Below are positions 1 to 64,000 of a stretch of 64,000 nucleotides of DNA, piece by piece. Numbering within the stretch: position 1 is the first letter of the stretch; every line of letters begins with the position of its first letter. The position numbers and the translations under genes were made by a program. The notes beneath the pieces are model-generated. The model was not told the origin of the DNA. It was given only the letters and a program-made list of their open reading frames with translations, and did not search any database. This stretch comes from an uncultured Erysipelotrichaceae bacterium (lineage in GTDB: Bacteria; Bacillota_I; Bacilli_A; RFN20; CAG-826), in the NCBI GenBank assembly GCA_902785645.1, contig CACZZG010000010.1, positions 2,279-66,278 on the forward strand, in the 5' to 3' direction.

Positions 1-829
1 TGCCTTTCATAAAATAAGGTTTATTATTTAAGGCAATGACTTTATGTCCGTTATAATCCATCAATGAGACTTTTCTCATCGCAAAATATGAATTAACTTC
101 ATCATCTTTAGTTTTTAATGAGAAGAAATATAAATAAGGATCTTCTGGAGACCATTCATGTAAATCTTCGACATCAAAAGAAGTGGTTTCATAAGGGTAA
201 ATCTTATGGTCTTTTCCAAATATATGGATAAATACTTCTTTTGCGTCACTAGTGACTTGTATATGAACTTTTTTATTATCTAAGTCAGGAGTGATCTTAA
301 CTTCTTTAATATAGTCATTAGAAACGCTTTCTAACCACACAGGCATGTATATACCTGATTGAGGGGTATACCAAATACCACCTCTTTTGATTTTTTGTTT
401 ACCACGAGATAATTCACATTCATCAGTGTAGTCTTTAACTCTGACAATTAATGTATTCTTACCTTTTAGATATGGCTTAATATCAAATTCAAAAGGAAGA
501 TAACCACCGATATGTTGTCCAAGATGAACACCATTAAGATATACATCTGCGATTTGATCAACCGCAGTGAAATGTAAGAGAACTTTATCTTTGATAAAAG
601 ATCGTCCTAATAAGAATGTATATTTATAAAATAGCCAATCAGATGGCCTAACCATCTTGTTGACTTTTGATAATTCAGTTTCTGGTGAATAAGGAACGAC
701 GATTGTACCATCAAAAGTCTCGGGGATATTTTCATTATCCCTGATGGCATATTCCCACTCACCATTTAGCGAATAATAACTTTCTCTAACTAGTTGAGGA
801 CGAGGATACTCACTCAGCGGCTTTTGCAT
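1..829 (-). CDS. GH2 glycoside hydrolase (beta-galactosidase-like), partial, runs off the left edge
   Basis: Not in the ORF track. Manual translation from ATG at 829 gives MQKPLSEYPRPQLVRESYYSLNGEWEYA...LHFTAVDQ...HIGGYLPF...WYTPQSGIYMPVWLE, typical GH2 N-terminal motifs. Overlaps the upstream MFS gene by 20 nt. Confidence 0.85.
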   Translation of the reverse strand, partial: MQKPLSEYPRPQLVRESYYSLNGEWEYAIRDNENIPETFDGTIVVPYSPETELSKVNKMVRPSDWLFYKYTFLLGRSFIKDKVLLHFTAVDQIADVYLNGVHLGQHIGGYLPFEFDIKPYLKGKNTLIVRVKDYTDECELSRGKQKIKRGGIWYTPQSGIYMPVWLESVSNDYIKEVKITPDLDNKKVHIQVTSDAKEVFIHIFGKDHKIYPYETTSFDVEDLHEWSPEDPYLYFFSLKTKDDEVNSYFAMRKVSLMDYNGHKVIALNNKPYFMKG

Positions 830-2132
830 GAGCCTTTTCCTTTCTAATAACAATGATTGTAGGTATTACCGCTAAGGCGATAATGATCGCTGCAAATAAG
901 AAAATATATGCATTTGGTTTAATGACCATTTGATGGAACTCATTTTCATAAGGCTCACCATTAATATATGAGACACCTTGTCCGATGAATGGACCAGTAA
1001 CCATTGGGATTAAGACCAAGAATATTAATCTAATACCTTGGAATAAACCAACCTCTTTAACAGGTGTATAGTCTCTAACTTTCGCACCAAGAACCGCAGA
1101 GCCCACCATAAAGCCAGTCATTAAAACTATGGCAGCGATGATAACGCCGATTTGTTCTCTGACAAAGAACATCGCTAGTCCACCAACAGCAGCTAAGGCA
1201 ATCGCAGGAATCATGATTCTGTTTTTACCAATCTTATCCATGAATAAACCAAAGACGACTGTAATTGCGCTAGCGGTTAATAAAACGATAACTAAAGTGA
1301 TGGTAAATGCCATTGATGTTTCGGTATCGACAATGCCTAAAACCTTTTGAATATAGACCATTAAATAAGGCATAAATACTTGAATACCAATGGAAAAAAC
1401 CGCAAAAGTAGTGAGAATTAAATAGAGAATTGCGTTGTTTTTGATAACGCTTGGTCTAAATCCATAGAAAATATTTTTGATATAAGGTTCAGATTTATTT
1501 GGTGTACAAACATCTTTTGGAAGCAAAAATATACAAACAACACCAACCACCAAAGTTAGACCACCAAAGATATAGAAGAACAAACTCCAGTTAGTGGTCA
1601 CATCAGTTTCTCGACGAATTGCGCCAGAAAGCCCAACAACAACAATCATAGAGATAAGAGGAAGGATAGAAAGCACACTCTCGACCTTCCCTCTATTACT
1701 CGTGTTGGTATTATCAGTGACAAAAGCATTGAATGAAGAATCGTTTGCGGTGCTGCCAAAGAAGGTCATGACACAGTCCATGACAACTATTAATGTTCCT
1801 GCCGCCATTGCATTACCAGCCAAAATATTTAATTTAGATTTTGGATCTAATAAAGCAAATAATATAATGGAGATTCCCCATAAGATGTATCCAAAGGATA
1901 CAAACGCTTTTCTTTTTCCTAATCTATCGCTTAATGCCCCCATTAATAATGTGGTGATTGTGGCGGCTGCCGCACTTGCTGCGGTCATAATTGGAATGAA
2001 GATTGTTTCTCCACCTGTAACTTCGTAAACATAAAGATTAAAAAAGTTGTTTTCGATAGCCCATGCTAATTGACCGACAAAACCAGCAATAATAAAGGAC
2101 AACCATTTTCTTATTCCTAATTTGTTATCCAT
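810..2132 (-). CDS. MFS transporter, probably sugar
   Basis: About 12 hydrophobic segments; MFS motif A GALSDRLGKRK, repeated as GLFMDKIGKNR; coupled to the GH2 gene. Confidence 0.85.
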   Translation of the reverse strand: MDNKLGIRKWLSFIIAGFVGQLAWAIENNFFNLYVYEVTGGETIFIPIMTAASAAAATITTLLMGALSDRLGKRKAFVSFGYILWGISIILFALLDPKSKLNILAGNAMAAGTLIVVMDCVMTFFGSTANDSSFNAFVTDNTNTSNRGKVESVLSILPLISMIVVVGLSGAIRRETDVTTNWSLFFYIFGGLTLVVGVVCIFLLPKDVCTPNKSEPYIKNIFYGFRPSVIKNNAILYLILTTFAVFSIGIQVFMPYLMVYIQKVLGIVDTETSMAFTITLVIVLLTASAITVVFGLFMDKIGKNRIMIPAIALAAVGGLAMFFVREQIGVIIAAIVLMTGFMVGSAVLGAKVRDYTPVKEVGLFQGIRLIFLVLIPMVTGPFIGQGVSYINGEPYENEFHQMVIKPNAYIFLFAAIIIALAVIPTIIVIRKEKAHAKAAE

Positions 2133-2150
2133 AAGTAAACCTCTTTTTTT

Positions 2151-2195
2151 ATTATAAATAACTTTTCTAATAAACGAGCATTATTTTGATATAAT
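2151..2195. promoter_or_regulatory. Candidate divergent sigma-A promoters for the MFS/GH2 and galM/galK units
   Basis: Extended -10 TGaTATAAT at 2187-2195 (+) and TATAAT at 2151-2156 (-) in a 77-bp divergent gap. Confidence 0.45.
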
Positions 2196-2209
2196 ATAAG
2201 AAGGAAATT

Positions 2210-3082
2210 ATGGTTATGAAAAACGAATTTATTACTTTAAAAAGCCGAAACCTAGAAGTTACCTTTTCGACTCTTGGAGCAGGTATTCATCGTATTTTAT
2301 TTGATGGAATCGATATGTTGATGACACCAGTAAATGATGAAGATTATCTTAAACCAAGTTGTTATTATGGCAAAACAATTGGAAGAATCTGTGGAAGAAT
2401 TGCGGTTAAAAACCAATTTGGTTATCAACTTCAAGGCAATGAAAAAGAAAATTCTCTTCATGGCGGATTTGATGGAATATCCACAAAAATATTTGATTAT
2501 AAGAAGCAAGGCAATAAAGTCATATTTACTTATTTATCAAAAGATGGCGAAGCTGGTTATCCAGGAAACTTAAATCTTGAAGTTGAATATGAATTAAATG
2601 ATTCAACATTATTAGTTAGATTCTTCGCAAAAGTGGACAAGCCCTGTGTTGTGGCTTTAACAAATCATGCTTACTTCTCTTTGGGTGAAAAATCCACGAA
2701 CGATTTAAAACTCAAAATGGATATTGATAAGTTCCTTGATGTCGATGATAAATTAATGCCTATCAAATACATCGAAACACCAAAAGAGCTACAAGGTGTT
2801 ATCCAATTATCTGATAAATATAAGATTGATAACTACTTCTTGTTAAAGAACCCGAATATTTCCTTAATTGGTAAGAAGTATCAAATGGATATCGATAGTG
2901 ATTTCCTTGGAACGGTCATCTTCTCTGATAACTGGAGAGATAACATTGTTACCACATTATCCGATAAAGGCATCTACCGTGGCGCGGCAATCGAACCACA
3001 GGATGACCAAATGGATCGTAAAGTGTTGCAACCAAATCAAGAATATAGAAAATTTATTAAGTACACATTTAAGAAACTATGA
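2210..3082 (+). CDS. galM: Aldose 1-epimerase (galactose mutarotase)
   Basis: Motifs YYGKTIGRICGRI, SLHGG, GYPG, LTNHAYF, AIEPQ. Confidence 0.85.
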   Translation: MVMKNEFITLKSRNLEVTFSTLGAGIHRILFDGIDMLMTPVNDEDYLKPSCYYGKTIGRICGRIAVKNQFGYQLQGNEKENSLHGGFDGISTKIFDYKKQGNKVIFTYLSKDGEAGYPGNLNLEVEYELNDSTLLVRFFAKVDKPCVVALTNHAYFSLGEKSTNDLKLKMDIDKFLDVDDKLMPIKYIETPKELQGVIQLSDKYKIDNYFLLKNPNISLIGKKYQMDIDSDFLGTVIFSDNWRDNIVTTLSDKGIYRGAAIEPQDDQMDRKVLQPNQEYRKFIKYTFKKL

Positions 3083-4224
3083 AAAACGAAGTAATTAAAA
3101 ATTATCAAAAACTCTACAGCAAACAACCAGAAGCATATTTACAAAGTGGTGGCCGCTTTGAGCTTCTAGGAAATCATACTGACCATAACCATGGCAAGAC
3201 CTTGGCCGCGACATGTTCTTTAATGATTGAAGGCGCATTCTCAAAAGAAGAGAACAATATTGTTAAATTGTGTTCTAAAGGACAATGCCAATTTGAAATT
3301 GATATCACTGATACTGAACCAAGAGAGGAAACTGTCGATAGATCAGCATGCTTTATTCGTGGTATTGCTGATTACTTAAAAAAGCATGGATATAAAGTTG
3401 GAGGTTTCTCCATTTATACTGAATCTTTAGTTCCTCCAGGAGCGGGTGTATCTTCATCCGCGGCTTTTGAAATATTGTTAGGCAAAGTTTTTAATAAACT
3501 TTATAACGATAATAAAATCTCTATTTTAGATTTATGTAAAGCTGGTCAATACGCAGAGAATAATTACTTTGGTAAGAAGAGCGGTCTTTTAGATCAAATC
3601 GCTTGTGCGTCATTAGGTATTTCTTATATTGATTTCGGCAATATTGAACAACCAAAGATTGACATCATTCATAACGACTTTGACCAATATCAATTCGTCA
3701 TTACTGATACCGGAAAGAGCCACGCTGGATTAAGCGATCTATATTCTTCTATTTTTGATGACATGTTCTCCGCTGCAAAAAAGATGGGACATAAGTTCCT
3801 AAGAGAATGTTCGCTCGAGCAATTAGAAGGCAACAGCGAGATTTTTACTGAAGGTGAATATAACCGCGCCAAACATTTCTTTGAAGAGAATATTAGAGTC
3901 GAAAAAGGCTTAAATTGCTTAAAAAATAATGATTTTGCAGGCTTTTTCGAGTGTGTTAACCAAAGTTCATTATCTTCCAAGAACTTGTTAAAGAACGCGA
4001 TGGTCCGTGGACAATATAGAGGTTCATTAGCGGAAGCAATTGATATTTCTAACGCTGCAATGGACCATGAAGGTGCTTCAAAAATCAATGGTGGCGGATT
4101 CGGTGGTTCAATCATTTCCATCGTTCCACTCGTTAAACTTGATAAGTATCTTAAAGTCATGAGAAACAAATATGGAGAAGATCACGTCTTCTGTGTTTCC
4201 ATATTGAACAAAGTTGAGGAATAA
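3079..4224 (+). CDS. galK: Galactokinase
   Basis: GRFELLGNHTDHN, GHMP motif PPGAGVSSSAA, GLLDQ, GGGFGG; 4-nt overlap with galM. Confidence 0.88.
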   Translation: MKNEVIKNYQKLYSKQPEAYLQSGGRFELLGNHTDHNHGKTLAATCSLMIEGAFSKEENNIVKLCSKGQCQFEIDITDTEPREETVDRSACFIRGIADYLKKHGYKVGGFSIYTESLVPPGAGVSSSAAFEILLGKVFNKLYNDNKISILDLCKAGQYAENNYFGKKSGLLDQIACASLGISYIDFGNIEQPKIDIIHNDFDQYQFVITDTGKSHAGLSDLYSSIFDDMFSAAKKMGHKFLRECSLEQLEGNSEIFTEGEYNRAKHFFEENIRVEKGLNCLKNNDFAGFFECVNQSSLSSKNLLKNAMVRGQYRGSLAEAIDISNAAMDHEGASKINGGGFGGSIISIVPLVKLDKYLKVMRNKYGEDHVFCVSILNKVEE

Positions 4225-4226
4225 AT

Positions 4227-4820
4227 ATGAAATTCACCAAATCATTAATGATGCCAATTGTTTTATCGATTTTAGGTATCTTTACATCCGTATCAACATT
4301 CATCCTTATACAAGTTGCTGGTAAGGTTAATAGCACGAATACAGGCGCGAGCCCACTTCCTATTATCCTTTTAGTAATGTTTGTATTATTCTTGGGTGCA
4401 TTGTCCGCCAAGAAAGCATTGTTCGCTAGAGTCTTATCTATTATCTCTATCAGCGGAATGACATTAGGTATGTTCATTACTGCGATTGTGTGTGCTGCTG
4501 ATTTCCAAACTTATAAAATCGGTTGGGACAGCATCTCATTTTTAGCTATCAGTATTTTTGCTTTAGTGGCCGCAGTCTTGTTCCTTATTTATAACTTGAT
4601 TGGTAGAAACGGCACGCTAAAAACATTAGCCTTTTATACCAATGTAATTTTTATCGCCTTCATTGTTATTTTTGCGGTTATCTTGATGGTTTCATCATTC
4701 GTTGGTGTTTATAAAAATAGACCACTTTATGGTATTGAACTTGCGTTAGTTTTAGTTAATGTTGTTGTCCTCGCAGGACTTCAATTATCCTTGCATAACA
4801 ACCTCGTAAAAGAGGACTAA
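4227..4820 (+). CDS. Hypothetical membrane protein (about 6 TM)
   Basis: Almost entirely hydrophobic; 2 nt downstream of galK. Confidence 0.7.
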   Translation: MKFTKSLMMPIVLSILGIFTSVSTFILIQVAGKVNSTNTGASPLPIILLVMFVLFLGALSAKKALFARVLSIISISGMTLGMFITAIVCAADFQTYKIGWDSISFLAISIFALVAAVLFLIYNLIGRNGTLKTLAFYTNVIFIAFIVIFAVILMVSSFVGVYKNRPLYGIELALVLVNVVVLAGLQLSLHNNLVKED

Positions 4821-4831
4821 TAATTTATTAT

Positions 4832-4892
4832 TTGTTAATAACCTCCGTTTAATATAGAATGAATAAAGTATCCATTTATACGGAGGTTTTTT
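4832..4892 (+). promoter_or_regulatory. Candidate promoter plus SD-sequestering hairpin upstream of the GPH symporter
   Basis: TTGTTA(4832-37)-17 bp-TAGAAT(4855-60); perfect inverted repeat AACCTCCGT(4840-48)/ACGGAGGTT(4880-88) covering the GGAGG SD and followed by a T run. Confidence 0.5.
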
Positions 4893-4893
4893 A

Positions 4894-6600
4894 ATGAGTG
4901 CTAAAAGCGGTGTTGCCAAGGCTTATACCGGCAACAAAGTACCAAAGTTCACTAGATGGTTTTATCCATTCAGTGGCATTTTTCGTGATGCATGTTATGC
5001 ATTAGTCGGCTCATTCTTACTTCAATACGCGATCACATCGGGCGTTTTAAGTAGCGATGCAGCGACATTCTCCAAACAATACGGCGTTATTACAATTGCT
5101 ATGATGATCGCTCTTGTTTGGGATGGTATCAATGACCCAATCATGGGCTTCATTGTTGAGAAAGTACATTTCAAACTAGGTAAGTTTAAACCATGGATTT
5201 TGATTGGCGCTATTGGTAATACTTTAGCGGTTATCTTATTATTCTTGGTCAGACCTGCAAATAGCTGGGTCTTCGTTGCTTTGATGATTGTCTTCTATGT
5301 CTTATGGGACACATTCTTCACCATGAACGATATTGGCTATTGGGCAATGCTTCCATCATTAACAAATGATGATAAAGAACGTGCTACATTAACAAGTCGT
5401 GTTTCTATCTGTGCTGCTATCGGTGGTTTCTTAATGACTGCCGCTGCTACATTGTTACCAACAATGTTTGGTGCTAGTAGTGGTAAAGGCGCTGCTGCAG
5501 TTTATGCAATTATGGCGGTTGTGGTAAGTATTCTATTCCTTGCTTCTCAGACAATCGTGTTCTTCTTCTGCCAAGAAAAAGCACGTGACTTAAAACAAGA
5601 AGAAGCTTCAGAAAAGTCCACATTTGTCGACTTATTTAAGGTTGTTGGCAAGAATCCACAAGTTAGAGTTGTGGTTATCGCCATGTTCTTATATTACTTA
5701 GCCAGTGGTGTTTTAACTGGTGGTATTGGTCTTAACTATTACTACTTATCCACAGGTTATGGCTCTGCAAGTGGTGGCTTAGTTGTTACATTGATCTCTG
5801 TTTTCTATGTCGTATCAATGATTGCTTCTCAAGCTTTATATCCAGTTTTAGCCAAGAAGATGCCAAAGCAAAAGATTTTATTAATCGCTATTGCTCTCGC
5901 ATTAGTCGGTGCTGTTGGATTCTTCTTTACATGTTTCCCATTATTTGGTGGCCAACAAGTCTCCACAATGTTAAGTGGAGCGGCTCCTGGCATTAATGCT
6001 GATATGATTAAAGATGGTTTACCATGGGCCTTCAGTGGCTTAATGTTCTGCAACTATTTATTCCCATTCATTTTCTTCTTCGGTGCTGGTCTTGTTTACA
6101 TGGTCATTCTTGTTATGTTCCAAGACGCTATCGACTATAACGAATATGAATTTGGTGAAAGAAAAGAATCTGTTATCTCTGCTTGGAGACCATTAGATGT
6201 TAAATTAGGCTCTGCCTTATTACGTGGCTTCCAATACTTAATTTTCTTATCAGCTGGTGTTATGGCTACAGTTAATGGAATCTCCAATGCTGAAGGTGCA
6301 TTAAATGCTGACATGGCTGCTGCTGGTAGTGATGAAGCTGCACAAGCAATTGCTAAAACATCATTCGCCACAAAGATTCAAGACTTAATGAGCCAAGTTA
6401 CCCCAACTTCATTAGTCATTATTGGTATTTGGATTATCGTCATTTTAGCGGGATGCTTTGTCGCTACATTCTTATTAATCCGTTTCGGCTATAAGATTGA
6501 TGAAAAACGCCACAGCGAAATCATCGAAGAGCTTGAAAAACGTCATGCTCAAGTTGGTTTTGATCAAAACGAAATCGAATCAGCAGAACAAGCTGAATAA
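4894..6600 (+). CDS. Glycoside-pentoside-hexuronide (MelB/LacS-like) cation symporter
   Basis: WDGINDPIMG, GKFKPWIL, DIGYWAMLPSLT, DAIDYNEYEFGERKE are GPH-family motifs. Confidence 0.88.
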   Translation: MSAKSGVAKAYTGNKVPKFTRWFYPFSGIFRDACYALVGSFLLQYAITSGVLSSDAATFSKQYGVITIAMMIALVWDGINDPIMGFIVEKVHFKLGKFKPWILIGAIGNTLAVILLFLVRPANSWVFVALMIVFYVLWDTFFTMNDIGYWAMLPSLTNDDKERATLTSRVSICAAIGGFLMTAAATLLPTMFGASSGKGAAAVYAIMAVVVSILFLASQTIVFFFCQEKARDLKQEEASEKSTFVDLFKVVGKNPQVRVVVIAMFLYYLASGVLTGGIGLNYYYLSTGYGSASGGLVVTLISVFYVVSMIASQALYPVLAKKMPKQKILLIAIALALVGAVGFFFTCFPLFGGQQVSTMLSGAAPGINADMIKDGLPWAFSGLMFCNYLFPFIFFFGAGLVYMVILVMFQDAIDYNEYEFGERKESVISAWRPLDVKLGSALLRGFQYLIFLSAGVMATVNGISNAEGALNADMAAAGSDEAAQAIAKTSFATKIQDLMSQVTPTSLVIIGIWIIVILAGCFVATFLLIRFGYKIDEKRHSEIIEELEKRHAQVGFDQNEIESAEQAE

Positions 6601-6612
6601 TTTTAAATAATT

Positions 6613-6638
6613 AAGGGCTCTTTTTAGGGCCCTTTTTT
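6613..6638 (+). terminator. Intrinsic terminator candidate
   Basis: AAGGGCTC-N6-GGGCCCTT followed by a T run. Confidence 0.65.
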
Positions 6639-6654
6639 GAAAGGAAAAAATAAC

Positions 6655-8103
6655 ATGGAAATTAAAGATAAATCATCAGTTATTTTTGGCAACCAAATCG
6701 ATAAGAAAACCATTAAGCAAGGTTTGAAGTCCAAAAAGAAATTCATGAAGAAATATGGTGATGACACAAACAAAGAATATTGTTTATCCACCGAAGTCAT
6801 TCCTTCATTAGAATTCATTAACACAAAGAATCTTGTCCTTTCTGATAAACCAATGGAATTTCCTAAAAATGCTTTAGTGGTTGGTAATATCAGAATGGGT
6901 TTTGGTCATTATCGTATCTCCATTGCTATAGCAAGTTGTGCTAAAGCACTAGGCTATGAACCATATTGGTTTGACTTAGCGAGTTTTGACGCAACCGGAA
7001 GCGCGATGATTAGAGAGCAAAACGATCTTTATTCATTAGCCTCTAAAATTAGTCAAAAATCACATTTGTTTAATCACTTCATTTGGGAACCTTTGAACTC
7101 GGAAGGATTTAGACAAATTACTTATAATTCAAAAGATCAAAAGAACGCTGAGTTACTCGCTCCTTTGTATCATAACTTACCAAAGGATGTTCCTTTCGTG
7201 GCCACACACGTCTGGCCAAGCCAAGGTGCAATTCACGCTGGTCTAACCCATGTTGTTAACGCTATTCCGGATAACTGGCCAATGGCATTGCATCTTTCTG
7301 AAGGCGCAATCCATTGTGTTCAAACCCCATTTGCTTATTTGGGTTATAAGATGCTTAATGGAATGGGCAAAAAACCACTTCAAGGAATTCCTGAAACAGA
7401 CTTATACGAAGTCGGGCATTACGTCGACCACGAATTAGTCGCAAATATCGAAAATGACGTTAAAAACCGTGTAAAACGCATTAAAAACGGCGAACCAATA
7501 AGAATTTTAATGTCTGTCGGTGGTGCTGGTGCGGGTGCTAAATATTTCTTACAAATCATCCAACACTTATTACCATTAGTGAAAGAAAAGAAAGTTGCTT
7601 TATTCTTAAACCTTGGTGATCACTTAGATATGTATGAATATTTGAAGAAACACATTAAAGACTTTGATGATGGTTTGCACAAGTTCTTTGATGATTACGC
7701 GAAACTTAATGAATTCGTGGAAACAATGGATAAAGAAGTTATTGAAGGAACATATATTTTCTATCACAAGAACATCTTTGAAGCTGTTTATTCCACAAAC
7801 TTATTAATGAGACATGTTGAAATGTTAATTACCAAACCATCAGAGTTGGCCTTCTATCCTGTTTTAAAGGTTATGATGAGACATATCGGTGGACACGAAG
7901 TCTATGGTGCTGTTCACGCACAAGAAATTGGCGATTCAACATTTGAATGTCCTGATAAGAAATCAATGAATGAGATGCTTGATAGATTAATTAATGACAA
8001 AGACTTATTAATTCATCTCAATGAACAAATTATCAAACTTAAGGAGCAAGGAATTTATAACGGTGGTTATGAAGCCGTTAAACTTGCGGTCAAAGGTAGA
8101 TAA
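6655..8103 (+). CDS. GT-B fold, GT28/MGDG-synthase-like putative glycosyltransferase
   Basis: N-terminal IRMGFGHYR, VATH, SVGGAGAG and C-terminal LITKPSE resemble GT28/UgtP motifs. Start moved to ATG 6655 behind an AAAGGA RBS. Confidence 0.55.
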   Translation: MEIKDKSSVIFGNQIDKKTIKQGLKSKKKFMKKYGDDTNKEYCLSTEVIPSLEFINTKNLVLSDKPMEFPKNALVVGNIRMGFGHYRISIAIASCAKALGYEPYWFDLASFDATGSAMIREQNDLYSLASKISQKSHLFNHFIWEPLNSEGFRQITYNSKDQKNAELLAPLYHNLPKDVPFVATHVWPSQGAIHAGLTHVVNAIPDNWPMALHLSEGAIHCVQTPFAYLGYKMLNGMGKKPLQGIPETDLYEVGHYVDHELVANIENDVKNRVKRIKNGEPIRILMSVGGAGAGAKYFLQIIQHLLPLVKEKKVALFLNLGDHLDMYEYLKKHIKDFDDGLHKFFDDYAKLNEFVETMDKEVIEGTYIFYHKNIFEAVYSTNLLMRHVEMLITKPSELAFYPVLKVMMRHIGGHEVYGAVHAQEIGDSTFECPDKKSMNEMLDRLINDKDLLIHLNEQIIKLKEQGIYNGGYEAVKLAVKGR

Positions 8104-8116
8104 TATATATCAAAGA

Positions 8117-8138
8117 AAAAGACCCAAAAGGGTCTTTT
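8117..8138. terminator. Bidirectional intrinsic terminator
   Basis: AAAAGACCC-AAAA-GGGTCTTTT between convergent genes. Confidence 0.75.
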
Positions 8139-10455
8139 ATTTTACTTCAATTTCAACTTCCTTAATAATGTCGTCCATCTTAACTTTTACTTTAGCTTTT
8201 CCCTTACCTTGTTCGGATAAGACATAAAGTGATAATTGGCCACCCACTAAAGATTGATGTGAATCGCCAAGAACTCTAATTGGTCCTTCAGATTCTATTG
8301 ATACGACTCTATTAGAGTATTGCATTACAGATTCATTCTCATCGATGTGTTTAAGAGAAATTCTTAATCCATCATAAGTATCTTTATTCTCTAACACAGT
8401 TTTGCTTGCATTTACTTGTAAATCAAACTTTCTGGATGGACCAACTTTCTTAGTTATAACTAGTTCGTTGTTTTTGTAACCTTTGAAAGTATATGTTTTA
8501 GCAATACCACCCCAAGATCCGACATAGTGATTATATAATCCCACTAATTCGGCATAGCTGATTTTGTATTTCTTCATCATGAAGGCAAGGTAGAGTTTTT
8601 CTTTAACTGATAAAGCATTAAAACCTTGTGTAGCAGCATGAGTGAACATCTTAGCGATCTTAGGCCAGCTCTTTTTGTTGAATCTTTCATCTTTAAATGT
8701 TTGTCCCACTAAATCATCGACTAGTACTGGTGGATGTGGTAAATGTTCAAATTGATTATTCTTTGAATAATATCTTGTGACAAACTCATCATTTTTATAT
8801 AAATCAAAGTAATCACAGTTAGTAGCGACATAAATGTCGAAATATCTTGCTTCCGGATAGTCTCCAGGTTTCATATTGGAAATAACTTCTAAGATAGGTT
8901 TCTCATTTGATTGAGAAGCATAAATATATGAAGAGTGTTTTGGATTACGATATAAGTCATAAACACCATGTGGGCAAATATGATCACCTGAACCGAAGTC
9001 AACGTGTGTGTGATAATCAAACGCACACCAGCCTATCGCACCGCATATATTTTCATATTTAAAATTATCATTAATGACTTTTGCGTGTCTTAGAGCAACT
9101 TCAACCTTTAATCTTTCATCTGATGTAGGTTTAACAGGATCCATGTGACCCATATATTCTGTTACTAAATATGGATGACCCATAGTTTTTACTTTCTTCG
9201 GATCAATTAATCCTCTTTCTAATGAATCGCAACAGAAGTCGTTATAAGCGTAAATATCTTCCAATAATTCAGAATTTGTGAAGTTTCTGACTCCTAAAGT
9301 TTGTCTTGTGTCATCTAATTTATGCGCAAGTTCATTAGCTTTTGAATATAAGTCATGATCATCTTGTGATTCATCAATTCTCACACCATGGGCAATTAAT
9401 GATGGATGATTTCTCTGTGTTAAAACCATCTTTTCTAGGTTAACAAGGAATTGATTTCTCCATTCCTCTTCTTGACCGATATGTTGCCAACCAGGAATCT
9501 CGTTAATCGTTAATAAACCAATCTCATCACATCTATTTAGAAAATGTTCACTTTGTGGGTAGTGGGATTGTCTAACAACATTGACACCAATTTGATATTT
9601 CAATAAGTCCGCATCATCTTCTTGGATGGCTTTCGGCATGGCATAGCCAACATATGGATAGCTTTGATGTCTATTAAGACCGATTAATTTGATTTTCTTT
9701 CCATTTAAATAGAAGCCATCTTTTTTAAAGATTGCGGTTCTAAAACCGAAGCGGTTTGTGTATTCTTCTTTACCGTCTTTACTTTCTATTTTTGTCACTA
9801 GTGTATAGAGGTTTGGATTATCAATATCCCAAAGTTTAGGATTATCCACTGTAAAAGCATTTCTTTCGAATACTTTGACAAGTTCATTATTGAAATATAG
9901 GAAGTGGGAGATTTTATCAATTTCACCAACACGATCATATTCTACGAGAACATTGCCTTTATCATTAGCTTTAATAAAGATGTTTTCTAAATATGTCTTT
10001 GGATGGATTTCTAAAGAAACCTCACGATAAATACCAGAGAATGTTAGATAGTCTACTGCATATCCAAATGGTGGAATTAAGTTATCTTCTCTTGAATCTA
10101 AAACCAAAATAAGTCTATTGCCTTTTTGCTTAATATATTCACTAACATCTAAAGATACTTTTACATATCCAGAAATGTGCTCACCAAGATCGTGTCCATT
10201 GAGATAGATTCTGGCTTTAAGCATGTATCCATCAAAAACTAATTTAACAACTTTATTATTGATGTCTTCATCCACATCAAAAACCTTTTCGTATGTTGAG
10301 ACGAATTGATAGTCTTTTTCATCAAAATAGTTATATGGAACTTCTTTTGCGCAATGTGGAATGTTAATTGATTGACTACTATTAGGGAGCTTATTTAAAT
10401 ACTCATCTTTATAGTCTGGGATGAATTTCCAGGAATAATTTAGTGCTTGTTTCAT
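8137..10455 (-). CDS. Beta-galactosidase, GH2
   Basis: FSGIYREV, GLNRHQ, VRQSHYP, NHPSLIAHGVRIDE, LVTEY. Confidence 0.9.
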   Translation of the reverse strand: MKQALNYSWKFIPDYKDEYLNKLPNSSQSINIPHCAKEVPYNYFDEKDYQFVSTYEKVFDVDEDINNKVVKLVFDGYMLKARIYLNGHDLGEHISGYVKVSLDVSEYIKQKGNRLILVLDSREDNLIPPFGYAVDYLTFSGIYREVSLEIHPKTYLENIFIKANDKGNVLVEYDRVGEIDKISHFLYFNNELVKVFERNAFTVDNPKLWDIDNPNLYTLVTKIESKDGKEEYTNRFGFRTAIFKKDGFYLNGKKIKLIGLNRHQSYPYVGYAMPKAIQEDDADLLKYQIGVNVVRQSHYPQSEHFLNRCDEIGLLTINEIPGWQHIGQEEEWRNQFLVNLEKMVLTQRNHPSLIAHGVRIDESQDDHDLYSKANELAHKLDDTRQTLGVRNFTNSELLEDIYAYNDFCCDSLERGLIDPKKVKTMGHPYLVTEYMGHMDPVKPTSDERLKVEVALRHAKVINDNFKYENICGAIGWCAFDYHTHVDFGSGDHICPHGVYDLYRNPKHSSYIYASQSNEKPILEVISNMKPGDYPEARYFDIYVATNCDYFDLYKNDEFVTRYYSKNNQFEHLPHPPVLVDDLVGQTFKDERFNKKSWPKIAKMFTHAATQGFNALSVKEKLYLAFMMKKYKISYAELVGLYNHYVGSWGGIAKTYTFKGYKNNELVITKKVGPSRKFDLQVNASKTVLENKDTYDGLRISLKHIDENESVMQYSNRVVSIESEGPIRVLGDSHQSLVGGQLSLYVLSEQGKGKAKVKVKMDDIIKEVEIEVK

Positions 10456-10500
10456 TTTCTTTTACCGGTATTAATTATATAATAATTCCGAGGTTTACAT

Positions 10501-12837
10501 ATGATAAAAACGAACGAATCTGTATTTGCTTTAAATACAAACGAGTTATCCTATGTCTTTCATGCGGACAAGACAGGATTACTAATTCACGATTACTTCG
10601 GGAAAAAAGTCGATTTAGTGGACTTCGATGTTAAACCATTATCCACAAAACCCAATGTGCAAAAGGGTACGTCAGTGATTTATGATGAGACTCAAAACAA
10701 AGAGTTATCGATGGATAATGTCTTACTAGAATTTTCCTTCCCACATAAAGGCGACTTTAGGAGTACACCAATACTCTTAAAAAATGAAAAGTTCGGTTAC
10801 GTATTTGATTTTAAATACCATCATTTTGAAATCAGAAAGCCAGAACCATTAGAAGGACTTCCAACTCCTCATGCCGCAAATGATGAGTTAATAATCTTTT
10901 TACAAGATGAAAAAGCAAACATTGAGCTAGAACTTCATTACTTAGTTTTTGAAGAAGCTAATGTCATTTGCCGTAACGTAGTTATTAAGAATAATAGCGA
11001 ACTCGAGTTATCAGTTTTAAAAGCATTATCTTATCAACTCGATCTTGTGAATAGAGAATTCGAACTAGTCACATTAAGTGGTGGCTGGGCCAGTGAGATG
11101 AATCAACAAGTTCAACCAATTGTCGAAGGAAAATATTCCGTCGAATCAAGAACTGGTTGTTCATCAGCAAAATTCAATCCATTCTTCATGTTAAAAGAGA
11201 AGAGCGCCAACTTAGATAATGGTGATGTTTATTCATTCAACCTTATCTATAGCGGCAATCACTTAGAAGAAATTGAATTAGGTCATTATAGCTTATTAAG
11301 AGTGGAAGCAGGTATTAATCCTTTCTGCTTTGATTATCGACTCCAAAAAGGAGAAAAATTAGAAACACCTTATGCAGTTTTAACTTATTCCGATAAAGGT
11401 GTTAATGGTGCCCGTCAAAACATGCACCATTTTACGAATAACCATGTCATTCCATCCCAGTGGAATAACACGATAAGACCAGTGGTTATTAATAACTGGG
11501 AGGCAACATATTTTAAATTCACAGAATCCAAATTGTTGTCTTTAGCCAAAGATGCTAAAAAATACGGCGCTGAACTATTTGTTCTTGATGATGGATGGTT
11601 TGGTGCAAGAAATAACGATTTAGCCGGTTTAGGCGATTATGACGTTAATAAAAAGAAATTGCCTGGTGGATTAAAGGGTTTGAGCAAAAAACTCCACAAA
11701 ATGGGCTTAAAATTCGGTTTATGGTTTGAACCTGAGAGTGTTAATGAGGATTCAAATTGTTACCGAGCTCATCCAGATTGGGCAATTAAATGCAAAGATA
11801 GAAAACCATCATATAGCCGCAACCAACTTCTTTTAGATTTAAGTAAACTTGAAGTCCAAGATTACATTATTGAATCTGTCAGTGGAATATTAAATTCTGC
11901 GGAGATTGAATTTGTGAAATGGGATATGAATAGGAACATGTCTGATATCACATTCAATGATTATAATCCTGGTGAGTTCTATCATCGTTATATCCTCGGC
12001 TTATATCGCATCATGAGAGAGCTCGTTAAACGATTCCCAAATGTTTTGTTTGAAGGATGCGCAAGTGGTGGTAACCGCTTCGACTTAGGTATCTTATCTT
12101 TCTTCCCGCAAATATGGGCAAGTGATGATACTGATGGCCATGAAAGATTAACCATTCAAGATGGATATTATTTAGGCTATCCACAAAGCACAGTTTCCGC
12201 TCACGTATCTAGTTCTCCATCTCATCAACTTTTAAGAAAGACACCAATCGATACAAGATTCAATGTCGCGATGTTTGGTGTCCTCGGTTTTGAACTTTTA
12301 TTCAACGAATTAGATAAGTTAGAGAAAAAGAGATGCTTGAAACTTATTGAAGTCTATAAACAAAACCGTGAAGTTCTTCAATTTGGTGATTTCTATGAAT
12401 TAAATAGTTTCTCAAATAACTTCAAGAAATGGCAAGTTTTATCTGAAGATAAAAAGAAATCGGTTATTGGCCATTTTAATATTTTACAAAAATCTAATGC
12501 ACCTGAATGTTTCTTGGACACAAAAGGCCTTTTAGAAGATAAAAAATATAATGTTGAAGTTGTGGAAATAGAACATAACATCCACGAATTTGGTGGACTA
12601 GTTAATATGCTAACTCCATTCCATATGAATCCAAATGGATGGCTAGTAAATGTTCTTTCTAAGCACATGACAATTCCTGGAGAGAAAGAAAAATATCTTG
12701 TCTATGGAAGCGCCTTAAATAATAGAGGAGTGATCTTAAATCCAGAATGGTCAGCATCAGGCATAAATGATGGTGTTCGTGTTTTAGAAGATTTTGGTTC
12801 TCGTCTATATTTGGTTATTTTAGATGAAACAAACTAA
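10501..12837 (+). CDS. Alpha-galactosidase, GH36
   Basis: INNWEATYF, FVLDDGWFG, FGLWFEPE, KWDMNR, CASGGNRFD, WASDDTD. Confidence 0.93.
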   Translation: MIKTNESVFALNTNELSYVFHADKTGLLIHDYFGKKVDLVDFDVKPLSTKPNVQKGTSVIYDETQNKELSMDNVLLEFSFPHKGDFRSTPILLKNEKFGYVFDFKYHHFEIRKPEPLEGLPTPHAANDELIIFLQDEKANIELELHYLVFEEANVICRNVVIKNNSELELSVLKALSYQLDLVNREFELVTLSGGWASEMNQQVQPIVEGKYSVESRTGCSSAKFNPFFMLKEKSANLDNGDVYSFNLIYSGNHLEEIELGHYSLLRVEAGINPFCFDYRLQKGEKLETPYAVLTYSDKGVNGARQNMHHFTNNHVIPSQWNNTIRPVVINNWEATYFKFTESKLLSLAKDAKKYGAELFVLDDGWFGARNNDLAGLGDYDVNKKKLPGGLKGLSKKLHKMGLKFGLWFEPESVNEDSNCYRAHPDWAIKCKDRKPSYSRNQLLLDLSKLEVQDYIIESVSGILNSAEIEFVKWDMNRNMSDITFNDYNPGEFYHRYILGLYRIMRELVKRFPNVLFEGCASGGNRFDLGILSFFPQIWASDDTDGHERLTIQDGYYLGYPQSTVSAHVSSSPSHQLLRKTPIDTRFNVAMFGVLGFELLFNELDKLEKKRCLKLIEVYKQNREVLQFGDFYELNSFSNNFKKWQVLSEDKKKSVIGHFNILQKSNAPECFLDTKGLLEDKKYNVEVVEIEHNIHEFGGLVNMLTPFHMNPNGWLVNVLSKHMTIPGEKEKYLVYGSALNNRGVILNPEWSASGINDGVRVLEDFGSRLYLVILDETN

Positions 12838-14479
12838 TTGGTATAAAGACGCAATAATATATCAAATCTATCCTCGTTCTTTTTGTGATGGAAATAATGA
12901 TGGAATGGGTGATATCCCTGGCATAATCTCTAAGCTCGACTATTTGAAAGAGCTTGGAATTAATTGTGTCTGGCTTTCACCTGTCTATGATTCTCCTCAA
13001 GAAGACAACGGATACGACATTTCAAACTATCGAGATATCTATAAACCTTTTGGCACACTTGATGATTTCAAAAAGATGTTAAGTGAAATGCACAAAAGGG
13101 GAATTAGATTAATTATGGATTTAGTGGTCAATCATACATCAAGTGAACACCCTTGGTTTAAGAGTGCGATCTCAGATAAAAATTCACCATATAGAGACTA
13201 CTATATCATCAAAAAAGGCCGCAAAAACGGCAAAAAACCTCCAAATAACTGGTCTGGTTTCTTTGGAGATGGTGCTTGGCAAAGAATCGGTGATAGCGAT
13301 GAATATTACCTAAGATTATTTGCAAAAGGACAGCCAGATTTAAACTGGGAGAACCCTAAAGTTAGAGAAGAAGTTAAAGACATTTTGAGATACTGGTTAG
13401 ATATGGGTGTTGATGGTTTTAGATGTGATGTTATTAATCTCATCAGTAAAGACCAAAGATTTAAATCAGTGGCACCCACAATTGCCTTGGCAGGAAAGAA
13501 ATATTTTGTTAGCGGTCCTCGTCTTCACGAGTATCTCCATGAACTTTATAAAGACGTCTATTCTAACTATGACTGTATGACTGTTGGTGAAACAGTATTA
13601 ACCACACTTCAACAAGGTTGCGATTTAGTGGAACCCAATCGAGAAGAATTATCGATGATCTTTAACTTTGACCACACAGACACAGATAACTACTTTGGAG
13701 TGAAATGGTTCATTAGAAAATTTAAACTCACAAGACTAAAGAAAGTTGTTAATAAATGGCAACAAGGACTTCATAATCGTGGATGGAATTCACTATTTAT
13801 TGAAAACCATGACCAAAGAAGATGTGTTGGTAGATTTAACACCGATGATAAAGAGTATCGTGAAGTATCCGCAAAGATGCTTGCGACAACATATTTCATG
13901 CTTCAAGGAACCCCTTTCATTTATGAAGGGCAAGAACTTGGCATGACTAATGGTGATTTCTCTTGTTTAGATGATTTTAAAGATGTCGAAACTCATAACA
14001 TCGCCGCACTTGGAGAAAAGATTAAAATCTTAAAACCTATATTGAAGAAATCGTTATATCAATGTTCTAGGGATAACGCTAGAACACCAGTTCAATGGGA
14101 TGATAGTGAGTTTGCGGGATTCTCAAAAGTTAAACCTTGGATTCAAGTTAATAAAAACAAATCATTTATTAATGCTAAACAACAATTAACAGATGATAAT
14201 TCCATCTTCCATTACTATCAAAAACTTATTGAATATCGTAAGGGTAATGAAGTGATTAAGAATGGTGAATATATTGATTTATTGCCACATAACCACAAGG
14301 TTTATGCCTATATGAGAAAACTGGATGATAAAGAAATTGTTGTGGTTTCTAATTTCACAAATAAAGAAGTTGTAAACCCATTACGTAAAAAGCTAAAATC
14401 AATTAAATTAGTGATGAGCAATTATAATAATAATTCAGAAACACTAAAACCATACGAAACACGCTTATATGAGCGCTAA
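12824..14479 (+). CDS. GH13 alpha-glucosidase / oligo-1,6-glucosidase
   Basis: YQIYPRSF, DLVVNH, DGFRCDV, ENHD, RDNARTPVQW. Confidence 0.9.
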   Translation: MKQTNWYKDAIIYQIYPRSFCDGNNDGMGDIPGIISKLDYLKELGINCVWLSPVYDSPQEDNGYDISNYRDIYKPFGTLDDFKKMLSEMHKRGIRLIMDLVVNHTSSEHPWFKSAISDKNSPYRDYYIIKKGRKNGKKPPNNWSGFFGDGAWQRIGDSDEYYLRLFAKGQPDLNWENPKVREEVKDILRYWLDMGVDGFRCDVINLISKDQRFKSVAPTIALAGKKYFVSGPRLHEYLHELYKDVYSNYDCMTVGETVLTTLQQGCDLVEPNREELSMIFNFDHTDTDNYFGVKWFIRKFKLTRLKKVVNKWQQGLHNRGWNSLFIENHDQRRCVGRFNTDDKEYREVSAKMLATTYFMLQGTPFIYEGQELGMTNGDFSCLDDFKDVETHNIAALGEKIKILKPILKKSLYQCSRDNARTPVQWDDSEFAGFSKVKPWIQVNKNKSFINAKQQLTDDNSIFHYYQKLIEYRKGNEVIKNGEYIDLLPHNHKVYAYMRKLDDKEIVVVSNFTNKEVVNPLRKKLKSIKLVMSNYNNNSETLKPYETRLYER

Positions 14480-14491
14480 TGGAGGGCGGTT

Positions 14492-15703
14492 ATGGATAAA
14501 GAAATTAATAGACTAATTAGAAAAGAAACAAAAAGACAAAACGAGGGCGTCGAACTTATTGCTAGTGAAAACTACGCAAGTAAAGATGTTAGAAAAGTCT
14601 GTTCATCAATTCTTACTAATAAGTATGCTGAAGGCTATCCTGGCAAAAGATACTATGGCGGATGTGAATATGTCGACCAAGTTGAACTAGTTGCGATTCA
14701 AAGAGCATGTGAACTATTTGGATGCAAATACGCAAATGTTCAACCACATAGTGGATCTCAAGCCAATGCCGCAGCATATAGAGCCTTGTTACCTGAAGGT
14801 GGTAAGATTTTATCTTTAGTTTTAAACGATGGTGGACACTTAACTCATGGTAGTCCAGTTAGTTTCTCATCTCATACTTATGAATTCGTTTTCTATCCAT
14901 TGGATAAATCAGGTCATTTAGATTATGACGGAATCTTAGAACTCGCTAAAAAAGAAAAACCAAATGTTTTGTTAGCTGGTTATAGTGCCTTCCCATATGC
15001 GATTGATTTTAAACGTTTAGGTGAAATCGCTCATGAAGTCGGCGCTTACTTTATGGTTGATATGGCGCATATTGCCGGTTTGGTTGCCGCGAAAGAACAT
15101 ATGTCACCAATTCCATATGCTGATGTTGTGACTTCCACAACACACAAGACATTAAGAGGTCCTAGAGGCGGCTTGATTCTCACCAATGATGAAGAACTCA
15201 TTAAAAGAATTAATAGTGCGGTCTTCCCATATTATCAAGGTGGACCACTTGAACACATCATTGCCGCTAAAGCAATTTGCTTCAAGGAAGCGCTAAGCGA
15301 TGATTTCAAAGTCTATGTCAGACAACTTATCGCTAACAATAAAGCTTGTAGAGATGAATTCGCTCGTTTAGGTGACAAAGTCAGTGATACCGATAATCAC
15401 TTATTCTTGCTCAATGTCTTAGACTCATTTAATATGACTGGTTTAGACGCTCAAAAGAAACTTGAGCTCATCAATATCACCACAAATAAAAATATGATTC
15501 CTGGTGATACATTAAAACCAAACAAGACCAGTGGTTTGAGAATTGGTTTTGCCGCAGTTACAACTAGAGGATGCAACATTGAAGATGCCAAACACATCGC
15601 TAGATTGATACATAATTTCTTATCTGGAAGCATTTCCGAAAAGGAAGCAAAACAAGAAGTTAAAGAAATGGTCAGTCATTGGAAATTAATCGAAAAAATC
15701 TAA
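14492..15703 (+). CDS. glyA: Serine hydroxymethyltransferase
   Basis: LIASEN, NKYAEGYPGKRYYGG, PLP motif STTHKTLRGPRGG. Confidence 0.96.
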   Translation: MDKEINRLIRKETKRQNEGVELIASENYASKDVRKVCSSILTNKYAEGYPGKRYYGGCEYVDQVELVAIQRACELFGCKYANVQPHSGSQANAAAYRALLPEGGKILSLVLNDGGHLTHGSPVSFSSHTYEFVFYPLDKSGHLDYDGILELAKKEKPNVLLAGYSAFPYAIDFKRLGEIAHEVGAYFMVDMAHIAGLVAAKEHMSPIPYADVVTSTTHKTLRGPRGGLILTNDEELIKRINSAVFPYYQGGPLEHIIAAKAICFKEALSDDFKVYVRQLIANNKACRDEFARLGDKVSDTDNHLFLLNVLDSFNMTGLDAQKKLELINITTNKNMIPGDTLKPNKTSGLRIGFAAVTTRGCNIEDAKHIARLIHNFLSGSISEKEAKQEVKEMVSHWKLIEKI

Positions 15704-15742
15704 AAATATTCCTAATTTGCATGAAATTTGGAGGATTTTATT

Positions 15743-17707
15743 ATGAAAAGAAGAAAACAACCAAATAGATTTAAGCTGTTCTATTACTCTCATCCTTATT
15801 TCGTAATATTCAATTTATTAATTGTTTATAACTTGATTCTCATTGCCGCTGCAGCGCTTGTGATGACCTATTTAATGAATGGTGTTGTCAAAGATGGTGT
15901 TCCACTTATGGACATCAATTGGAGTTCATATTTAAAGAACCTCGAATACTGTGCGGTGTTCACGATGAATACTGGTGGTATCTACGATCAAGCTCCAAAC
16001 TCTGTAGTCATCATGAAGATTGTTTTATCAATCATTCAAATGATTACATTTACCGGTGCCTTAATCGGTTTAGCAACATCTATTCTTCAAGCGATGTTTG
16101 ATAAGAGAATTCACAATATTGGAAAAATTAAAATTAAACATCACTATGTGATATTAGAATGGTCCGCAGTTGGTGCGAATTTAGTTCGTGAATTATCATT
16201 CATGAAAGGCAATAAAACCATTGTTATTTTATCTAGTAAAAATAGAGATGCTATTCAAGAAGAAATTGATAACTTGTTCTTAGAAACAGGAACAGATAAA
16301 AAGCATTTAAAAGTATTTGTCAAAGAAGGTAATCCATCTTCCCGCAAAGCTTTGAAAGAAATCAATATTGATAAAGCGACATCTATCGCTATCTTGGGTG
16401 CTTCTTCATGGATTAGTGCTTCTAATCAAAACGACTCCACATCATTCAAGATTTTAATGACGGTTATGTCCATCACCAAAAAGGCTAATGTCATTATTGA
16501 AACTGATGATCCTGAAGTCACAAAGAACATTCATGATTTAATGATTGCTTCTCCAGACTTAGAACAAGCCCATATTTCTATTTTCTCCAGAAATACAATT
16601 GTGGGACATGTATTAGCTAAGACAGCGATTAACGCAAACTACGCTGATTTATTCTATTCATTATTATCATTTAAAGGCGGTTCGTTCTTCACTGTTGATA
16701 AACCATATTCTGTTAGTGAAGCCTTATCTATGTATAAGAGTTCATTGCCTGCCTTTAGATATCAAACTAGAGACAATAAAGAAATGTTATATATCAACGG
16801 TATTACTGAAAGTAGTATTCGTAGATCTTTATTTAAAAAGAAATATAGTGCAACCGCACCATTTAAAAAGAATATCAACAAAGACCCATTCAGTTTATAT
16901 GTCATCGGTGACAATGAACGCAGTGACGCCATCGCTTTAGCGGTTGAACAACACAACAAACAAGGTGAATGGAATGTTGACTTAAATGTTTTACCAATCG
17001 ACTTTGACTTAGATACACTCATTGAAAAAGTAAGTATAGGTAAAGGTAAAAAGAAAATTCTAATCTTAAGTGATAACAATGCTGATGAAGATAACATTGA
17101 TTCAAATGTCTTCTTATCTTTAATCAAAATCAAAGCCAGTAAAGAATTATCCAAAGATGTCGAGATATTCGCAGAAATATTTGACCCATTAAATAGATTC
17201 TCATTAGAAAGTTTGAATATTACTGGAATTATTATCGCTAACCAAATCGTTTCTGTTTATATGACTCAATTAATGTGTCATGAAGAATCTCATAAATTAT
17301 ATGAAGACTTATTAATGCCAGATTTAGCGTGCAATATTACCTTTGAAATAAGAACCGGTAAAGAATTATTAGACATGAATGAACAAGTGGAATTCTCTTG
17401 TAGAGGCGAATTTATTCATGCTTTATATGAAGGAAGTAATCACGAATATTTACCAATTGGATTCATTGGTGAAAAAGAAAAGACTTCAATCATTGGTGCA
17501 GTTGGTAACGCAGTAGGTGGCACAATTAACGCTGCCGGCAAAGTATTAACATCAATTACCAATGCCTTAACTCTTGCGGATACACCAGAAGAATCACTTT
17601 GTGATTTTAAAAACATTATCTTCTTAAACAATAAATTAACTAAGAAAGAAAAAGTCATCATTAAACCAGATACCTTAATGGTGGTGGTTCATCAAAAAGG
17701 AGAATAA
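15743..17707 (+). CDS. CASTOR/POLLUX-like (TM-pore-TM plus RCK domains) ion channel protein
   Basis: Two N-terminal TM segments flanking a pore-like stretch, then Rossmann/RCK repeats (HYVILEWS, EGNPSS...ATSIAIL, ILILSD...IFAEI). ATG 15743 follows GGAGG. Confidence 0.6.
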   Translation: MKRRKQPNRFKLFYYSHPYFVIFNLLIVYNLILIAAAALVMTYLMNGVVKDGVPLMDINWSSYLKNLEYCAVFTMNTGGIYDQAPNSVVIMKIVLSIIQMITFTGALIGLATSILQAMFDKRIHNIGKIKIKHHYVILEWSAVGANLVRELSFMKGNKTIVILSSKNRDAIQEEIDNLFLETGTDKKHLKVFVKEGNPSSRKALKEINIDKATSIAILGASSWISASNQNDSTSFKILMTVMSITKKANVIIETDDPEVTKNIHDLMIASPDLEQAHISIFSRNTIVGHVLAKTAINANYADLFYSLLSFKGGSFFTVDKPYSVSEALSMYKSSLPAFRYQTRDNKEMLYINGITESSIRRSLFKKKYSATAPFKKNINKDPFSLYVIGDNERSDAIALAVEQHNKQGEWNVDLNVLPIDFDLDTLIEKVSIGKGKKKILILSDNNADEDNIDSNVFLSLIKIKASKELSKDVEIFAEIFDPLNRFSLESLNITGIIIANQIVSVYMTQLMCHEESHKLYEDLLMPDLACNITFEIRTGKELLDMNEQVEFSCRGEFIHALYEGSNHEYLPIGFIGEKEKTSIIGAVGNAVGGTINAAGKVLTSITNALTLADTPEESLCDFKNIIFLNNKLTKKEKVIIKPDTLMVVVHQKGE

Positions 17708-17711
17708 TATT

Positions 17712-18638
17712 ATGAAAGAGTTTAAAGAAATCATTATCAAAGATAATTTTTATCAATCATCTTCCTATTTTCCAATGCCACTAACCCTCATCGGAACTTT
17801 AAATGAAGATGGAACATTAACTAGTTATGGATCGTATTCTTTAATCTTTCCATATTACATCGCAGGTAAAGGATTCTACGCAATGGTGCTTGAATGTCGT
17901 AATACCTCCAATACCGCAAAAGGATTATTAAGACACGGCAAATGCACAATCAATTTCCTTCCTTACACCAAGAAAGGATTTAAACAACACGTTGACTGTG
18001 GTTTCCCAGGAGACACTCCAGAAGAAAAGATGAAAAACTTCAGATTCACTCCAATCGATGGAATGTCTAAAGAGCAAGATCCAAATGGTAATTATCCAAA
18101 AGTCTTAAAAGAAGCTCTCCAAGTATTTGAATGCACTTGGGTCAAAGATTTGGATAATGCTCAAGATGATAAGGTCTTGGATGAGTATGATGGACCATAT
18201 CATAACTTCAATGGAATTACCTCCAAGTATGGCGCGCATTTCATCCTTAAAATCGATCATATCTTATTAAAAGATAAATATTACGATTCTTTGATAAACG
18301 GGGCTAATAAGCGCAATTTCTGCCCATTACCTACAAACTGGGGTTATAGAGATAGCAAAGACTTCTGGTGTTCAGATTTCAAAAAGCCTGAAGCAGAAGG
18401 AATTCCAAACCGTGAAATTGATTTATCTTCATTAAGATACGCTGCAACAAGATTGAATACAGACGTTCAATTTACTGATGATGCTTTAAAGACCATTGTC
18501 AAAGTTCCAAGACCATTCTTAAAACTGGTTTTACAAGGATGTGTTAAATGGGCGGATGAAAATGGTGTTAAAGTTATTACCGAAAAAGAAATGAAAATCA
18601 TCTCTGATAAACGTGCAGCAGAGAAGAAAAAGAAATAG
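17712..18638 (+). CDS. Flavin reductase-like (split-barrel) protein with C-terminal PCP_red-like helical domain
   Basis: FPMPLTLIGT, SNTAKGLLRHGKCTINF, ALQVFEC; C-terminal FTDDALKTIVKVPRPFLKLV...WADENGVKVIT. Confidence 0.6.
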   Translation: MKEFKEIIIKDNFYQSSSYFPMPLTLIGTLNEDGTLTSYGSYSLIFPYYIAGKGFYAMVLECRNTSNTAKGLLRHGKCTINFLPYTKKGFKQHVDCGFPGDTPEEKMKNFRFTPIDGMSKEQDPNGNYPKVLKEALQVFECTWVKDLDNAQDDKVLDEYDGPYHNFNGITSKYGAHFILKIDHILLKDKYYDSLINGANKRNFCPLPTNWGYRDSKDFWCSDFKKPEAEGIPNREIDLSSLRYAATRLNTDVQFTDDALKTIVKVPRPFLKLVLQGCVKWADENGVKVITEKEMKIISDKRAAEKKKK

Positions 18639-18656
18639 GTGGCAAAGCCACCTTTT
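18637..18656 (+). terminator. Intrinsic terminator between convergent genes
   Basis: AGGTGGC-AAA-GCCACCT-TTT. Confidence 0.65.
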
Positions 18657-18659
18657 CAT

Positions 18660-19538
18660 TTATAGTTCACTTCGTTTAGGAAGAGAAGCGATTGCTCCTT
18701 TTCTTGTTACTGTAATCGAACTTGCTTTTGAGGCAAATTGCATTGCCTCTTTTATTTGTTTGCCTTCCGCTAATGCGGTTAATAGGGCACCACAATAAGA
18801 GTCCCCAGCGCCTGTTGTATCAACCGCCTTAACTTTGTTAGGCTCTATGTTGAATGATGTTGTTTCATCAACATATAAGCTTCCTTTTTCACCCAATGTC
18901 ACGATAACTTTTTTAATTCCTTGTTTCACTAAATGCTGAGCCTTTAATAAATAGTCTCCTTTAATATCTTTAGTGAACAAATCTAATTCATGTTCATTCG
19001 GAACGAATAAATCGATATAGCGATAGAACTTTTCATCAATCTCATGATATGGAGCGGGATTAAGAACCACAGTTAATCCATTATCTTTTGCTTTCTTCAA
19101 AGCATACTCTATCGAGGATATTTCATTCTCTAATTGAATTAATAAAAAGTCATATTTATAGAAATCAATTTTATCTATATCTTCATGTGTAATATCCATG
19201 TTTGCGCCTGGCACAATGATGATGCTGTTCTCACCTGTTTTGTTATCAATTGTGATACTCGCAACACCTGTATTTTTGTTAGATTTCTTCAAAAAAGTGC
19301 GCAAATCTTGCATTTTTAAGAAGTTTTCTACTCTTTTTCCATTTTCATCATTACCAATTGCACCATAGAAAGTGACATCCCCACCAAGGAATTTTATAGC
19401 GCATGCTTGGTTAGCACCTTTTCCGCCAATATTAGATAAAAAAGAATCACCATAAACAGTCATTCCTGGATGTGCGGGAGTGGATGTATATGTGACATTA
19501 TCTATAGCTATACTACCTATGACTAAAATCTTTTTCAT
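18660..19538 (-). CDS. rbsK: Ribokinase
   Basis: GGKGANQA, LNPAP, PNEHE, DTTGAGDSY. Confidence 0.92.
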   Translation of the reverse strand: MKKILVIGSIAIDNVTYTSTPAHPGMTVYGDSFLSNIGGKGANQACAIKFLGGDVTFYGAIGNDENGKRVENFLKMQDLRTFLKKSNKNTGVASITIDNKTGENSIIIVPGANMDITHEDIDKIDFYKYDFLLIQLENEISSIEYALKKAKDNGLTVVLNPAPYHEIDEKFYRYIDLFVPNEHELDLFTKDIKGDYLLKAQHLVKQGIKKVIVTLGEKGSLYVDETTSFNIEPNKVKAVDTTGAGDSYCGALLTALAEGKQIKEAMQFASKASSITVTRKGAIASLPKRSEL

Positions 19539-20461
19539 TAGTATGATTTAATTCCTTCTTCGATAATATCCCAATATCTATTTACATCGATATCCATTGC
19601 TACGTATGCGTTATGTGGAGCATGTAGATAATCAAAGACATCACAATTAGTTCTCCCATAACTTGGGCCATGAGAAATATCAATAACAACATTCATGTGT
19701 TGATACTTAATTAATTTATCATCAATGATAGATGCGATAGTGGCGGGATCATGTAATGGACCAGCGATGACACCAAAGGTCTTTCTTTGATTTTCATTAA
19801 AGACTTTCATGAGCTTAACAAACATATCGCTAGCTTTGTTATTAATCTTGCTCATTCTTTGAACGACTTCATCTGTGACCAATACTTTTCTAGTGACATT
19901 AAGTCCAACCATTTTGACTTTTACCCCAGAAGAGAATACAACATGAGCCGCTTCTGGATCACACATAATATTAAATTCCGCAGCAGGGGAAGTGTTTCCG
20001 TTATCAACAGAACCTCCCATGATGATAATTTCATCTAGTCTTTCTAATAGTCTTGGCTCTATCCTAATAGCCATAGCGATATTTGTTAATGGTCCAGTAG
20101 CAACGATGGTGGTCTTTTCATTGTTCATGACTGAATCGATGATTAGTTGAACGCCATGTCTTTTATCAAATTGTTTTTCATACTTAGGAAACTCAAAACC
20201 ATCTAATCCACTTTCACCATGTATGGCTTCGCATATCAATCTATCCCTGACCATTGGGAATTCACATCCAATAGCGACAGGAACGTCTAATCCTAAAAAT
20301 GTTGCGACATTTAAAGCGTTTCTTGCGGTTTTAGCGATTGTTTGATTTCCCGCAACAACGGATATACCTAATAAATTTATATTTTTATTTGAACCAGCTA
20401 AAAGAATAGCGATGGCATCATCATGCCCTGGATCGCAATCTAAAATGATATTTCTTTTCAT
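19538..20461 (-). CDS. Nucleoside hydrolase (IU-NH / Rih family)
   Basis: DCDPGHDD, IHGESG, TGPLTN, AEFNI, LHDP. Confidence 0.93.
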   Translation of the reverse strand: MKRNIILDCDPGHDDAIAILLAGSNKNINLLGISVVAGNQTIAKTARNALNVATFLGLDVPVAIGCEFPMVRDRLICEAIHGESGLDGFEFPKYEKQFDKRHGVQLIIDSVMNNEKTTIVATGPLTNIAMAIRIEPRLLERLDEIIIMGGSVDNGNTSPAAEFNIMCDPEAAHVVFSSGVKVKMVGLNVTRKVLVTDEVVQRMSKINNKASDMFVKLMKVFNENQRKTFGVIAGPLHDPATIASIIDDKLIKYQHMNVVIDISHGPSYGRTNCDVFDYLHAPHNAYVAMDIDVNRYWDIIEEGIKSY

Positions 20462-20462
20462 A

Positions 20463-20993
20463 TTATTTTTCTCTCAATACACCAATGAATTTTATTGTGG
20501 TTATAATTGCGTGTAAAAACAAGGTAGTGGCTAAAAAGATAATGTGGCCTGTAAGACCTTCGGATAGTTTGATACATAGCAAGACACCAAATACGATAGT
20601 GCCGACATTGACCGCCATTTCAAACCAAGCCAATTTCTTTTCTTTAACTTCTAAGACATCGATGTAGACTTCAATGAGACCGAGAACTATTTCCATAATT
20701 CCCCAACCAAAGCAAAGCATCTCAATATCTTTCTTAGAGAATAAGAAAACGAACCCTAAGCCAATCATAATCGTGGAACTGATAAATGATATATCTTTGC
20801 TGTATTTATATCCTTTATTTAGAAAATAAATAACTAAACGAGATCCACCCGCAATAAATAAAATTGTTCCTAATAAAATATTGTCATATACTTCAACATT
20901 ATGTCTTAATATTAAGACAACGATTCCTGTAGCAATAAAAATGGTGATAATTAAACAGTTTAGGATAATTTGTAATAGCCTTGAGGATTTCAT
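20463..20993 (-). CDS. Membrane protein, HdeD/DUF308-like
   Basis: Six TM segments with a repeated G-x-x-L pattern; first gene of the hydrolase-rbsK unit. Confidence 0.55.
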   Translation of the reverse strand: MKSSRLLQIILNCLIITIFIATGIVVLILRHNVEVYDNILLGTILFIAGGSRLVIYFLNKGYKYSKDISFISSTIMIGLGFVFLFSKKDIEMLCFGWGIMEIVLGLIEVYIDVLEVKEKKLAWFEMAVNVGTIVFGVLLCIKLSEGLTGHIIFLATTLFLHAIITTIKFIGVLREK

Positions 20994-21076
20994 ATTTTAA
21001 GATTAGTCAAATTATTATTTTTTCTCAATATAAATATTGATTTATTTATAAGAATATTTCCTATAAACTTATATCC

Positions 21077-22228
21077 ATGAAAAACTTCATTAAAAACCAT
21101 AAACCGTTTTTGATAATGAGTGCCGTCTTATTATTTGAGATTATCTTTTTGGTTGTTTTGTTATGTATAAAAAAGAATTCCGATTTTGCGGAAGTGTGGA
21201 CTAGAACCTTTGGAAGAGGGTACACAAATGGATTTGGTCAGTTTAATGAGAATTTTCCCTTCTCTTTAACTGAAGTATCATTCATGATTGTGATTGCGTC
21301 ATGTATTGTCTTTCTTGCTTATGGATTCTGTTTATTAGGCAACAAAAAGTATTGGGGATTCATCCATTGCTTAATGATGATCACCTTAATAGTCGTTGGA
21401 AGTGTTTCAATGTATAACGCTTCTGTTGGTATGGCTTATAATCGTCACCCATTAACAATTGGTAAATATGAAGGCGAAATAAAGAAAGAAGATTTTAAAA
21501 ATATTGCGACTTATTTTGTGGAAGATTATAACAAAATCGCTGCAAAATACGGGGTAAATGATGAAGGAGAGATCGTTTTTCCTTATAATCGCAGCACAAT
21601 AATTGAACTATTAAGAGATGAATATAAAAGACTAGATGGAGATAAATATTTCTCTAAATACACACCGAAAGCTAAAGCGTTAGGAACATCAGGTTTATTC
21701 ACATCTGTAGGTATTGTTGGCATGTATTATGGTGTTCTTGGTGAAGCAAACTATAACACCTATATGACTAATGCTGAATTCCCATTTAATGTCGCCCATG
21801 AAATGGCACACGGAAAAGGTGTAATGAGAGAAGATGACGCTCAAATCGTTGCTACTTATATTTGCTTAACAAGTGAAAGTGATGTGCTGAGATATAGTTG
21901 TTATTACAGCACCATAGAAAGCATTCTTAACATCTTACATTTAAGTGATAACAAGGATGATTATAAAGAAGTTAAAGCATTAATAAGCGATGATGTTTGG
22001 AAAAATATAAATTTTATTTATAATCATTGGAAAGGTAAAATGTTCCTCTATGATCTAGGCAATAAAGTCAATGACTGGTATTTAAAGACATTTGGACAAA
22101 AAGAAGGCACCAAATCATATGATGATACAGAACCAGATGTTGATGATAAAGGCGATGTCATATCATTATCCCATTACCAAAGTATTTATTTTAATGCATA
22201 CTATAATCAAGTGAGCCAGGAGCAATAA
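21077..22228 (+). CDS. DUF3810-like membrane-anchored zincin-fold protein
   Basis: Three TM segments, FPFSLTE, GEANYN, HEMAH...EDDAQ. Confidence 0.7.
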
Positions 22229-22230
22229 TT

Positions 22231-22368
22231 ATGGAAGAAAAGAAATTACATCATTTCCAATGCACAGTTTGCGGTTATGTTTATGAAACAGAAGACGAAG
22301 AACTTCCCGAAGACTTTGTCTGCCCTATTTGTGGTGTTGGAAAAGACATGTTTGTCAAAGTAGACTAA
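22231..22368 (+). CDS. Rubredoxin (45 aa)
   Basis: Not in the ORF track. Manual translation [45 protein letters not shown] has two CxxCG knuckles; AGGAG RBS upstream. Confidence 0.92.
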
Positions 22369-22490
22369 TTGAAAATGGAGATAGCAATATCTCTTTTTCT
22401 TTACACTTTTTACTGATTGTCAATTTATTGAAAATATCAAGTATTTTATTTTTATTCGGTGCTATAATTTCTTCGAAAGGAGAACTTATT

Positions 22491-23216
22491 ATGTTCAAAA
22501 AATTAGTTGCTGAATTCTTCGCTACAATGATTTTAGTTTTGGTTGGTTGTGGTGTTGCAATCGGTGTCGGATGCGGAAATGAAGCAGGTATTGTTGCTAC
22601 TGCTGCGGCATTTGGTTTATCTATCATTATCTTGGCCTATTCTGTTGGTCAAATCTCTGGTGGTCATGCAAACCCAGCCGTCTCATTAGCTATGGCAATC
22701 CGTGGTGACATTTCTTGGAAAGAATTCTTTGGCTATTGCTGTGCACAAATTTTAGGTGCTTTCGCTGGTAGTGGTATTCTTGCTTTAATCTTCTTAAGTG
22801 TTAAGAGCACAGGCTCAAATGCTTATCAACCCGCTTTATTAGCAGCCGCTAACACAACAGAAGTTAACTTCCAAGTCGTTATGTTAGGTTTATTAGCAGA
22901 AATAGTCTTAACATTCTTATTCATCCTTGTTGTCTTAGGTGTTACATCTAAGAAAGAATTAGGCGGAGTTGCAGGTATCGTTATTGGCTTAGCCTTATTT
23001 GGTGTCCACCTCTTAGGTATCCCATTAACCGGTACATCAGTTAACCCAGCTAGAGCTTTATCAGCCTTAGTGCTCCATATGTTCAATGATGGTGCTGCAA
23101 AAAATGATGCATTAACATTAATCGCTGTCGTTATTGGACCATTCATTGGTGCTGCACTTGCTGCTCTTGTTTGGAAACTTTTCTCCAAGAAAAAAGAAGC
23201 CGCTGAAGCTGAATAA
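22491..23216 (+). CDS. aqpZ: Aquaporin (MIP family)
   Basis: SGGHANPAVS and TGTSVNPARA. Start at ATG 22491 after AAAGGAG; extended -10 TGcTATAAT at 22460-68. Confidence 0.88.
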   Translation: MFKKLVAEFFATMILVLVGCGVAIGVGCGNEAGIVATAAAFGLSIIILAYSVGQISGGHANPAVSLAMAIRGDISWKEFFGYCCAQILGAFAGSGILALIFLSVKSTGSNAYQPALLAAANTTEVNFQVVMLGLLAEIVLTFLFILVVLGVTSKKELGGVAGIVIGLALFGVHLLGIPLTGTSVNPARALSALVLHMFNDGAAKNDALTLIAVVIGPFIGAALAALVWKLFSKKKEAAEAE

Positions 23217-23236
23217 TAATTCTCGATTATTAAAAG

Positions 23237-23264
23237 AAAAGAACCTTTAAAAGGTTCTTTTTTT
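23237..23264. terminator. Bidirectional intrinsic terminator
   Basis: AAAAGAACCTT-TAA-AAGGTTCTTTT followed by a T run. Confidence 0.75.
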
Positions 23265-23280
23265 GTTTACATTATCAATC

Positions 23281-23928
23281 TTAGTTTTCTCGATTAAAAG
23301 CAACAGGAATGTAGATGAATGAGAATAAGGTATATAAACCACCAATAACCACAATTGTTGGGAAGAAGTTAACTAGGAAATACGCTTCTTGATAATTTGC
23401 ATATAAGGCGTTATATGTTGCAATCGCGGCAATGCCTAAGATTAAGAATAAGATGAATGCAACAGCAACATAAACAATTGGTCTAATTATGTATTCATCT
23501 AATGGTAATTTAATACTAATATCTTCTTCTAATGGAGAGACATGATATTTATATCCACAGAAGGATGCAATAAATCCAAATGTCGCTGCGAAGAAATAAG
23601 TTAAGTAGAAGAGGAATGTTGTTAAATAGAATAAGAAGTATAAGAAGAATAATAATGGCCAGCTAAAGAAGTAGATGACTACTTGAGTGGCGGTCTTAAC
23701 TTCGTTACCTTCCTTTTTCATGATGTTGTGTAAACATTCAATTGGAGTGCGGAAGATACTTAACAAAATGCTTTGGAAGAATAAAACAGCAATAGAACTT
23801 AAGAAGGCGACTATAAATGGGGAAACAAAGATTCCGCATAAGACACCTAAAACTGGGTGCATGTTTTTAAGTCTTTCAAACTTAAAGAAAGCCATAGCTA
23901 ATCTTTTAACATGTTCAAAAAATTGCAT
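23281..23928 (-). CDS. Hypothetical membrane protein
   Basis: Hydrophobic, aromatic-rich ORF; ATG 23928 lies 8 nt after GGAG. Confidence 0.65.
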   Translation of the reverse strand: MQFFEHVKRLAMAFFKFERLKNMHPVLGVLCGIFVSPFIVAFLSSIAVLFFQSILLSIFRTPIECLHNIMKKEGNEVKTATQVVIYFFSWPLLFFLYFLFYLTTFLFYLTYFFAATFGFIASFCGYKYHVSPLEEDISIKLPLDEYIIRPIVYVAVAFILFLILGIAAIATYNALYANYQEAYFLVNFFPTIVVIGGLYTLFSFIYIPVAFNREN

Positions 23929-23993
23929 AAACAAATCTCCTTTTTAATTTATATGAACTCATTCTAAAACAAGAATGTAAAAAACTAAAGTTT

Positions 23994-25184
23994 TTATAAC
24001 TTAACAATATCTAAAACAATTTGAATCATCTTCTCATATTCTTGAATAACCAAAAATTCAAATCGTCCATGGTGGTTGTAACTGCCTGTTCCTAAATTAG
24101 GAGTGACTAGTCCCATTTTTGAGAATGTGGCACCATCAGTTCCACCTCTGATCTTGGTGGATTTAGGTTCTAATCCATTCTTTCTAATAGCCTCTTGTGC
24201 AACCTCAAGTGGTTTAGGATTTTTCTCAACATATTTCTTCATATTTTCATATTGTTCTTTGAAGGAATATTCAATGGAAATCCCAGGATACTTTTCTAAT
24301 AATCGTTTAATATTGTTTTTGATAATTTCATCGCGTTTTTCGAGCTTTTCTCTGCAAAAATCCCTCAAAATCATCGAAATAGTGACTTTATCGGAACTTC
24401 CGGAAACGTCATTAATATGCCAATAACCATCGTCATAACCCGCTTCAAAAGGAGTGTCGTTTTTTGGCATATTATTGATGAAGTCATTAAGCACCAAAAT
24501 AGCATTGATGAGCTTTCCTTTTCCTTCTCCAGGATGAACACTAACACCTTGAATTGTCATTTCAAATCCTTGAGCGTCAAAGTTTTCAAAATCAACGCAG
24601 TCAATTAATGCGCCATCAACTGTAAAGGCATAGTCCGCATCCATCTTTTCTAATGAGAAATGCTTAGGTCCTTCACCAATCTCTTCATCAACGGTAAAAG
24701 CGATAGAAAGATTATGATGTTTAACTTCTGGATGATTATGTAAGTATTCAAGGACTGACATGATAATGGCGATACCCGCTTTATCATCTGCCCCTAGTAG
24801 TGTTGTTCCATCAGTGGTGACTAAGTCGCAACCGACAAATCTATCTAAAATAGGAAATTGTTTTGTGGACAAAGTATATTGATCATTTAATTTGATATCT
24901 TTTCCATCATAGTGATGAATTTGGGGATTAACGTTTTTGCCAGTGACTTCTAATGCTGTATCGACATGTGCGTTTAAACCGATTTTGTCGCCTTCACCTT
25001 TTAGATGTGCATAGACTATTCCATATTCATCCATATAAGCATCTTCTAGACCAAGCTCTTTGAGTTCTTTAACCAATAATCTAGATAGATCTTTTTGTTT
25101 TTCAGTGGATGGTGTGGTTCCAGTTGTGTCATCAGATTGAGTATCGATTTTTACGTATCTAAGAAACTTATCAATGTTTGCCAT
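23994..25184 (-). CDS. pepT: Peptidase T (M20B)
   Basis: FLRYVKIDTQS, AHVDT, LGADDKAG, DEEIG, IRGGTDG. Confidence 0.95.
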   Translation of the reverse strand: MANIDKFLRYVKIDTQSDDTTGTTPSTEKQKDLSRLLVKELKELGLEDAYMDEYGIVYAHLKGEGDKIGLNAHVDTALEVTGKNVNPQIHHYDGKDIKLNDQYTLSTKQFPILDRFVGCDLVTTDGTTLLGADDKAGIAIIMSVLEYLHNHPEVKHHNLSIAFTVDEEIGEGPKHFSLEKMDADYAFTVDGALIDCVDFENFDAQGFEMTIQGVSVHPGEGKGKLINAILVLNDFINNMPKNDTPFEAGYDDGYWHINDVSGSSDKVTISMILRDFCREKLEKRDEIIKNNIKRLLEKYPGISIEYSFKEQYENMKKYVEKNPKPLEVAQEAIRKNGLEPKSTKIRGGTDGATFSKMGLVTPNLGTGSYNHHGRFEFLVIQEYEKMIQIVLDIVKL

Positions 25185-25268
25185 AAAATAACCTCGCGAT
25201 AATTAATTATAATTTCTTTTTAAGAAAACTCTATGTGTAAATCTTTTAATAATTTATAATTATTCCGC

Positions 25269-25853
25269 ATGAAAGAAACAATTAACATTAAAAGAAAAGA
25301 ATTCGTCGTTATCGAAAAAATGGGAGAACGATCCTTTAAAGTTGAAAGAAAAGGAAAGATTTTCTTTTTAAAGAAATATGATAGAAGAGATGAATTAGAA
25401 GAGTTTATTAAGAACTCTCGTAGATTGAAGATTACCGCTTTAGAGACACCAAAGGTTTATATGTTTGATAAAGACCAATTAATCAGTGTCGTGGACTTTA
25501 TTGAAGGCGATAATATTCTCGATTTATTGCTCAAAGATGGTACCTTAGATGAATTAATTTATAAATCCATTTTGGCGGATGAATGGTATATGAGAAGAGA
25601 AAAGCTCAAAATTGATTTCGTTCCAAACAATTTCAAATTTAATGGAAAGAAACTTGTTTATTTACCATTTAAGACTCTTCCATTTGAACAAGGCTATAAC
25701 TTCGCCATGAAAGAATTTAGACTTTGGTTCTACACAAAAGAATTCTCCAAATACGTTAAATCACTTGGATATTCATTCGATGATTCAAAAATTGGTAATG
25801 AATACGCCACAAACAAACAAATGGCCTTAATGGCAGTAAAGTATTACATGTAG
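25269..25853 (+). CDS. Hypothetical protein, degenerate kinase-like fold
   Basis: SFKVERKGKIFFLKKY, ETPKVY, VVDFIEG, DFVPNNF resemble RIO/APH-type subdomains, but there is no clear DFG equivalent. Confidence 0.55.
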   Translation: MKETINIKRKEFVVIEKMGERSFKVERKGKIFFLKKYDRRDELEEFIKNSRRLKITALETPKVYMFDKDQLISVVDFIEGDNILDLLLKDGTLDELIYKSILADEWYMRREKLKIDFVPNNFKFNGKKLVYLPFKTLPFEQGYNFAMKEFRLWFYTKEFSKYVKSLGYSFDDSKIGNEYATNKQMALMAVKYYM

Positions 25854-25855
25854 AT

Positions 25856-27892
<2,037 letters not shown>

Positions 27893-27893
<1 letters not shown>

Positions 27894-28930
27894 TGGATAT
27901 AAATCTTTTTGATTTTTATTTACCTGAAGAATTAATCGCCCAGACTCCAGCATCTAAAAGAGATGAGTCTCGTTTATTAGCGGTTAATCTTTCCGCACAT
28001 AGTTATGAAGATAGACATTTCTATGACATTTTAGAATACCTTAAACCAGGCGATGTTTTAGTTAGAAATAACACCAAGGTAATTCCCGCAAGACTATTGG
28101 GCATTAAGGAGAAAACCGGAGCCCATTGTGAACTATTGCTTTTAAAGCAAATAGAAGGTGATAACTGGGAATGCTTAACAAGACCGGCAAAGAGTTTAAA
28201 AGTCGGCGCACGTGTTAATTTTGGTGATGGAAAACTTATTGCTGAATGCATCGAAGAAAGAGAAGAAGGTTTAAGAGTATTTAAATTCATTTATAACGGC
28301 ATCTTCTTAGAAATATTGGATCAATTAGGCAAGATGCCTCTTCCTCCATATATTAGAGAACAATTATGCGAAAACGATCGATATCAAACTGTTTACGCAA
28401 AATACGAAGGAAGCGCAGCCGCTCCAACAGCGGGTTTTCACTTTACTGAAGAACTGTTTGAAAAGATAAAAACTAAAGGCATCGAAGTCATTGATATCAC
28501 TTTACATATTGGTCTTGGAACTTTTAGGCCAGTCAAAGTAACTGACACTAAAGACCACGTCATGCATAGTGAGATTTATGAAATTAGTGAAGAAGCTGCA
28601 CAAAGATTAAACGAAGCCAAGAAAGAAAATAAACGAATAATTGCTATTGGAACAACCTCTGTCAGAACCTTAGAAGCAAACTATAAGAAATACCATACAT
28701 TTAAAGCAACAAAAGAATCAACAAACATATTCATTCAACCCGGTTATGAATTTGAAGCAGTTAATGCTATCATTACCAATTTCCACTTGCCTAAATCAAC
28801 TTTAATTATGCTTGTTTCTGCATTTGCGGGAAGGGAATTTACTTTAGAACTTTATCAGCATGCAGTTAAAGAGAAATATCGTTTCTTCTCATTTGGGGAT
28901 TCAATGTTCTTATATGGAAAAAAAGATTAA
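27893..28930 (+). CDS. queA: SAM:tRNA ribosyltransferase-isomerase
   Basis: [43 protein letters not shown]. Confidence 0.97.
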
Positions 28931-29546
28931 TTATCAGCGCATTTTATTGCAAAAACTAAACGAAATTAAAGAAAAAGGCCTAAAACCTAAGCTTTGTTTA
29001 CATGCATGTTGTGGTCCTTGTTTTACAATTCCTTATGAAATTATTAAGGATTATTTTGATATCACAGTTATCTATAACAATTCAAATATCTATCCTAAAG
29101 AAGAGCATGATCGTAGATTAGAAGAATTTAAAAGATATATTAAGGAAATTGGAGCGAAATTGGAATTCGTTGAATTTCCTTATGATAACATAACCTACAA
29201 CAAATCATTAGAAAGTAGAGCAGATGACAAGGAAGGACATGAGAGGTGCCGCATCTGTTTTAGGAAAAGATTAAGACAAGGTTTCGAATACGCAAAAGAA
29301 CATGGTTTTGATTATTTTGGAACAGTCATGACTATATCCAGATACAAGAACGCTCAGGATATTAACAAGATTGGTCACGAACTCGAGAAGGATTTTGAAC
29401 CAGTGCAGTGGTTGGATGCTGACTTTAAGAAGAACAATGGTTATGAAGATTCATTGAAGATCATCCAAGAACACGAAATGTACTTCCAAGAATATTGTGG
29501 ATGTATTTATTCGTATAATGCTTACCAAGCTAAGAACAAAGAATAA
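28914..29546 (+). CDS. queH: Epoxyqueuosine reductase QueH
   Basis: [30 protein letters not shown]; start ATG 28914. Confidence 0.9.
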
Positions 29547-29567
29547 GTCAGAAAAACAGTTATTGAT

Positions 29568-29592
29568 TCCCGTCCTTGAGATGGGATTTTTT
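29568..29592 (+). terminator. Intrinsic terminator after queH
   Basis: TCCCGTC-N5-GATGGGA-TTTTTT. Confidence 0.65.
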
Positions 29593-29813
29593 ATATCCAA
29601 TAAGTCCAAAAATCGGGATTTCGATATATTAACTCCGTAAAAAATGAACAAAAATATGGAGTAAAAATTAATACCCAAAAATGCAAAAATGAACACGAAA
29701 AAATCGGTTTTTCGATAAAAAAAGAGTCTGAAAACAGCTAAAATTTGGTCATTTTTTTGGTCTAATTTCCATGTGTGTTTTTTCTTATATCTTAAAAAAT
29801 TTATTAAATTTAT

Positions 29814-29842
29814 TTGACACGCATATATATAAGGGGTATGAT
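29814..29842 (+). promoter_or_regulatory. Sigma-A promoter of the S10 operon
   Basis: TTGACA(29814-19)-17 bp-TATGAT(29837-42) with an AT-rich upstream region. Confidence 0.8.
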
Positions 29843-29849
29843 TTTCACG

Positions 29850-29945
29850 TTGACTGCCCGCGTTGAAGTGCGAGGTTGCTGACACACCCACAGGCGTTGT
29901 CATGAAGGTGTGATCAGGTAATTCGTTCCGAGTGGGTCCAGGTCA
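29850..29945 (+). ncRNA. rpsJ (S10 operon) 5' leader RNA
   Basis: GC-rich island containing GAGGTTGCTGACACACCC...CATG...GGTGTGATCAGG, matching from memory the conserved Firmicutes rpsJ leader; CACACC pairs with GGTGTG. Confidence 0.7.
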
Positions 29946-29975
29946 AAGCCTGAAAGTGATAAAGGAGGAAATTTC

Positions 29976-30287
29976 ATGGCAAAAGCTACCAAGATTAGGG
30001 TTCGCTTAAAAGCATACGATCACGTCAATCTCGATGCGAGTGCGGCAAGAATCGTTGAAGCAGCGAAAAAGACTGGTGCAACAGTGGTTGGACCAATTCC
30101 GCTCCCTACGGAAAAACAAGTATTCACGATTTTAAGAGCGGTTCACAAATACAAAGATTCCCGTGAACAATTTGAAATCAGAACACACAAACGTATCATC
30201 GATATCAGTAATCCAAGAAAAGAAACAATCGACGCTCTCAAGAACCTCGATTTACCATCCGGAGTCGATATCGAGATCAAATTATAA
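29976..30287 (+). CDS. rpsJ: 30S ribosomal protein S10
   Basis: [29 protein letters not shown]. Confidence 0.98.
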
Positions 30288-30301
30288 GGAGGTAAGAGTC
30301 A

Positions 30302-31029
30302 ATGAAAGCAATCGTTGGACGCAAAATGGGCATGACTGAAGTCTTCGCTGAAGATGGAACAATGTACCCAGTTACAGTCGTCGAAGTCTTACCAAACGTC
30401 GTTACACAAGTCAAAACCTTAGAAAAGGATGGCTATGTAGCAGTTCAAGTCGGCTATGAAGAAAAACGCGAAAGCCGCGCTAACAAATGTGAAAAAGGTA
30501 TTGCCGCTAAAGCAAACACCGTCCCACATTACGTCAGCAAGGAATTACGTGGTGATGAAATGGCCAAATACCAATTAGGTGACAAGATTACCGCAGACTT
30601 ATTCAAAGCAGGCGATATCGTCGACGTCATCGGAACAAGCAAGGGACATGGTTACACCGGCACAATCAAACGCTGGAATATGACAATCGGTCCAAAGGGA
30701 CACGGTTCAGGTTACCACAGAGGTCAAGGTTCCTTCGCTAATAACGGTCGTTACAACCATGGTGTTATGCCAGGCAAACACATGTCCACATGTCCGGTCA
30801 CATGGGTAATGAATCCGCAACATTATTAAACTTAACAGTTGTTAGCGTGAACGCTGAAAAGAACTACATCTTAATCAAGGGTGGTTTACCAGGCGCACGT
30901 AAGAGCATCGTCGTCATCCGTGACGCGGTCAAAGTTGTTAAGAACGCAAAAGCGGTCAAAACATTAATCGATCGCACTCCAGCTCCAGCAGCGGAAGAAA
31001 CACCAGCTCCTGAAGCAACAGCTGAATAG
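30302..31029 (+). CDS. rplC: 50S ribosomal protein L3, split by an 8-bp tandem duplication (probable assembly artefact)
   Basis: ORFs 30302-30829 and 30790-31029 are the two parts of L3. CACATGTC is duplicated at 30779-30794; removing one copy restores [10 protein letters not shown]. Confidence 0.92.
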
Positions 31030-31047
31030 TGAAAGGAGAACGTAAGT

Positions 31048-31686
31048 ATGGCAGAAAAGAAAACAATGTCCGTCAAAGTCTTAAATAAGGCTGGCGAAGA
31101 AGTTTCCAAAGTTAGCTTAAAAACTGAAGTCTTCGGTATTGAACCTAACACCCAAGTTATGTTCGACGCTATTCAAGTAGAACAAAGCAATGCTCGCCAA
31201 GCGACAGCTAAAACAAAAGTTCGTCACGAAGTGAGTGGTGGCGGTAAAAAACCATTCCGTCAAAAAGGTACCGGCCGTGCTCGTGCAGGTACAACAAGAT
31301 CACCAATCTGGGTTGGTGGTGGAACGGTCTTCGGACCAGATGGAAATCAAAATTACAAGATTTCCCAAAACAAGAAAGCCCACAACTTAGCATTAAGAAG
31401 TGCGCTTAGCTTAAAAGCTAAAGAAGGATTAGTCATCGTTGATGATCTAAAACTCGAAGCAAAGACCAAGGAATTCCTTAAAGCTATGGATGCCCTTAAG
31501 GTCGGTGGCAAAGTTCTCGTTGTTCTCGACGAATTCGAAGAAAAGCTCCTCTTCGCCGCCAGAAACGTCAACTGGGTCAAATTAGTTTCCACAGATAACG
31601 TTAGTGTTCTCGACTTATTAAATGTTGATACAGTCGTCTTCACCAAAGATTCAGTGGAAAATTTACAAAAGGAGGTTTTGAAGTAA
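31048..31686 (+). CDS. rplD: 50S ribosomal protein L4
   Basis: SGGGKKPFRQKGTGRARAG. Confidence 0.98.
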   Translation: MAEKKTMSVKVLNKAGEEVSKVSLKTEVFGIEPNTQVMFDAIQVEQSNARQATAKTKVRHEVSGGGKKPFRQKGTGRARAGTTRSPIWVGGGTVFGPDGNQNYKISQNKKAHNLALRSALSLKAKEGLVIVDDLKLEAKTKEFLKAMDALKVGGKVLVVLDEFEEKLLFAARNVNWVKLVSTDNVSVLDLLNVDTVVFTKDSVENLQKEVLK

Positions 31687-31687
31687 T

Positions 31688-32032
31688 ATGGCAGCCAAAA
31701 AGAAAACAGAAGCTAAAGCTTCAAACCGCTTTGCAAAACCAACCGCGAAAGACTTCCAAGTCATTCTTGAACCAAGAATCACCGAGAAATCAATGGATTT
31801 GATGCAAAATCAAAACAAGATCACGGTTAAAGTTCTCGACAGCGCGAATAAGACTGAAATCAAATTAGCAGTCGAAAGAATCTTCCAAGTTAAAGTTGAA
31901 GATGTCCGCGTCAGCAATGTCAGAGCTAAACAAACAACCAGAGGTACCCGTTATCAAGGTAAGCTCTCCGGTTATAAGAAAGCAATCGTTACTATCGCAG
32001 AAGGCGAAGCGATTGACTTATTCAAGGAATAA
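31688..32032 (+). CDS. rplW: 50S ribosomal protein L23 (N-terminal extension)
   Basis: PRITEKS, ANKTEIKLAVE, YKKAIVT. Confidence 0.96.
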   Translation: MAAKKKTEAKASNRFAKPTAKDFQVILEPRITEKSMDLMQNQNKITVKVLDSANKTEIKLAVERIFQVKVEDVRVSNVRAKQTTRGTRYQGKLSGYKKAIVTIAEGEAIDLFKE

Positions 32033-32070
32033 TCTAAGTTCGATTATTACCAATTATAGGAGGAAAAGTA

Positions 32071-32904
32071 ATGTCTATTAGAACTTACAAACCTACGTCA
32101 GCAAGTCGTAGGAACATGACAAATTCGACATTCGAAGAAATCACAACGAAAACTCCTGAGAAATCATTATTAGTCAGTTTATCCAAGTCTGGCGGCCGTA
32201 ACAATCAAGGTAAAATCACCTGCCGTCACATTGGTGGAGGTCATAAACGTAAATATCGTATTATCGACTTCAAACGTAATAAAGACAATATCCCAGCGGT
32301 TGTGAAAACTATCGAATACGATCCAAACCGCAATGCGAATATTTGCTTAGTCAGCTATGCTGATGGTGAAAAGCGTTATATCCTCGCACCAAAGGATATT
32401 AAAGTCGGCTACAAAGTCGTCTCTGGTGAAGCAGCAGACATCATGCCAGGTAATGCAATGTGCTTAAAGAGCATTCCAGAAGGTACATTCATTCACAACA
32501 TTGAATTAGTTCCTGGTAATGGTGGCCAATTATGTAGAGCCGCAGGCGCAGCCGCTCAAGTGCTCGGTTCTGAAGGAAAATACGTGCTCGTTAGATTAGC
32601 ATCTGGTGAAGTTCGTAAAATCTTAAAAGAATGCCGTGCAACAATCGGTTTCGTTGGAAACGAAGACTGGAACTTAGTTAACAATGGTAAAGCTGGTAAA
32701 ACTAGATGGTTAGGTACCAGACCAACAGTTAGAGGTTCCGTCATGAACCCAAATGATCACCCTCATGGTGGTGGTGAAGGTAAATGTCCTGTTGGACGTG
32801 ATGCACCACGTACTCCTTGGGGTAAACGTGCTCTCGGTGTGAAGACACGTAAAGTTAAAAAAGCATCCACCAAATTAATCGTCCGCCGTAGAAACGGTAA
32901 ATAA
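32071..32904 (+). CDS. rplB: 50S ribosomal protein L2
   Basis: [20 protein letters not shown]. Confidence 0.98.
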
Positions 32905-32926
32905 TGCAGAAGGAGGAAAATGAATT

Positions 32927-33220
32927 ATGGCAAGAAGTTTGAAAAAAGGCGCCTTCGTTGATGAACCATTAATGAAGAAAGTCGAAGCTTTAAATGCTGC
33001 TAATAAAAAAGAGATCATTAAGACATGGTCCCGTCGTAGCACAATATTTCCATCATTTGTCGGACACACCTTTGCAGTTTATAACGGTAAAGAACACATC
33101 TCTGTCTATGTTACAGAAGATATGGTCGGACATAAACTCGGAGAGTTTGCGCCAACACGTAAATTCACCGGACACACAGGCCACACCGCAGAAGATAAAG
33201 CAGCTGCGGCAGCCAAATAG
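32927..33220 (+). CDS. rpsS: 30S ribosomal protein S19
   Basis: [25 protein letters not shown]. Confidence 0.98.
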
Positions 33221-33230
33221 GAGGTAAGTT

Positions 33231-33746
33231 ATGGCAGAAGAAAAGAAAACAACTGCAAAGAAAGCCCCTGCGAAAAAAGTCGCTCCAAAAGCCGCTAAAG
33301 TAGAAGCTCCAGTTGAAGAAGTCAAAGCTCCTGTTGAAGAAGCTCCTAAAAAAGAAAAGAAAGCCACCAAAAAGGCTGAGAAGAAAGTCGAAGCTCCAAA
33401 GAAGCCTGCTGTTACAGAAGCACGCGCTGTCGCTAAGAACGTTAGATTAACTCCTCGTAAAGCTAGATTAGTTATCGATTTAGTCCGTGGTAAAGATGTC
33501 AAAGTTGCTCTTGGCTTATTAGCCAACACCAACAAAGCAGCCTCTGAACCAGTCACTAAACTCATCAAATCCGCTGCTGCTAACGCTGTTAACAACTTCG
33601 GTATGGATGAAGATAAATTATATATCGATCAAATCTGGGCTAATGATGGCTTAAGAATGAAAAGATACTTGCCAAGAGCAAAAGGTTCTGCTTCTGGTTT
33701 AGTGAAAAGAAATAGCCACTTATATGTGGTCATCAAAATGAGATAG
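33231..33746 (+). CDS. rplV: 50S ribosomal protein L22 with about 60-aa K/A/E/P-rich N-terminal extension
   Basis: VRLTPRKARLVIDLVRGK, PRAKGSA. Confidence 0.97.
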   Translation: MAEEKKTTAKKAPAKKVAPKAAKVEAPVEEVKAPVEEAPKKEKKATKKAEKKVEAPKKPAVTEARAVAKNVRLTPRKARLVIDLVRGKDVKVALGLLANTNKAASEPVTKLIKSAAANAVNNFGMDEDKLYIDQIWANDGLRMKRYLPRAKGSASGLVKRNSHLYVVIKMR

Positions 33747-33759
33747 GAGGAAAACATCA

Positions 33760-34440
33760 ATGGGTCAAAAAGTTAATCCAGTAGGTATGCGTGTTGGTGT
33801 CAACCGTGATTGGACATCACGTTGGTACGCAAACGATAACGAATACCATGTGTTCCTTAACGAAGATATTAAGATTCGTAAATATCTCGAAAAGAACCTT
33901 AAAGAAGCATTATTATCCCACGTCGAGATTGAAAGAAGTAAATCCGACAAAGGTACAAATGTCGTCGTCTCTGTCTTTGTGGCACGTCCAGGCGTTGTCA
34001 TTGGTCAAGATGGCAAAAATATCAACAAATTAAAAGAAGATTTATCCAAGTTACTCAATGGTGCTAACTTAAGAGTCGACGTTGTCGAAGTCAAAAATCC
34101 TGACTTAGACGCTAACATCGTCGCTCAATCAATTGCAAAGCAATTAGAAGAAAGAGCATCATTCAGAACCGCACAAAAGAAAGCCATTCAAAGAGTTCGT
34201 AAAGCCGGTGCCAAAGGTATCCGTACAGTCGTCTCTGGCCGTTTAGGCGGTGCTGATATCGCACGTAGCGAAGGTTATAAAGAAGGTATTATTCCTCTTC
34301 ATACATTACGTAGTGATATTGACTTCGCGATTTGTCACGCTGCTACACAATATGGCCGTTTAGGTGTCAAAGTGTGGATCTGCCGTGGTGAAATTCGCCC
34401 TGAACTTCAAAAGAAATCTTCTGGAGAGAAAGGAGAATAG
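33760..34440 (+). CDS. rpsC: 30S ribosomal protein S3
   Basis: MGQKVNP, SGRLGGADIARSE, PLHTLR. Confidence 0.98.
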   Translation: MGQKVNPVGMRVGVNRDWTSRWYANDNEYHVFLNEDIKIRKYLEKNLKEALLSHVEIERSKSDKGTNVVVSVFVARPGVVIGQDGKNINKLKEDLSKLLNGANLRVDVVEVKNPDLDANIVAQSIAKQLEERASFRTAQKKAIQRVRKAGAKGIRTVVSGRLGGADIARSEGYKEGIIPLHTLRSDIDFAICHAATQYGRLGVKVWICRGEIRPELQKKSSGEKGE

Positions 34441-34443
34441 TCC

Positions 34444-34857
34444 ATGTTACAACCAAATCGTGTGAAATATCGTCGTCCTCATATTATTAAATATGAAGGC
34501 AAAGCCACATCTGGTACAACAGTCGCATTCGGCGAATTCGGTCTTCAAGCCTTAGAAGGTGCTTGGATCACAACCCGTCAAATTGAAGCGGCCCGTGTGG
34601 TTATCTCCCGTTACACCAAAAGAGGTGGTAAGGTCGTCATTCGTATCTTCCCACACTTAGCTAAAACACAAAAAGCCGCCGGTACCCGTATGGGTTCTGG
34701 TAAAGGTTCACCAGAAGATTGGGTGGCAGTCGTCAGAAAAGGAACAATTATGTTCGAAATGGGTGGCGTACCTGAAGAATCCGCTAGAGAAGCTCTTCGC
34801 TTAGCGGCTTACAAACTCCCAATCAAATGTAAAGTTGTCAAGAAAGGAGAAGAGTAA
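34444..34857 (+). CDS. rplP: 50S ribosomal protein L16
   Basis: RQIEAAR, RMGSGKG, YKLPIK. Confidence 0.98.
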
Positions 34858-34859
34858 TT

Positions 34860-35057
34860 ATGAAAATTAATGAAGTTCGTGAATTAACCACACCTGAGTT
34901 AAAAGATAAGCTCTATTCCTTACAAGAACAATTATTCGAACTCCGCAGAAAGAAAGCTGTCGGTGCTCTCGAAAAGCCAGAAGATGTCATCGGCGTGAGA
35001 AAAGACATCGCGCGTATTAATTTAGTATTAAGAGAACGCGAACTCGCCAATAAATAA
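34860..35057 (+). CDS. rpmC: 50S ribosomal protein L29
   Basis: [13 protein letters not shown]; operon position. Confidence 0.96.
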
Positions 35058-35071
35058 GGAGGACAAACGTC

Positions 35072-35527
35072 ATGGAAAGAAAAGTTACAGCCCGTCGTAC
35101 CGTCCAAGGTGTCGTCGTCAGTGATAAGAATGACAAAACAATTGTCGTCCTTGTTGAAACACACAAAAGACACGCCAAATACGGAAAACGTGTTAAATAC
35201 GGTAAAAAATATTATGCTCACGATGAGAATAATGAAGCGAAGAATGGCGATACAGTAACCATCATGGAAACACGTCGCTTAAGCGCTACAAAGAGATTCA
35301 GACTCGTTAGCATCGATAAGAAAGCCGTCTTATCAGTTAAAGAAGCTGAAGCTGAATTAAAAGAAGAAATTCTTGAAGCTGAATTAAAAGAAGAAGCCCC
35401 AAAGGCTGAAGAAAAAGTCGAAGAACCTAAAGCGGAAGAAGTCAAAGCAGAAGAAAAACCTGCCAAGAAACCTGCTGCTAGAAAGGCGAAGAAAAAAGAA
35501 GAAGAACCAAAGGAGGAAAGTAAGTAA
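35072..35527 (+). CDS. rpsQ: 30S ribosomal protein S17 with about 65-aa E/K/A/P-rich C-terminal extension
   Basis: [33 protein letters not shown]. Confidence 0.97.
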
Positions 35528-35904
35528 TGATCCAGAAAGAAACTAACCTTGTTGTCGCTGATAACAGTGGTGCACGTTCTGTTCGTGCTTTCACCCTCTA
35601 TGGTGGTTCAACCAGAAAATCATCCTCCATTGGAGATATCATCAAATGCTCTGTCAAAGATGCTATTCCAAATGGTAAGGTCAAAAAAGGCGATGTCGTC
35701 AGATGTGTTATCGTCAGAACCAAAAAGGCTATCAATAGACCAGATGGTTCCACAATCGCATTCGATGACAACGCAGTCGTCATCATCAATGATGATAATG
35801 CCCCAATCGGCACACGTGTCTTTGGCCCTGTCGCCAGAGAATTACGTGATTGTGGACAAGAAGGATTCATGAAAATTGTCTCCCTTGCTCCAGAAGTGTT
35901 ATAA
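35527..35904 (+). CDS. rplN: 50S ribosomal protein L14
   Basis: [26 protein letters not shown]. Confidence 0.98.
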
Positions 35905-35920
35905 GGAGGAATAAAAGACT

Positions 35921-36226
35921 ATGAATTTAGTTAAAGGTGATACAGTCATCGTTATCGCTGGTCGCGATAAAGGCAAAACTGGTGTAATCCAAAAAGTTAT
36001 TCCTGAAAGTAACAGAGTTGTCGTTGAAAACGTCAACCTCCGTAAAAAACACAAAAAACCAACCCAAGCCAACCCAGATGGCGGTATTGTGGAAATCTAT
36101 GCTCCAATCGATGCTAGTAACGTTATGTTATTAGATCCAAAGACCAAGAAACCAACAAGAATCGGTCACAAAGTTGTCAAAGGTAAAAAAGTCCGCTACG
36201 CCAAGAAGAGCGGCACAACGCTATAA
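35921..36226 (+). CDS. rplX: 50S ribosomal protein L24
   Basis: KOW motif [16 protein letters not shown]. Confidence 0.97.
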
Positions 36227-36239
36227 GGAGGAAATAACC

Positions 36240-36935
36240 ATGGCAGAAGAAACCAAGAAAACTACTGTGAAGAAAACCTCCACAGCTAAAGCTGCTGCAC
36301 CAAAGGCAGAAATAGTCGAAGCTCCTAAAGCTGAAGCTCCAAAAGCGGAAAAGAAAGTCGCCAAAAAAGGCGCTGGAAACAAAGTTTCCGCCATTCAACC
36401 TCGTTTAAAAACAAAATATGAAAACGAAGTGAGAAAAGCATTAATGGAAAAATATAACTATTCTTCCACAATGCAAATTCCAGGCTTAGCTAAGATTGTC
36501 GTCAACATCGGTTGTGGTGATGCCACACAAGATGGCAAACGCTTAGAAGAAGCTGTTAGTGAATTAACACAAATCACTGGTCAAAAACCAATTATTACAA
36601 AAGCGAAAAAATCCATCGCTTCCTTCAAATTAAGAGAAGGTCAAGAAATCGGTTGTAAAGTTACATTACGTGGCGTTCGTATGTGGGATTTCTATGATAA
36701 GTTAGTCTCCATCGCCTTACCACGTGTTCGTGACTTCCGTGGTGTCAGCAAAAACGCCTTCGATGGTCGTGGAAACTACACCTTAGGTATCAAGGAACAA
36801 TTAATCTTCCCTGAAATCGATTATGATAAGGTCCAAAAAGTCCGTGGTATGGATATTGTTATCGTTACCACCGCAAGAACAGACGAAGAAGCATTCACAT
36901 TATTAGATTTAATGGGTATGCCATTCCATAGATAA
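36240..36935 (+). CDS. rplE: 50S ribosomal protein L5 with about 50-aa K/A-rich N-terminal extension
   Basis: [22 protein letters not shown]; ATG 36240 follows AAGGAGG. Confidence 0.97.
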
Positions 36936-36949
36936 GAAAGGAGACCACA

Positions 36950-37135
36950 ATGGCTAAAACTAGTTTAAAGGTCCGTCAAAGCAGACCTCAAAAATACAAA
37001 GTTAGAGAATACACAAGATGTGAACGTTGTGGACGTCCTCACTCTGTCTATTCAAAATTCCATTTATGCCGTATTTGCTTACGTGAGCTTGCTTACAAAG
37101 GCGAAATCCCAGGCATGAAGAAATCATCTTGGTAA
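36950..37135 (+). CDS. rpsN: 30S ribosomal protein S14, Zn-binding type
   Basis: 61 aa with RCERCGR...LCRIC. Confidence 0.97.
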
Positions 37136-37154
37136 TAAGGAGGAAAAAGTAATT

Positions 37155-37547
37155 ATGATGTCAGATCCAATTGCGGATATGTTAACTCGTATCAGAAACG
37201 CAAATGCATTAAAACATGAAACAGTGAAAGTTCCTTCCAGCAAGATGAAAGTCGAAATCGCAAAGATTTTGAAAGAAGAAGGCTTCATTGTTGACTACAA
37301 AGTCAAAGGCGAAGTTAAAAAAGAAATGACCATTACCTTAAAATACGCTGCTGATGGTACAAGAGTTATCTCCGGTTTAAAGAGAATCTCCAAACCAGGC
37401 TTACGCGTTAACGTTGGTTGTGAAAAACTTCCAAGAGTCTTAAAGGGCTTAGGTATTGCTGTCATCTCAACTTCACAAGGTGTTATGACCGACGCAAAAG
37501 CCAGAACCTTAGGTATCGGCGGCGAAGTCATCGCCTACATTTGGTAG
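37155..37547 (+). CDS. rpsH: 30S ribosomal protein S8
   Basis: [25 protein letters not shown]. Confidence 0.98.
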
Positions 37548-37558
37548 GAGGATAGTTT

Positions 37559-38101
37559 ATGTCAAGAATTGGTAATAAACATATCGACCTTCCTGCCGGT
37601 GTTACCGTGACACAAGAAGGTAACAAAGCTAAAGTCACAGGTCCTAAAGGCACATTATTCGTTCCCTTAAATAATGGAATCGATATGAAAGTCGAAGGAA
37701 CAGTTGTTACATTCACCCGTCACAACGAACAAAAACAAACCAAACAAAACCATGGTACAGTCCGCGCGAACGTTCATAACGCTGTCGTCGGTGTTTCCGA
37801 AGGTTACAAAAAATCCTTAGAGATGAGAGGTATTGGTTACAAAGCTCAACTCCAAGGTAATAACTTAGTTTTATGGGCTGGCTACAGCCACACAGTGACC
37901 ATCGTTCCAAACGAAGGCGTCACCATCAAAATCGTTGATCCAACCAACATTGATGTTGAAGGCATCGACAAACAAGCTGTTGGTCAAACCGCGGCCAGAA
38001 TTCGCGAAGTTAGACCTCCAGAACCATATCTAGGTAAAGGCATTCGCTATAAAGGTGAGTACGTTGCTACAAAAGAAGGCAAACGTGCCGCTGGTAAATA
38101 A
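37559..38101 (+). CDS. rplF: 50S ribosomal protein L6
   Basis: MSRIG, PPEPYLGKGIRY. Confidence 0.98.
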   Translation: MSRIGNKHIDLPAGVTVTQEGNKAKVTGPKGTLFVPLNNGIDMKVEGTVVTFTRHNEQKQTKQNHGTVRANVHNAVVGVSEGYKKSLEMRGIGYKAQLQGNNLVLWAGYSHTVTIVPNEGVTIKIVDPTNIDVEGIDKQAVGQTAARIREVRPPEPYLGKGIRYKGEYVATKEGKRAAGK

Positions 38102-38125
38102 TTAGAAAGGTAGGATTAGTTGTTT

Positions 38126-38436
38126 ATGATTTCAAAACAAGATAAAAACGTATCTCGTGTTCGTAGACATGCTCGTGTTAGAGCCAAGATTTCTGGTACT
38201 ACGAAGCTCAAATTATCGACGATGTTAAAGGTGTTACCTTAGTTTCAAGTTCATCCATGACCTTAAAACTCGAAAATGGTAGCAACGTTGAAGCCGCCGC
38301 TAAAGTGGGTAAAGATATTGCTGAAAAAGCATTAGCCAAAAAGATTAAGAAAGTCGTCTTCGATCGTAGTGGTTATATCTACCATGGTCGTGTGAAGGCT
38401 TTAGCAGAAGCCGCTCGTGAAGCTGGCTTAGACTTC
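38126..38436 (+). CDS. rplR: 50S ribosomal protein L18, disrupted by an internal deletion/frameshift and a missing stop (probable assembly artefact)
   Basis: ATG 38126 gives [25 protein letters not shown]. The rest ([13 protein letters not shown]...[27 protein letters not shown]) resumes in another frame at 38203, and the conserved PRL.V.RS segment is absent. Confidence 0.88.
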
Positions 38437-39018
38437 GAAGCTCCAGCAGAAGAAGCTCCAAAAGAAGGTAAAGAAGTTCGTCGTCCAAGAGGCGATCGCG
38501 GTGATAGACGCCCAAGAGGTGACAAACGCGAACGTCGTGAAAGACGCGATGAACCAAAAGAATTTGAAGAACGTGTTGTCTTCATTAACCGTGTTAGCAA
38601 AACCGTTAAAGGTGGACGTAGAATGAAATTCTCCGCTCTTGTCGTCGTCGGTGACGGCAAAGGCCGCTATGGCTTCGGTGTCGGTAAAGCCGCTGAAGTC
38701 CCAGATGCAATTAAAAAAGCTTCTGAATCCGCCAAAAAGAACTTATTTAACATCCATTTAGTGAAGGGTGGAACCATCTCTCACGAAATCGTTGGTAAAT
38801 ATGGTGCCTGTAATGTTTATTTAAAACCTGCTCCTGAAGGTACTGGTATTATCGCCGGTGGTCCTGTCCGTGCAGTCTTAGAATTAGCAGGTGTTCGTAA
38901 CGTTTGCTCCAAAGTCTATGGTAGTAGAGCTCCAATCAACATCATTAGAGCGACAAACCAAGGCTTAAACAACCTCAAGAGCTACAAAGAGACCAGAACT
39001 CTTCGTGGCAAAGAATAA
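38437..39018 (+). CDS. rpsE: 30S ribosomal protein S5, fused in frame to the L18 C-terminus, own start not present
   Basis: [31 protein letters not shown]; no RBS or ATG between AGLDF and EAPAEEAPK. Confidence 0.93.
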
Positions 39019-39066
39019 AAAAATATCTATAAAGGATATAAAATAAAGAATTAAGGAGGTGCACTT

Positions 39067-39507
39067 ATGAAATTACATGAACTTCAAGCAACCGAAGGTG
39101 CTCGTCAAGAACATTACCGCAAAGGTCGTGGCTTAGGATCTGGAAACGGCAAAACCGCCGGTAAAGGTCATAAAGGCCAAAACGCTCGTAGTGGTGGTGG
39201 CGTCGCACTAGGTTTTGAAGGTGGTCAATTACCACTCTTCAGAAGATTACCAAAACGTGGTTTTAAAAACGTCAATCATGTCAATTATGCCACCATTAAT
39301 GTCAAGGATCTCAACAGATTCGAAGATGGCACTGTGGTCTCCCCAGCATTACTAAAAGAAGTTGGTTTATTAACCAAAGAATATAATGGTTTAAAAGTCT
39401 TAGGCGGAGGAACTTTGGAAAAGAAGTTAACCGTCCAAGCTCAAGCCTTCAGCAAATCCGCTGAAAAAGCCATTAGTGATGCCGGTGGCAAAATTGAGGT
39501 GATCTAA
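39067..39507 (+). CDS. rplO: 50S ribosomal protein L15
   Basis: [29 protein letters not shown]. Confidence 0.98.
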
Positions 39508-39509
39508 TT

Positions 39510-40868
39510 ATGAAAAAATTAGGTGGTATTCTTAAAAATAAAGAAATCATGAATCGTATCATGTTTACGATTCTCATCCTCTTCATCTTCCGTATCGGTG
39601 CACAAATCACCGTCCCGGGAGTTACATTAGGTGAAGACTTACAGAATTATTTAGATAGTTCTTATGCCTTATCACTTATGAACTTATTAGGTGGTGGAAC
39701 TCTTCAAAGTTTCTCCATCTTCGCCTTAGGCGTGAGCCCATATATTACTGCGCAGATTATCGTGGAATTATTAGCCACAGATGTCTTACCAGCCTTAACT
39801 GAGCTCAAACGTCAAGGTCAATCCGGACGTAAGAAGATGGAAATGGCAACTCGTTACTTAACATTAATGTTAGGTGCCGTTCAAGCCTATGGTATTATCC
39901 AAACCATGAAATCATCTGATGCAATTACATTTGTAACTGCTTCACATGAATGGCTCACATATATCTACATCATCGTTGTTATGATGGCGGGATCTATGAT
40001 TGTCATGTGGCTTGGTGACCAAATATCCGTGAAGGGTATCGGAAATGGTATCTCAATGATTATCTTTGCAGGTATCGTTTGCTCCTTACCATCACAAATT
40101 GGAAACGCCTTCACATTATGGGTCGGCAATTCCGCATTACAAGGACAAGGCGACTCCGCACGTATTGCAGGTATCTTCAAATTCTTGCTCTACATTCTCG
40201 CTTATGTTCTCATTATCGCCTTTGTTACATTCATCGAACTCTCTAAGAGAAAGATTCCAGTGCAACATTCAGGTAAAGGTGGGGGACAAACTCAATCCAT
40301 GTCCCGCGCTAGCTTCTTGCCAATTAAAGTTAACTCCGCCGGTGTCATTCCTGTCATCTTCGCGAGCTCAATCTTAATGGCACCAAGCGTTATCGTCGCA
40401 TTCGTTGATGCTGAACACGCCAGTGATAAATGGTTGGGTATATTCCAAACCTCAACTATGTATGACATGGGTGGTTGGTCAATGCCTTGGGGCTTAATTA
40501 TCTATTTAGTCTTAACCATTGCCTTCACATTCTTCTATGCGAATGTACAAATTAATCCACAACAACTCGCCGAGAACTTCCAAAAGAACGGTAGTTACAT
40601 CCCTGGTATTCATACCGGTAATGAAACTGAACGTTATGTGAGAAAAGTTCTCAACCGTGTCACATTTATCGGTGCGATGGCCTTAGCCTTAATCGCCGCC
40701 TTACCAGTTGTCTTAACCTTGACTATCTTCAAAGATAATCCATCGTTAGCTCTCGGTGGCACCGGCTTAATCATCGTTGTTGGTGTGGCGCTTGAAATCA
40801 ATAGCCAAATCGATGGCTTACTCGCTGGTAAATCCTTCGAAGAAGTCGTCGCAAGTGGAGGACGTTAA
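39510..40868 (+). CDS. secY: Preprotein translocase SecY
   Basis: SIFALGVSPYITAQI, GIGNGIS, AGVIPVIFASS, GGTGLIIVVGV. Confidence 0.98.
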   Translation: MKKLGGILKNKEIMNRIMFTILILFIFRIGAQITVPGVTLGEDLQNYLDSSYALSLMNLLGGGTLQSFSIFALGVSPYITAQIIVELLATDVLPALTELKRQGQSGRKKMEMATRYLTLMLGAVQAYGIIQTMKSSDAITFVTASHEWLTYIYIIVVMMAGSMIVMWLGDQISVKGIGNGISMIIFAGIVCSLPSQIGNAFTLWVGNSALQGQGDSARIAGIFKFLLYILAYVLIIAFVTFIELSKRKIPVQHSGKGGGQTQSMSRASFLPIKVNSAGVIPVIFASSILMAPSVIVAFVDAEHASDKWLGIFQTSTMYDMGGWSMPWGLIIYLVLTIAFTFFYANVQINPQQLAENFQKNGSYIPGIHTGNETERYVRKVLNRVTFIGAMALALIAALPVVLTLTIFKDNPSLALGGTGLIIVVGVALEINSQIDGLLAGKSFEEVVASGGR

Positions 40869-40870
40869 TT

Positions 40871-41521
40871 ATGTTAAAAAACATCATCCTTATGGGCCCT
40901 CCTGGTGCAGGAAAAGGCACATTAGCTAAACAACTCAAGCAAGCTTTTAATCTCACGCATATCTCTACAGGTGATATGTTCCGTGAAAACATTAAAGGTG
41001 GAACCAAACTCGGTCTTCTCGCTAAATCTTATATTGATAAAGGTCACCTCGTCCCAGATGAAGTTACCATCGATATGTTAAAAGATCGCTTAGCACAAGA
41101 TGACTGCAAAAACGGTTTCTTACTCGATGGTTTCCCAAGAACTCTTCCTCAAGCAGAAGCTTTAGAAAGATTATCTAAGGAAATCGATCGTCCAATCGAA
41201 GTGGTGGTCAACTTAGATTGTGATAACCAAGAACTTATTAGACGTATCTCTGGTCGTCGCGTTTGTAAAAACTGTGGCGCTCCATATCACATTGAAACCA
41301 TGAAACCAAAAGTGGAAGGTGTCTGTGATTTGTGTGGCGGTCCACTCTATCAACGCGCTGACGATAATGAAGAAGCATTAAAAGTTCGTTTAGACCATTA
41401 TGTTCATGACACCAAACCTCTATTAGACTTCTATGCCGAAAGAGGATTATTAAAGAACTTCAATTCTTTGATAGGTAGTCTAGAACTCTTCAATCAAGTT
41501 TCTGAATTTTTGAACAAATAA
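40871..41521 (+). CDS. adk: Adenylate kinase (Zn-lid type)
   Basis: GPPGAGKGT, LDGFPR, CKNC...CDLC. Confidence 0.98.
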   Translation: MLKNIILMGPPGAGKGTLAKQLKQAFNLTHISTGDMFRENIKGGTKLGLLAKSYIDKGHLVPDEVTIDMLKDRLAQDDCKNGFLLDGFPRTLPQAEALERLSKEIDRPIEVVVNLDCDNQELIRRISGRRVCKNCGAPYHIETMKPKVEGVCDLCGGPLYQRADDNEEALKVRLDHYVHDTKPLLDFYAERGLLKNFNSLIGSLELFNQVSEFLNK

Positions 41522-41522
41522 T

Positions 41523-42284
41523 ATGATTATTACAAAATCTAGTAGAGAAATTGCCTTAATGAAGGAAGCCGGTCGTGTGGTCGGTCTAGTGTTTAAAACA
41601 TTAGAAGCACAAATTAAGCCCGGTATGAGCACGTTAGACATTGATTCGATTGTTGAGAAGACGATGTTAGAAAACGGCTGTATACCCGCGGAAAAAGGCT
41701 ATTATGGCTATCCTGCGAGTGCATGTGTCAGTGTTAATGACACTTTGATACATGGAATTCCTTCAAATAAGATTATTATCCGTGAGGGTGATATTGTCTC
41801 TGTGGATATTGTAGCAACATATAAGGGCTATTCCGCTGATGCGTGTCGTACATTTAAAGTCGGCACGCTCACGGAAAGGGCACACCGTATTGTTGATATT
41901 ACCAAACAAGCCTTCTTTGAAGCTTTAAAAGCAGTGAAAGTGGGTAACCACATTGGTGATATCAGCGAGACGATTCAAAAATTTGTCGAAAGTCATGGTT
42001 ATAATGTCGTACGCGAATATACCGGACATGGAATCGGCGCTCATATGCATGAGGATCCAAGCATTCCTAACTACGGTAAAGCGGGGACTGGACCATTAAT
42101 TACTCCAAATATTGCTCTATGTATTGAACCTATGGTTCTTGAAGGTCGTAAAGATGTTAGAACCCTTGGTGATGGCTGGACGGTAAAGAGTAAAGACGGT
42201 AAATTAACCGCACATTATGAAAACACAGTAATTGTCACTAATGACGGATACGAAATTATTACCATGTATGAAGGAGAAGAATAA
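41523..42284 (+). CDS. map: Methionine aminopeptidase type I
   Basis: HGIP, DIVSVD, GHGIG..MHEDP, IEPM, AHYENT. Confidence 0.97.
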   Translation: MIITKSSREIALMKEAGRVVGLVFKTLEAQIKPGMSTLDIDSIVEKTMLENGCIPAEKGYYGYPASACVSVNDTLIHGIPSNKIIIREGDIVSVDIVATYKGYSADACRTFKVGTLTERAHRIVDITKQAFFEALKAVKVGNHIGDISETIQKFVESHGYNVVREYTGHGIGAHMHEDPSIPNYGKAGTGPLITPNIALCIEPMVLEGRKDVRTLGDGWTVKSKDGKLTAHYENTVIVTNDGYEIITMYEGEE

Positions 42285-42503
42285 ATGTCCAAACAAGATA
42301 TGATTGAAGTTCAGGCGGTCGTTAAGGAGTGCCTGCCAAACGCAAACTTTAAGGTAGAACTCGAAAACGGCGTCGTAATTCAGGCCACCGTTTCTGGAAA
42401 AATCCGTATGAATTACATACGCATTCTCCCAGGTGATAGAGTTACGGTAGAAATCTCGCCTTATGATTTAACACGGGGCCGCATAACATTTAGGTTTAAA
42501 TAA
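42285..42503 (+). CDS. infA: Translation initiation factor IF-1
   Basis: [25 protein letters not shown]. Confidence 0.98.
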
Positions 42504-42526
42504 ACCGCAATTAGGAGGAAAAACTT

Positions 42527-42640
42527 ATGAAAGTCAGACCCTCAGTCAAACCAATCTGCCCAAAGTGTAGAGTGATTAAGAGAAATGGCAAAGTGATGGT
42601 CATTTGCTCAAATCCAAAACACAAGCAGAGACAAGGTTAA
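42527..42640 (+). CDS. rpmJ: 50S ribosomal protein L36
   Basis: Not in the ORF track. Manual translation [37 protein letters not shown]; AGGAGG RBS. Confidence 0.97.
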
Positions 42641-42657
42641 TAGGAGGAAATTGAAAT

Positions 42658-43035
42658 ATGGCACGTATTGTTGGTGTTGATATTCCAAACGACAAACCAG
42701 TCAAAATCGCCCTTACTTACATCTATGGTATCGGCAGATTCACCGCTTCCCAAATTTGTGAAGCCGCAAAAGTAGATGGCATGATCAGAGTTAAAGATTT
42801 AACAGATGATCAATTCGGTGCAATTCGTAATGAAATTGCCAAATATAAAACAGAAGGTGACCTTCGTAGAGAAGTTGCTTTAAACATCAAACGTTTAACA
42901 GAAATCAACTGCTACAGAGGTTTACGTCATAGAAAAGGCTTACCAGTTAGAGGCCAAAGAACCAAAACTAACGCTCGTACTCGTAAAGGTCCACGTAAGA
43001 CCATTGCGAATAAGAAGATGGCCCCACAAGGTTAA
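42658..43035 (+). CDS. rpsM: 30S ribosomal protein S13
   Basis: [26 protein letters not shown]. Confidence 0.98.
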
Positions 43036-43053
43036 TGAAAGGAGAATAGAGTT

Positions 43054-43443
43054 ATGGCCAAGAAAACAACAACTCGTAAAAAGAAAGTCAAACGCTCATT
43101 TACGAAGGGTGTTGCCCACATTCATTCCACTTTCAATAACACAATTGTTACAATCTGTGATGAACAAGGTAACGCCTTAAGCTGGAGCAGCGCTGGTGCT
43201 ATGGGATTCAAAGGCGCCAAGAAAGCCACTCCATTTGCCGCCCAAATGGCAGCAGAAGCTGCAGGTAAAGCAGCATACGATCAAGGCATCCGCCAAGTCG
43301 ATGTCGATGTTAAAGGCCCAGGCCCAGGCAGAGAAGGTGCAATTCGTTCCTTAGCCGTCGTTGGCTTACAAGTCTTATCAATCGTTGACAGCACACCAAT
43401 CCCACATAACGGTTGCCGTCCACCAAAACGCCCAAGAGGCTAA
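43054..43443 (+). CDS. rpsK: 30S ribosomal protein S11
   Basis: [26 protein letters not shown]. Confidence 0.98.
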
Positions 43444-43457
43444 TCGGAGGTTTAAAC

Positions 43458-44423
43458 ATGAAAATTGCCAATCCATTTGAAAGATTCGGTATCACACAAG
43501 CCGACTATGACGGAACAGAAAACTATGGCCGTTTCGTGATTGAACCACTCGAAAGAGGTTATGGTAACACCTTAGGTAACGCATTACGTAGAGTTTTACT
43601 CTCCAGCTTACCAGGTGCTTCCTTATACGCCGTTGAAGTTGAGGGTGCACGTCATGAATTCACCGCTTTAGAAGGCGTTGAAGAAGATGTCACATCCATC
43701 ATCTTAAATTTAAAAGGTCTCGTCTTAAGAATTCCTGAAGAAGACGATTCTAATAAGAGACTCGAAATTGATGTCAAAGGCCCAGCAGTGGTGACCGCAA
43801 AAGACATTCAACTTCCTGCCGGTGTCGAAGTCGTCAATCCTGACTTAGAAATCGCTCACGTTTGTGAAGGTGGTAGCTTACACATGGTCTTACACGCCAG
43901 AAATGGTCGTGGCTATGTCACTGGTGAACAAAATAAAATTATCCATTCTGGTTTAGCCTTAGGCACAATCAGCACCGATAGTAACTATTCCCCAGTTAGA
44001 AAAGCTAACTACACTGTTGAAAACACACGTGTTGGACACGATTCACGTTTCGACAAATTAACAATTGAAGTTTGGACAGATGGTTCAATCCTTCCACAAG
44101 AAGCATTAGCATTATCTGCTGAATTATTAATTGCCCACTTAAATAAATTCTTAGACGTTGCTGACATCACACGTGATATCAACATCGAAAAAGACGAAGT
44201 TAAAGTGGAAGAAAACAAATATGAGAACTTCACCATTGAAGAACTCGATCTCTCCGTCCGTTCTTATAACTGCTTAAAGAGAGCAGGCATTCAAACCATT
44301 CTCGAATTAACAGATAAGACAGAAGAAGACATGATGAAAGTTAAGAACTTAGGCAAAAAATCTCTTAAAGAGATTAAAGAAAAACTCACCGCCTATAACT
44401 TATCCTTCAAAGATTTTGAATAA
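43458..44423 (+). CDS. rpoA: RNA polymerase alpha subunit
   Basis: EPLERGYGNTLGNALRRVLLSS, LSVRSYNCLKRAGI; ATG 43458 follows GGAGG. Confidence 0.98.
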   Translation: MKIANPFERFGITQADYDGTENYGRFVIEPLERGYGNTLGNALRRVLLSSLPGASLYAVEVEGARHEFTALEGVEEDVTSIILNLKGLVLRIPEEDDSNKRLEIDVKGPAVVTAKDIQLPAGVEVVNPDLEIAHVCEGGSLHMVLHARNGRGYVTGEQNKIIHSGLALGTISTDSNYSPVRKANYTVENTRVGHDSRFDKLTIEVWTDGSILPQEALALSAELLIAHLNKFLDVADITRDINIEKDEVKVEENKYENFTIEELDLSVRSYNCLKRAGIQTILELTDKTEEDMMKVKNLGKKSLKEIKEKLTAYNLSFKDFE

Positions 44424-44437
44424 GGAGGTAACAATTT

Positions 44438-44839
44438 ATGCCAGCACAAGGTAGAAAAAATGTTCATGGTAAGACCGGTGTAAGATTTAAAGCCGCGTAC
44501 ACCAAAAGCAAATATGAGAATATGCTTCGTAATGTCGTTACTGACTTAATTCTCAAAGGCACCGTTAAAGTGACAGAAGCCACTGGTCGCGATGTCGTTA
44601 AAGAAGCAGAACGCTTAGTGACATTAACTAAGAAAGAAGATGTCATGAACGCCAAACGTCAAGCCGCAAGATTTGTTAGAAATATTTCTAATGAAAAAGG
44701 CGTCTCTGCATTAGACGTATTATTCAATGAACTCGGTCCAAGATTCAAAGATCGTAATGGTGGTTACACCAGAAGATTAAAACTTGGTAACAGACGTGGT
44801 GATGATGCACCAATCGTTGTGGTCACCTGGGTTGAATAA
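44438..44839 (+). CDS. rplQ: 50S ribosomal protein L17 (divergent N-terminus)
   Basis: MLRNVVTDLI, RNGGYTR, RRGDDAP. Confidence 0.95.
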   Translation: MPAQGRKNVHGKTGVRFKAAYTKSKYENMLRNVVTDLILKGTVKVTEATGRDVVKEAERLVTLTKKEDVMNAKRQAARFVRNISNEKGVSALDVLFNELGPRFKDRNGGYTRRLKLGNRRGDDAPIVVVTWVE

Positions 44840-44859
44840 TTAATTATCAAAACAAAATT

Positions 44860-44886
44860 CCCATTAGTTCATCTAGTGGGTTTTTT
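44860..44886 (+). terminator. Intrinsic terminator of the alpha operon
   Basis: CCCATTAG-TTCAT-CTAGTGGG-TTTTTT. Confidence 0.8.
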
Positions 44887-44898
44887 ATTAGGTATGTT

Positions 44899-44950
44899 TT
44901 GCACAACTTTAGACTTAAAAACTTGAAAAGGTTGTGCAATATAGTATAAT
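44899..44950 (+). promoter_or_regulatory. Promoter with overlapping inverted repeat (putative operator)
   Basis: TTGAAA(44923-28)-16 bp-TATAAT(44945-50); TTGCACAAC(44899-907)/GTTGTGCAA(44931-39). Confidence 0.6.
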
Positions 44951-44967
44951 GATATCAGAGGCAAATT

Positions 44968-45279
44968 ATGTCTGTTTTGCAAGGTGTTTTATTTGAAGAA
45001 ATCGAAAGGTTAGAAAGAGTTATCTCAAATTACAAAGAAAAGCTCTCTTCTTTGCCGCGCGGTTCTATCTTTGTCCGAAAAATGGGCAAATCCTCGTTCG
45101 TTTATCGAAAAAGAAAAGAAAATGGTGTAGTGATTTCTGAATACTTGGGTAATTTTGATGATCAAGAAGTCAAAAAACAAATTGAATTAAGTGAAGAATA
45201 TAAAAGAGTAAAACAAAACATAAGGTCCGCGAGGATGGAATTAGAAAAACTGAAGAGGGCATATAAAGTATATGATTGA
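44968..45279 (+). CDS. Small helix/beta-hairpin/helix protein, putative DNA-binding partner of a nucleotidyltransferase
   Basis: LPRGSIFVRKMGKSSFVYRKRKENGVVISEYLG core flanked by coiled helices; overlaps the next ORF. Confidence 0.7.
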   Translation: MSVLQGVLFEEIERLERVISNYKEKLSSLPRGSIFVRKMGKSSFVYRKRKENGVVISEYLGNFDDQEVKKQIELSEEYKRVKQNIRSARMELEKLKRAYKVYD

Positions 45280-45454
45280 TAATGAAAGGCAATTAAGGGA
45301 AGTAATAAAAGTTCTTAATGAAGAAGATGTTTTAACTAAAACAATATTGATAGGTTCCTGGTGCCTTTTATTTTGCAAACAGCGGAAGAAAATAACATTT
45401 TTCTTGATTAAATCAAATTTTTGTCCATCTAATTTGCTTTATTTTAATAAATAA
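45272..45454 (+). pseudogene. N-terminal fragment of a GSU2403-like nucleotidyltransferase-fold protein
   Basis: VLTKTILIGSWCLLF resembles the hhIGSW motif of that family; the sequence becomes AT-rich and non-coding-like after about 45375. Confidence 0.55.
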
Positions 45455-45490
45455 ACTAAAATATATTCTCTTTATAAGGAGGAAATTATT

Positions 45491-47611
45491 ATGAAGAAAC
45501 TCTTAAGAATTATCCCCTTAATGGTCATGCCATTACTTTTGTCATCCTGTAATATTTTTTCATTCAATTCATTATCAAAAGACGAAAGTAGCGAATCACA
45601 ATCAAGCGATAATACTAGTCAATCTAGTTCTGATAATAACGTCTCTTCAGAAGATAGTAGTGAAACTAGCAGTTCATCTTCATCTGAAGAAACACCTGTT
45701 GGTCCAGTTTTACCAACATCCATTACAATTTCAGGTCCTACCGAAGTTAGTATTGGTGAAACAATTCAATTATCAGCGTCAGTTTTACCAGAAAACGCCA
45801 CAAACAAGACTGTGACTTGGTCACATACTTCTGTTACTGGCGCAAACTACGCGACAATCAATTCTACAACTGGTGAAGTGACTGGTAAAAAAGCTGGAAA
45901 TGTCACAGTTACTGCGAAATCTGTAGCAGATAATACTGTCAAAGCGACATATACAATTGCCGTTAAAGATATTCTTCCAACTAGCATTTCTGTTTCTGGT
46001 GCTGATCAAGTGATGGTGGGTTCCACAATTAAACTTACCGCCACAATACTACCAGAAAATGCCACAAAGAAGAGTGTTTCTTGGACATCAAGCAATTCCA
46101 CAATTGCCTCTGTCAGTTCAGGTACAGTTACTGGTAAAAAGACTGGCACAGTCACAATTACCGCTAAATGTACATCTGCTCCTACTGTTACAACTACAAA
46201 AACAATTACAGTTGTGGCTCCAACTCCAACAAATGTTACATTAAATAAAACTTCTGTCGATCTTGGTTATTCTAGAACCACACAACTTACCGCGACAATT
46301 ACTCCATCTAACGCTGATCAATCAGTGACATGGACCACAAATAATTCTAATGTTGCTACAGTCTCCAGTAGTGGTTTAGTAACCGCTAAGAGTGTGACTG
46401 GTGATGCAGTTATCACTGCGACAAGCGTTAATGGTTTAACCGCTACATGTTCAGTCCATGTTCAAGAAGAAGTCTTAGATAAACACACAATCTTTATGTA
46501 CATCTGTGGTGCGGACTTAGAAAGCGAAAATGGTCTTGCCAGTGGCGACATCGATGAAATTTTAAGTGTTGATAATCAACCTGATGACGTCAATATCGTC
46601 TTAACTACAGGTGGTTCTAAGAAATGGACAAATTCCACAATCCAAAATCAAGTTGGCTACTTAGCTAGATGGCATATTGAAAATAAACAACTAGTTTATG
46701 ATACAAGAGTTGCTAAAGCTAGCATGGGTCAAGCATCCACACTTCAAAGTTTCTTAACTTGGGGCATGGAAAACTATCCAGCCGAAAAATATGGTCTCAT
46801 TATGTGGAATCATGGTGGTGCAATGAATGGTTGTTGTTATGATGAAAACTTTGATGATGATTCATTAGTTAATCATGAAATTGCTTCTGCGATGACTGGT
46901 GCATTCAACGCTGTTGGATTTACGGGTAAATTTGAATGGATTGCCTATGATGCATGTTTGATGGCGGTTCAAGATGTCGCTGAAGTTAATAGTCATTATT
47001 TCAATTACATGGTCTGTTCCCAAGAAGTGGAAAGCGGCTATGGTTATGACTACGATGCTTGGCTACCAACTTTATATAACAACCCATCAGTTGATGGTAA
47101 TACATTAGGTCAAAAGATCGCTAAGACATTTATGACCGAACAAAGATGGATGTACAGCGAAGCAGGTTGGGGAACATGTGACCAAACACAATCAGTCTTA
47201 GATTTATCTAAGATGGCAGCCTATAAGACCGCATGGGAAAACTTGGCCTCATATTTAAAAACTCAAATTACATCTAGTAGTGCTTGGAACACATTCTATA
47301 ACAAGGTTTATACTGCGACTAAGTTTGGTAAAAATAGTGGTGTCTATCCATATGCTATATTCGATGTCAGCAGTTTCTTAACCAAGGTTATATCATATAA
47401 ATCTGGTGCTTCAAGTTATTGCAATGCGATTACAGAAGCATTAGATGATGTCATTATCTATTCTGATGATGGTGACGCCGTGACATCATGTGGCTTAAAT
47501 GCTTTCTGTCCAGGATCTAACAGTGCATATTATTCTGGAATTTATTATCAAGAAGACACCAATTTCTCAACTTGGTATTCTCTCTGTCAATATTCCGGAT
47601 ATTGTCAATAA
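45491..47611 (+). CDS. Lipoprotein with Ser-rich linker, three Ig-like (Big_2) repeats and clostripain (C11) peptidase domain
   Basis: Lipobox LSSC; three repeats of the type QLSASVLPENATNKTVTW; YICGADLES; catalytic WNHGG and YDACLM. Confidence 0.87.
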   Translation: MKKLLRIIPLMVMPLLLSSCNIFSFNSLSKDESSESQSSDNTSQSSSDNNVSSEDSSETSSSSSSEETPVGPVLPTSITISGPTEVSIGETIQLSASVLPENATNKTVTWSHTSVTGANYATINSTTGEVTGKKAGNVTVTAKSVADNTVKATYTIAVKDILPTSISVSGADQVMVGSTIKLTATILPENATKKSVSWTSSNSTIASVSSGTVTGKKTGTVTITAKCTSAPTVTTTKTITVVAPTPTNVTLNKTSVDLGYSRTTQLTATITPSNADQSVTWTTNNSNVATVSSSGLVTAKSVTGDAVITATSVNGLTATCSVHVQEEVLDKHTIFMYICGADLESENGLASGDIDEILSVDNQPDDVNIVLTTGGSKKWTNSTIQNQVGYLARWHIENKQLVYDTRVAKASMGQASTLQSFLTWGMENYPAEKYGLIMWNHGGAMNGCCYDENFDDDSLVNHEIASAMTGAFNAVGFTGKFEWIAYDACLMAVQDVAEVNSHYFNYMVCSQEVESGYGYDYDAWLPTLYNNPSVDGNTLGQKIAKTFMTEQRWMYSEAGWGTCDQTQSVLDLSKMAAYKTAWENLASYLKTQITSSSAWNTFYNKVYTATKFGKNSGVYPYAIFDVSSFLTKVISYKSGASSYCNAITEALDDVIIYSDDGDAVTSCGLNAFCPGSNSAYYSGIYYQEDTNFSTWYSLCQYSGYCQ

Positions 47612-47620
47612 AAACAAACA

Positions 47621-47646
47621 AGGGCTTCTACTTGAAGCTCTTTTTT
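47621..47646 (+). terminator. Intrinsic terminator
   Basis: AGGGCTTC-TACTT-GAAGCTCT-TTTTT. Confidence 0.7.
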
Positions 47647-47714
47647 GTAAAAAAATGTATAGCATTAACCAAATATAGTAGTAAAATAAAAATCGCAAAA
47701 GGAGCATATAAAAA

Positions 47715-48176
47715 ATGAAAGTTTTAAACAAAGTTGTTATCGGTGCTGCTGCGTTAGTCTTATTGACAGCCTGTGGTCCAAGCAAAACAACATACGCAAA
47801 ATTCCACGAACAAGCTGCAAAAGCTGCTGAAAAAGCTAAAGAAGCTACCTTCTCTAAGGTCGTTTTAAGCGGCTCTGCAAAAGATGATGAAGGAAAAACA
47901 CAAAAATTTGATAACATCACAATCAAATTTGAAAAAGGTACATTCGCAGCCACAAATATCACACACTTAGATGAAGTTGCTGCCGCTTTACTTCTTAACG
48001 GCGTCCAAGCAGTCGCTGTCCCAGAAGAAAAGGACACAACATACTATGCTGGTAACGGCTTCAAAGTTGAATACAAAGCAGAAGATGGCAAAAAGACCGC
48101 GACATGGAACACCCAAGGCTTATTAACAAGCACAGTTGATGGTGATGCCAAATTAACAGTCAAATACAGCAAATAA
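47715..48176 (+). CDS. Hypothetical lipoprotein
   Basis: Signal peptide with lipobox LTAC; AAGGAG RBS. Confidence 0.8.
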   Translation: MKVLNKVVIGAAALVLLTACGPSKTTYAKFHEQAAKAAEKAKEATFSKVVLSGSAKDDEGKTQKFDNITIKFEKGTFAATNITHLDEVAAALLLNGVQAVAVPEEKDTTYYAGNGFKVEYKAEDGKKTATWNTQGLLTSTVDGDAKLTVKYSK

Positions 48177-48193
48177 TTAAGTTAATTAATTAG

Positions 48194-48220
48194 AAGAGTC
48201 GTTGATAACGGCTCTTTTTT
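48194..48220 (+). terminator. Intrinsic terminator
   Basis: AAGAGTCGTT-GAT-AACGGCTCTT-TTTT. Confidence 0.75.
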
Positions 48221-48275
48221 GTTGGTGTATTATTTTAATATTTATATTATAATAATCGTTGTACGAGGTATTTTT

Positions 48276-48872
48276 ATGAAAAAACTTTTATTATTATTCG
48301 CATCAATGTTCGTACTAGCCGGTTGTGGTCAAAGTGGATCATGGTCAATGTCTTCGCAAGAAAAACAATCATCTGAAACAACATCCTCTAGTTCTAGTGA
48401 AGAAGTCAGTTCCGAGCCAATACCAGAACAAAAACCTGATAATTGGAAGATGGTGGCTGAAGCAGATTTTATCGTCGCCATTAATAATGCCTCAGCAAAA
48501 GAAGATCCTAAATATCCAACATGTGTTGTTAATGCCTCTTCTACAGCGATGTCTTATGAAGCTACTTATAAAAGACAAAATGACGGCACATATACTACGA
48601 CAAGTACTGATGAAAATATCGATATAGCAACTACCGCAGTGAATACACGTTTAGCAAACTTCCCATACAATAACTTAGGTGATGGTGGAAAGTACTGTAA
48701 ACCTTATTTATATGTTAGTGATATGGGTAAAACCAAAGTCTTTGTGAAAGATTCTGAAATAATCATGGACATTACATTTAATGAATATGGCTACATCATT
48801 AACTTTACAATAGCTAACGAAAATCGCGATGGTCCTGTGGCGATATTTCAAAATACTTGGTTTGATGAATAA
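48276..48872 (+). CDS. Hypothetical lipoprotein with Ser-rich linker
   Basis: ATG 48276 follows GAGG; MKKLLLLFASMFVLAGC lipobox. Confidence 0.8.
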   Translation: MKKLLLLFASMFVLAGCGQSGSWSMSSQEKQSSETTSSSSSEEVSSEPIPEQKPDNWKMVAEADFIVAINNASAKEDPKYPTCVVNASSTAMSYEATYKRQNDGTYTTTSTDENIDIATTAVNTRLANFPYNNLGDGGKYCKPYLYVSDMGKTKVFVKDSEIIMDITFNEYGYIINFTIANENRDGPVAIFQNTWFDE

Positions 48873-48879
48873 ATGAATT

Positions 48880-48905
48880 GAATCGTTGAAAAACGGTTCT
48901 TTTTT
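48880..48905 (+). terminator. Intrinsic terminator
   Basis: GAATCGTT-GAAA-AACGGTTC-TTTTTT. Confidence 0.75.
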
Positions 48906-48977
48906 ATTTATTTAATAGATTTAAATACGATAAAATGAAAAAGTAATCATTCTTATACTTATATGGAGGGATCAATA

Positions 48978-50210
48978 ATGTCCAAAAAGTACCAAGAAGA
49001 ATATGAGGTGGCTTTTTCACCACGTTTAGTGATGGAAGAAGCAAGTAGATGTTTGCTTTGCTTAGACGCCCCATGTTCCGCAAGTTGTCCAGCAGGAACA
49101 GACCCTGCTAAATTTATCCGTTCCTTGCGTTTTAAAAACGTTAAAGGTGCCGCAGAAACCGTTCGTATTAATAATATTTTAGGTGCAATATGCGCAAGAG
49201 TGTGTCCAACTGAAAGATATTGCCAAGCTGGTTGTAGTAGAAGTGGTATTGATAAACCAATCGATATTGGTCGTATTCAACGTTATATCACTGACTTTGA
49301 AGATGCTTTAAAGATGGATATCTTGGAAGTCAAAGAAGATAACGGCAAAAAGATTGCGGTTATCGGAAGTGGTCCTGCCGGTTTAACTGTTGCTGCAGAA
49401 CTCGCTAAAGAAGGCTTTAAAGTGACCATCTATGAAAAAGAAGCCAAAGCTGGTGGATATCTTAGATATGGTATTCCTGAATATCGTTTGCCAAATGCGA
49501 TTGTCGATAGAGAAATCGATCGTATCGTCAAACTTGGTGTTGATATCGTTTTGAACACTAAAGTTGGTGAAGATATTAAAGTCGAAGACTTAAGAAAAGA
49601 TAATGACGCAGTCATCTTTGCAGTTGGTTATAGCCAAGGCAAAATGCTCGATATGTTTAAAGATAACCGCAAAGTCATCAAAGCGGTTGATTGGTTAAAG
49701 AAAACTAAAATAAGAAAAGGTAATGTTAAAGTTCCAGAAAATGTTTTAGTTATCGGTGGCGGTGACGTCGCAATGGATGTTGTTACATCCTTAAAGTTAT
49801 TAGGATGTCCACATGTTACCGATGTTGTCTATGAACAATTCTCAGAATTTAGAGCGAGCAAGAAAGAGTTAATGAACGCTCAAGAACAAGGTGTGACCAT
49901 CATTGATGGTTATGTTCCAGTGGCCACAGGTAGAGGTGGAATTGTTAAATTCAAACATAGAATTTTACCTGCAGAACTCAAAATTAAAGCGGACCTCATT
50001 ATCCTCGCTGTCGGACAGGTCGCTGATGTCGATGGCTTAGGCCTTACATTAGAAAAAGGCGAAGTGAACGTGAGAGGCGTGAGAATTCCAGATACAAATA
50101 TGTTCTTCGCTGGCGATATCGCTCATGGTGAAAAGACTGTTGTTTGGGGTGTTCGCTCCGGTAAAGAAGTCGCCTTTGAAGTTAAAAGATTTTTAGGAGG
50201 TAAAAAATAA
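48978..50210 (+). CDS. preT: NAD-dependent dihydropyrimidine dehydrogenase subunit PreT
   Basis: [40 protein letters not shown]; adjacent to preA. Confidence 0.88.
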
Positions 50211-51481
50211 TGGTTAGAAAAGATTTATCCATTACCTTCATGGGAGTAAAATTCCCAAACCCATTCTGTTTATCATCTTCTCCAGTTGGTAACTGTTATG
50301 ACATGTGTGCGAAAGCATATAGAGAAGGTTGGGGTGGTGTTGTCTTTAAGACAATTGGCCCAAAACATTATTTAATCGATGAAGTTTCTCCACGTTTTGA
50401 TGCTTTAACAAAAGAAGCAGAACCATTCGTTGGTTTCAAAAACATGGAACAAATCGCCGAACATCCATTAGAAGAAAACCTCGCTGATTTAAGAAGATTA
50501 AAGAAAGAATTCCCAAATCAAGTTCTTATTGCCTCAATTATGGGTAGTAATGAAGAAGACTGGGAAGAATTAGCTAGACTCGTCACCGAAGCTGGCGCGG
50601 ATATGATTGAACTTAACTTTTCATGTCCTCAAATGACCAGCCACGCGATGGGTAGTGACGTCGGTAGTAATCCAGAATTATGCCGTAAATACTGCCAAGC
50701 TGTTAGACGCGGTACAAAATTACCATTTATGGCGAAGATGACACCAAATATCACTGATATGTGTGATCCTGCGGTTGCCTCTATCGAAGGTGGGGCAAAT
50801 GGTATCTCCGCGATTAATACAATTAAATCCATTATCAATGTTGATTTAGATAAGAAAGTTGGTTTGCCAATCGTTGATGGCAAATCATCAATCTCTGGTT
50901 ATTCTGGAAAAGCTGTTAAACCAGTCGCCTTAAGATTTATTCAACAAATGAGAATGAATCCTAAACTCAAAGATGTTGAATTATCCGGTATTGGTGGTAT
51001 CGAAACATGGGAAGACGCTGCAGAATTCATCTTATTAGGTTGTAAGAATTTACAAGTCACAACCGGTATCATGCAATATGGCTATCGCATTGTTGAAGAT
51101 ATGAAAAACGGTCTTGAACATTACATGGATGAACAAGGCGTTGATCGTTTAGAAGACTTAGTGGGATTAGCCAATAAGAATATTATTCCTGCAGAAGAAC
51201 TTGATAGAGACTATATTGTCTATCCAGAAATCAACAAAGATAAATGTGTTGGTTGTGGTAGATGTGTCATCTCTTGTTATGACGGTGCTCACCAAGCCAT
51301 GGAATGGGATAAAGATTCCCGTCGTCCAAACTGTAATCACGATAAATGTGTTGGTTGTTTACTTTGCGGCCTAGTCTGTCCAGTCGGTGCGATTAAACCA
51401 GGTGAAAGAGTCTTAAAAGCTGGTCGTAAAGAGAAGAATCTTAAAAAGATGGTTCTTCAAGACACCATGGAAAAACTCTAA
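50210..51481 (+). CDS. preA: NAD-dependent dihydropyrimidine dehydrogenase subunit PreA
   Basis: [31 protein letters not shown], two C-terminal 4Fe-4S motifs. Confidence 0.92.
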
Positions 51482-51497
51482 TTAATAAATTAAAGTT

Positions 51498-51523
51498 AAA
51501 CCCTCGTGTAAACGGGGGTTTTT
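51498..51523 (+). terminator. Intrinsic terminator
   Basis: AAACCCTCGT-GTAA-ACGGGGGTTT-TT. Confidence 0.75.
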
Positions 51524-51542
51524 AGATGTAGAATAAAAAAAG

Positions 51543-53936
51543 ATGGATAAGAAATTTTTAATCGAACATTTAACTCTATTTGATAAAGCGTCTCTACTTG
51601 TGGGATACGCGAATATGAAGACTAGACCAATTGAGTCTTTTGAGATTCCTCCTTTAGTGATGTCTGATGGCCCTAATGGAGTGAGAAAAGAAAATGATGG
51701 CAAAGATGCTTTGGGTAATTCCATTCATACTTTACCAACAACATGTTTTCCTTCTGGAAGTACGTTCGCAAACTCATGGGATAATGATTTATTACATAAA
51801 GTGGGTAAACAAATCGCTTTAGAGTGTCGTTATTATGGAATTAATGCCTTATTAGGACCCGCAATTAATATTAAAAGAAATCCATTATGTGGAAGAAATT
51901 TTGAATATTATTCTGAAGATCCATTATTATCTGGATATCTTGCAGGTTCATTTATTAAAGGTGTGCAAGAAGAAAAAGTCATTTCATGTATTAAACACTA
52001 CGCATGTAATAATTTAGAGAAGTGGAGATATGTTGGTGATTCCATAGTTGATTTAAGAGCCTTAAATGATATTTATCTTAAATCATTTGAAATAGCGATT
52101 AGAGAAGGTCATCCAGGAATGGTCATGACTTCTTATAATCAAATTAATGGAACATTTGCTTCAGAAAACTTCTATCTATTAAAAGATAGATTAAGAAATA
52201 AATTCAAATTTGATGGATTAACCGTCACCGACTGGGGTGGAATGGTCAGACGTGATGTTTCTTTAACCGTTGGTCAAGATTTAGAAATGCCTGGAATGAT
52301 TAAAGAAAACATTGAAAGAATCGTTGATGCTGTGAATAACAAATTCATCAATATGACCGATGTAGATACCGCAGTCGAACATTTATTAACTGCGATCGAA
52401 AATACGAGAGCGGAACAACTGACAGATGAATCAATATTTGATCAATCCATTTTAGTCGCAGAAGAAGCAGCGATAAGAGGTACGGTCTTATTAAAGAATG
52501 AAAATGATATTCTTCCACTAAATAAAGAGAAGAAATATTTAGTCATCGGTGATTTATTTGAAAATATGCGTTTCCAAGGTAGTGGTTCCGCATTAATCAA
52601 CGCGAAAAGAGTAATCAATAATAAATTAGCTTTTGATGAATATGGTGTGAATTATGAATCCGTCCGTGGATATAACCAACACAATCCATCCATTAATCTA
52701 ATTTTAGAAAACGAAGCAATCAATAAAGCTAAAGACGCAGATGAAATTATCTTCTTCGGTGGTTTGACTGATTTATCCGAATCCGAAGGATATGATCGTG
52801 ATGATATGAAACTTGAAGCTAATCAAGAACATCTCCTCACCCGTTTAGCGGAATTAAATAAAAAGATTATCTTCATCCTCTATGGTGGTTCACCAATTGA
52901 AATCCCATGTTATGACAATATCGAAGCGATTTTATTTATGAACCTTCCGGGTCAAGAGGGTGGGCACGCTTTAACAAAGTTATTATTTGGGGAAGTCTCT
53001 CCTTCTGGTCATTTAACAGAAACTTGGCCAATCAAATATGAAGACACTCCATACGCTTTAGATTTTAATTCTTCACTTAATGAGCTATATAAAGAATCAA
53101 TTTATGTGGGATATCGTTATTTCTCCAGTGCGAAGAAACAAGTCAGATTCCCGTTTGGCTATGGTTTAACATATGGTAAATATCATTATCAAAACTTAAA
53201 AGCGAAAGTGGATGATGAACTTATCAACATTTCCTTTGAAGTGGTGAATGATTCCGATATTGAAATCGATGTGGTTCCTCAAATATATGTCAGTAAAGTT
53301 GATTCCAATATTCCTCGTCCAATTAAAGAGTTAAAAACATACGCGAGAAGGAACTTAAAAGGAAAAGATAGACAAATAGTCAATCTCAGCATAAAAGTCG
53401 CTGATTTAGCCGTTTATGATATAAAAAGTGGCAATGACGTCGTAGAAGATGGTGAGTATCTCATCTATTTATGCGATCACGTCAATAAAGATTATGAAAA
53501 TGTCTCAGTTAATATCAAAGGTGAGAAGTTAGAAAGACTTAATAGCATTTACTTTGATATTGATAATATTGAACACATCACAAATGAACAATTTGAAGAA
53601 GTGATAGGTCGTAAGATTAAAGAACATGTTCCCGCGAAACGGCCATATACTTTAGAAACACCGATATTTGAATTTAATACTTTCTTCGGCAAAATCGTGA
53701 GAAAAGTGATGATTCATCAAGGTGATAAGATTATCCGTCAGGCGAAAAAGATAAAAAACGAACAAGAAAGAGCCAGGCAAATTAAATCCGGAATGTTCGT
53801 GAAGAAGATGATTACCGTGAACTGTTTAAGAAGTTTATGCTTTGCAGCATCAGGAACACTTCCTTTAAGAAAAGCGGAAGGTATATTACATCTAGTTAAT
53901 GGGCATATCTTTAGAGCCTTAAAAAAACTTTTATAG
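51543..53936 (+). CDS. Beta-glucosidase, GH3
   Basis: SDGPNGVR, GRNFEYYSEDP, KHYACN, VTDWGG, ESEGYDR, FPFGYGL. Confidence 0.92.
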   Translation: MDKKFLIEHLTLFDKASLLVGYANMKTRPIESFEIPPLVMSDGPNGVRKENDGKDALGNSIHTLPTTCFPSGSTFANSWDNDLLHKVGKQIALECRYYGINALLGPAINIKRNPLCGRNFEYYSEDPLLSGYLAGSFIKGVQEEKVISCIKHYACNNLEKWRYVGDSIVDLRALNDIYLKSFEIAIREGHPGMVMTSYNQINGTFASENFYLLKDRLRNKFKFDGLTVTDWGGMVRRDVSLTVGQDLEMPGMIKENIERIVDAVNNKFINMTDVDTAVEHLLTAIENTRAEQLTDESIFDQSILVAEEAAIRGTVLLKNENDILPLNKEKKYLVIGDLFENMRFQGSGSALINAKRVINNKLAFDEYGVNYESVRGYNQHNPSINLILENEAINKAKDADEIIFFGGLTDLSESEGYDRDDMKLEANQEHLLTRLAELNKKIIFILYGGSPIEIPCYDNIEAILFMNLPGQEGGHALTKLLFGEVSPSGHLTETWPIKYEDTPYALDFNSSLNELYKESIYVGYRYFSSAKKQVRFPFGYGLTYGKYHYQNLKAKVDDELINISFEVVNDSDIEIDVVPQIYVSKVDSNIPRPIKELKTYARRNLKGKDRQIVNLSIKVADLAVYDIKSGNDVVEDGEYLIYLCDHVNKDYENVSVNIKGEKLERLNSIYFDIDNIEHITNEQFEEVIGRKIKEHVPAKRPYTLETPIFEFNTFFGKIVRKVMIHQGDKIIRQAKKIKNEQERARQIKSGMFVKKMITVNCLRSLCFAASGTLPLRKAEGILHLVNGHIFRALKKLL

Positions 53937-53940
53937 GATA

Positions 53941-53973
53941 AAAAAGAGCTGAGCTATTGTTGCTCAGCTTTTT
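53941..53973. terminator. Bidirectional terminator overlapping the ABC ATPase stop codon
   Basis: A run, AGCTGAGC-N7-GCTCAGCT, T run. Confidence 0.65.
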
Positions 53974-54967
53974 GATCGGCTTCGTCAAATTTCTTCAAGA
54001 GATCTTCAACGGTCAATTTTTGTTTTTCTTCGCCTTTAACATCATAGATGATATGACCCATATGGAACATGATTAGTCTGTTACCATAAGTAATCGCATC
54101 TTTCATATTATGAGTGATCATCAAAGTGGTCATTTCATTTTCTTTAACAATCTTATCCGTTAATTCAAGAACCTTCTTCGCAGTTTTAGGATCTAACGCC
54201 GCGGTGTGCTCATCGAGTAGTAAGATTTGTTTTGTTAAGTCAAACTTTCTGACTTTCTTATCGAATCTTTCATAAGCCTCTAATTTGGCTTGTTTTCTCT
54301 CTTTTCGATTAAGTTTTGCGTCTTTTTTGATGTCTTTAACTTCGTTTTTATATTCTCTTAACGCAGGGATATAGACTTCATCAAACTCTCTTTCCGCGAC
54401 TTTGTGGTCTTTTTCCGAGAATCTAATGTAATCCCTTTTAACCACTTTATGGGTGGGCTTATTACGTAATGTCGCCATCAAGAGGGTGAGAGCTTGTCTT
54501 TGTCCTCCGGACATGACGCCCACCTTTTGATTTAATCGATCTTCTAGACCTAGACCAAATCTTTGGAGTTCTTTAATGAATTCTTTTTTGTTTTCTTTTT
54601 TAAAGCCCCACGCAAATGGTGAATGCCTTCTTCCTCTACGATAAGCAATCTCAAGGTTTTCTAATACTGACATATCGCCAGAAGTACCCATCATTGGATC
54701 TTGGAAGACATGACCAAACCAAGAAGCGCGTTGATGTTCGTCCATCTTGGTAATATCAACATTATTTAATAAGACTTGGCCTTCATCTGGTTTAACCACA
54801 CCCGTGATGATATTCATTGTGGTGCTCTTACCTGAGCCATTACCACCGATAATGGTGACGAATTCACCAGATTCAATTTGTAAATTGATATGGTCTAAAG
54901 CCACTCTTAAATCTTCTTTCACGCCGGTGAGGTTGAATGACTTAGTTACATTTTTAAGTTCTAGCAT
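53954..54967 (-). CDS. ABC transporter ATPase (TrpXYZ/COG1101-type) with about 75-aa insertion
   Basis: GGNGSGKST, VFQDP, MSGGQRQ, LLLDEHTAALDP, ITHN. Confidence 0.9.
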   Translation of the reverse strand: MLELKNVTKSFNLTGVKEDLRVALDHINLQIESGEFVTIIGGNGSGKSTTMNIITGVVKPDEGQVLLNNVDITKMDEHQRASWFGHVFQDPMMGTSGDMSVLENLEIAYRRGRRHSPFAWGFKKENKKEFIKELQRFGLGLEDRLNQKVGVMSGGQRQALTLLMATLRNKPTHKVVKRDYIRFSEKDHKVAEREFDEVYIPALREYKNEVKDIKKDAKLNRKERKQAKLEAYERFDKKVRKFDLTKQILLLDEHTAALDPKTAKKVLELTDKIVKENEMTTLMITHNMKDAITYGNRLIMFHMGHIIYDVKGEEKQKLTVEDLLKKFDEADQKAEQQ

Positions 54968-55914
54968 GTCTGTTTCTTCCTCCCGATTTTCTTAATTAAA
55001 TGAGTAATTCCTTTTCTAATTAAAGGAATACATAAAGCAATAGTGATTAATACTGCATATAACAAACTCTTAAGTTGAGTTGGTAAACCTAATTTAATCG
55101 CAATAGTGATAATGGTGAAATACAAAATCGCACCAAGCGCTACAGAGATTAACCAGTTCTTAAACGAACGTTTACCAAATATCGCTTCGCCGATAAGAAT
55201 GGAAGCTAAACCGATAACTAAATAGCCTGTCGCACTGACCGTCGATACACTTAATGCGTCTTGCACGTATAATGCACCCGCAAGTGCGATAAGACCGTTT
55301 GATATGGCAATACATGTAATCGTGGCAATTGTCGTGTTAATGCCTTGGCTTCTTGCCATCTTTTCATTCATGCCTGTCGCTCTAATGGCCATACCATATT
55401 CCGTACCGAAGAAGTAATAAATACCGACGATAACAATAAGGACGATAACCACCATAACAATAGTTTCCACTAAACGGTTCCATTGATTCCATGGATAGAA
55501 TATCGAATAAATGGTTTGAACAGGGCTATCTGGTGATAGCTTAGAAGCTAATGGGATTTGGGTGCCAAAGAAATCTTGAGGATTAGTAATACCCATAATC
55601 ATTAAAGCGATTGATGCGGAAGCAGTAAGAGTGATAATACCACTTAATAACTTAGGTATTTTTAATATTCTATTTAAAACGCCAGTGATAATACCGCATA
55701 TAACACCGACGAGCATGCCGAGGATTGTCGCTAAGAATGGATTGATACCGCGATAGATACACGCTGCAGTTAAAGCCGCACCTAAAAGGAAACTTCCTTC
55801 AGCGGTCATATCCGCGAAATCGAGAAGTCTAAATGTGAGGAAAACCCCAATTGCTAATAAGCAGCAGGGTAATCCACTTGTTAAAATGTTAAATATAACA
55901 TTTAATACTTCCAT
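54961..55914 (-). CDS. ABC transporter permease (TrpXYZ/COG4120-type)
   Basis: FRLLDFADMTAEGSF, GMAIRATG.N, SNGLIALAGAL, IGLASILIGE. Confidence 0.9.
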   Translation of the reverse strand: MEVLNVIFNILTSGLPCCLLAIGVFLTFRLLDFADMTAEGSFLLGAALTAACIYRGINPFLATILGMLVGVICGIITGVLNRILKIPKLLSGIITLTASASIALMIMGITNPQDFFGTQIPLASKLSPDSPVQTIYSIFYPWNQWNRLVETIVMVVIVLIVIVGIYYFFGTEYGMAIRATGMNEKMARSQGINTTIATITCIAISNGLIALAGALYVQDALSVSTVSATGYLVIGLASILIGEAIFGKRSFKNWLISVALGAILYFTIITIAIKLGLPTQLKSLLYAVLITIALCIPLIRKGITHLIKKIGRKKQTC

Positions 55915-55919
55915 AATAA

Positions 55920-56930
55920 TTAAGCGTTAATGTCAGTCCAATTATGAGCGTTTTTCATTTCTACAGGCATTTCTAAACCCGCTGTAGAGAGATTGGTGCT
56001 ACTAAAGACATAAGAGCAGTTACTTGCAGGAACTGCAGCGACTTTATAATCTGTTGGAGCTTTTTCATTTTTGATTAAAGAAGCGGCCATTTCACCAGTA
56101 TTTTTACCGAGATTGTAGTAATTGATAGATAAAGTGATATGTCCACCTTCTTTGAGCATACCTTCTTCACCACAGACAACTAAAACATTTCCAGCAGTAG
56201 CAGCTTGTTTAACAGCGTTCATATTTGCAGCGATATTATTATCGGTTGGTAAATAGATAGCGTCCACTCCATCAGCCACTAATGCTTCAGCGGTGGTTTT
56301 GATATCGGAAGAGTTAGAACATGTCTTGATATCAGCAGTCATACCTGCAGCTTTAATAGCCGCTTCAGCTTGGTCAGCTTGAACTTTGGAGTTTTCTTCT
56401 GTTTGTGTATACATGATACCTACTTTAGTAGAAGTAGATTTAAATTCTTTCACTAAAGCAATTTGAGCTTCTACTGGGTTAGCATCGGTTGTACCACAGA
56501 CGAATCCAGATGGATTATCAACGGACTTCACTAAACCAGCATCCACTGGATCGGTGACGGCAGTGAATAATAATGGTTTCTTTAAACCGGCATTCACTTG
56601 TGCGCCTAATAATGCTTTTGAGGCACCGGTTCCAATACCTAAATTGATATCACAGCTATCGACGAGATTCTTCGCTAAAGTATTGAGGTCAGCGTCATTA
56701 CCACCAGCATTGGAATATTTAATATTAATCTTATTTGGTAATCCAGCATCTTTAAGAGCATCTTCAAAGCCTTGTCTAGCCGCGCCTAAGGCGACGTGTT
56801 CAACAGGTTGAAGAATACCGACATTGATAGTGTCCTTTTTTGGATCAACAGGAGTGTACTCAGGCTGCTTTCCGCATGCACCGAGTAAGGCGATAGAGAG
56901 AATTGAGAGGAAGAGTAGTTTCTTTTTCAT
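55920..56930 (-). CDS. ABC transporter substrate-binding lipoprotein (COG2984/TrpX-type, aromatic amino acids)
   Basis: Lipobox LGAC, QPVEHVAL, FTAVTDPV, EENS, PTDN. Confidence 0.88.
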   Translation of the reverse strand: MKKKLLFLSILSIALLGACGKQPEYTPVDPKKDTINVGILQPVEHVALGAARQGFEDALKDAGLPNKINIKYSNAGGNDADLNTLAKNLVDSCDINLGIGTGASKALLGAQVNAGLKKPLLFTAVTDPVDAGLVKSVDNPSGFVCGTTDANPVEAQIALVKEFKSTSTKVGIMYTQTEENSKVQADQAEAAIKAAGMTADIKTCSNSSDIKTTAEALVADGVDAIYLPTDNNIAANMNAVKQAATAGNVLVVCGEEGMLKEGGHITLSINYYNLGKNTGEMAASLIKNEKAPTDYKVAAVPASNCSYVFSSTNLSTAGLEMPVEMKNAHNWTDINA

Positions 56931-56948
56931 AAAATGTCCTTCTTTCTT

Positions 56949-56979
56949 AATAAAAGTTTGGCGTTGTTAGCACCAAACT
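56949..56979 (-). terminator. Attenuator terminator upstream of the ABC operon
   Basis: Minus strand AGUUUGGUG-cuaacaa-CGCCAAACU-UUUAUU, ending 18 nt before the ATG at 56930. Confidence 0.75.
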
Positions 56980-57050
56980 GTTCTTCTCATCTTCATTCGG
57001 TGCTATCTATTTATCAATCAACAACACCTAATAGCTAAAAAGCCAAGATA

Positions 57051-57110
57051 CTATTGATTGTCCCTTGGGAAATAAAAGCTATAAAAGTAATAAAATGCGT
57101 TTCTTAACAT
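57051..57110 (-). CDS. Phe/Tyr-rich attenuator leader peptide MLRNAFYYFYSFYFPRDNQ
   Basis: ATG TTA AGA AAC GCA TTT TAT TAC TTT TAT AGC TTT TAT TTC CCA AGG GAC AAT CAA TAG; 8 of 9 consecutive codons are Phe or Tyr; followed by alternative hairpins. Weak SD. Confidence 0.78.
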   Translation of the reverse strand: MLRNAFYYFYSFYFPRDNQ

Positions 57111-57240
57111 AGTCACTTTTTTCTTGGTAATAAATCTAACGCATTTAATCCTTAATATCAATAATTAAATAAAAATCGGTCAAAAATACCGAATTGGACC
57201 ATAAAATTCTAACTTTTTTCAAGAAATTTCAAAAAAAGTG

Positions 57241-57267
57241 AAAAAAATAGAGGATTTCTCCCCTATT
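57241..57267 (-). terminator. Intrinsic terminator (minus strand)
   Basis: AATAGGGGA-GAAA-TCCTCTATT-TTTTT on the minus strand. Confidence 0.75.
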
Positions 57268-57451
57268 AGTTAGTGTAAGGACTTTTTTATCCTTGCCGTT
57301 TGTTATACGTAAGCGTCTCCTAATGACCAATCGGTTCTTGTAGAGCATTTCCCTCGGAACTCGATAGGAGGCGATGCTTATGGAAATAGTTATTATTTTC
57401 TTAACGCTATTTCTATTTTGCCTAGTAGAAATAATTATAAACAAATGCTGG

Positions 57452-58207
57452 TTATTTGGTAGTGTTTTGTTTCTTTTTCTTTAAGAAGTTAGAGAGCCAT
57501 TTATCGATTCTTTTTGCAAAGTATAGTAATAGGCCCACATACGCGATGATTGTGACACCTACGCGTAAGTAATCTAATGGATCTCTGCTAGTAAATGATG
57601 AAACGCTTTCAGGAATGATTTGTACACCAAAGATGACAGTAGCGCATCCAATACCTCTACATAAAGCGATCTCTAATAAATGGATCCAGAAGTTCATTTT
57701 AGTGGCGCCGCTGACCATACAGATAGCATCGTCAGGGAAGATGGGCAACAAATACATGACAGGGACATAGACCATGCCTTTTTCTTGGATTAATTCTTTA
57801 GCTTCTTCGTATTCATCTTTTCCTAAGATTTTAACAATAGCTTTATTGCCACCAAATCTTCCGATTAAATCCATTACGACAGATGTCAAAATGACACTAG
57901 TTAAACATATTAAGAAAATGAGAAATGGTGGTAAATAATCAAATGTCGCTAAAGATAGTAAGTCAAATATCATGCTACAAGCAGGCATGAAAGATAGGAA
58001 TATAGTCATCACAACACGTAGTGAAATATACACTAAAATAGCCCATGGACCTGATTGTTTAATGTAGCCTTTTAAGACATTAACATCAGTTAAACCAAAG
58101 TGACGTAATAAGAAATATAAACCGACTGAGATACTCGCTAAAACGAGTAAGACTAATACGATTTTTAATACCTTTTTAAATTTATCTTTGTTGATTTTTA
58201 GTTTCAT
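57452..58207 (-). CDS. VTT-domain (TVP38/TMEM64, DedA superfamily) membrane protein
   Basis: IGRFGG, LLPIFPDDAICMVSGATKMNFW; start ATG 58207. Confidence 0.85.
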   Translation of the reverse strand: MKLKINKDKFKKVLKIVLVLLVLASISVGLYFLLRHFGLTDVNVLKGYIKQSGPWAILVYISLRVVMTIFLSFMPACSMIFDLLSLATFDYLPPFLIFLICLTSVILTSVVMDLIGRFGGNKAIVKILGKDEYEEAKELIQEKGMVYVPVMYLLPIFPDDAICMVSGATKMNFWIHLLEIALCRGIGCATVIFGVQIIPESVSSFTSRDPLDYLRVGVTIIAYVGLLLYFAKRIDKWLSNFLKKKKQNTTK

Positions 58208-58383
58208 GCTTACAACATATTTTATTCTTTTGACCAAAATAATAAAAACATTATTTGCATTAATTACCGGCAAAATAAACAACATCAAATTTTATAAAAA
58301 TTGCCGAAAAGTGCAATAAAGTAGTATTTGTAGCAAAAAGATATATAATAATATACACAAAATAGTAGTGAGGTAATTGTTAT

Positions 58384-59871
58384 ATGAAATATCTAAGCAT
58401 TTCAGAAACGGCAATAAAAATGGGATTATCGGAAAGAAGTATCCGTAATTATTGTGCCCAAGGACGTATCCCAGGAGCAATTTTAAAAGGAAAAAGCTGG
58501 TTAATTCCTTTTGATGCTAATAAACCATCAAGAATTAACGGCAAAGAAAATGAATGTGATGAAGAAGCTCTATCTTTGGGTTATGAATTAATCGATTTTA
58601 TCAATAATTCTCCAGTACCTTTTTATGCGATTGAAAATGTTAAACAAAGATTATTAGATGGATCTTATGAACAGAAGTTCGAAAACAAAGATTTTAATTT
58701 GAAACCAGGTTCTAAGGTTTTCTTTATTAGAAACGGTTCTACTTTAATCGCTTTGAATGTCGGCAAAAACGTCAGTAGTGGTAATTGTCATTTCCACATC
58801 ATTGTAAGTCATGACGATTCTCCATGTTTTAAAATCAAACCAGAATGCGATAGCAAAACTGATATTTATAACAAGATCAATGTTGAGACCTATGGTGGAC
58901 TCATTAATTCTACATGGTTAGATAGACCTTTAGGCATCGCTGGTAGAGTAATTGTTAATACTGAACAAGGGTTAGAAACTAGATTAATTAATCTTAACGA
59001 CAATGTCGTGATGATTCCTAATTTATGCATCCATTTCAATCGTGAAATTAACGAAGGATATAAATACGATAAGGCAATCGATTTGCAAGCTTTCATCGGA
59101 CAAGAATTAGAAGGAAATCCACTTAGAGAATTATTAAGTTCACACTTAAATGTGAAAACGGAAGATATTTCTAACTTTGATTTATATTTATATAATCGTG
59201 AATCTGGATATCTTTGGGGCAATAAAAAAGAATACGTCTCCTCTTCTAGATTAGATGATTTGGAATGTGTTTATTGTTCTATGAAAGCATTCTTGCAAGA
59301 AGAAAATGACAACTGCATTAATGTTTTATACATCGCAGATAACGAAGAAGTTGGTTCTTGTTCAAGACAAGGCGCGGATAGTGATTTCTTAGAAACAGTA
59401 TTAGGAAAATGTGTTGATAAATTAGGCGGAGATTATAAAGTTGCTCTAGCAAATTCATTTCTAATAAGCGCGGATAACGCACATGCAGTCCACCCAAATA
59501 AGCCAGGTATTTCTGATGCGGATAATCGTCCATACATGAACAAAGGTATCGCTATTAAATTCAAAGGCGAAATGTTCTATACCACAGATGGCATTTCAGG
59601 AGCGATATTCCAAAGATTATGTGATAGTTCACATACTCCTTATCAATTCTTCACAAATAGAAGCGATATTAGAGGTGGTCATACATTAGGTGCATTACTA
59701 CTTAGCCATGTTTCGATTATGGCGGTGGATATTGGTTTACCACAACTTGCGATGCACTCATCTTTTGAAACCGCAGGAACACTCGATATTAAATATGGTG
59801 TGAACGCATTTAAAGAATTCTATTCCAGTAATATTGAAATAGAAGGCGATAACTATAAGATTTATAAATAA
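58384..59871 (+). CDS. M18 aspartyl aminopeptidase with N-terminal excisionase-like HTH domain
   Basis: SHDDSP, WLDRPLGIAGRV, RLDDL, DNEEVGS, SADNAHAVHPN, QLAMHS; first about 50 aa are an HTH_17-like domain. Confidence 0.9.
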   Translation: MKYLSISETAIKMGLSERSIRNYCAQGRIPGAILKGKSWLIPFDANKPSRINGKENECDEEALSLGYELIDFINNSPVPFYAIENVKQRLLDGSYEQKFENKDFNLKPGSKVFFIRNGSTLIALNVGKNVSSGNCHFHIIVSHDDSPCFKIKPECDSKTDIYNKINVETYGGLINSTWLDRPLGIAGRVIVNTEQGLETRLINLNDNVVMIPNLCIHFNREINEGYKYDKAIDLQAFIGQELEGNPLRELLSSHLNVKTEDISNFDLYLYNRESGYLWGNKKEYVSSSRLDDLECVYCSMKAFLQEENDNCINVLYIADNEEVGSCSRQGADSDFLETVLGKCVDKLGGDYKVALANSFLISADNAHAVHPNKPGISDADNRPYMNKGIAIKFKGEMFYTTDGISGAIFQRLCDSSHTPYQFFTNRSDIRGGHTLGALLLSHVSIMAVDIGLPQLAMHSSFETAGTLDIKYGVNAFKEFYSSNIEIEGDNYKIYK

Positions 59872-59874
59872 ATA

Positions 59875-61185
59875 TTATTGTTCGACTTTTTCAGGTTCTT
59901 GGACCTGTTCCGTTTCTTCTTGTTGTCTCTCTTTGCTCTTACGATTGACCACTAAGCTTCTAATCGCGTGGACTAAGAAGATTAAAGCAACAATAATAAC
60001 GACAATCTTTAAGACAACCACTGTGGAAATAACGATTAAGTACTTAAGTACGATGTTCGCATTATAAGAACCAATCGCCACAGTTTCTAATAAGTTAAAG
60101 AAAGCAGCAATCAAAGAGATATAACCCAATCCTAAGCGATAGGTATCTCCAGTATTTCTGCTTTTATTTATGCCGCGACCAGCAGCGATAAATCTAAAGA
60201 TACATAGTGGAATAGTGACAAATAAGAAAAGGTAAATATCTGAACTGACTTCAATCTTATTCAACATCAAGACAATTGCACCAAAACAGATGATGTCACT
60301 AAATAGTGTGTAGAATAAGGCATTAAATAATAAGATCCATGAGGAACGGCGATTCTCTTTGATCTTGTTGCCTTTAGAGGATTTTTGAATGCCTTTATGC
60401 CAAAGGTAATCAATTAATTTGATTAACATTGTTCCTAAATAGAACAAGATAAGGAACAAATAAATGTTGCTTTTCTTAATGTTATTAAAGGCAATAACTG
60501 AAGTGTAAATAGTGGCCACAAAGCCTAAGAATAGTGTCACTTCATTGTCATAAATCCATGTGGCGACATGTTTAAGCTTATCTTTCGTGGTTAATGGTTG
60601 TCTGGTCTTCGCTCTGACATCAGTGAACACTGCAAGTATTGCGGAAACAATTGTGAACACCGCATTAATTGATAATTGCACGATAAAAATCCATAGGGCA
60701 ACTTCTCTTTTAGGGAATAGTTGATAGAAAACAACATAAACAATGATCAAGACAAGATATGAGAAAGTGATAAAGTCACTGTTTCTATATCCATGTATTA
60801 AAGGGCTATAGTGTTTTCTTGTGCTTACAGCCTCAATTATCCAAAGGATAAATTTGATAAACGCACCTGTACCATAAGCGATGTATGCGTTAAGCGGATG
60901 GATGTATTGAGGGGATCTCCATAAGGCCATGAATAACAAGTAGTCCATCATGAAGATGACACCGATGATTTGCATGACGCCCAAGACCCTCATACCTTTA
61001 TATTCATCTTTGATGAGCGAGGCAATAAAGGTCATTAGTGTTTCAAAAACAAAATAAGCGGCAATACCGATAAACCAGTTGTTTTTACCAAGCAAAACAA
61101 AAACAGAATACCCCGCCATAGCAAAAGAAGTGAGGCAGGAAATAATCGTTAATGCAATTTTTAAACCCTTATTGGATTTTTCCAT
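59875..61185 (-). CDS. Hypothetical polytopic membrane protein (about 12 TM, two similar halves)
   Basis: Two hydrophobic blocks of about 200 aa separated by a basic loop. Confidence 0.7.
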   Translation of the reverse strand: MEKSNKGLKIALTIISCLTSFAMAGYSVFVLLGKNNWFIGIAAYFVFETLMTFIASLIKDEYKGMRVLGVMQIIGVIFMMDYLLFMALWRSPQYIHPLNAYIAYGTGAFIKFILWIIEAVSTRKHYSPLIHGYRNSDFITFSYLVLIIVYVVFYQLFPKREVALWIFIVQLSINAVFTIVSAILAVFTDVRAKTRQPLTTKDKLKHVATWIYDNEVTLFLGFVATIYTSVIAFNNIKKSNIYLFLILFYLGTMLIKLIDYLWHKGIQKSSKGNKIKENRRSSWILLFNALFYTLFSDIICFGAIVLMLNKIEVSSDIYLFLFVTIPLCIFRFIAAGRGINKSRNTGDTYRLGLGYISLIAAFFNLLETVAIGSYNANIVLKYLIVISTVVVLKIVVIIVALIFLVHAIRSLVVNRKSKERQQEETEQVQEPEKVEQ

Positions 61186-61286
61186 AATCAAAAATATTTT
61201 AACTGAAATATAGAAGTCTTTTCTATATTATTGCAAATAAATTCCAATAATGAGAAAATAACCACATCCATAAGGGGGATAAAATC

Positions 61287-61985
61287 ATGATTTGTAGCAA
61301 AGAAGTAATGACTTTCTATCATGAAAGTGAGAACTTTGTTCTCGGTTGTTCAAAAGATCTCGATGTCGTTAGACAATTATTCTTATCCTCTATCTGTAAT
61401 GATCAAGCTAAAGCAGATGCATTTATTAATGCTTTGCCTAATATCAAAAAAGATTTAGAAAAAGATTTATCTTTCTTTATGGATAGTGACCCCGCAGTGG
61501 ATAGCAAAGAAGAAGTTATCTTAGCTTACCCAGGGTTTAAAGCCATTAGATATTATCGTATTGCTCATGAATTATATTTGTTAGGTGAAAAACTTAACGC
61601 TAGAATCATCGCGGAAGAAGCGCATGAACAAACAGGCGTTGATATTCATCCGGGTGCGACAATTGCTTGCCCATTATTTATTGACCATGGTACCGGTATT
61701 GTTATTGGTGAAACCGCGATCATTGGTGAAAGAGTGAAGATTTATCAATCAGTGACTTTAGGCGCATTATCTTTGTCTAAAGGCAGTAATTTAAAAGGCA
61801 TTAAAAGACATCCAACCATTGGAAATGATGTCACTATATATGCAGGTGCATCTATATTGGGTGGAGATGTTACCATAGGTAATAATGTCACAATTGGTTC
61901 TAACGTCTTCTTGATGGAATCAATCCCGGACAATATGAAAGTGACAATTGGCAAACCAGAATTAGTGTTACAAAAACGAAAATAA
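61287..61985 (+). CDS. cysE: Serine O-acetyltransferase
   Basis: DPAVDS..EVILAYPG, TGVDIHPGA, FIDHGTGIVIGET, KRHPT. Confidence 0.93.
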   Translation: MICSKEVMTFYHESENFVLGCSKDLDVVRQLFLSSICNDQAKADAFINALPNIKKDLEKDLSFFMDSDPAVDSKEEVILAYPGFKAIRYYRIAHELYLLGEKLNARIIAEEAHEQTGVDIHPGATIACPLFIDHGTGIVIGETAIIGERVKIYQSVTLGALSLSKGSNLKGIKRHPTIGNDVTIYAGASILGGDVTIGNNVTIGSNVFLMESIPDNMKVTIGKPELVLQKRK

Positions 61986-61987
61986 TT

Positions 61988-62018
61988 GGAGCATTTAATT
62001 GCTCCTTTTATTTTTTTT
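61988..62018 (+). terminator. Intrinsic terminator
   Basis: GGAGCA-TTTAAT-TGCTCC followed by a T run. Confidence 0.7.
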
Positions 62019-62072
62019 CTATGATTTATTTGAAAACTGGCTATAATAAAGTAGCAAAAAGGAGAATTAATT

Positions 62073-62441
62073 ATGAGAAACGCTTCAAAAGTCATGTATA
62101 AAATCGGCAGAGTCTTCAGCTTTGTCTTATTAGCTTTATTTGCCGTTTTATTCGTTGTCTATTCCATTTTATTAGTCGTCCACATTATTCAAGGTGTAGA
62201 TGCAGCTGTTATCGGTGCAGACATTGGTACAATGATTTGGGCATTAATTTGGACAGGTTTAGTCATCGTCTTAATTATTCTTGCTACAAGAGCAATTAAG
62301 AATATGGAAGAAGATGCGAAAGCCAATGGCCCACACATTGTTATGATCGTTTTCGGTGCTATTACTGGTGATATCTTCTACTTATTAGGTGGTATCTTCG
62401 GTTTAATCGCTAACGGACAAGATAACGGTTCACAAGAATAA
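62073..62441 (+). CDS. Hypothetical membrane protein
   Basis: AAGGAG RBS, 3-4 TM segments, own terminator. Confidence 0.75.
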   Translation: MRNASKVMYKIGRVFSFVLLALFAVLFVVYSILLVVHIIQGVDAAVIGADIGTMIWALIWTGLVIVLIILATRAIKNMEEDAKANGPHIVMIVFGAITGDIFYLLGGIFGLIANGQDNGSQE

Positions 62442-62465
62442 TTGAATTATCAACCAAAAGAAAAG

Positions 62466-62489
62466 ACAGGAATTTATTCCTGTTTTTTT
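62466..62489 (+). terminator. Intrinsic terminator
   Basis: ACAGGAAT-TT-ATTCCTGT-TTTTTT. Confidence 0.7.
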
Positions 62490-62559
62490 GTTTCTTCTCA
62501 TCAGTATCAATTGTGTTTGATTAGTTTATCTACTTTATGTAGAATAAAAACACTGTTTT

Positions 62560-63303
62560 ATGGATTTACTAAGATGGCATAAGTATAACCAAGAGTGCGC
62601 TCATAAAAATGAATATGAGTTAACACCTTATCTCGTGGAAGATAAAAACGCTCCTGTGGTAGTGGTCTGCCCAGGTGGTGGTTATCGTATGGTCGCTTCA
62701 TTTGTTGAAGGTAAACCTGTCGCAGAATATTTCCAAAGCCAAGGCATTAACGCTTTTGTGTTGCGCTATAAAGTTAAACAATTTGCACATTATCCTGGAC
62801 CACTTGAAGATATCGCTCATGCTTTGAATGATATTAAAAATATTTATAAATTATCTTTAGATAATTATGCTTTATGTGGCTTCTCCGCAGGTGGACATAT
62901 GTGTGGATTATTTGGCACAAAAGAATTTGGTTATGAAAAGTACAATTTACCAAAGCCAAATATTTTAATGCTTGTTTATCCTGTTGTATCATTAGACAAA
63001 AAGATTACTCATAAAGGCACAAGAAAATGGTTCGCTGGTGAAAAAGATAGTGAAGCATTAGAAATTGGTAATCTCCATCACCATATCGATGAGCAATATC
63101 CAAAGACTTTCATTTGGAGAGGTATGAAAGATAAATCCGTTCCTTATGTTAATAGCGATCTATTGATCGATGAACTATATAAAAACAAAATTGATTTCAA
63201 ATACACCAAATACTATAAAGTTGGTCATGGCATTGGTTTAGCAATTGGTACACCCGCAGGAGAATGGGCTCCAAAAGCGGTGAGTTTTTGGTTGAATAGG
63301 TAA
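62560..63303 (+). CDS. Alpha/beta hydrolase (esterase)
   Basis: VCPGGGY, nucleophile GFSAGG, D.SVP, HGIG. Confidence 0.88.
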   Translation: MDLLRWHKYNQECAHKNEYELTPYLVEDKNAPVVVVCPGGGYRMVASFVEGKPVAEYFQSQGINAFVLRYKVKQFAHYPGPLEDIAHALNDIKNIYKLSLDNYALCGFSAGGHMCGLFGTKEFGYEKYNLPKPNILMLVYPVVSLDKKITHKGTRKWFAGEKDSEALEIGNLHHHIDEQYPKTFIWRGMKDKSVPYVNSDLLIDELYKNKIDFKYTKYYKVGHGIGLAIGTPAGEWAPKAVSFWLNR

Positions 63304-63304
63304 T

Positions 63305-64000
63305 ATGTGGTACGAGACATTATACAAAGTATTAGACACAATTAATGTCGTAATCTTATACGTTATCGGTGTGCCATTTTTCTTGCAGCTCATCTATATG
63401 CTTTTGTTTTGGCTTCCTAAAAAGAAGTTTAAAAAGAGCACAAAAATCAATCGTATTGCGGTGGTGATTCCAGCGCATAATGAAGAAGATGTCATTTATG
63501 ACACAGTCAAAAGTATCATTGATAAACAACAATATCCACGCGAAATGTTTGATATTTATGTCATCGCGGATAATTGCACAGATAACACTGCGAAATTAGC
63601 GCGTGAAGCCGGTGCAAGAAAAGTCTATGAACACTTCGATGACAATCCTAAACACCGTATGGTGGGATACGCTTTGAAGTATGGATTTGAACTCTTATTA
63701 AAAGAAGGAATTGAATACGATTTCATTATTCGATTAGACGCAGATAATCATATCAATGATGAGTTCTTCTCCTTGATGAATGATGCCTATAATAGTGGGG
63801 CAAAAATCGCTCGACCATATGAATCCGCATTAAATATGACACAAAATGGTTTTACCAAAGCTTGTGGATTATATTACACGTTTGATTCGAGATGCTCATC
63901 TCGTGTCAGAGAAAGATTACATTTAGACGCACATGTTAATGGTCCAGGATCATTAACTGATTATCAAATCATCAAACGCATCGGTGGATATGACACAATG
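63305..64000 (+). CDS. GT2 family glycosyltransferase, partial, runs off the right edge
   Basis: Not in the ORF track. ATG 63305, N-terminal TM, then IAVVIPAHNEE, IADNCTDNT, LDADN. Confidence 0.88.
   Translation, partial: MWYETLYKVLDTINVVILYVIGVPFFLQLIYMLLFWLPKKKFKKSTKINRIAVVIPAHNEEDVIYDTVKSIIDKQQYPREMFDIYVIADNCTDNTAKLAREAGARKVYEHFDDNPKHRMVGYALKYGFELLLKEGIEYDFIIRLDADNHINDEFFSLMNDAYNSGAKIARPYESALNMTQNGFTKACGLYYTFDSRCSSRVRERLHLDAHVNGPGSLTDYQIIKRIGGYDTM

Follow-up and report, generated by a model that had tools for sequence, protein, structure and literature searches.

The window, a stretch of 64,000 nucleotides from an uncultured Erysipelotrichaceae bacterium, carries an ABC importer operon on its minus strand that is preceded by a short leader, and the question raised by this locus is how the importer is controlled and which amino acid it serves. 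The original prediction was that a leader peptide rich in Phe and Tyr codons governs a TrpXYZ-type aromatic amino acid transporter by attenuation. The reading favoured here, with a probability of about 0.85, is that a ribosome-mediated attenuator sensing charged tRNA-Tyr, and probably charged tRNA-Phe, controls a CD0873-type tyrosine ABC importer.

The transporter operon and its predicted substrate

The genes of the operon were assigned by Pfam as follows.

55920–56930, minus strand: lipoprotein-type substrate-binding protein, PF04392, CD0873-like (E 6.3e-51)
54961–55914, minus strand: ABC permease, PF02653
53954–54967, minus strand: ABC ATPase, PF00005, with a 7-nt overlap with the permease gene

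The ATG of the binding-protein gene, at 56930, was located just 3′ of the leader terminator. Comparison of the binding protein with the PDB returned the solved aromatic amino acid binders 6HNI (1.3e-37), 3LFT (6.8e-35) and 3LKV (1.6e-30). A CD0873-like assignment, that is, the tyrosine type, fits the protein better than a TrpX-like one. In a published thermal-shift screen CD0873 of Clostridioides difficile bound only tyrosine, and the CD0873 paper describes Glu-263 as binding the Tyr hydroxyl and Tyr-279 as excluding Trp. Glu255 and Tyr271 of the window binding protein were found to align with these two residues, and among the leader-linked binding proteins Glu was present in 33/35 and Tyr in 35/35 at the CD0873 pocket positions. 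The importer is predicted to take up Tyr, perhaps Phe; the expectation of a Phe/Tyr rather than a Trp substrate is thus supported by the Glu and Tyr of the putative pocket, and sharpened to the tyrosine type. Because CD0873 bound tyrosine only, the four Phe codons of the leader are left without explanation. A search of the genome from which the window comes (88% complete) revealed no chorismate synthase, and the host is probably an aromatic auxotroph, hence in need of import.

The leader open reading frame and its codon run

The minus-strand leader ORF starts with ATG at 57110, ends with TAG at 57053-57051, and encodes the peptide MLRNAFYYFYSFYFPRDNQ as read from the sequence. The ORF, its F/Y run and the five complementary segments S1 to S5 were all where the original prediction had placed them on the minus strand. 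The promoter-like and coding features are listed here.

57133..57161, minus strand: putative promoter-like site TTGATA, 17 nt spacer, TAGATT (consensus scan)
57051..57110, minus strand: leader ORF, 19 codons plus stop (sequence reading; kept in orthologous upstream regions)
57069..57095, minus strand: codon run F Y Y F Y S F Y F, proposed ribosome stalling zone (sequence reading)

Codons 6-14 of the ORF (57095-57069) comprise four Phe and four Tyr codons and no Trp codon, so that 8/9 are F/Y. The chance background was obtained from the host's own 1.17 Mb genome by recording the best F/Y density per 9 codons in all ATG-ORFs of 10-40 codons. At least 6 F/Y in 9 codons occurred in 34/19,105 such short ORFs (0.18%), and 8 in 9 was reached by only three, namely the leader ORF itself and two nested poly-Phe ORFs. 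The search for a second F/Y leader in this genome gave C13:18923 and C6:33048 as the next-best candidates, and both were rejected as lying within coding regions in another frame. A search for leader peptides of other amino acids in the same genome yielded 60 candidates, of which two Met-rich ones were out-of-frame readings of acidic coding regions and the rest were noise-like.

The caveat that the Shine-Dalgarno sequence is weak proved true for the window, where an A-rich stretch with GTGA is all that precedes the ATG. A weak Shine-Dalgarno sequence is also seen before the uORFs of the window's genus, and a GGAGG-type one is present before the ORF in about 14 distant leaders. The consensus scan found two promoter-like sites with 1.9 expected, and it is accordingly weak on its own. 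Two hexamers set as far apart as in this site are visible in genus-level relatives.

Conservation across orthologous leaders

A short F/Y-rich ORF was found in 21/21 relatives' loci with upstream DNA. When a strict criterion was applied (an ORF that starts with ATG and has six or more F/Y among nine codons), 41/43 orthologous upstream regions carried such an ORF, representing 36 distinct leaders that are mutually related, so that leader counts here and below are not independent. The two homologous loci lacking the ORF were L034 and L045. The claim that the uORF and its F/Y run are conserved in orthologous leaders was therefore borne out, and it extends to leaders with unrelated helix sequences: across families the sequence of the helices is not conserved, and what is kept is the ORF, the in-frame run and the position of the stop relative to S1. 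An ATG 5-17 codons before the run always shared its reading frame, and the stop codon lay 3-36 nt after it, in or at S1. A terminator hairpin with a T run occupied the matching place in 36/36 distinct leaders.

The densest 9-codon windows of the 36 leaders comprised 277/324 F/Y codons (Tyr 189, Phe 88) and no Trp codon. Both synonymous codons of each amino acid were used (TAT 134, TAC 55, TTT 63, TTC 25), and variation in the run was limited to changes that keep Phe or Tyr. The leader was also far more conserved than the binding proteins encoded downstream, which are 55-67% identical.

RNA segments and hairpins of the window leader

RNAfold was applied to 56931-57130, with 200 shuffles for comparison, and pairing was also scored in an alignment of 20 core leaders (alignment A1), in which helices slid out of register served as the control. 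The elements identified were as follows.

57043..57068, minus strand: small hairpin P0, CCAAG (57068-57064, Pro-Arg codons) with CTTGG (57047-57043) (alignment A1 pairing)
57041..57060 (core 57060-57047), minus strand: S1, 5′ strand of hairpin P1 (MFE fold, alignment A1 pairing)
57015..57036 (core 57028-57015), minus strand: S2, 3′ strand of P1, with S3 as alternative partner (folding, alignment pairing)
56996..57007, minus strand: S3, partner of S2 (9 bp) or of S4 (10-11 bp, antiterminator) (folding, alignment pairing)
56977-56968, minus strand: antiterminator-pairing part of S4 (sequence reading)
56949..56979, minus strand: intrinsic terminator, S4 (56979-56971) with S5 (56963-56955), 9 bp, 7-nt loop, then TTTATT

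S1 spans the last three codons of the ORF, the stop codon and 10 nt beyond. The T run TTTATT, at 56954-56949, comes directly after S5, and the terminator was also recovered by a consensus scan that gave four terminator-like sites against 0.3 expected. The antiterminator shares the 5′ arm of the terminator in a mutually exclusive pairing, with covariation in alignment A1.

The P0 hairpin holds the leader stop codon in its loop and is followed by a T run at 57041-57037. In alignment A1, 92% of its cells were paired with no double changes, and the CCAAG...CTTGG-T-run layout was seen again in other families of the class. P0 and its T run may form a pause or hold element. A T-rich pause hexamer was also looked for close to the stop of the leader and set aside, since the exact pattern was present in only 7/36 leaders; the idea of a pause consequently rests on the hairpin and the T run.

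The minimum free energy fold of the window leader contained S1:S2, extended to 20 bp, together with S3:S4, and the centroid contained S2:S3 together with S4:S5. The z-score of the fold was -3.0, with 2/200 shuffles folding equally well. The equilibrium probability of the terminator was 0.31 for the free leader, 0.10 for a leader whose ribosome had reached the stop codon and 0.00-0.25 for one with a stalled ribosome. Folding with S1 masked or free, the check suggested originally, did not flip the switch of the window leader at equilibrium: the masked minimum free energy fold keeps S3:S4 and pairs S2 with S5. As equilibrium folding of this leader does not yield the terminator when S1 is masked, a kinetic argument is needed.

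The RNA-library runs consist of assembled contigs, from which starts, ends, strand and levels are unreadable. One contig spans 56942-57109, the leader alone, and another (56693-57054) bridges the terminator; the two together are no more than a weak hint of an attenuated leader, and stretches that no contig covers were given no weight. A natural variant at 57005, present in two RNA-library contigs, changes a G.U pair of S2:S3 to G-C.

Alternative pairing across leaders

A four-link pairing chain with S1:S2, S2:S3 and S3:S4 was scored against dinucleotide shuffles. The full chain was present in 20/36 leaders, with 16/36 failing it, compared with 22/540 shuffles. In other families of the class, where the helix sequences are quite different, it was recovered in 19/26 leaders compared with 13/390 shuffles. 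Recovery far above the shuffles in both leader sets is in line with the proposal that the position of the ribosome selects the fold.

Terminator probabilities from masked equilibrium folding were mixed and not diagnostic, and truncated or masked minimum free energy folds with shuffles were used instead. With a ribosome placed in the middle of the run, S4 was paired upstream in 32/36 leaders. When the ribosome was placed at the stop codon instead, 27/36 leaders formed the terminator and 9/36 did not.

In alignment A1, paired cells made up 89.0% of the ON structure and 92.4% of the OFF structure, with two-sided changes in seven and five pairs, respectively; the slid controls reached 25-52%. The P1 helix (columns 92-111 with 116-138) was 87-95% paired, again with five pairs changed on both sides. 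Both of the alternative conformations put forward are therefore supported, by 89-92% pairing against 25-52% in the controls and by compensatory changes.

T-box and Rfam searches

The original prediction saw no T-box motif in the leader, and a search with the T-box model (RF00230) agreed, with no match there at gathering score or at E up to 10. The whole window gave 0 Rfam matches at gathering score, and when all 4227 families of Rfam 15 were run against 56800-57350 at E up to 10 the only returns were nine chance-level matches (snoRNA, miRNA and similar). The T-box model found three T-boxes in the host's own genome, on tyrS, valS and alaS. T-box control of homologous transporters elsewhere, also anticipated, was found at 13/60 loci sampled in the class, in two other bacterial families. 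None of the Rfam amino-acid leader families matched the window leader at E up to 10; the set scanned presumably takes in the RF01743 Leu/phe leader and the enterobacterial Phe, Trp, His, Leu and Thr leaders.

A proposed mechanism

Direct support was obtained for the ORF and its codon bias, for the terminator, for alternative pairings that are conserved and covary, for the tyrosine-type pocket and for the lack of a T-box. From them we infer that the ORF is translated, that ribosomes stall within it, that the RNA folds in a kinetic order and that the operon responds to amino-acid supply. Transcription would start at about 57126, some 16 nt 5′ of the leader ORF. Given ample Tyr and Phe, the ribosome would cross the F/Y run, reach the stop codon and cover S1; S2, acting as anti-antiterminator, would then pair with S3, and the S4:S5 terminator would halt the polymerase short of the binding-protein gene. 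A shortage of charged tRNA-Tyr or tRNA-Phe would make the ribosome stall in the run, at least 15 nt 5′ of the stop codon, with S1 left free; S1:S2 and the S3:S4 antiterminator would form and the operon would be read.

For this to work the ribosome would have to keep pace with the polymerase, and it may be, speculatively, that the CCAAG/CTTGG hairpin and T run at the stop codon pause the polymerase and so synchronise the ribosome with it. With no translation at all the expected outcome is read-through (default ON), which would make the design sensitive to uncoupling of transcription from translation. In B. subtilis, transcription and translation are reported to be uncoupled. The default-ON logic could accordingly serve as a natural probe of ribosome-polymerase pacing in Bacilli besides B. 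subtilis.

Alternative explanations

It could be that the hairpins act as a riboswitch or as a protein-binding attenuator and respond directly to an aromatic amino acid or some other signal, the short ORF being incidental. We consider this unlikely. The S2:S3 hairpin and the terminator, with the right shoulder of the hairpin supplying the antiterminator, have the architecture of the trpB motif, a published riboswitch candidate (RF04312), to which the Enterococcus-type leaders show weak matches (43 and 38.8 bits, where the cut-off is 59); the window itself, however, had no RF04312 match at E up to 10. The insensitivity of the window leader's equilibrium fold to ribosome position also speaks for direct sensing. 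A ligand pocket, on the other hand, would be expected to bring a multi-stem junction or conserved unpaired nucleotides, which the leader is without, and an incidental ORF would not account for helices that lack conserved sequence across families yet keep the ORF, the in-frame run and the stop-S1 placement. Run changes that always preserve Phe or Tyr, and the strong Shine-Dalgarno sequences before the ORF in distant leaders, likewise argue for translation of the run.

Bacilli have attenuation proteins whose targets are triplet repeats, and a TRAP- or PyrR-type protein could bind the repeated UAU/UUU triplets and so shift the hairpins, the run then being a protein array rather than codons. The serial placement of similar triplets directly 5′ of the alternative hairpins suits such an array, but the triplets are contiguous rather than spaced, no candidate regulator gene adjoins in the window, and the run always has its in-frame ATG 5-17 codons upstream and its stop codon 3-36 nt downstream in or at S1; a protein array is accordingly judged less probable again than direct sensing. 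Hardly credible is a chance ORF beside chance hairpins in AT-rich DNA, with a constitutive operon and a leaky or remnant terminator. The 35% GC content does favour Phe and Tyr codons and the promoter scan was no better than shuffles, but an ORF in 41/43 orthologous regions stands against a genome-wide frequency of 0.18% of short ORFs, the pairing chain is rare in shuffles, and chance would not leave a leader far more conserved than binding proteins at 55-67% identity.

Comparison with known systems

The ribosome-mediated attenuator proposed here resembles the enterobacterial trpL, pheL/pheA, pheST and his systems in having a short ORF with cognate codons, alternative hairpins and a terminator, and in the proposal that ribosome position picks the fold. 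It differs from them in sensing, as proposed, Tyr and Phe; in targeting an importer instead of a biosynthetic operon or synthetase; in having five segments and the opposite parity (stalled, S1 free; at the stop, S1 covered); and in belonging to a small-genome member of the Bacilli. The aroR leader 5′ of aroF in Corynebacterium glutamicum likewise mixes Phe with Tyr codons (Phe-Tyr-Phe) in attenuating an aromatic amino acid gene, and according to a review citing Neshat 2014 it responds to Phe, not Tyr. It has just three such codons, in a biosynthetic operon of an actinobacterium, whereas the window family is Tyr-dominated (189 against 88 Phe) and precedes a tyrosine-type importer.

Among Bacilli, the Leu/phe leader of Lactococcus lactis (RF01743) is similarly a cis-regulatory leader element, tabulated as restricted to L. 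lactis; the window did not match it at E up to 10. RF01743 codes for a leader peptide that contains Leu or Phe.

The premise that leader-peptide attenuation is uncommon in Firmicutes needs qualifying, since such control is not unprecedented nearby: comparative genomics has led to the prediction of His leaders in the B. cereus group, Peptostreptococcaceae and Erysipelotrichales (PMC9413887). These also combine a peptide with terminator and antiterminator hairpins, in Firmicutes lineages without a T-box for the pathway, but they use His codons and serve histidine biosynthesis and transport, and the accessible text does not mention a Tyr/Phe leader. The trpXYZ operon of Streptococcus suis (PMC9382623) is a homologous PF04392 and ABC operon with a terminator/antiterminator leader and is induced on shortage of its aromatic amino acid; there, in contrast, a T-box RNA binds uncharged tRNA with no translating ribosome, and the substrate is Trp.

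The trpB motif (RF04312; Narunsky et al. 2024, PMC11109978) is described as a strong riboswitch candidate for which its authors could not exclude a classic attenuator, and as lying, in Firmicutes, mostly 5′ of an uncharacterised ABC transporter that has amino acid transporters as relatives. The likeness to the window leader, a hairpin then a terminator with the right shoulder as antiterminator and an amino-acid-type ABC operon 3′, is one of architecture, not membership; no uORF is described for the motif. At its cut-off of 59 bits RF04312 matched neither the window nor 18 further leaders (of the window's and other-family types), and it was found in 0/150 genomes searched in the host's own phylum. 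The best related matches were sub-threshold and confined to Enterococcus-type leaders (L066, 43 bits; L103, 38.8 bits).

The Enterococcus-type leader L066 did match another Rfam entry, RF02863 (sRNA_2410), above its cut-off. This is a Northern-validated Enterococcus faecium RNA of ~195 nt with two transcripts (Sinel et al. 2017, PMC5593968). It lies directly 5′ of a homologous binding-protein gene and starts within an F/Y-rich short ORF ending ...FFSYFR, and a validated RNA of ~195 nt is what would be expected of a terminated, attenuated leader. It differs from the window leader in being catalogued as a small RNA, with no function given in the available part of its source, and in having no sequence similarity to the window leader.

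Novelty and wider distribution

Full-text literature searches revealed no tyrosine-dominated leader peptide, the nearest being the three-codon aroR, and such a leader appears to be new: a Tyr/Phe variant of a textbook mechanism, in several families of Bacilli. A joint interpretation, put forward tentatively and with slightly less than even odds, is that there is a large unrecognised family of Tyr (and Phe) attenuators on CD0873-type importers in several Bacilli orders, which alternates by family with the T-box, includes sRNA_2410 and explains at least part of the trpB motif as a classic attenuator's two final hairpins. Since a leader not followed by a ribosome would be read through, this interpretation would imply that transcription and translation are functionally coupled in these Bacilli, with the conserved stop-codon hairpin and T run perhaps imposing the coupling.

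On these terms, T-box and leader-peptide control would interchange on one transporter family across Bacilli, and a testable account would be at hand for two orphan RNAs, the Enterococcus 'sRNA' and, in part, the published riboswitch candidate. The leader would assign Tyr, perhaps Phe, to an uncharacterised importer of uncultured, probably aromatic-auxotrophic gut/rumen bacteria. One genome would, moreover, hold two sensors of tRNA-Tyr charging, the T-box on tyrS and a ribosome-based one on the importer. The orders covered by the joint interpretation are the window's small-genome gut/rumen order, Coprobacillus-like and related families, and enterococcus-like families.

The leader of the importer operon

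The minus strand of 56700-57400 was read, and the leader ORF and the five complementary RNA segments (S1-S5) were found exactly as described in the original prediction of a Phe/Tyr leader-peptide attenuator.

Features of the leader and importer operon (basis in brackets)
57161-57133, minus strand, promoter-like TTGATA-17-TAGATT (consensus scan)
57110 (ATG) to 57053-57051 (TAG), minus strand, leader ORF of 19 codons, MLRNAFYYFYSFYFPRDNQ
57095-57069, minus strand, Phe/Tyr (F/Y) run, codons 6-14, F Y Y F Y S F Y F (sequence)
57060-57047, minus strand, S1 (sequence)
57028-57015, minus strand, S2 (sequence)
57007-56996, minus strand, S3 (sequence)
56977-56968, minus strand, S4 (sequence)
56963-56955, minus strand, S5, then TTTATT (sequence)
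56979-56955, minus strand, terminator (consensus scan)
56930-55920, minus strand, substrate-binding lipoprotein (PF04392), first gene after the leader (Pfam)
55914-54961, minus strand, permease (PF02653) (Pfam)
54967-53954, minus strand, ABC ATPase (Pfam)

The promoter-like site would place the transcript start ~16 nt 5' of the leader ORF, although such sites were not above shuffles in the consensus scan. Folding of 56931-57130 with RNAfold (z-score -3.0) gave a minimum free energy structure containing S1:S2 as a 20-bp hairpin (57060-57041 with 57036-57015) together with S3:S4, and a centroid containing S2:S3 and S4:S5. Contigs from RNA libraries, which indicate presence only, included one run covering 56942-57109 and another bridging the terminator (56693-57054).

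Conservation of the leader ORF

The window's own genome (1.17 Mb, 34.9% GC, 88% complete) has 19,105 ATG-ORFs with lengths of 10-40 codons. At least six F/Y in nine codons occurred in 34 of them, and eight in nine in three, namely the leader ORF and a nested pair of poly-Phe ORFs. The next two ORFs by Tyr content were considered as further leaders and rejected, both lying inside coding regions, and no other leader peptide, for Phe/Tyr or another amino acid, was found in this genome.

A homologous binding protein was present in 22 of 61 related genomes searched, and an F/Y-rich short ORF lay 170-270 nt 5' of its gene in all 21 relatives with upstream DNA. Another 23 loci came from public genome contigs of rumen and gut MAGs, which bear the labels Erysipelotrichaceae, Bacilli or Mollicutes. 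A strict ORF criterion was applied to 43 upstream regions, leaving out two that were cut (L013 and L042), and 41 were positive (36 distinct leaders and five duplicates; the ORF was absent at L034 and L045), so that the expected conservation of the ORF and its F/Y run was borne out. The densest nine-codon windows of the 36 leaders (324 codons) held 189 Tyr, 88 Phe and 0 Trp, with both synonymous codons of each amino acid present. Distant leaders, with binding proteins 37-50% identical, had Shine-Dalgarno sites of the GGAGG type, and their runs were almost purely Tyr, with as many as eight such codons in succession. At three loci of the same genus (L019-L021, in genomes G011, G003 and G006) the leaders were nearly identical to that of the window and the binding proteins were 33-37% identical; either conservation is much stronger for the leader than for the cargo, or the leader may have been retained on a divergent paralogue.

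Terminator and alternative pairing

A hairpin and T run was located 12-69 nt 5' of the binding-protein ATG in 36/36 leaders. Folding was then constrained by a ribosome mask placed mid-run, with the RNA cut before the 3' arm of the terminator, or on the stop codon. With the mid-run mask S4 paired upstream in 32/36 leaders, with the stop-codon mask the terminator formed in 27/36, and both held in 24/36. The complete pairing chain was defined as three links, and requires that, with S1 masked, a segment further upstream take the partner of S4 and that this capturing segment pair, with S1 free, with the stretch under the stop-codon ribosome. It was found in 20/36 leaders versus 22/540 dinucleotide shuffles, counts that overstate independence as the leaders are related. 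On an alignment of 20 core leaders, the ON structure (S1:S2 and S3:S4) had 89.0% of cells paired with seven pairs changed on both sides, and the OFF structure (S2:S3 and S4:S5) 92.4% with five such pairs, versus 25-52% for slid controls. A CCAAG...CTTGG hairpin around the stop codon, with a T run, was conserved across families. At window 57005 the same plus-strand A>G variant was seen in both of the RNA-library contigs described above, which stem from different studies; on the RNA it converts a G.U pair of S2:S3 to G-C.

Proposed mechanism and alternatives

The window element is most probably a ribosome-mediated attenuator (probability about 0.85). A ribosome stalled in the F/Y run would leave S1 free, giving S1:S2 and S3:S4 and read-through, while a ribosome at the stop codon would cover S1, giving S2:S3 and S4:S5 and termination. 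The CCAAG...CTTGG hairpin and T run could, speculatively, hold the polymerase until the ribosome arrives, and an exact match to a T-rich pause hexamer occurred near the leader stop in only 7/36 leaders. Because the window fold is ON without translation, the parity is opposite to that of the enterobacterial trp and his leaders.

The predicted switch on covering S1 was not reproduced for the window's own leader, in which RNAfold retained S3:S4 even with S1 masked; the switch must therefore be kinetic, and S2:S3 would form before S4 is made. Equilibrium terminator probabilities were also mixed across leaders. A riboswitch or protein-binding attenuator to which the ORF is incidental is improbable, and a protein that binds triplet repeats is more doubtful again. 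Chance is scarcely credible as an origin of the arrangement.

Predicted substrate and genome context

The window binding protein matched three aromatic amino acid binders of known structure: 6HNI, which is C. difficile CD0873, 3LFT and 3LKV. The CD0873 paper gives their bound ligands as Tyr, Trp and Phe, respectively. That paper credits Glu-263 of CD0873 with tyrosine specificity and Tyr-279 with tryptophan exclusion, and in the HMMER alignment these residues align with Glu255 and Tyr271 of the window protein. Among leader-linked homologues, excluding L022 with its cut gene, Glu was present in 33/35 and Tyr in 35/35. Tyrosine rather than tryptophan is therefore the predicted cargo, in keeping with the non-Trp substrate originally proposed.

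The same genome has three T-boxes, 5' of tyrS, valS and alaS. The first (C4:44956-45187, plus strand, 132.5 bits) lies directly 5' of the tyrosyl-tRNA synthetase gene, so that one genome would sense tRNA-Tyr charging both by T-box and, apparently, by leader peptide. No chorismate synthase (PF01264) was detected in this 88% complete genome, which suggests aromatic amino acid auxotrophy in a small-genome bacterium.

Distribution across the class

Of 301 genomes of the class, 69 contained a homologue with an E-value of 1e-30 or lower, and upstream DNA was compared, in score order and setting the window's own aside, for the best 60 of 82 matches listed. Among these 60, a T-box lay upstream of 13, all in families f11 and f29; an ORF with at least six aromatic codons in nine lay directly upstream of 22, in f16, f24 and f1; and an ORF ending ...FFSYFR preceded four more, in f17 and f30. 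As T-box and aromatic-ORF leaders fall in separate families, the two controls alternate between bacterial families ahead of the same kind of transporter. The aromatic-ORF leaders of these families differ from window-type leaders in helix sequence, and the complete pairing chain was found in 19/26 other-family leaders tested versus 13/390 shuffles; two further ones had no terminator by the criteria applied.

At G300:C3:15210-17553 (L064 and L065), two paralogous binding-protein genes lie in tandem, and each is preceded by an F/Y leader peptide and a terminator of its own. Two f12 loci, L098 and L096, carry the short ORFs MYFYEYWITTS and MHLYEYWVTSFK 5' of homologous binding proteins. These combine codons for Tyr, Phe and Trp and may represent a third type of leader, with Trp among its codons; the pairing chain was found at L098.

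Related RNAs and earlier reports

Leader-peptide attenuation is a textbook mechanism. What appears to be new in the window element is the sensed residue, the transporter as target, the inverted parity, and the wide and previously unrecognised distribution of Tyr/Phe leaders. Histidine leader peptides have been predicted in Erysipelotrichales and other Firmicutes (PMC9413887), a review passage describes a Phe-Tyr-Phe leader in Corynebacterium, and a table entry lists a Leu/phe leader for L. lactis. No tyrosine leader peptide was found in the full-text literature searched, most subscription journals being outside its coverage.

Two orphan RNAs might be accounted for by Tyr/Phe leaders. Leaders of the f17/f30 type match Rfam RF02863 'Enterococcus sRNA_2410' (cut-off 61), L066 at 76 bits and three others at 40-61 bits, and the model starts within the short ORF. 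The sRNA_2410 is described as a 195-nt E. faecium RNA, validated by Northern blot and with two transcripts (PMC5593968), features that would fit a terminated leader. Against RF04312 (cut-off 59), the same leaders gave sub-threshold scores of 43 and 38.8 bits. This family is the 'trpB motif', presented as a strong riboswitch candidate with >900 members, mostly 5' of an uncharacterised ABC transporter (Narunsky et al. 2024, PMC11109978). It is a hairpin and terminator with the antiterminator in the hairpin's right shoulder, and its authors left a classic attenuator possible (PMC11109978). From that description, its architecture equals S2:S3 and S4:S5 of the window leader. The window had no RF04312 match, and the cut-off was reached by 0/150 genomes of the phylum, so this link remains an idea.

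Additional observations

The motif AATTCGGTATTTTTGAC (57179-57195, minus strand), ~50-70 nt 5' of the putative transcript start, is kept in genus-level relatives, with an exact copy elsewhere in the own genome at C11:7380 and near matches at C12:31482, C35:2301 and C7:34777. Part of it is a small hairpin and T run (57192-57176) flagged as terminator-like by the scan. The motif may serve as an operator or UP-like element, or be a repeat. A 71-aa TTG-ORF (57229-57444, minus strand) that has no Pfam match and lies between the leader and the VTT-domain gene is probably no gene, since a terminator-like hairpin (57267-57246) sits inside it. Finally, residues 3-44 of a 495-aa M18 aminopeptidase ORF (58384-59871, plus strand) gave a borderline HTH_17 match (26.9 bits; cut-off 27); the ORF is either an unusual fusion or has its start placed too far 5'.
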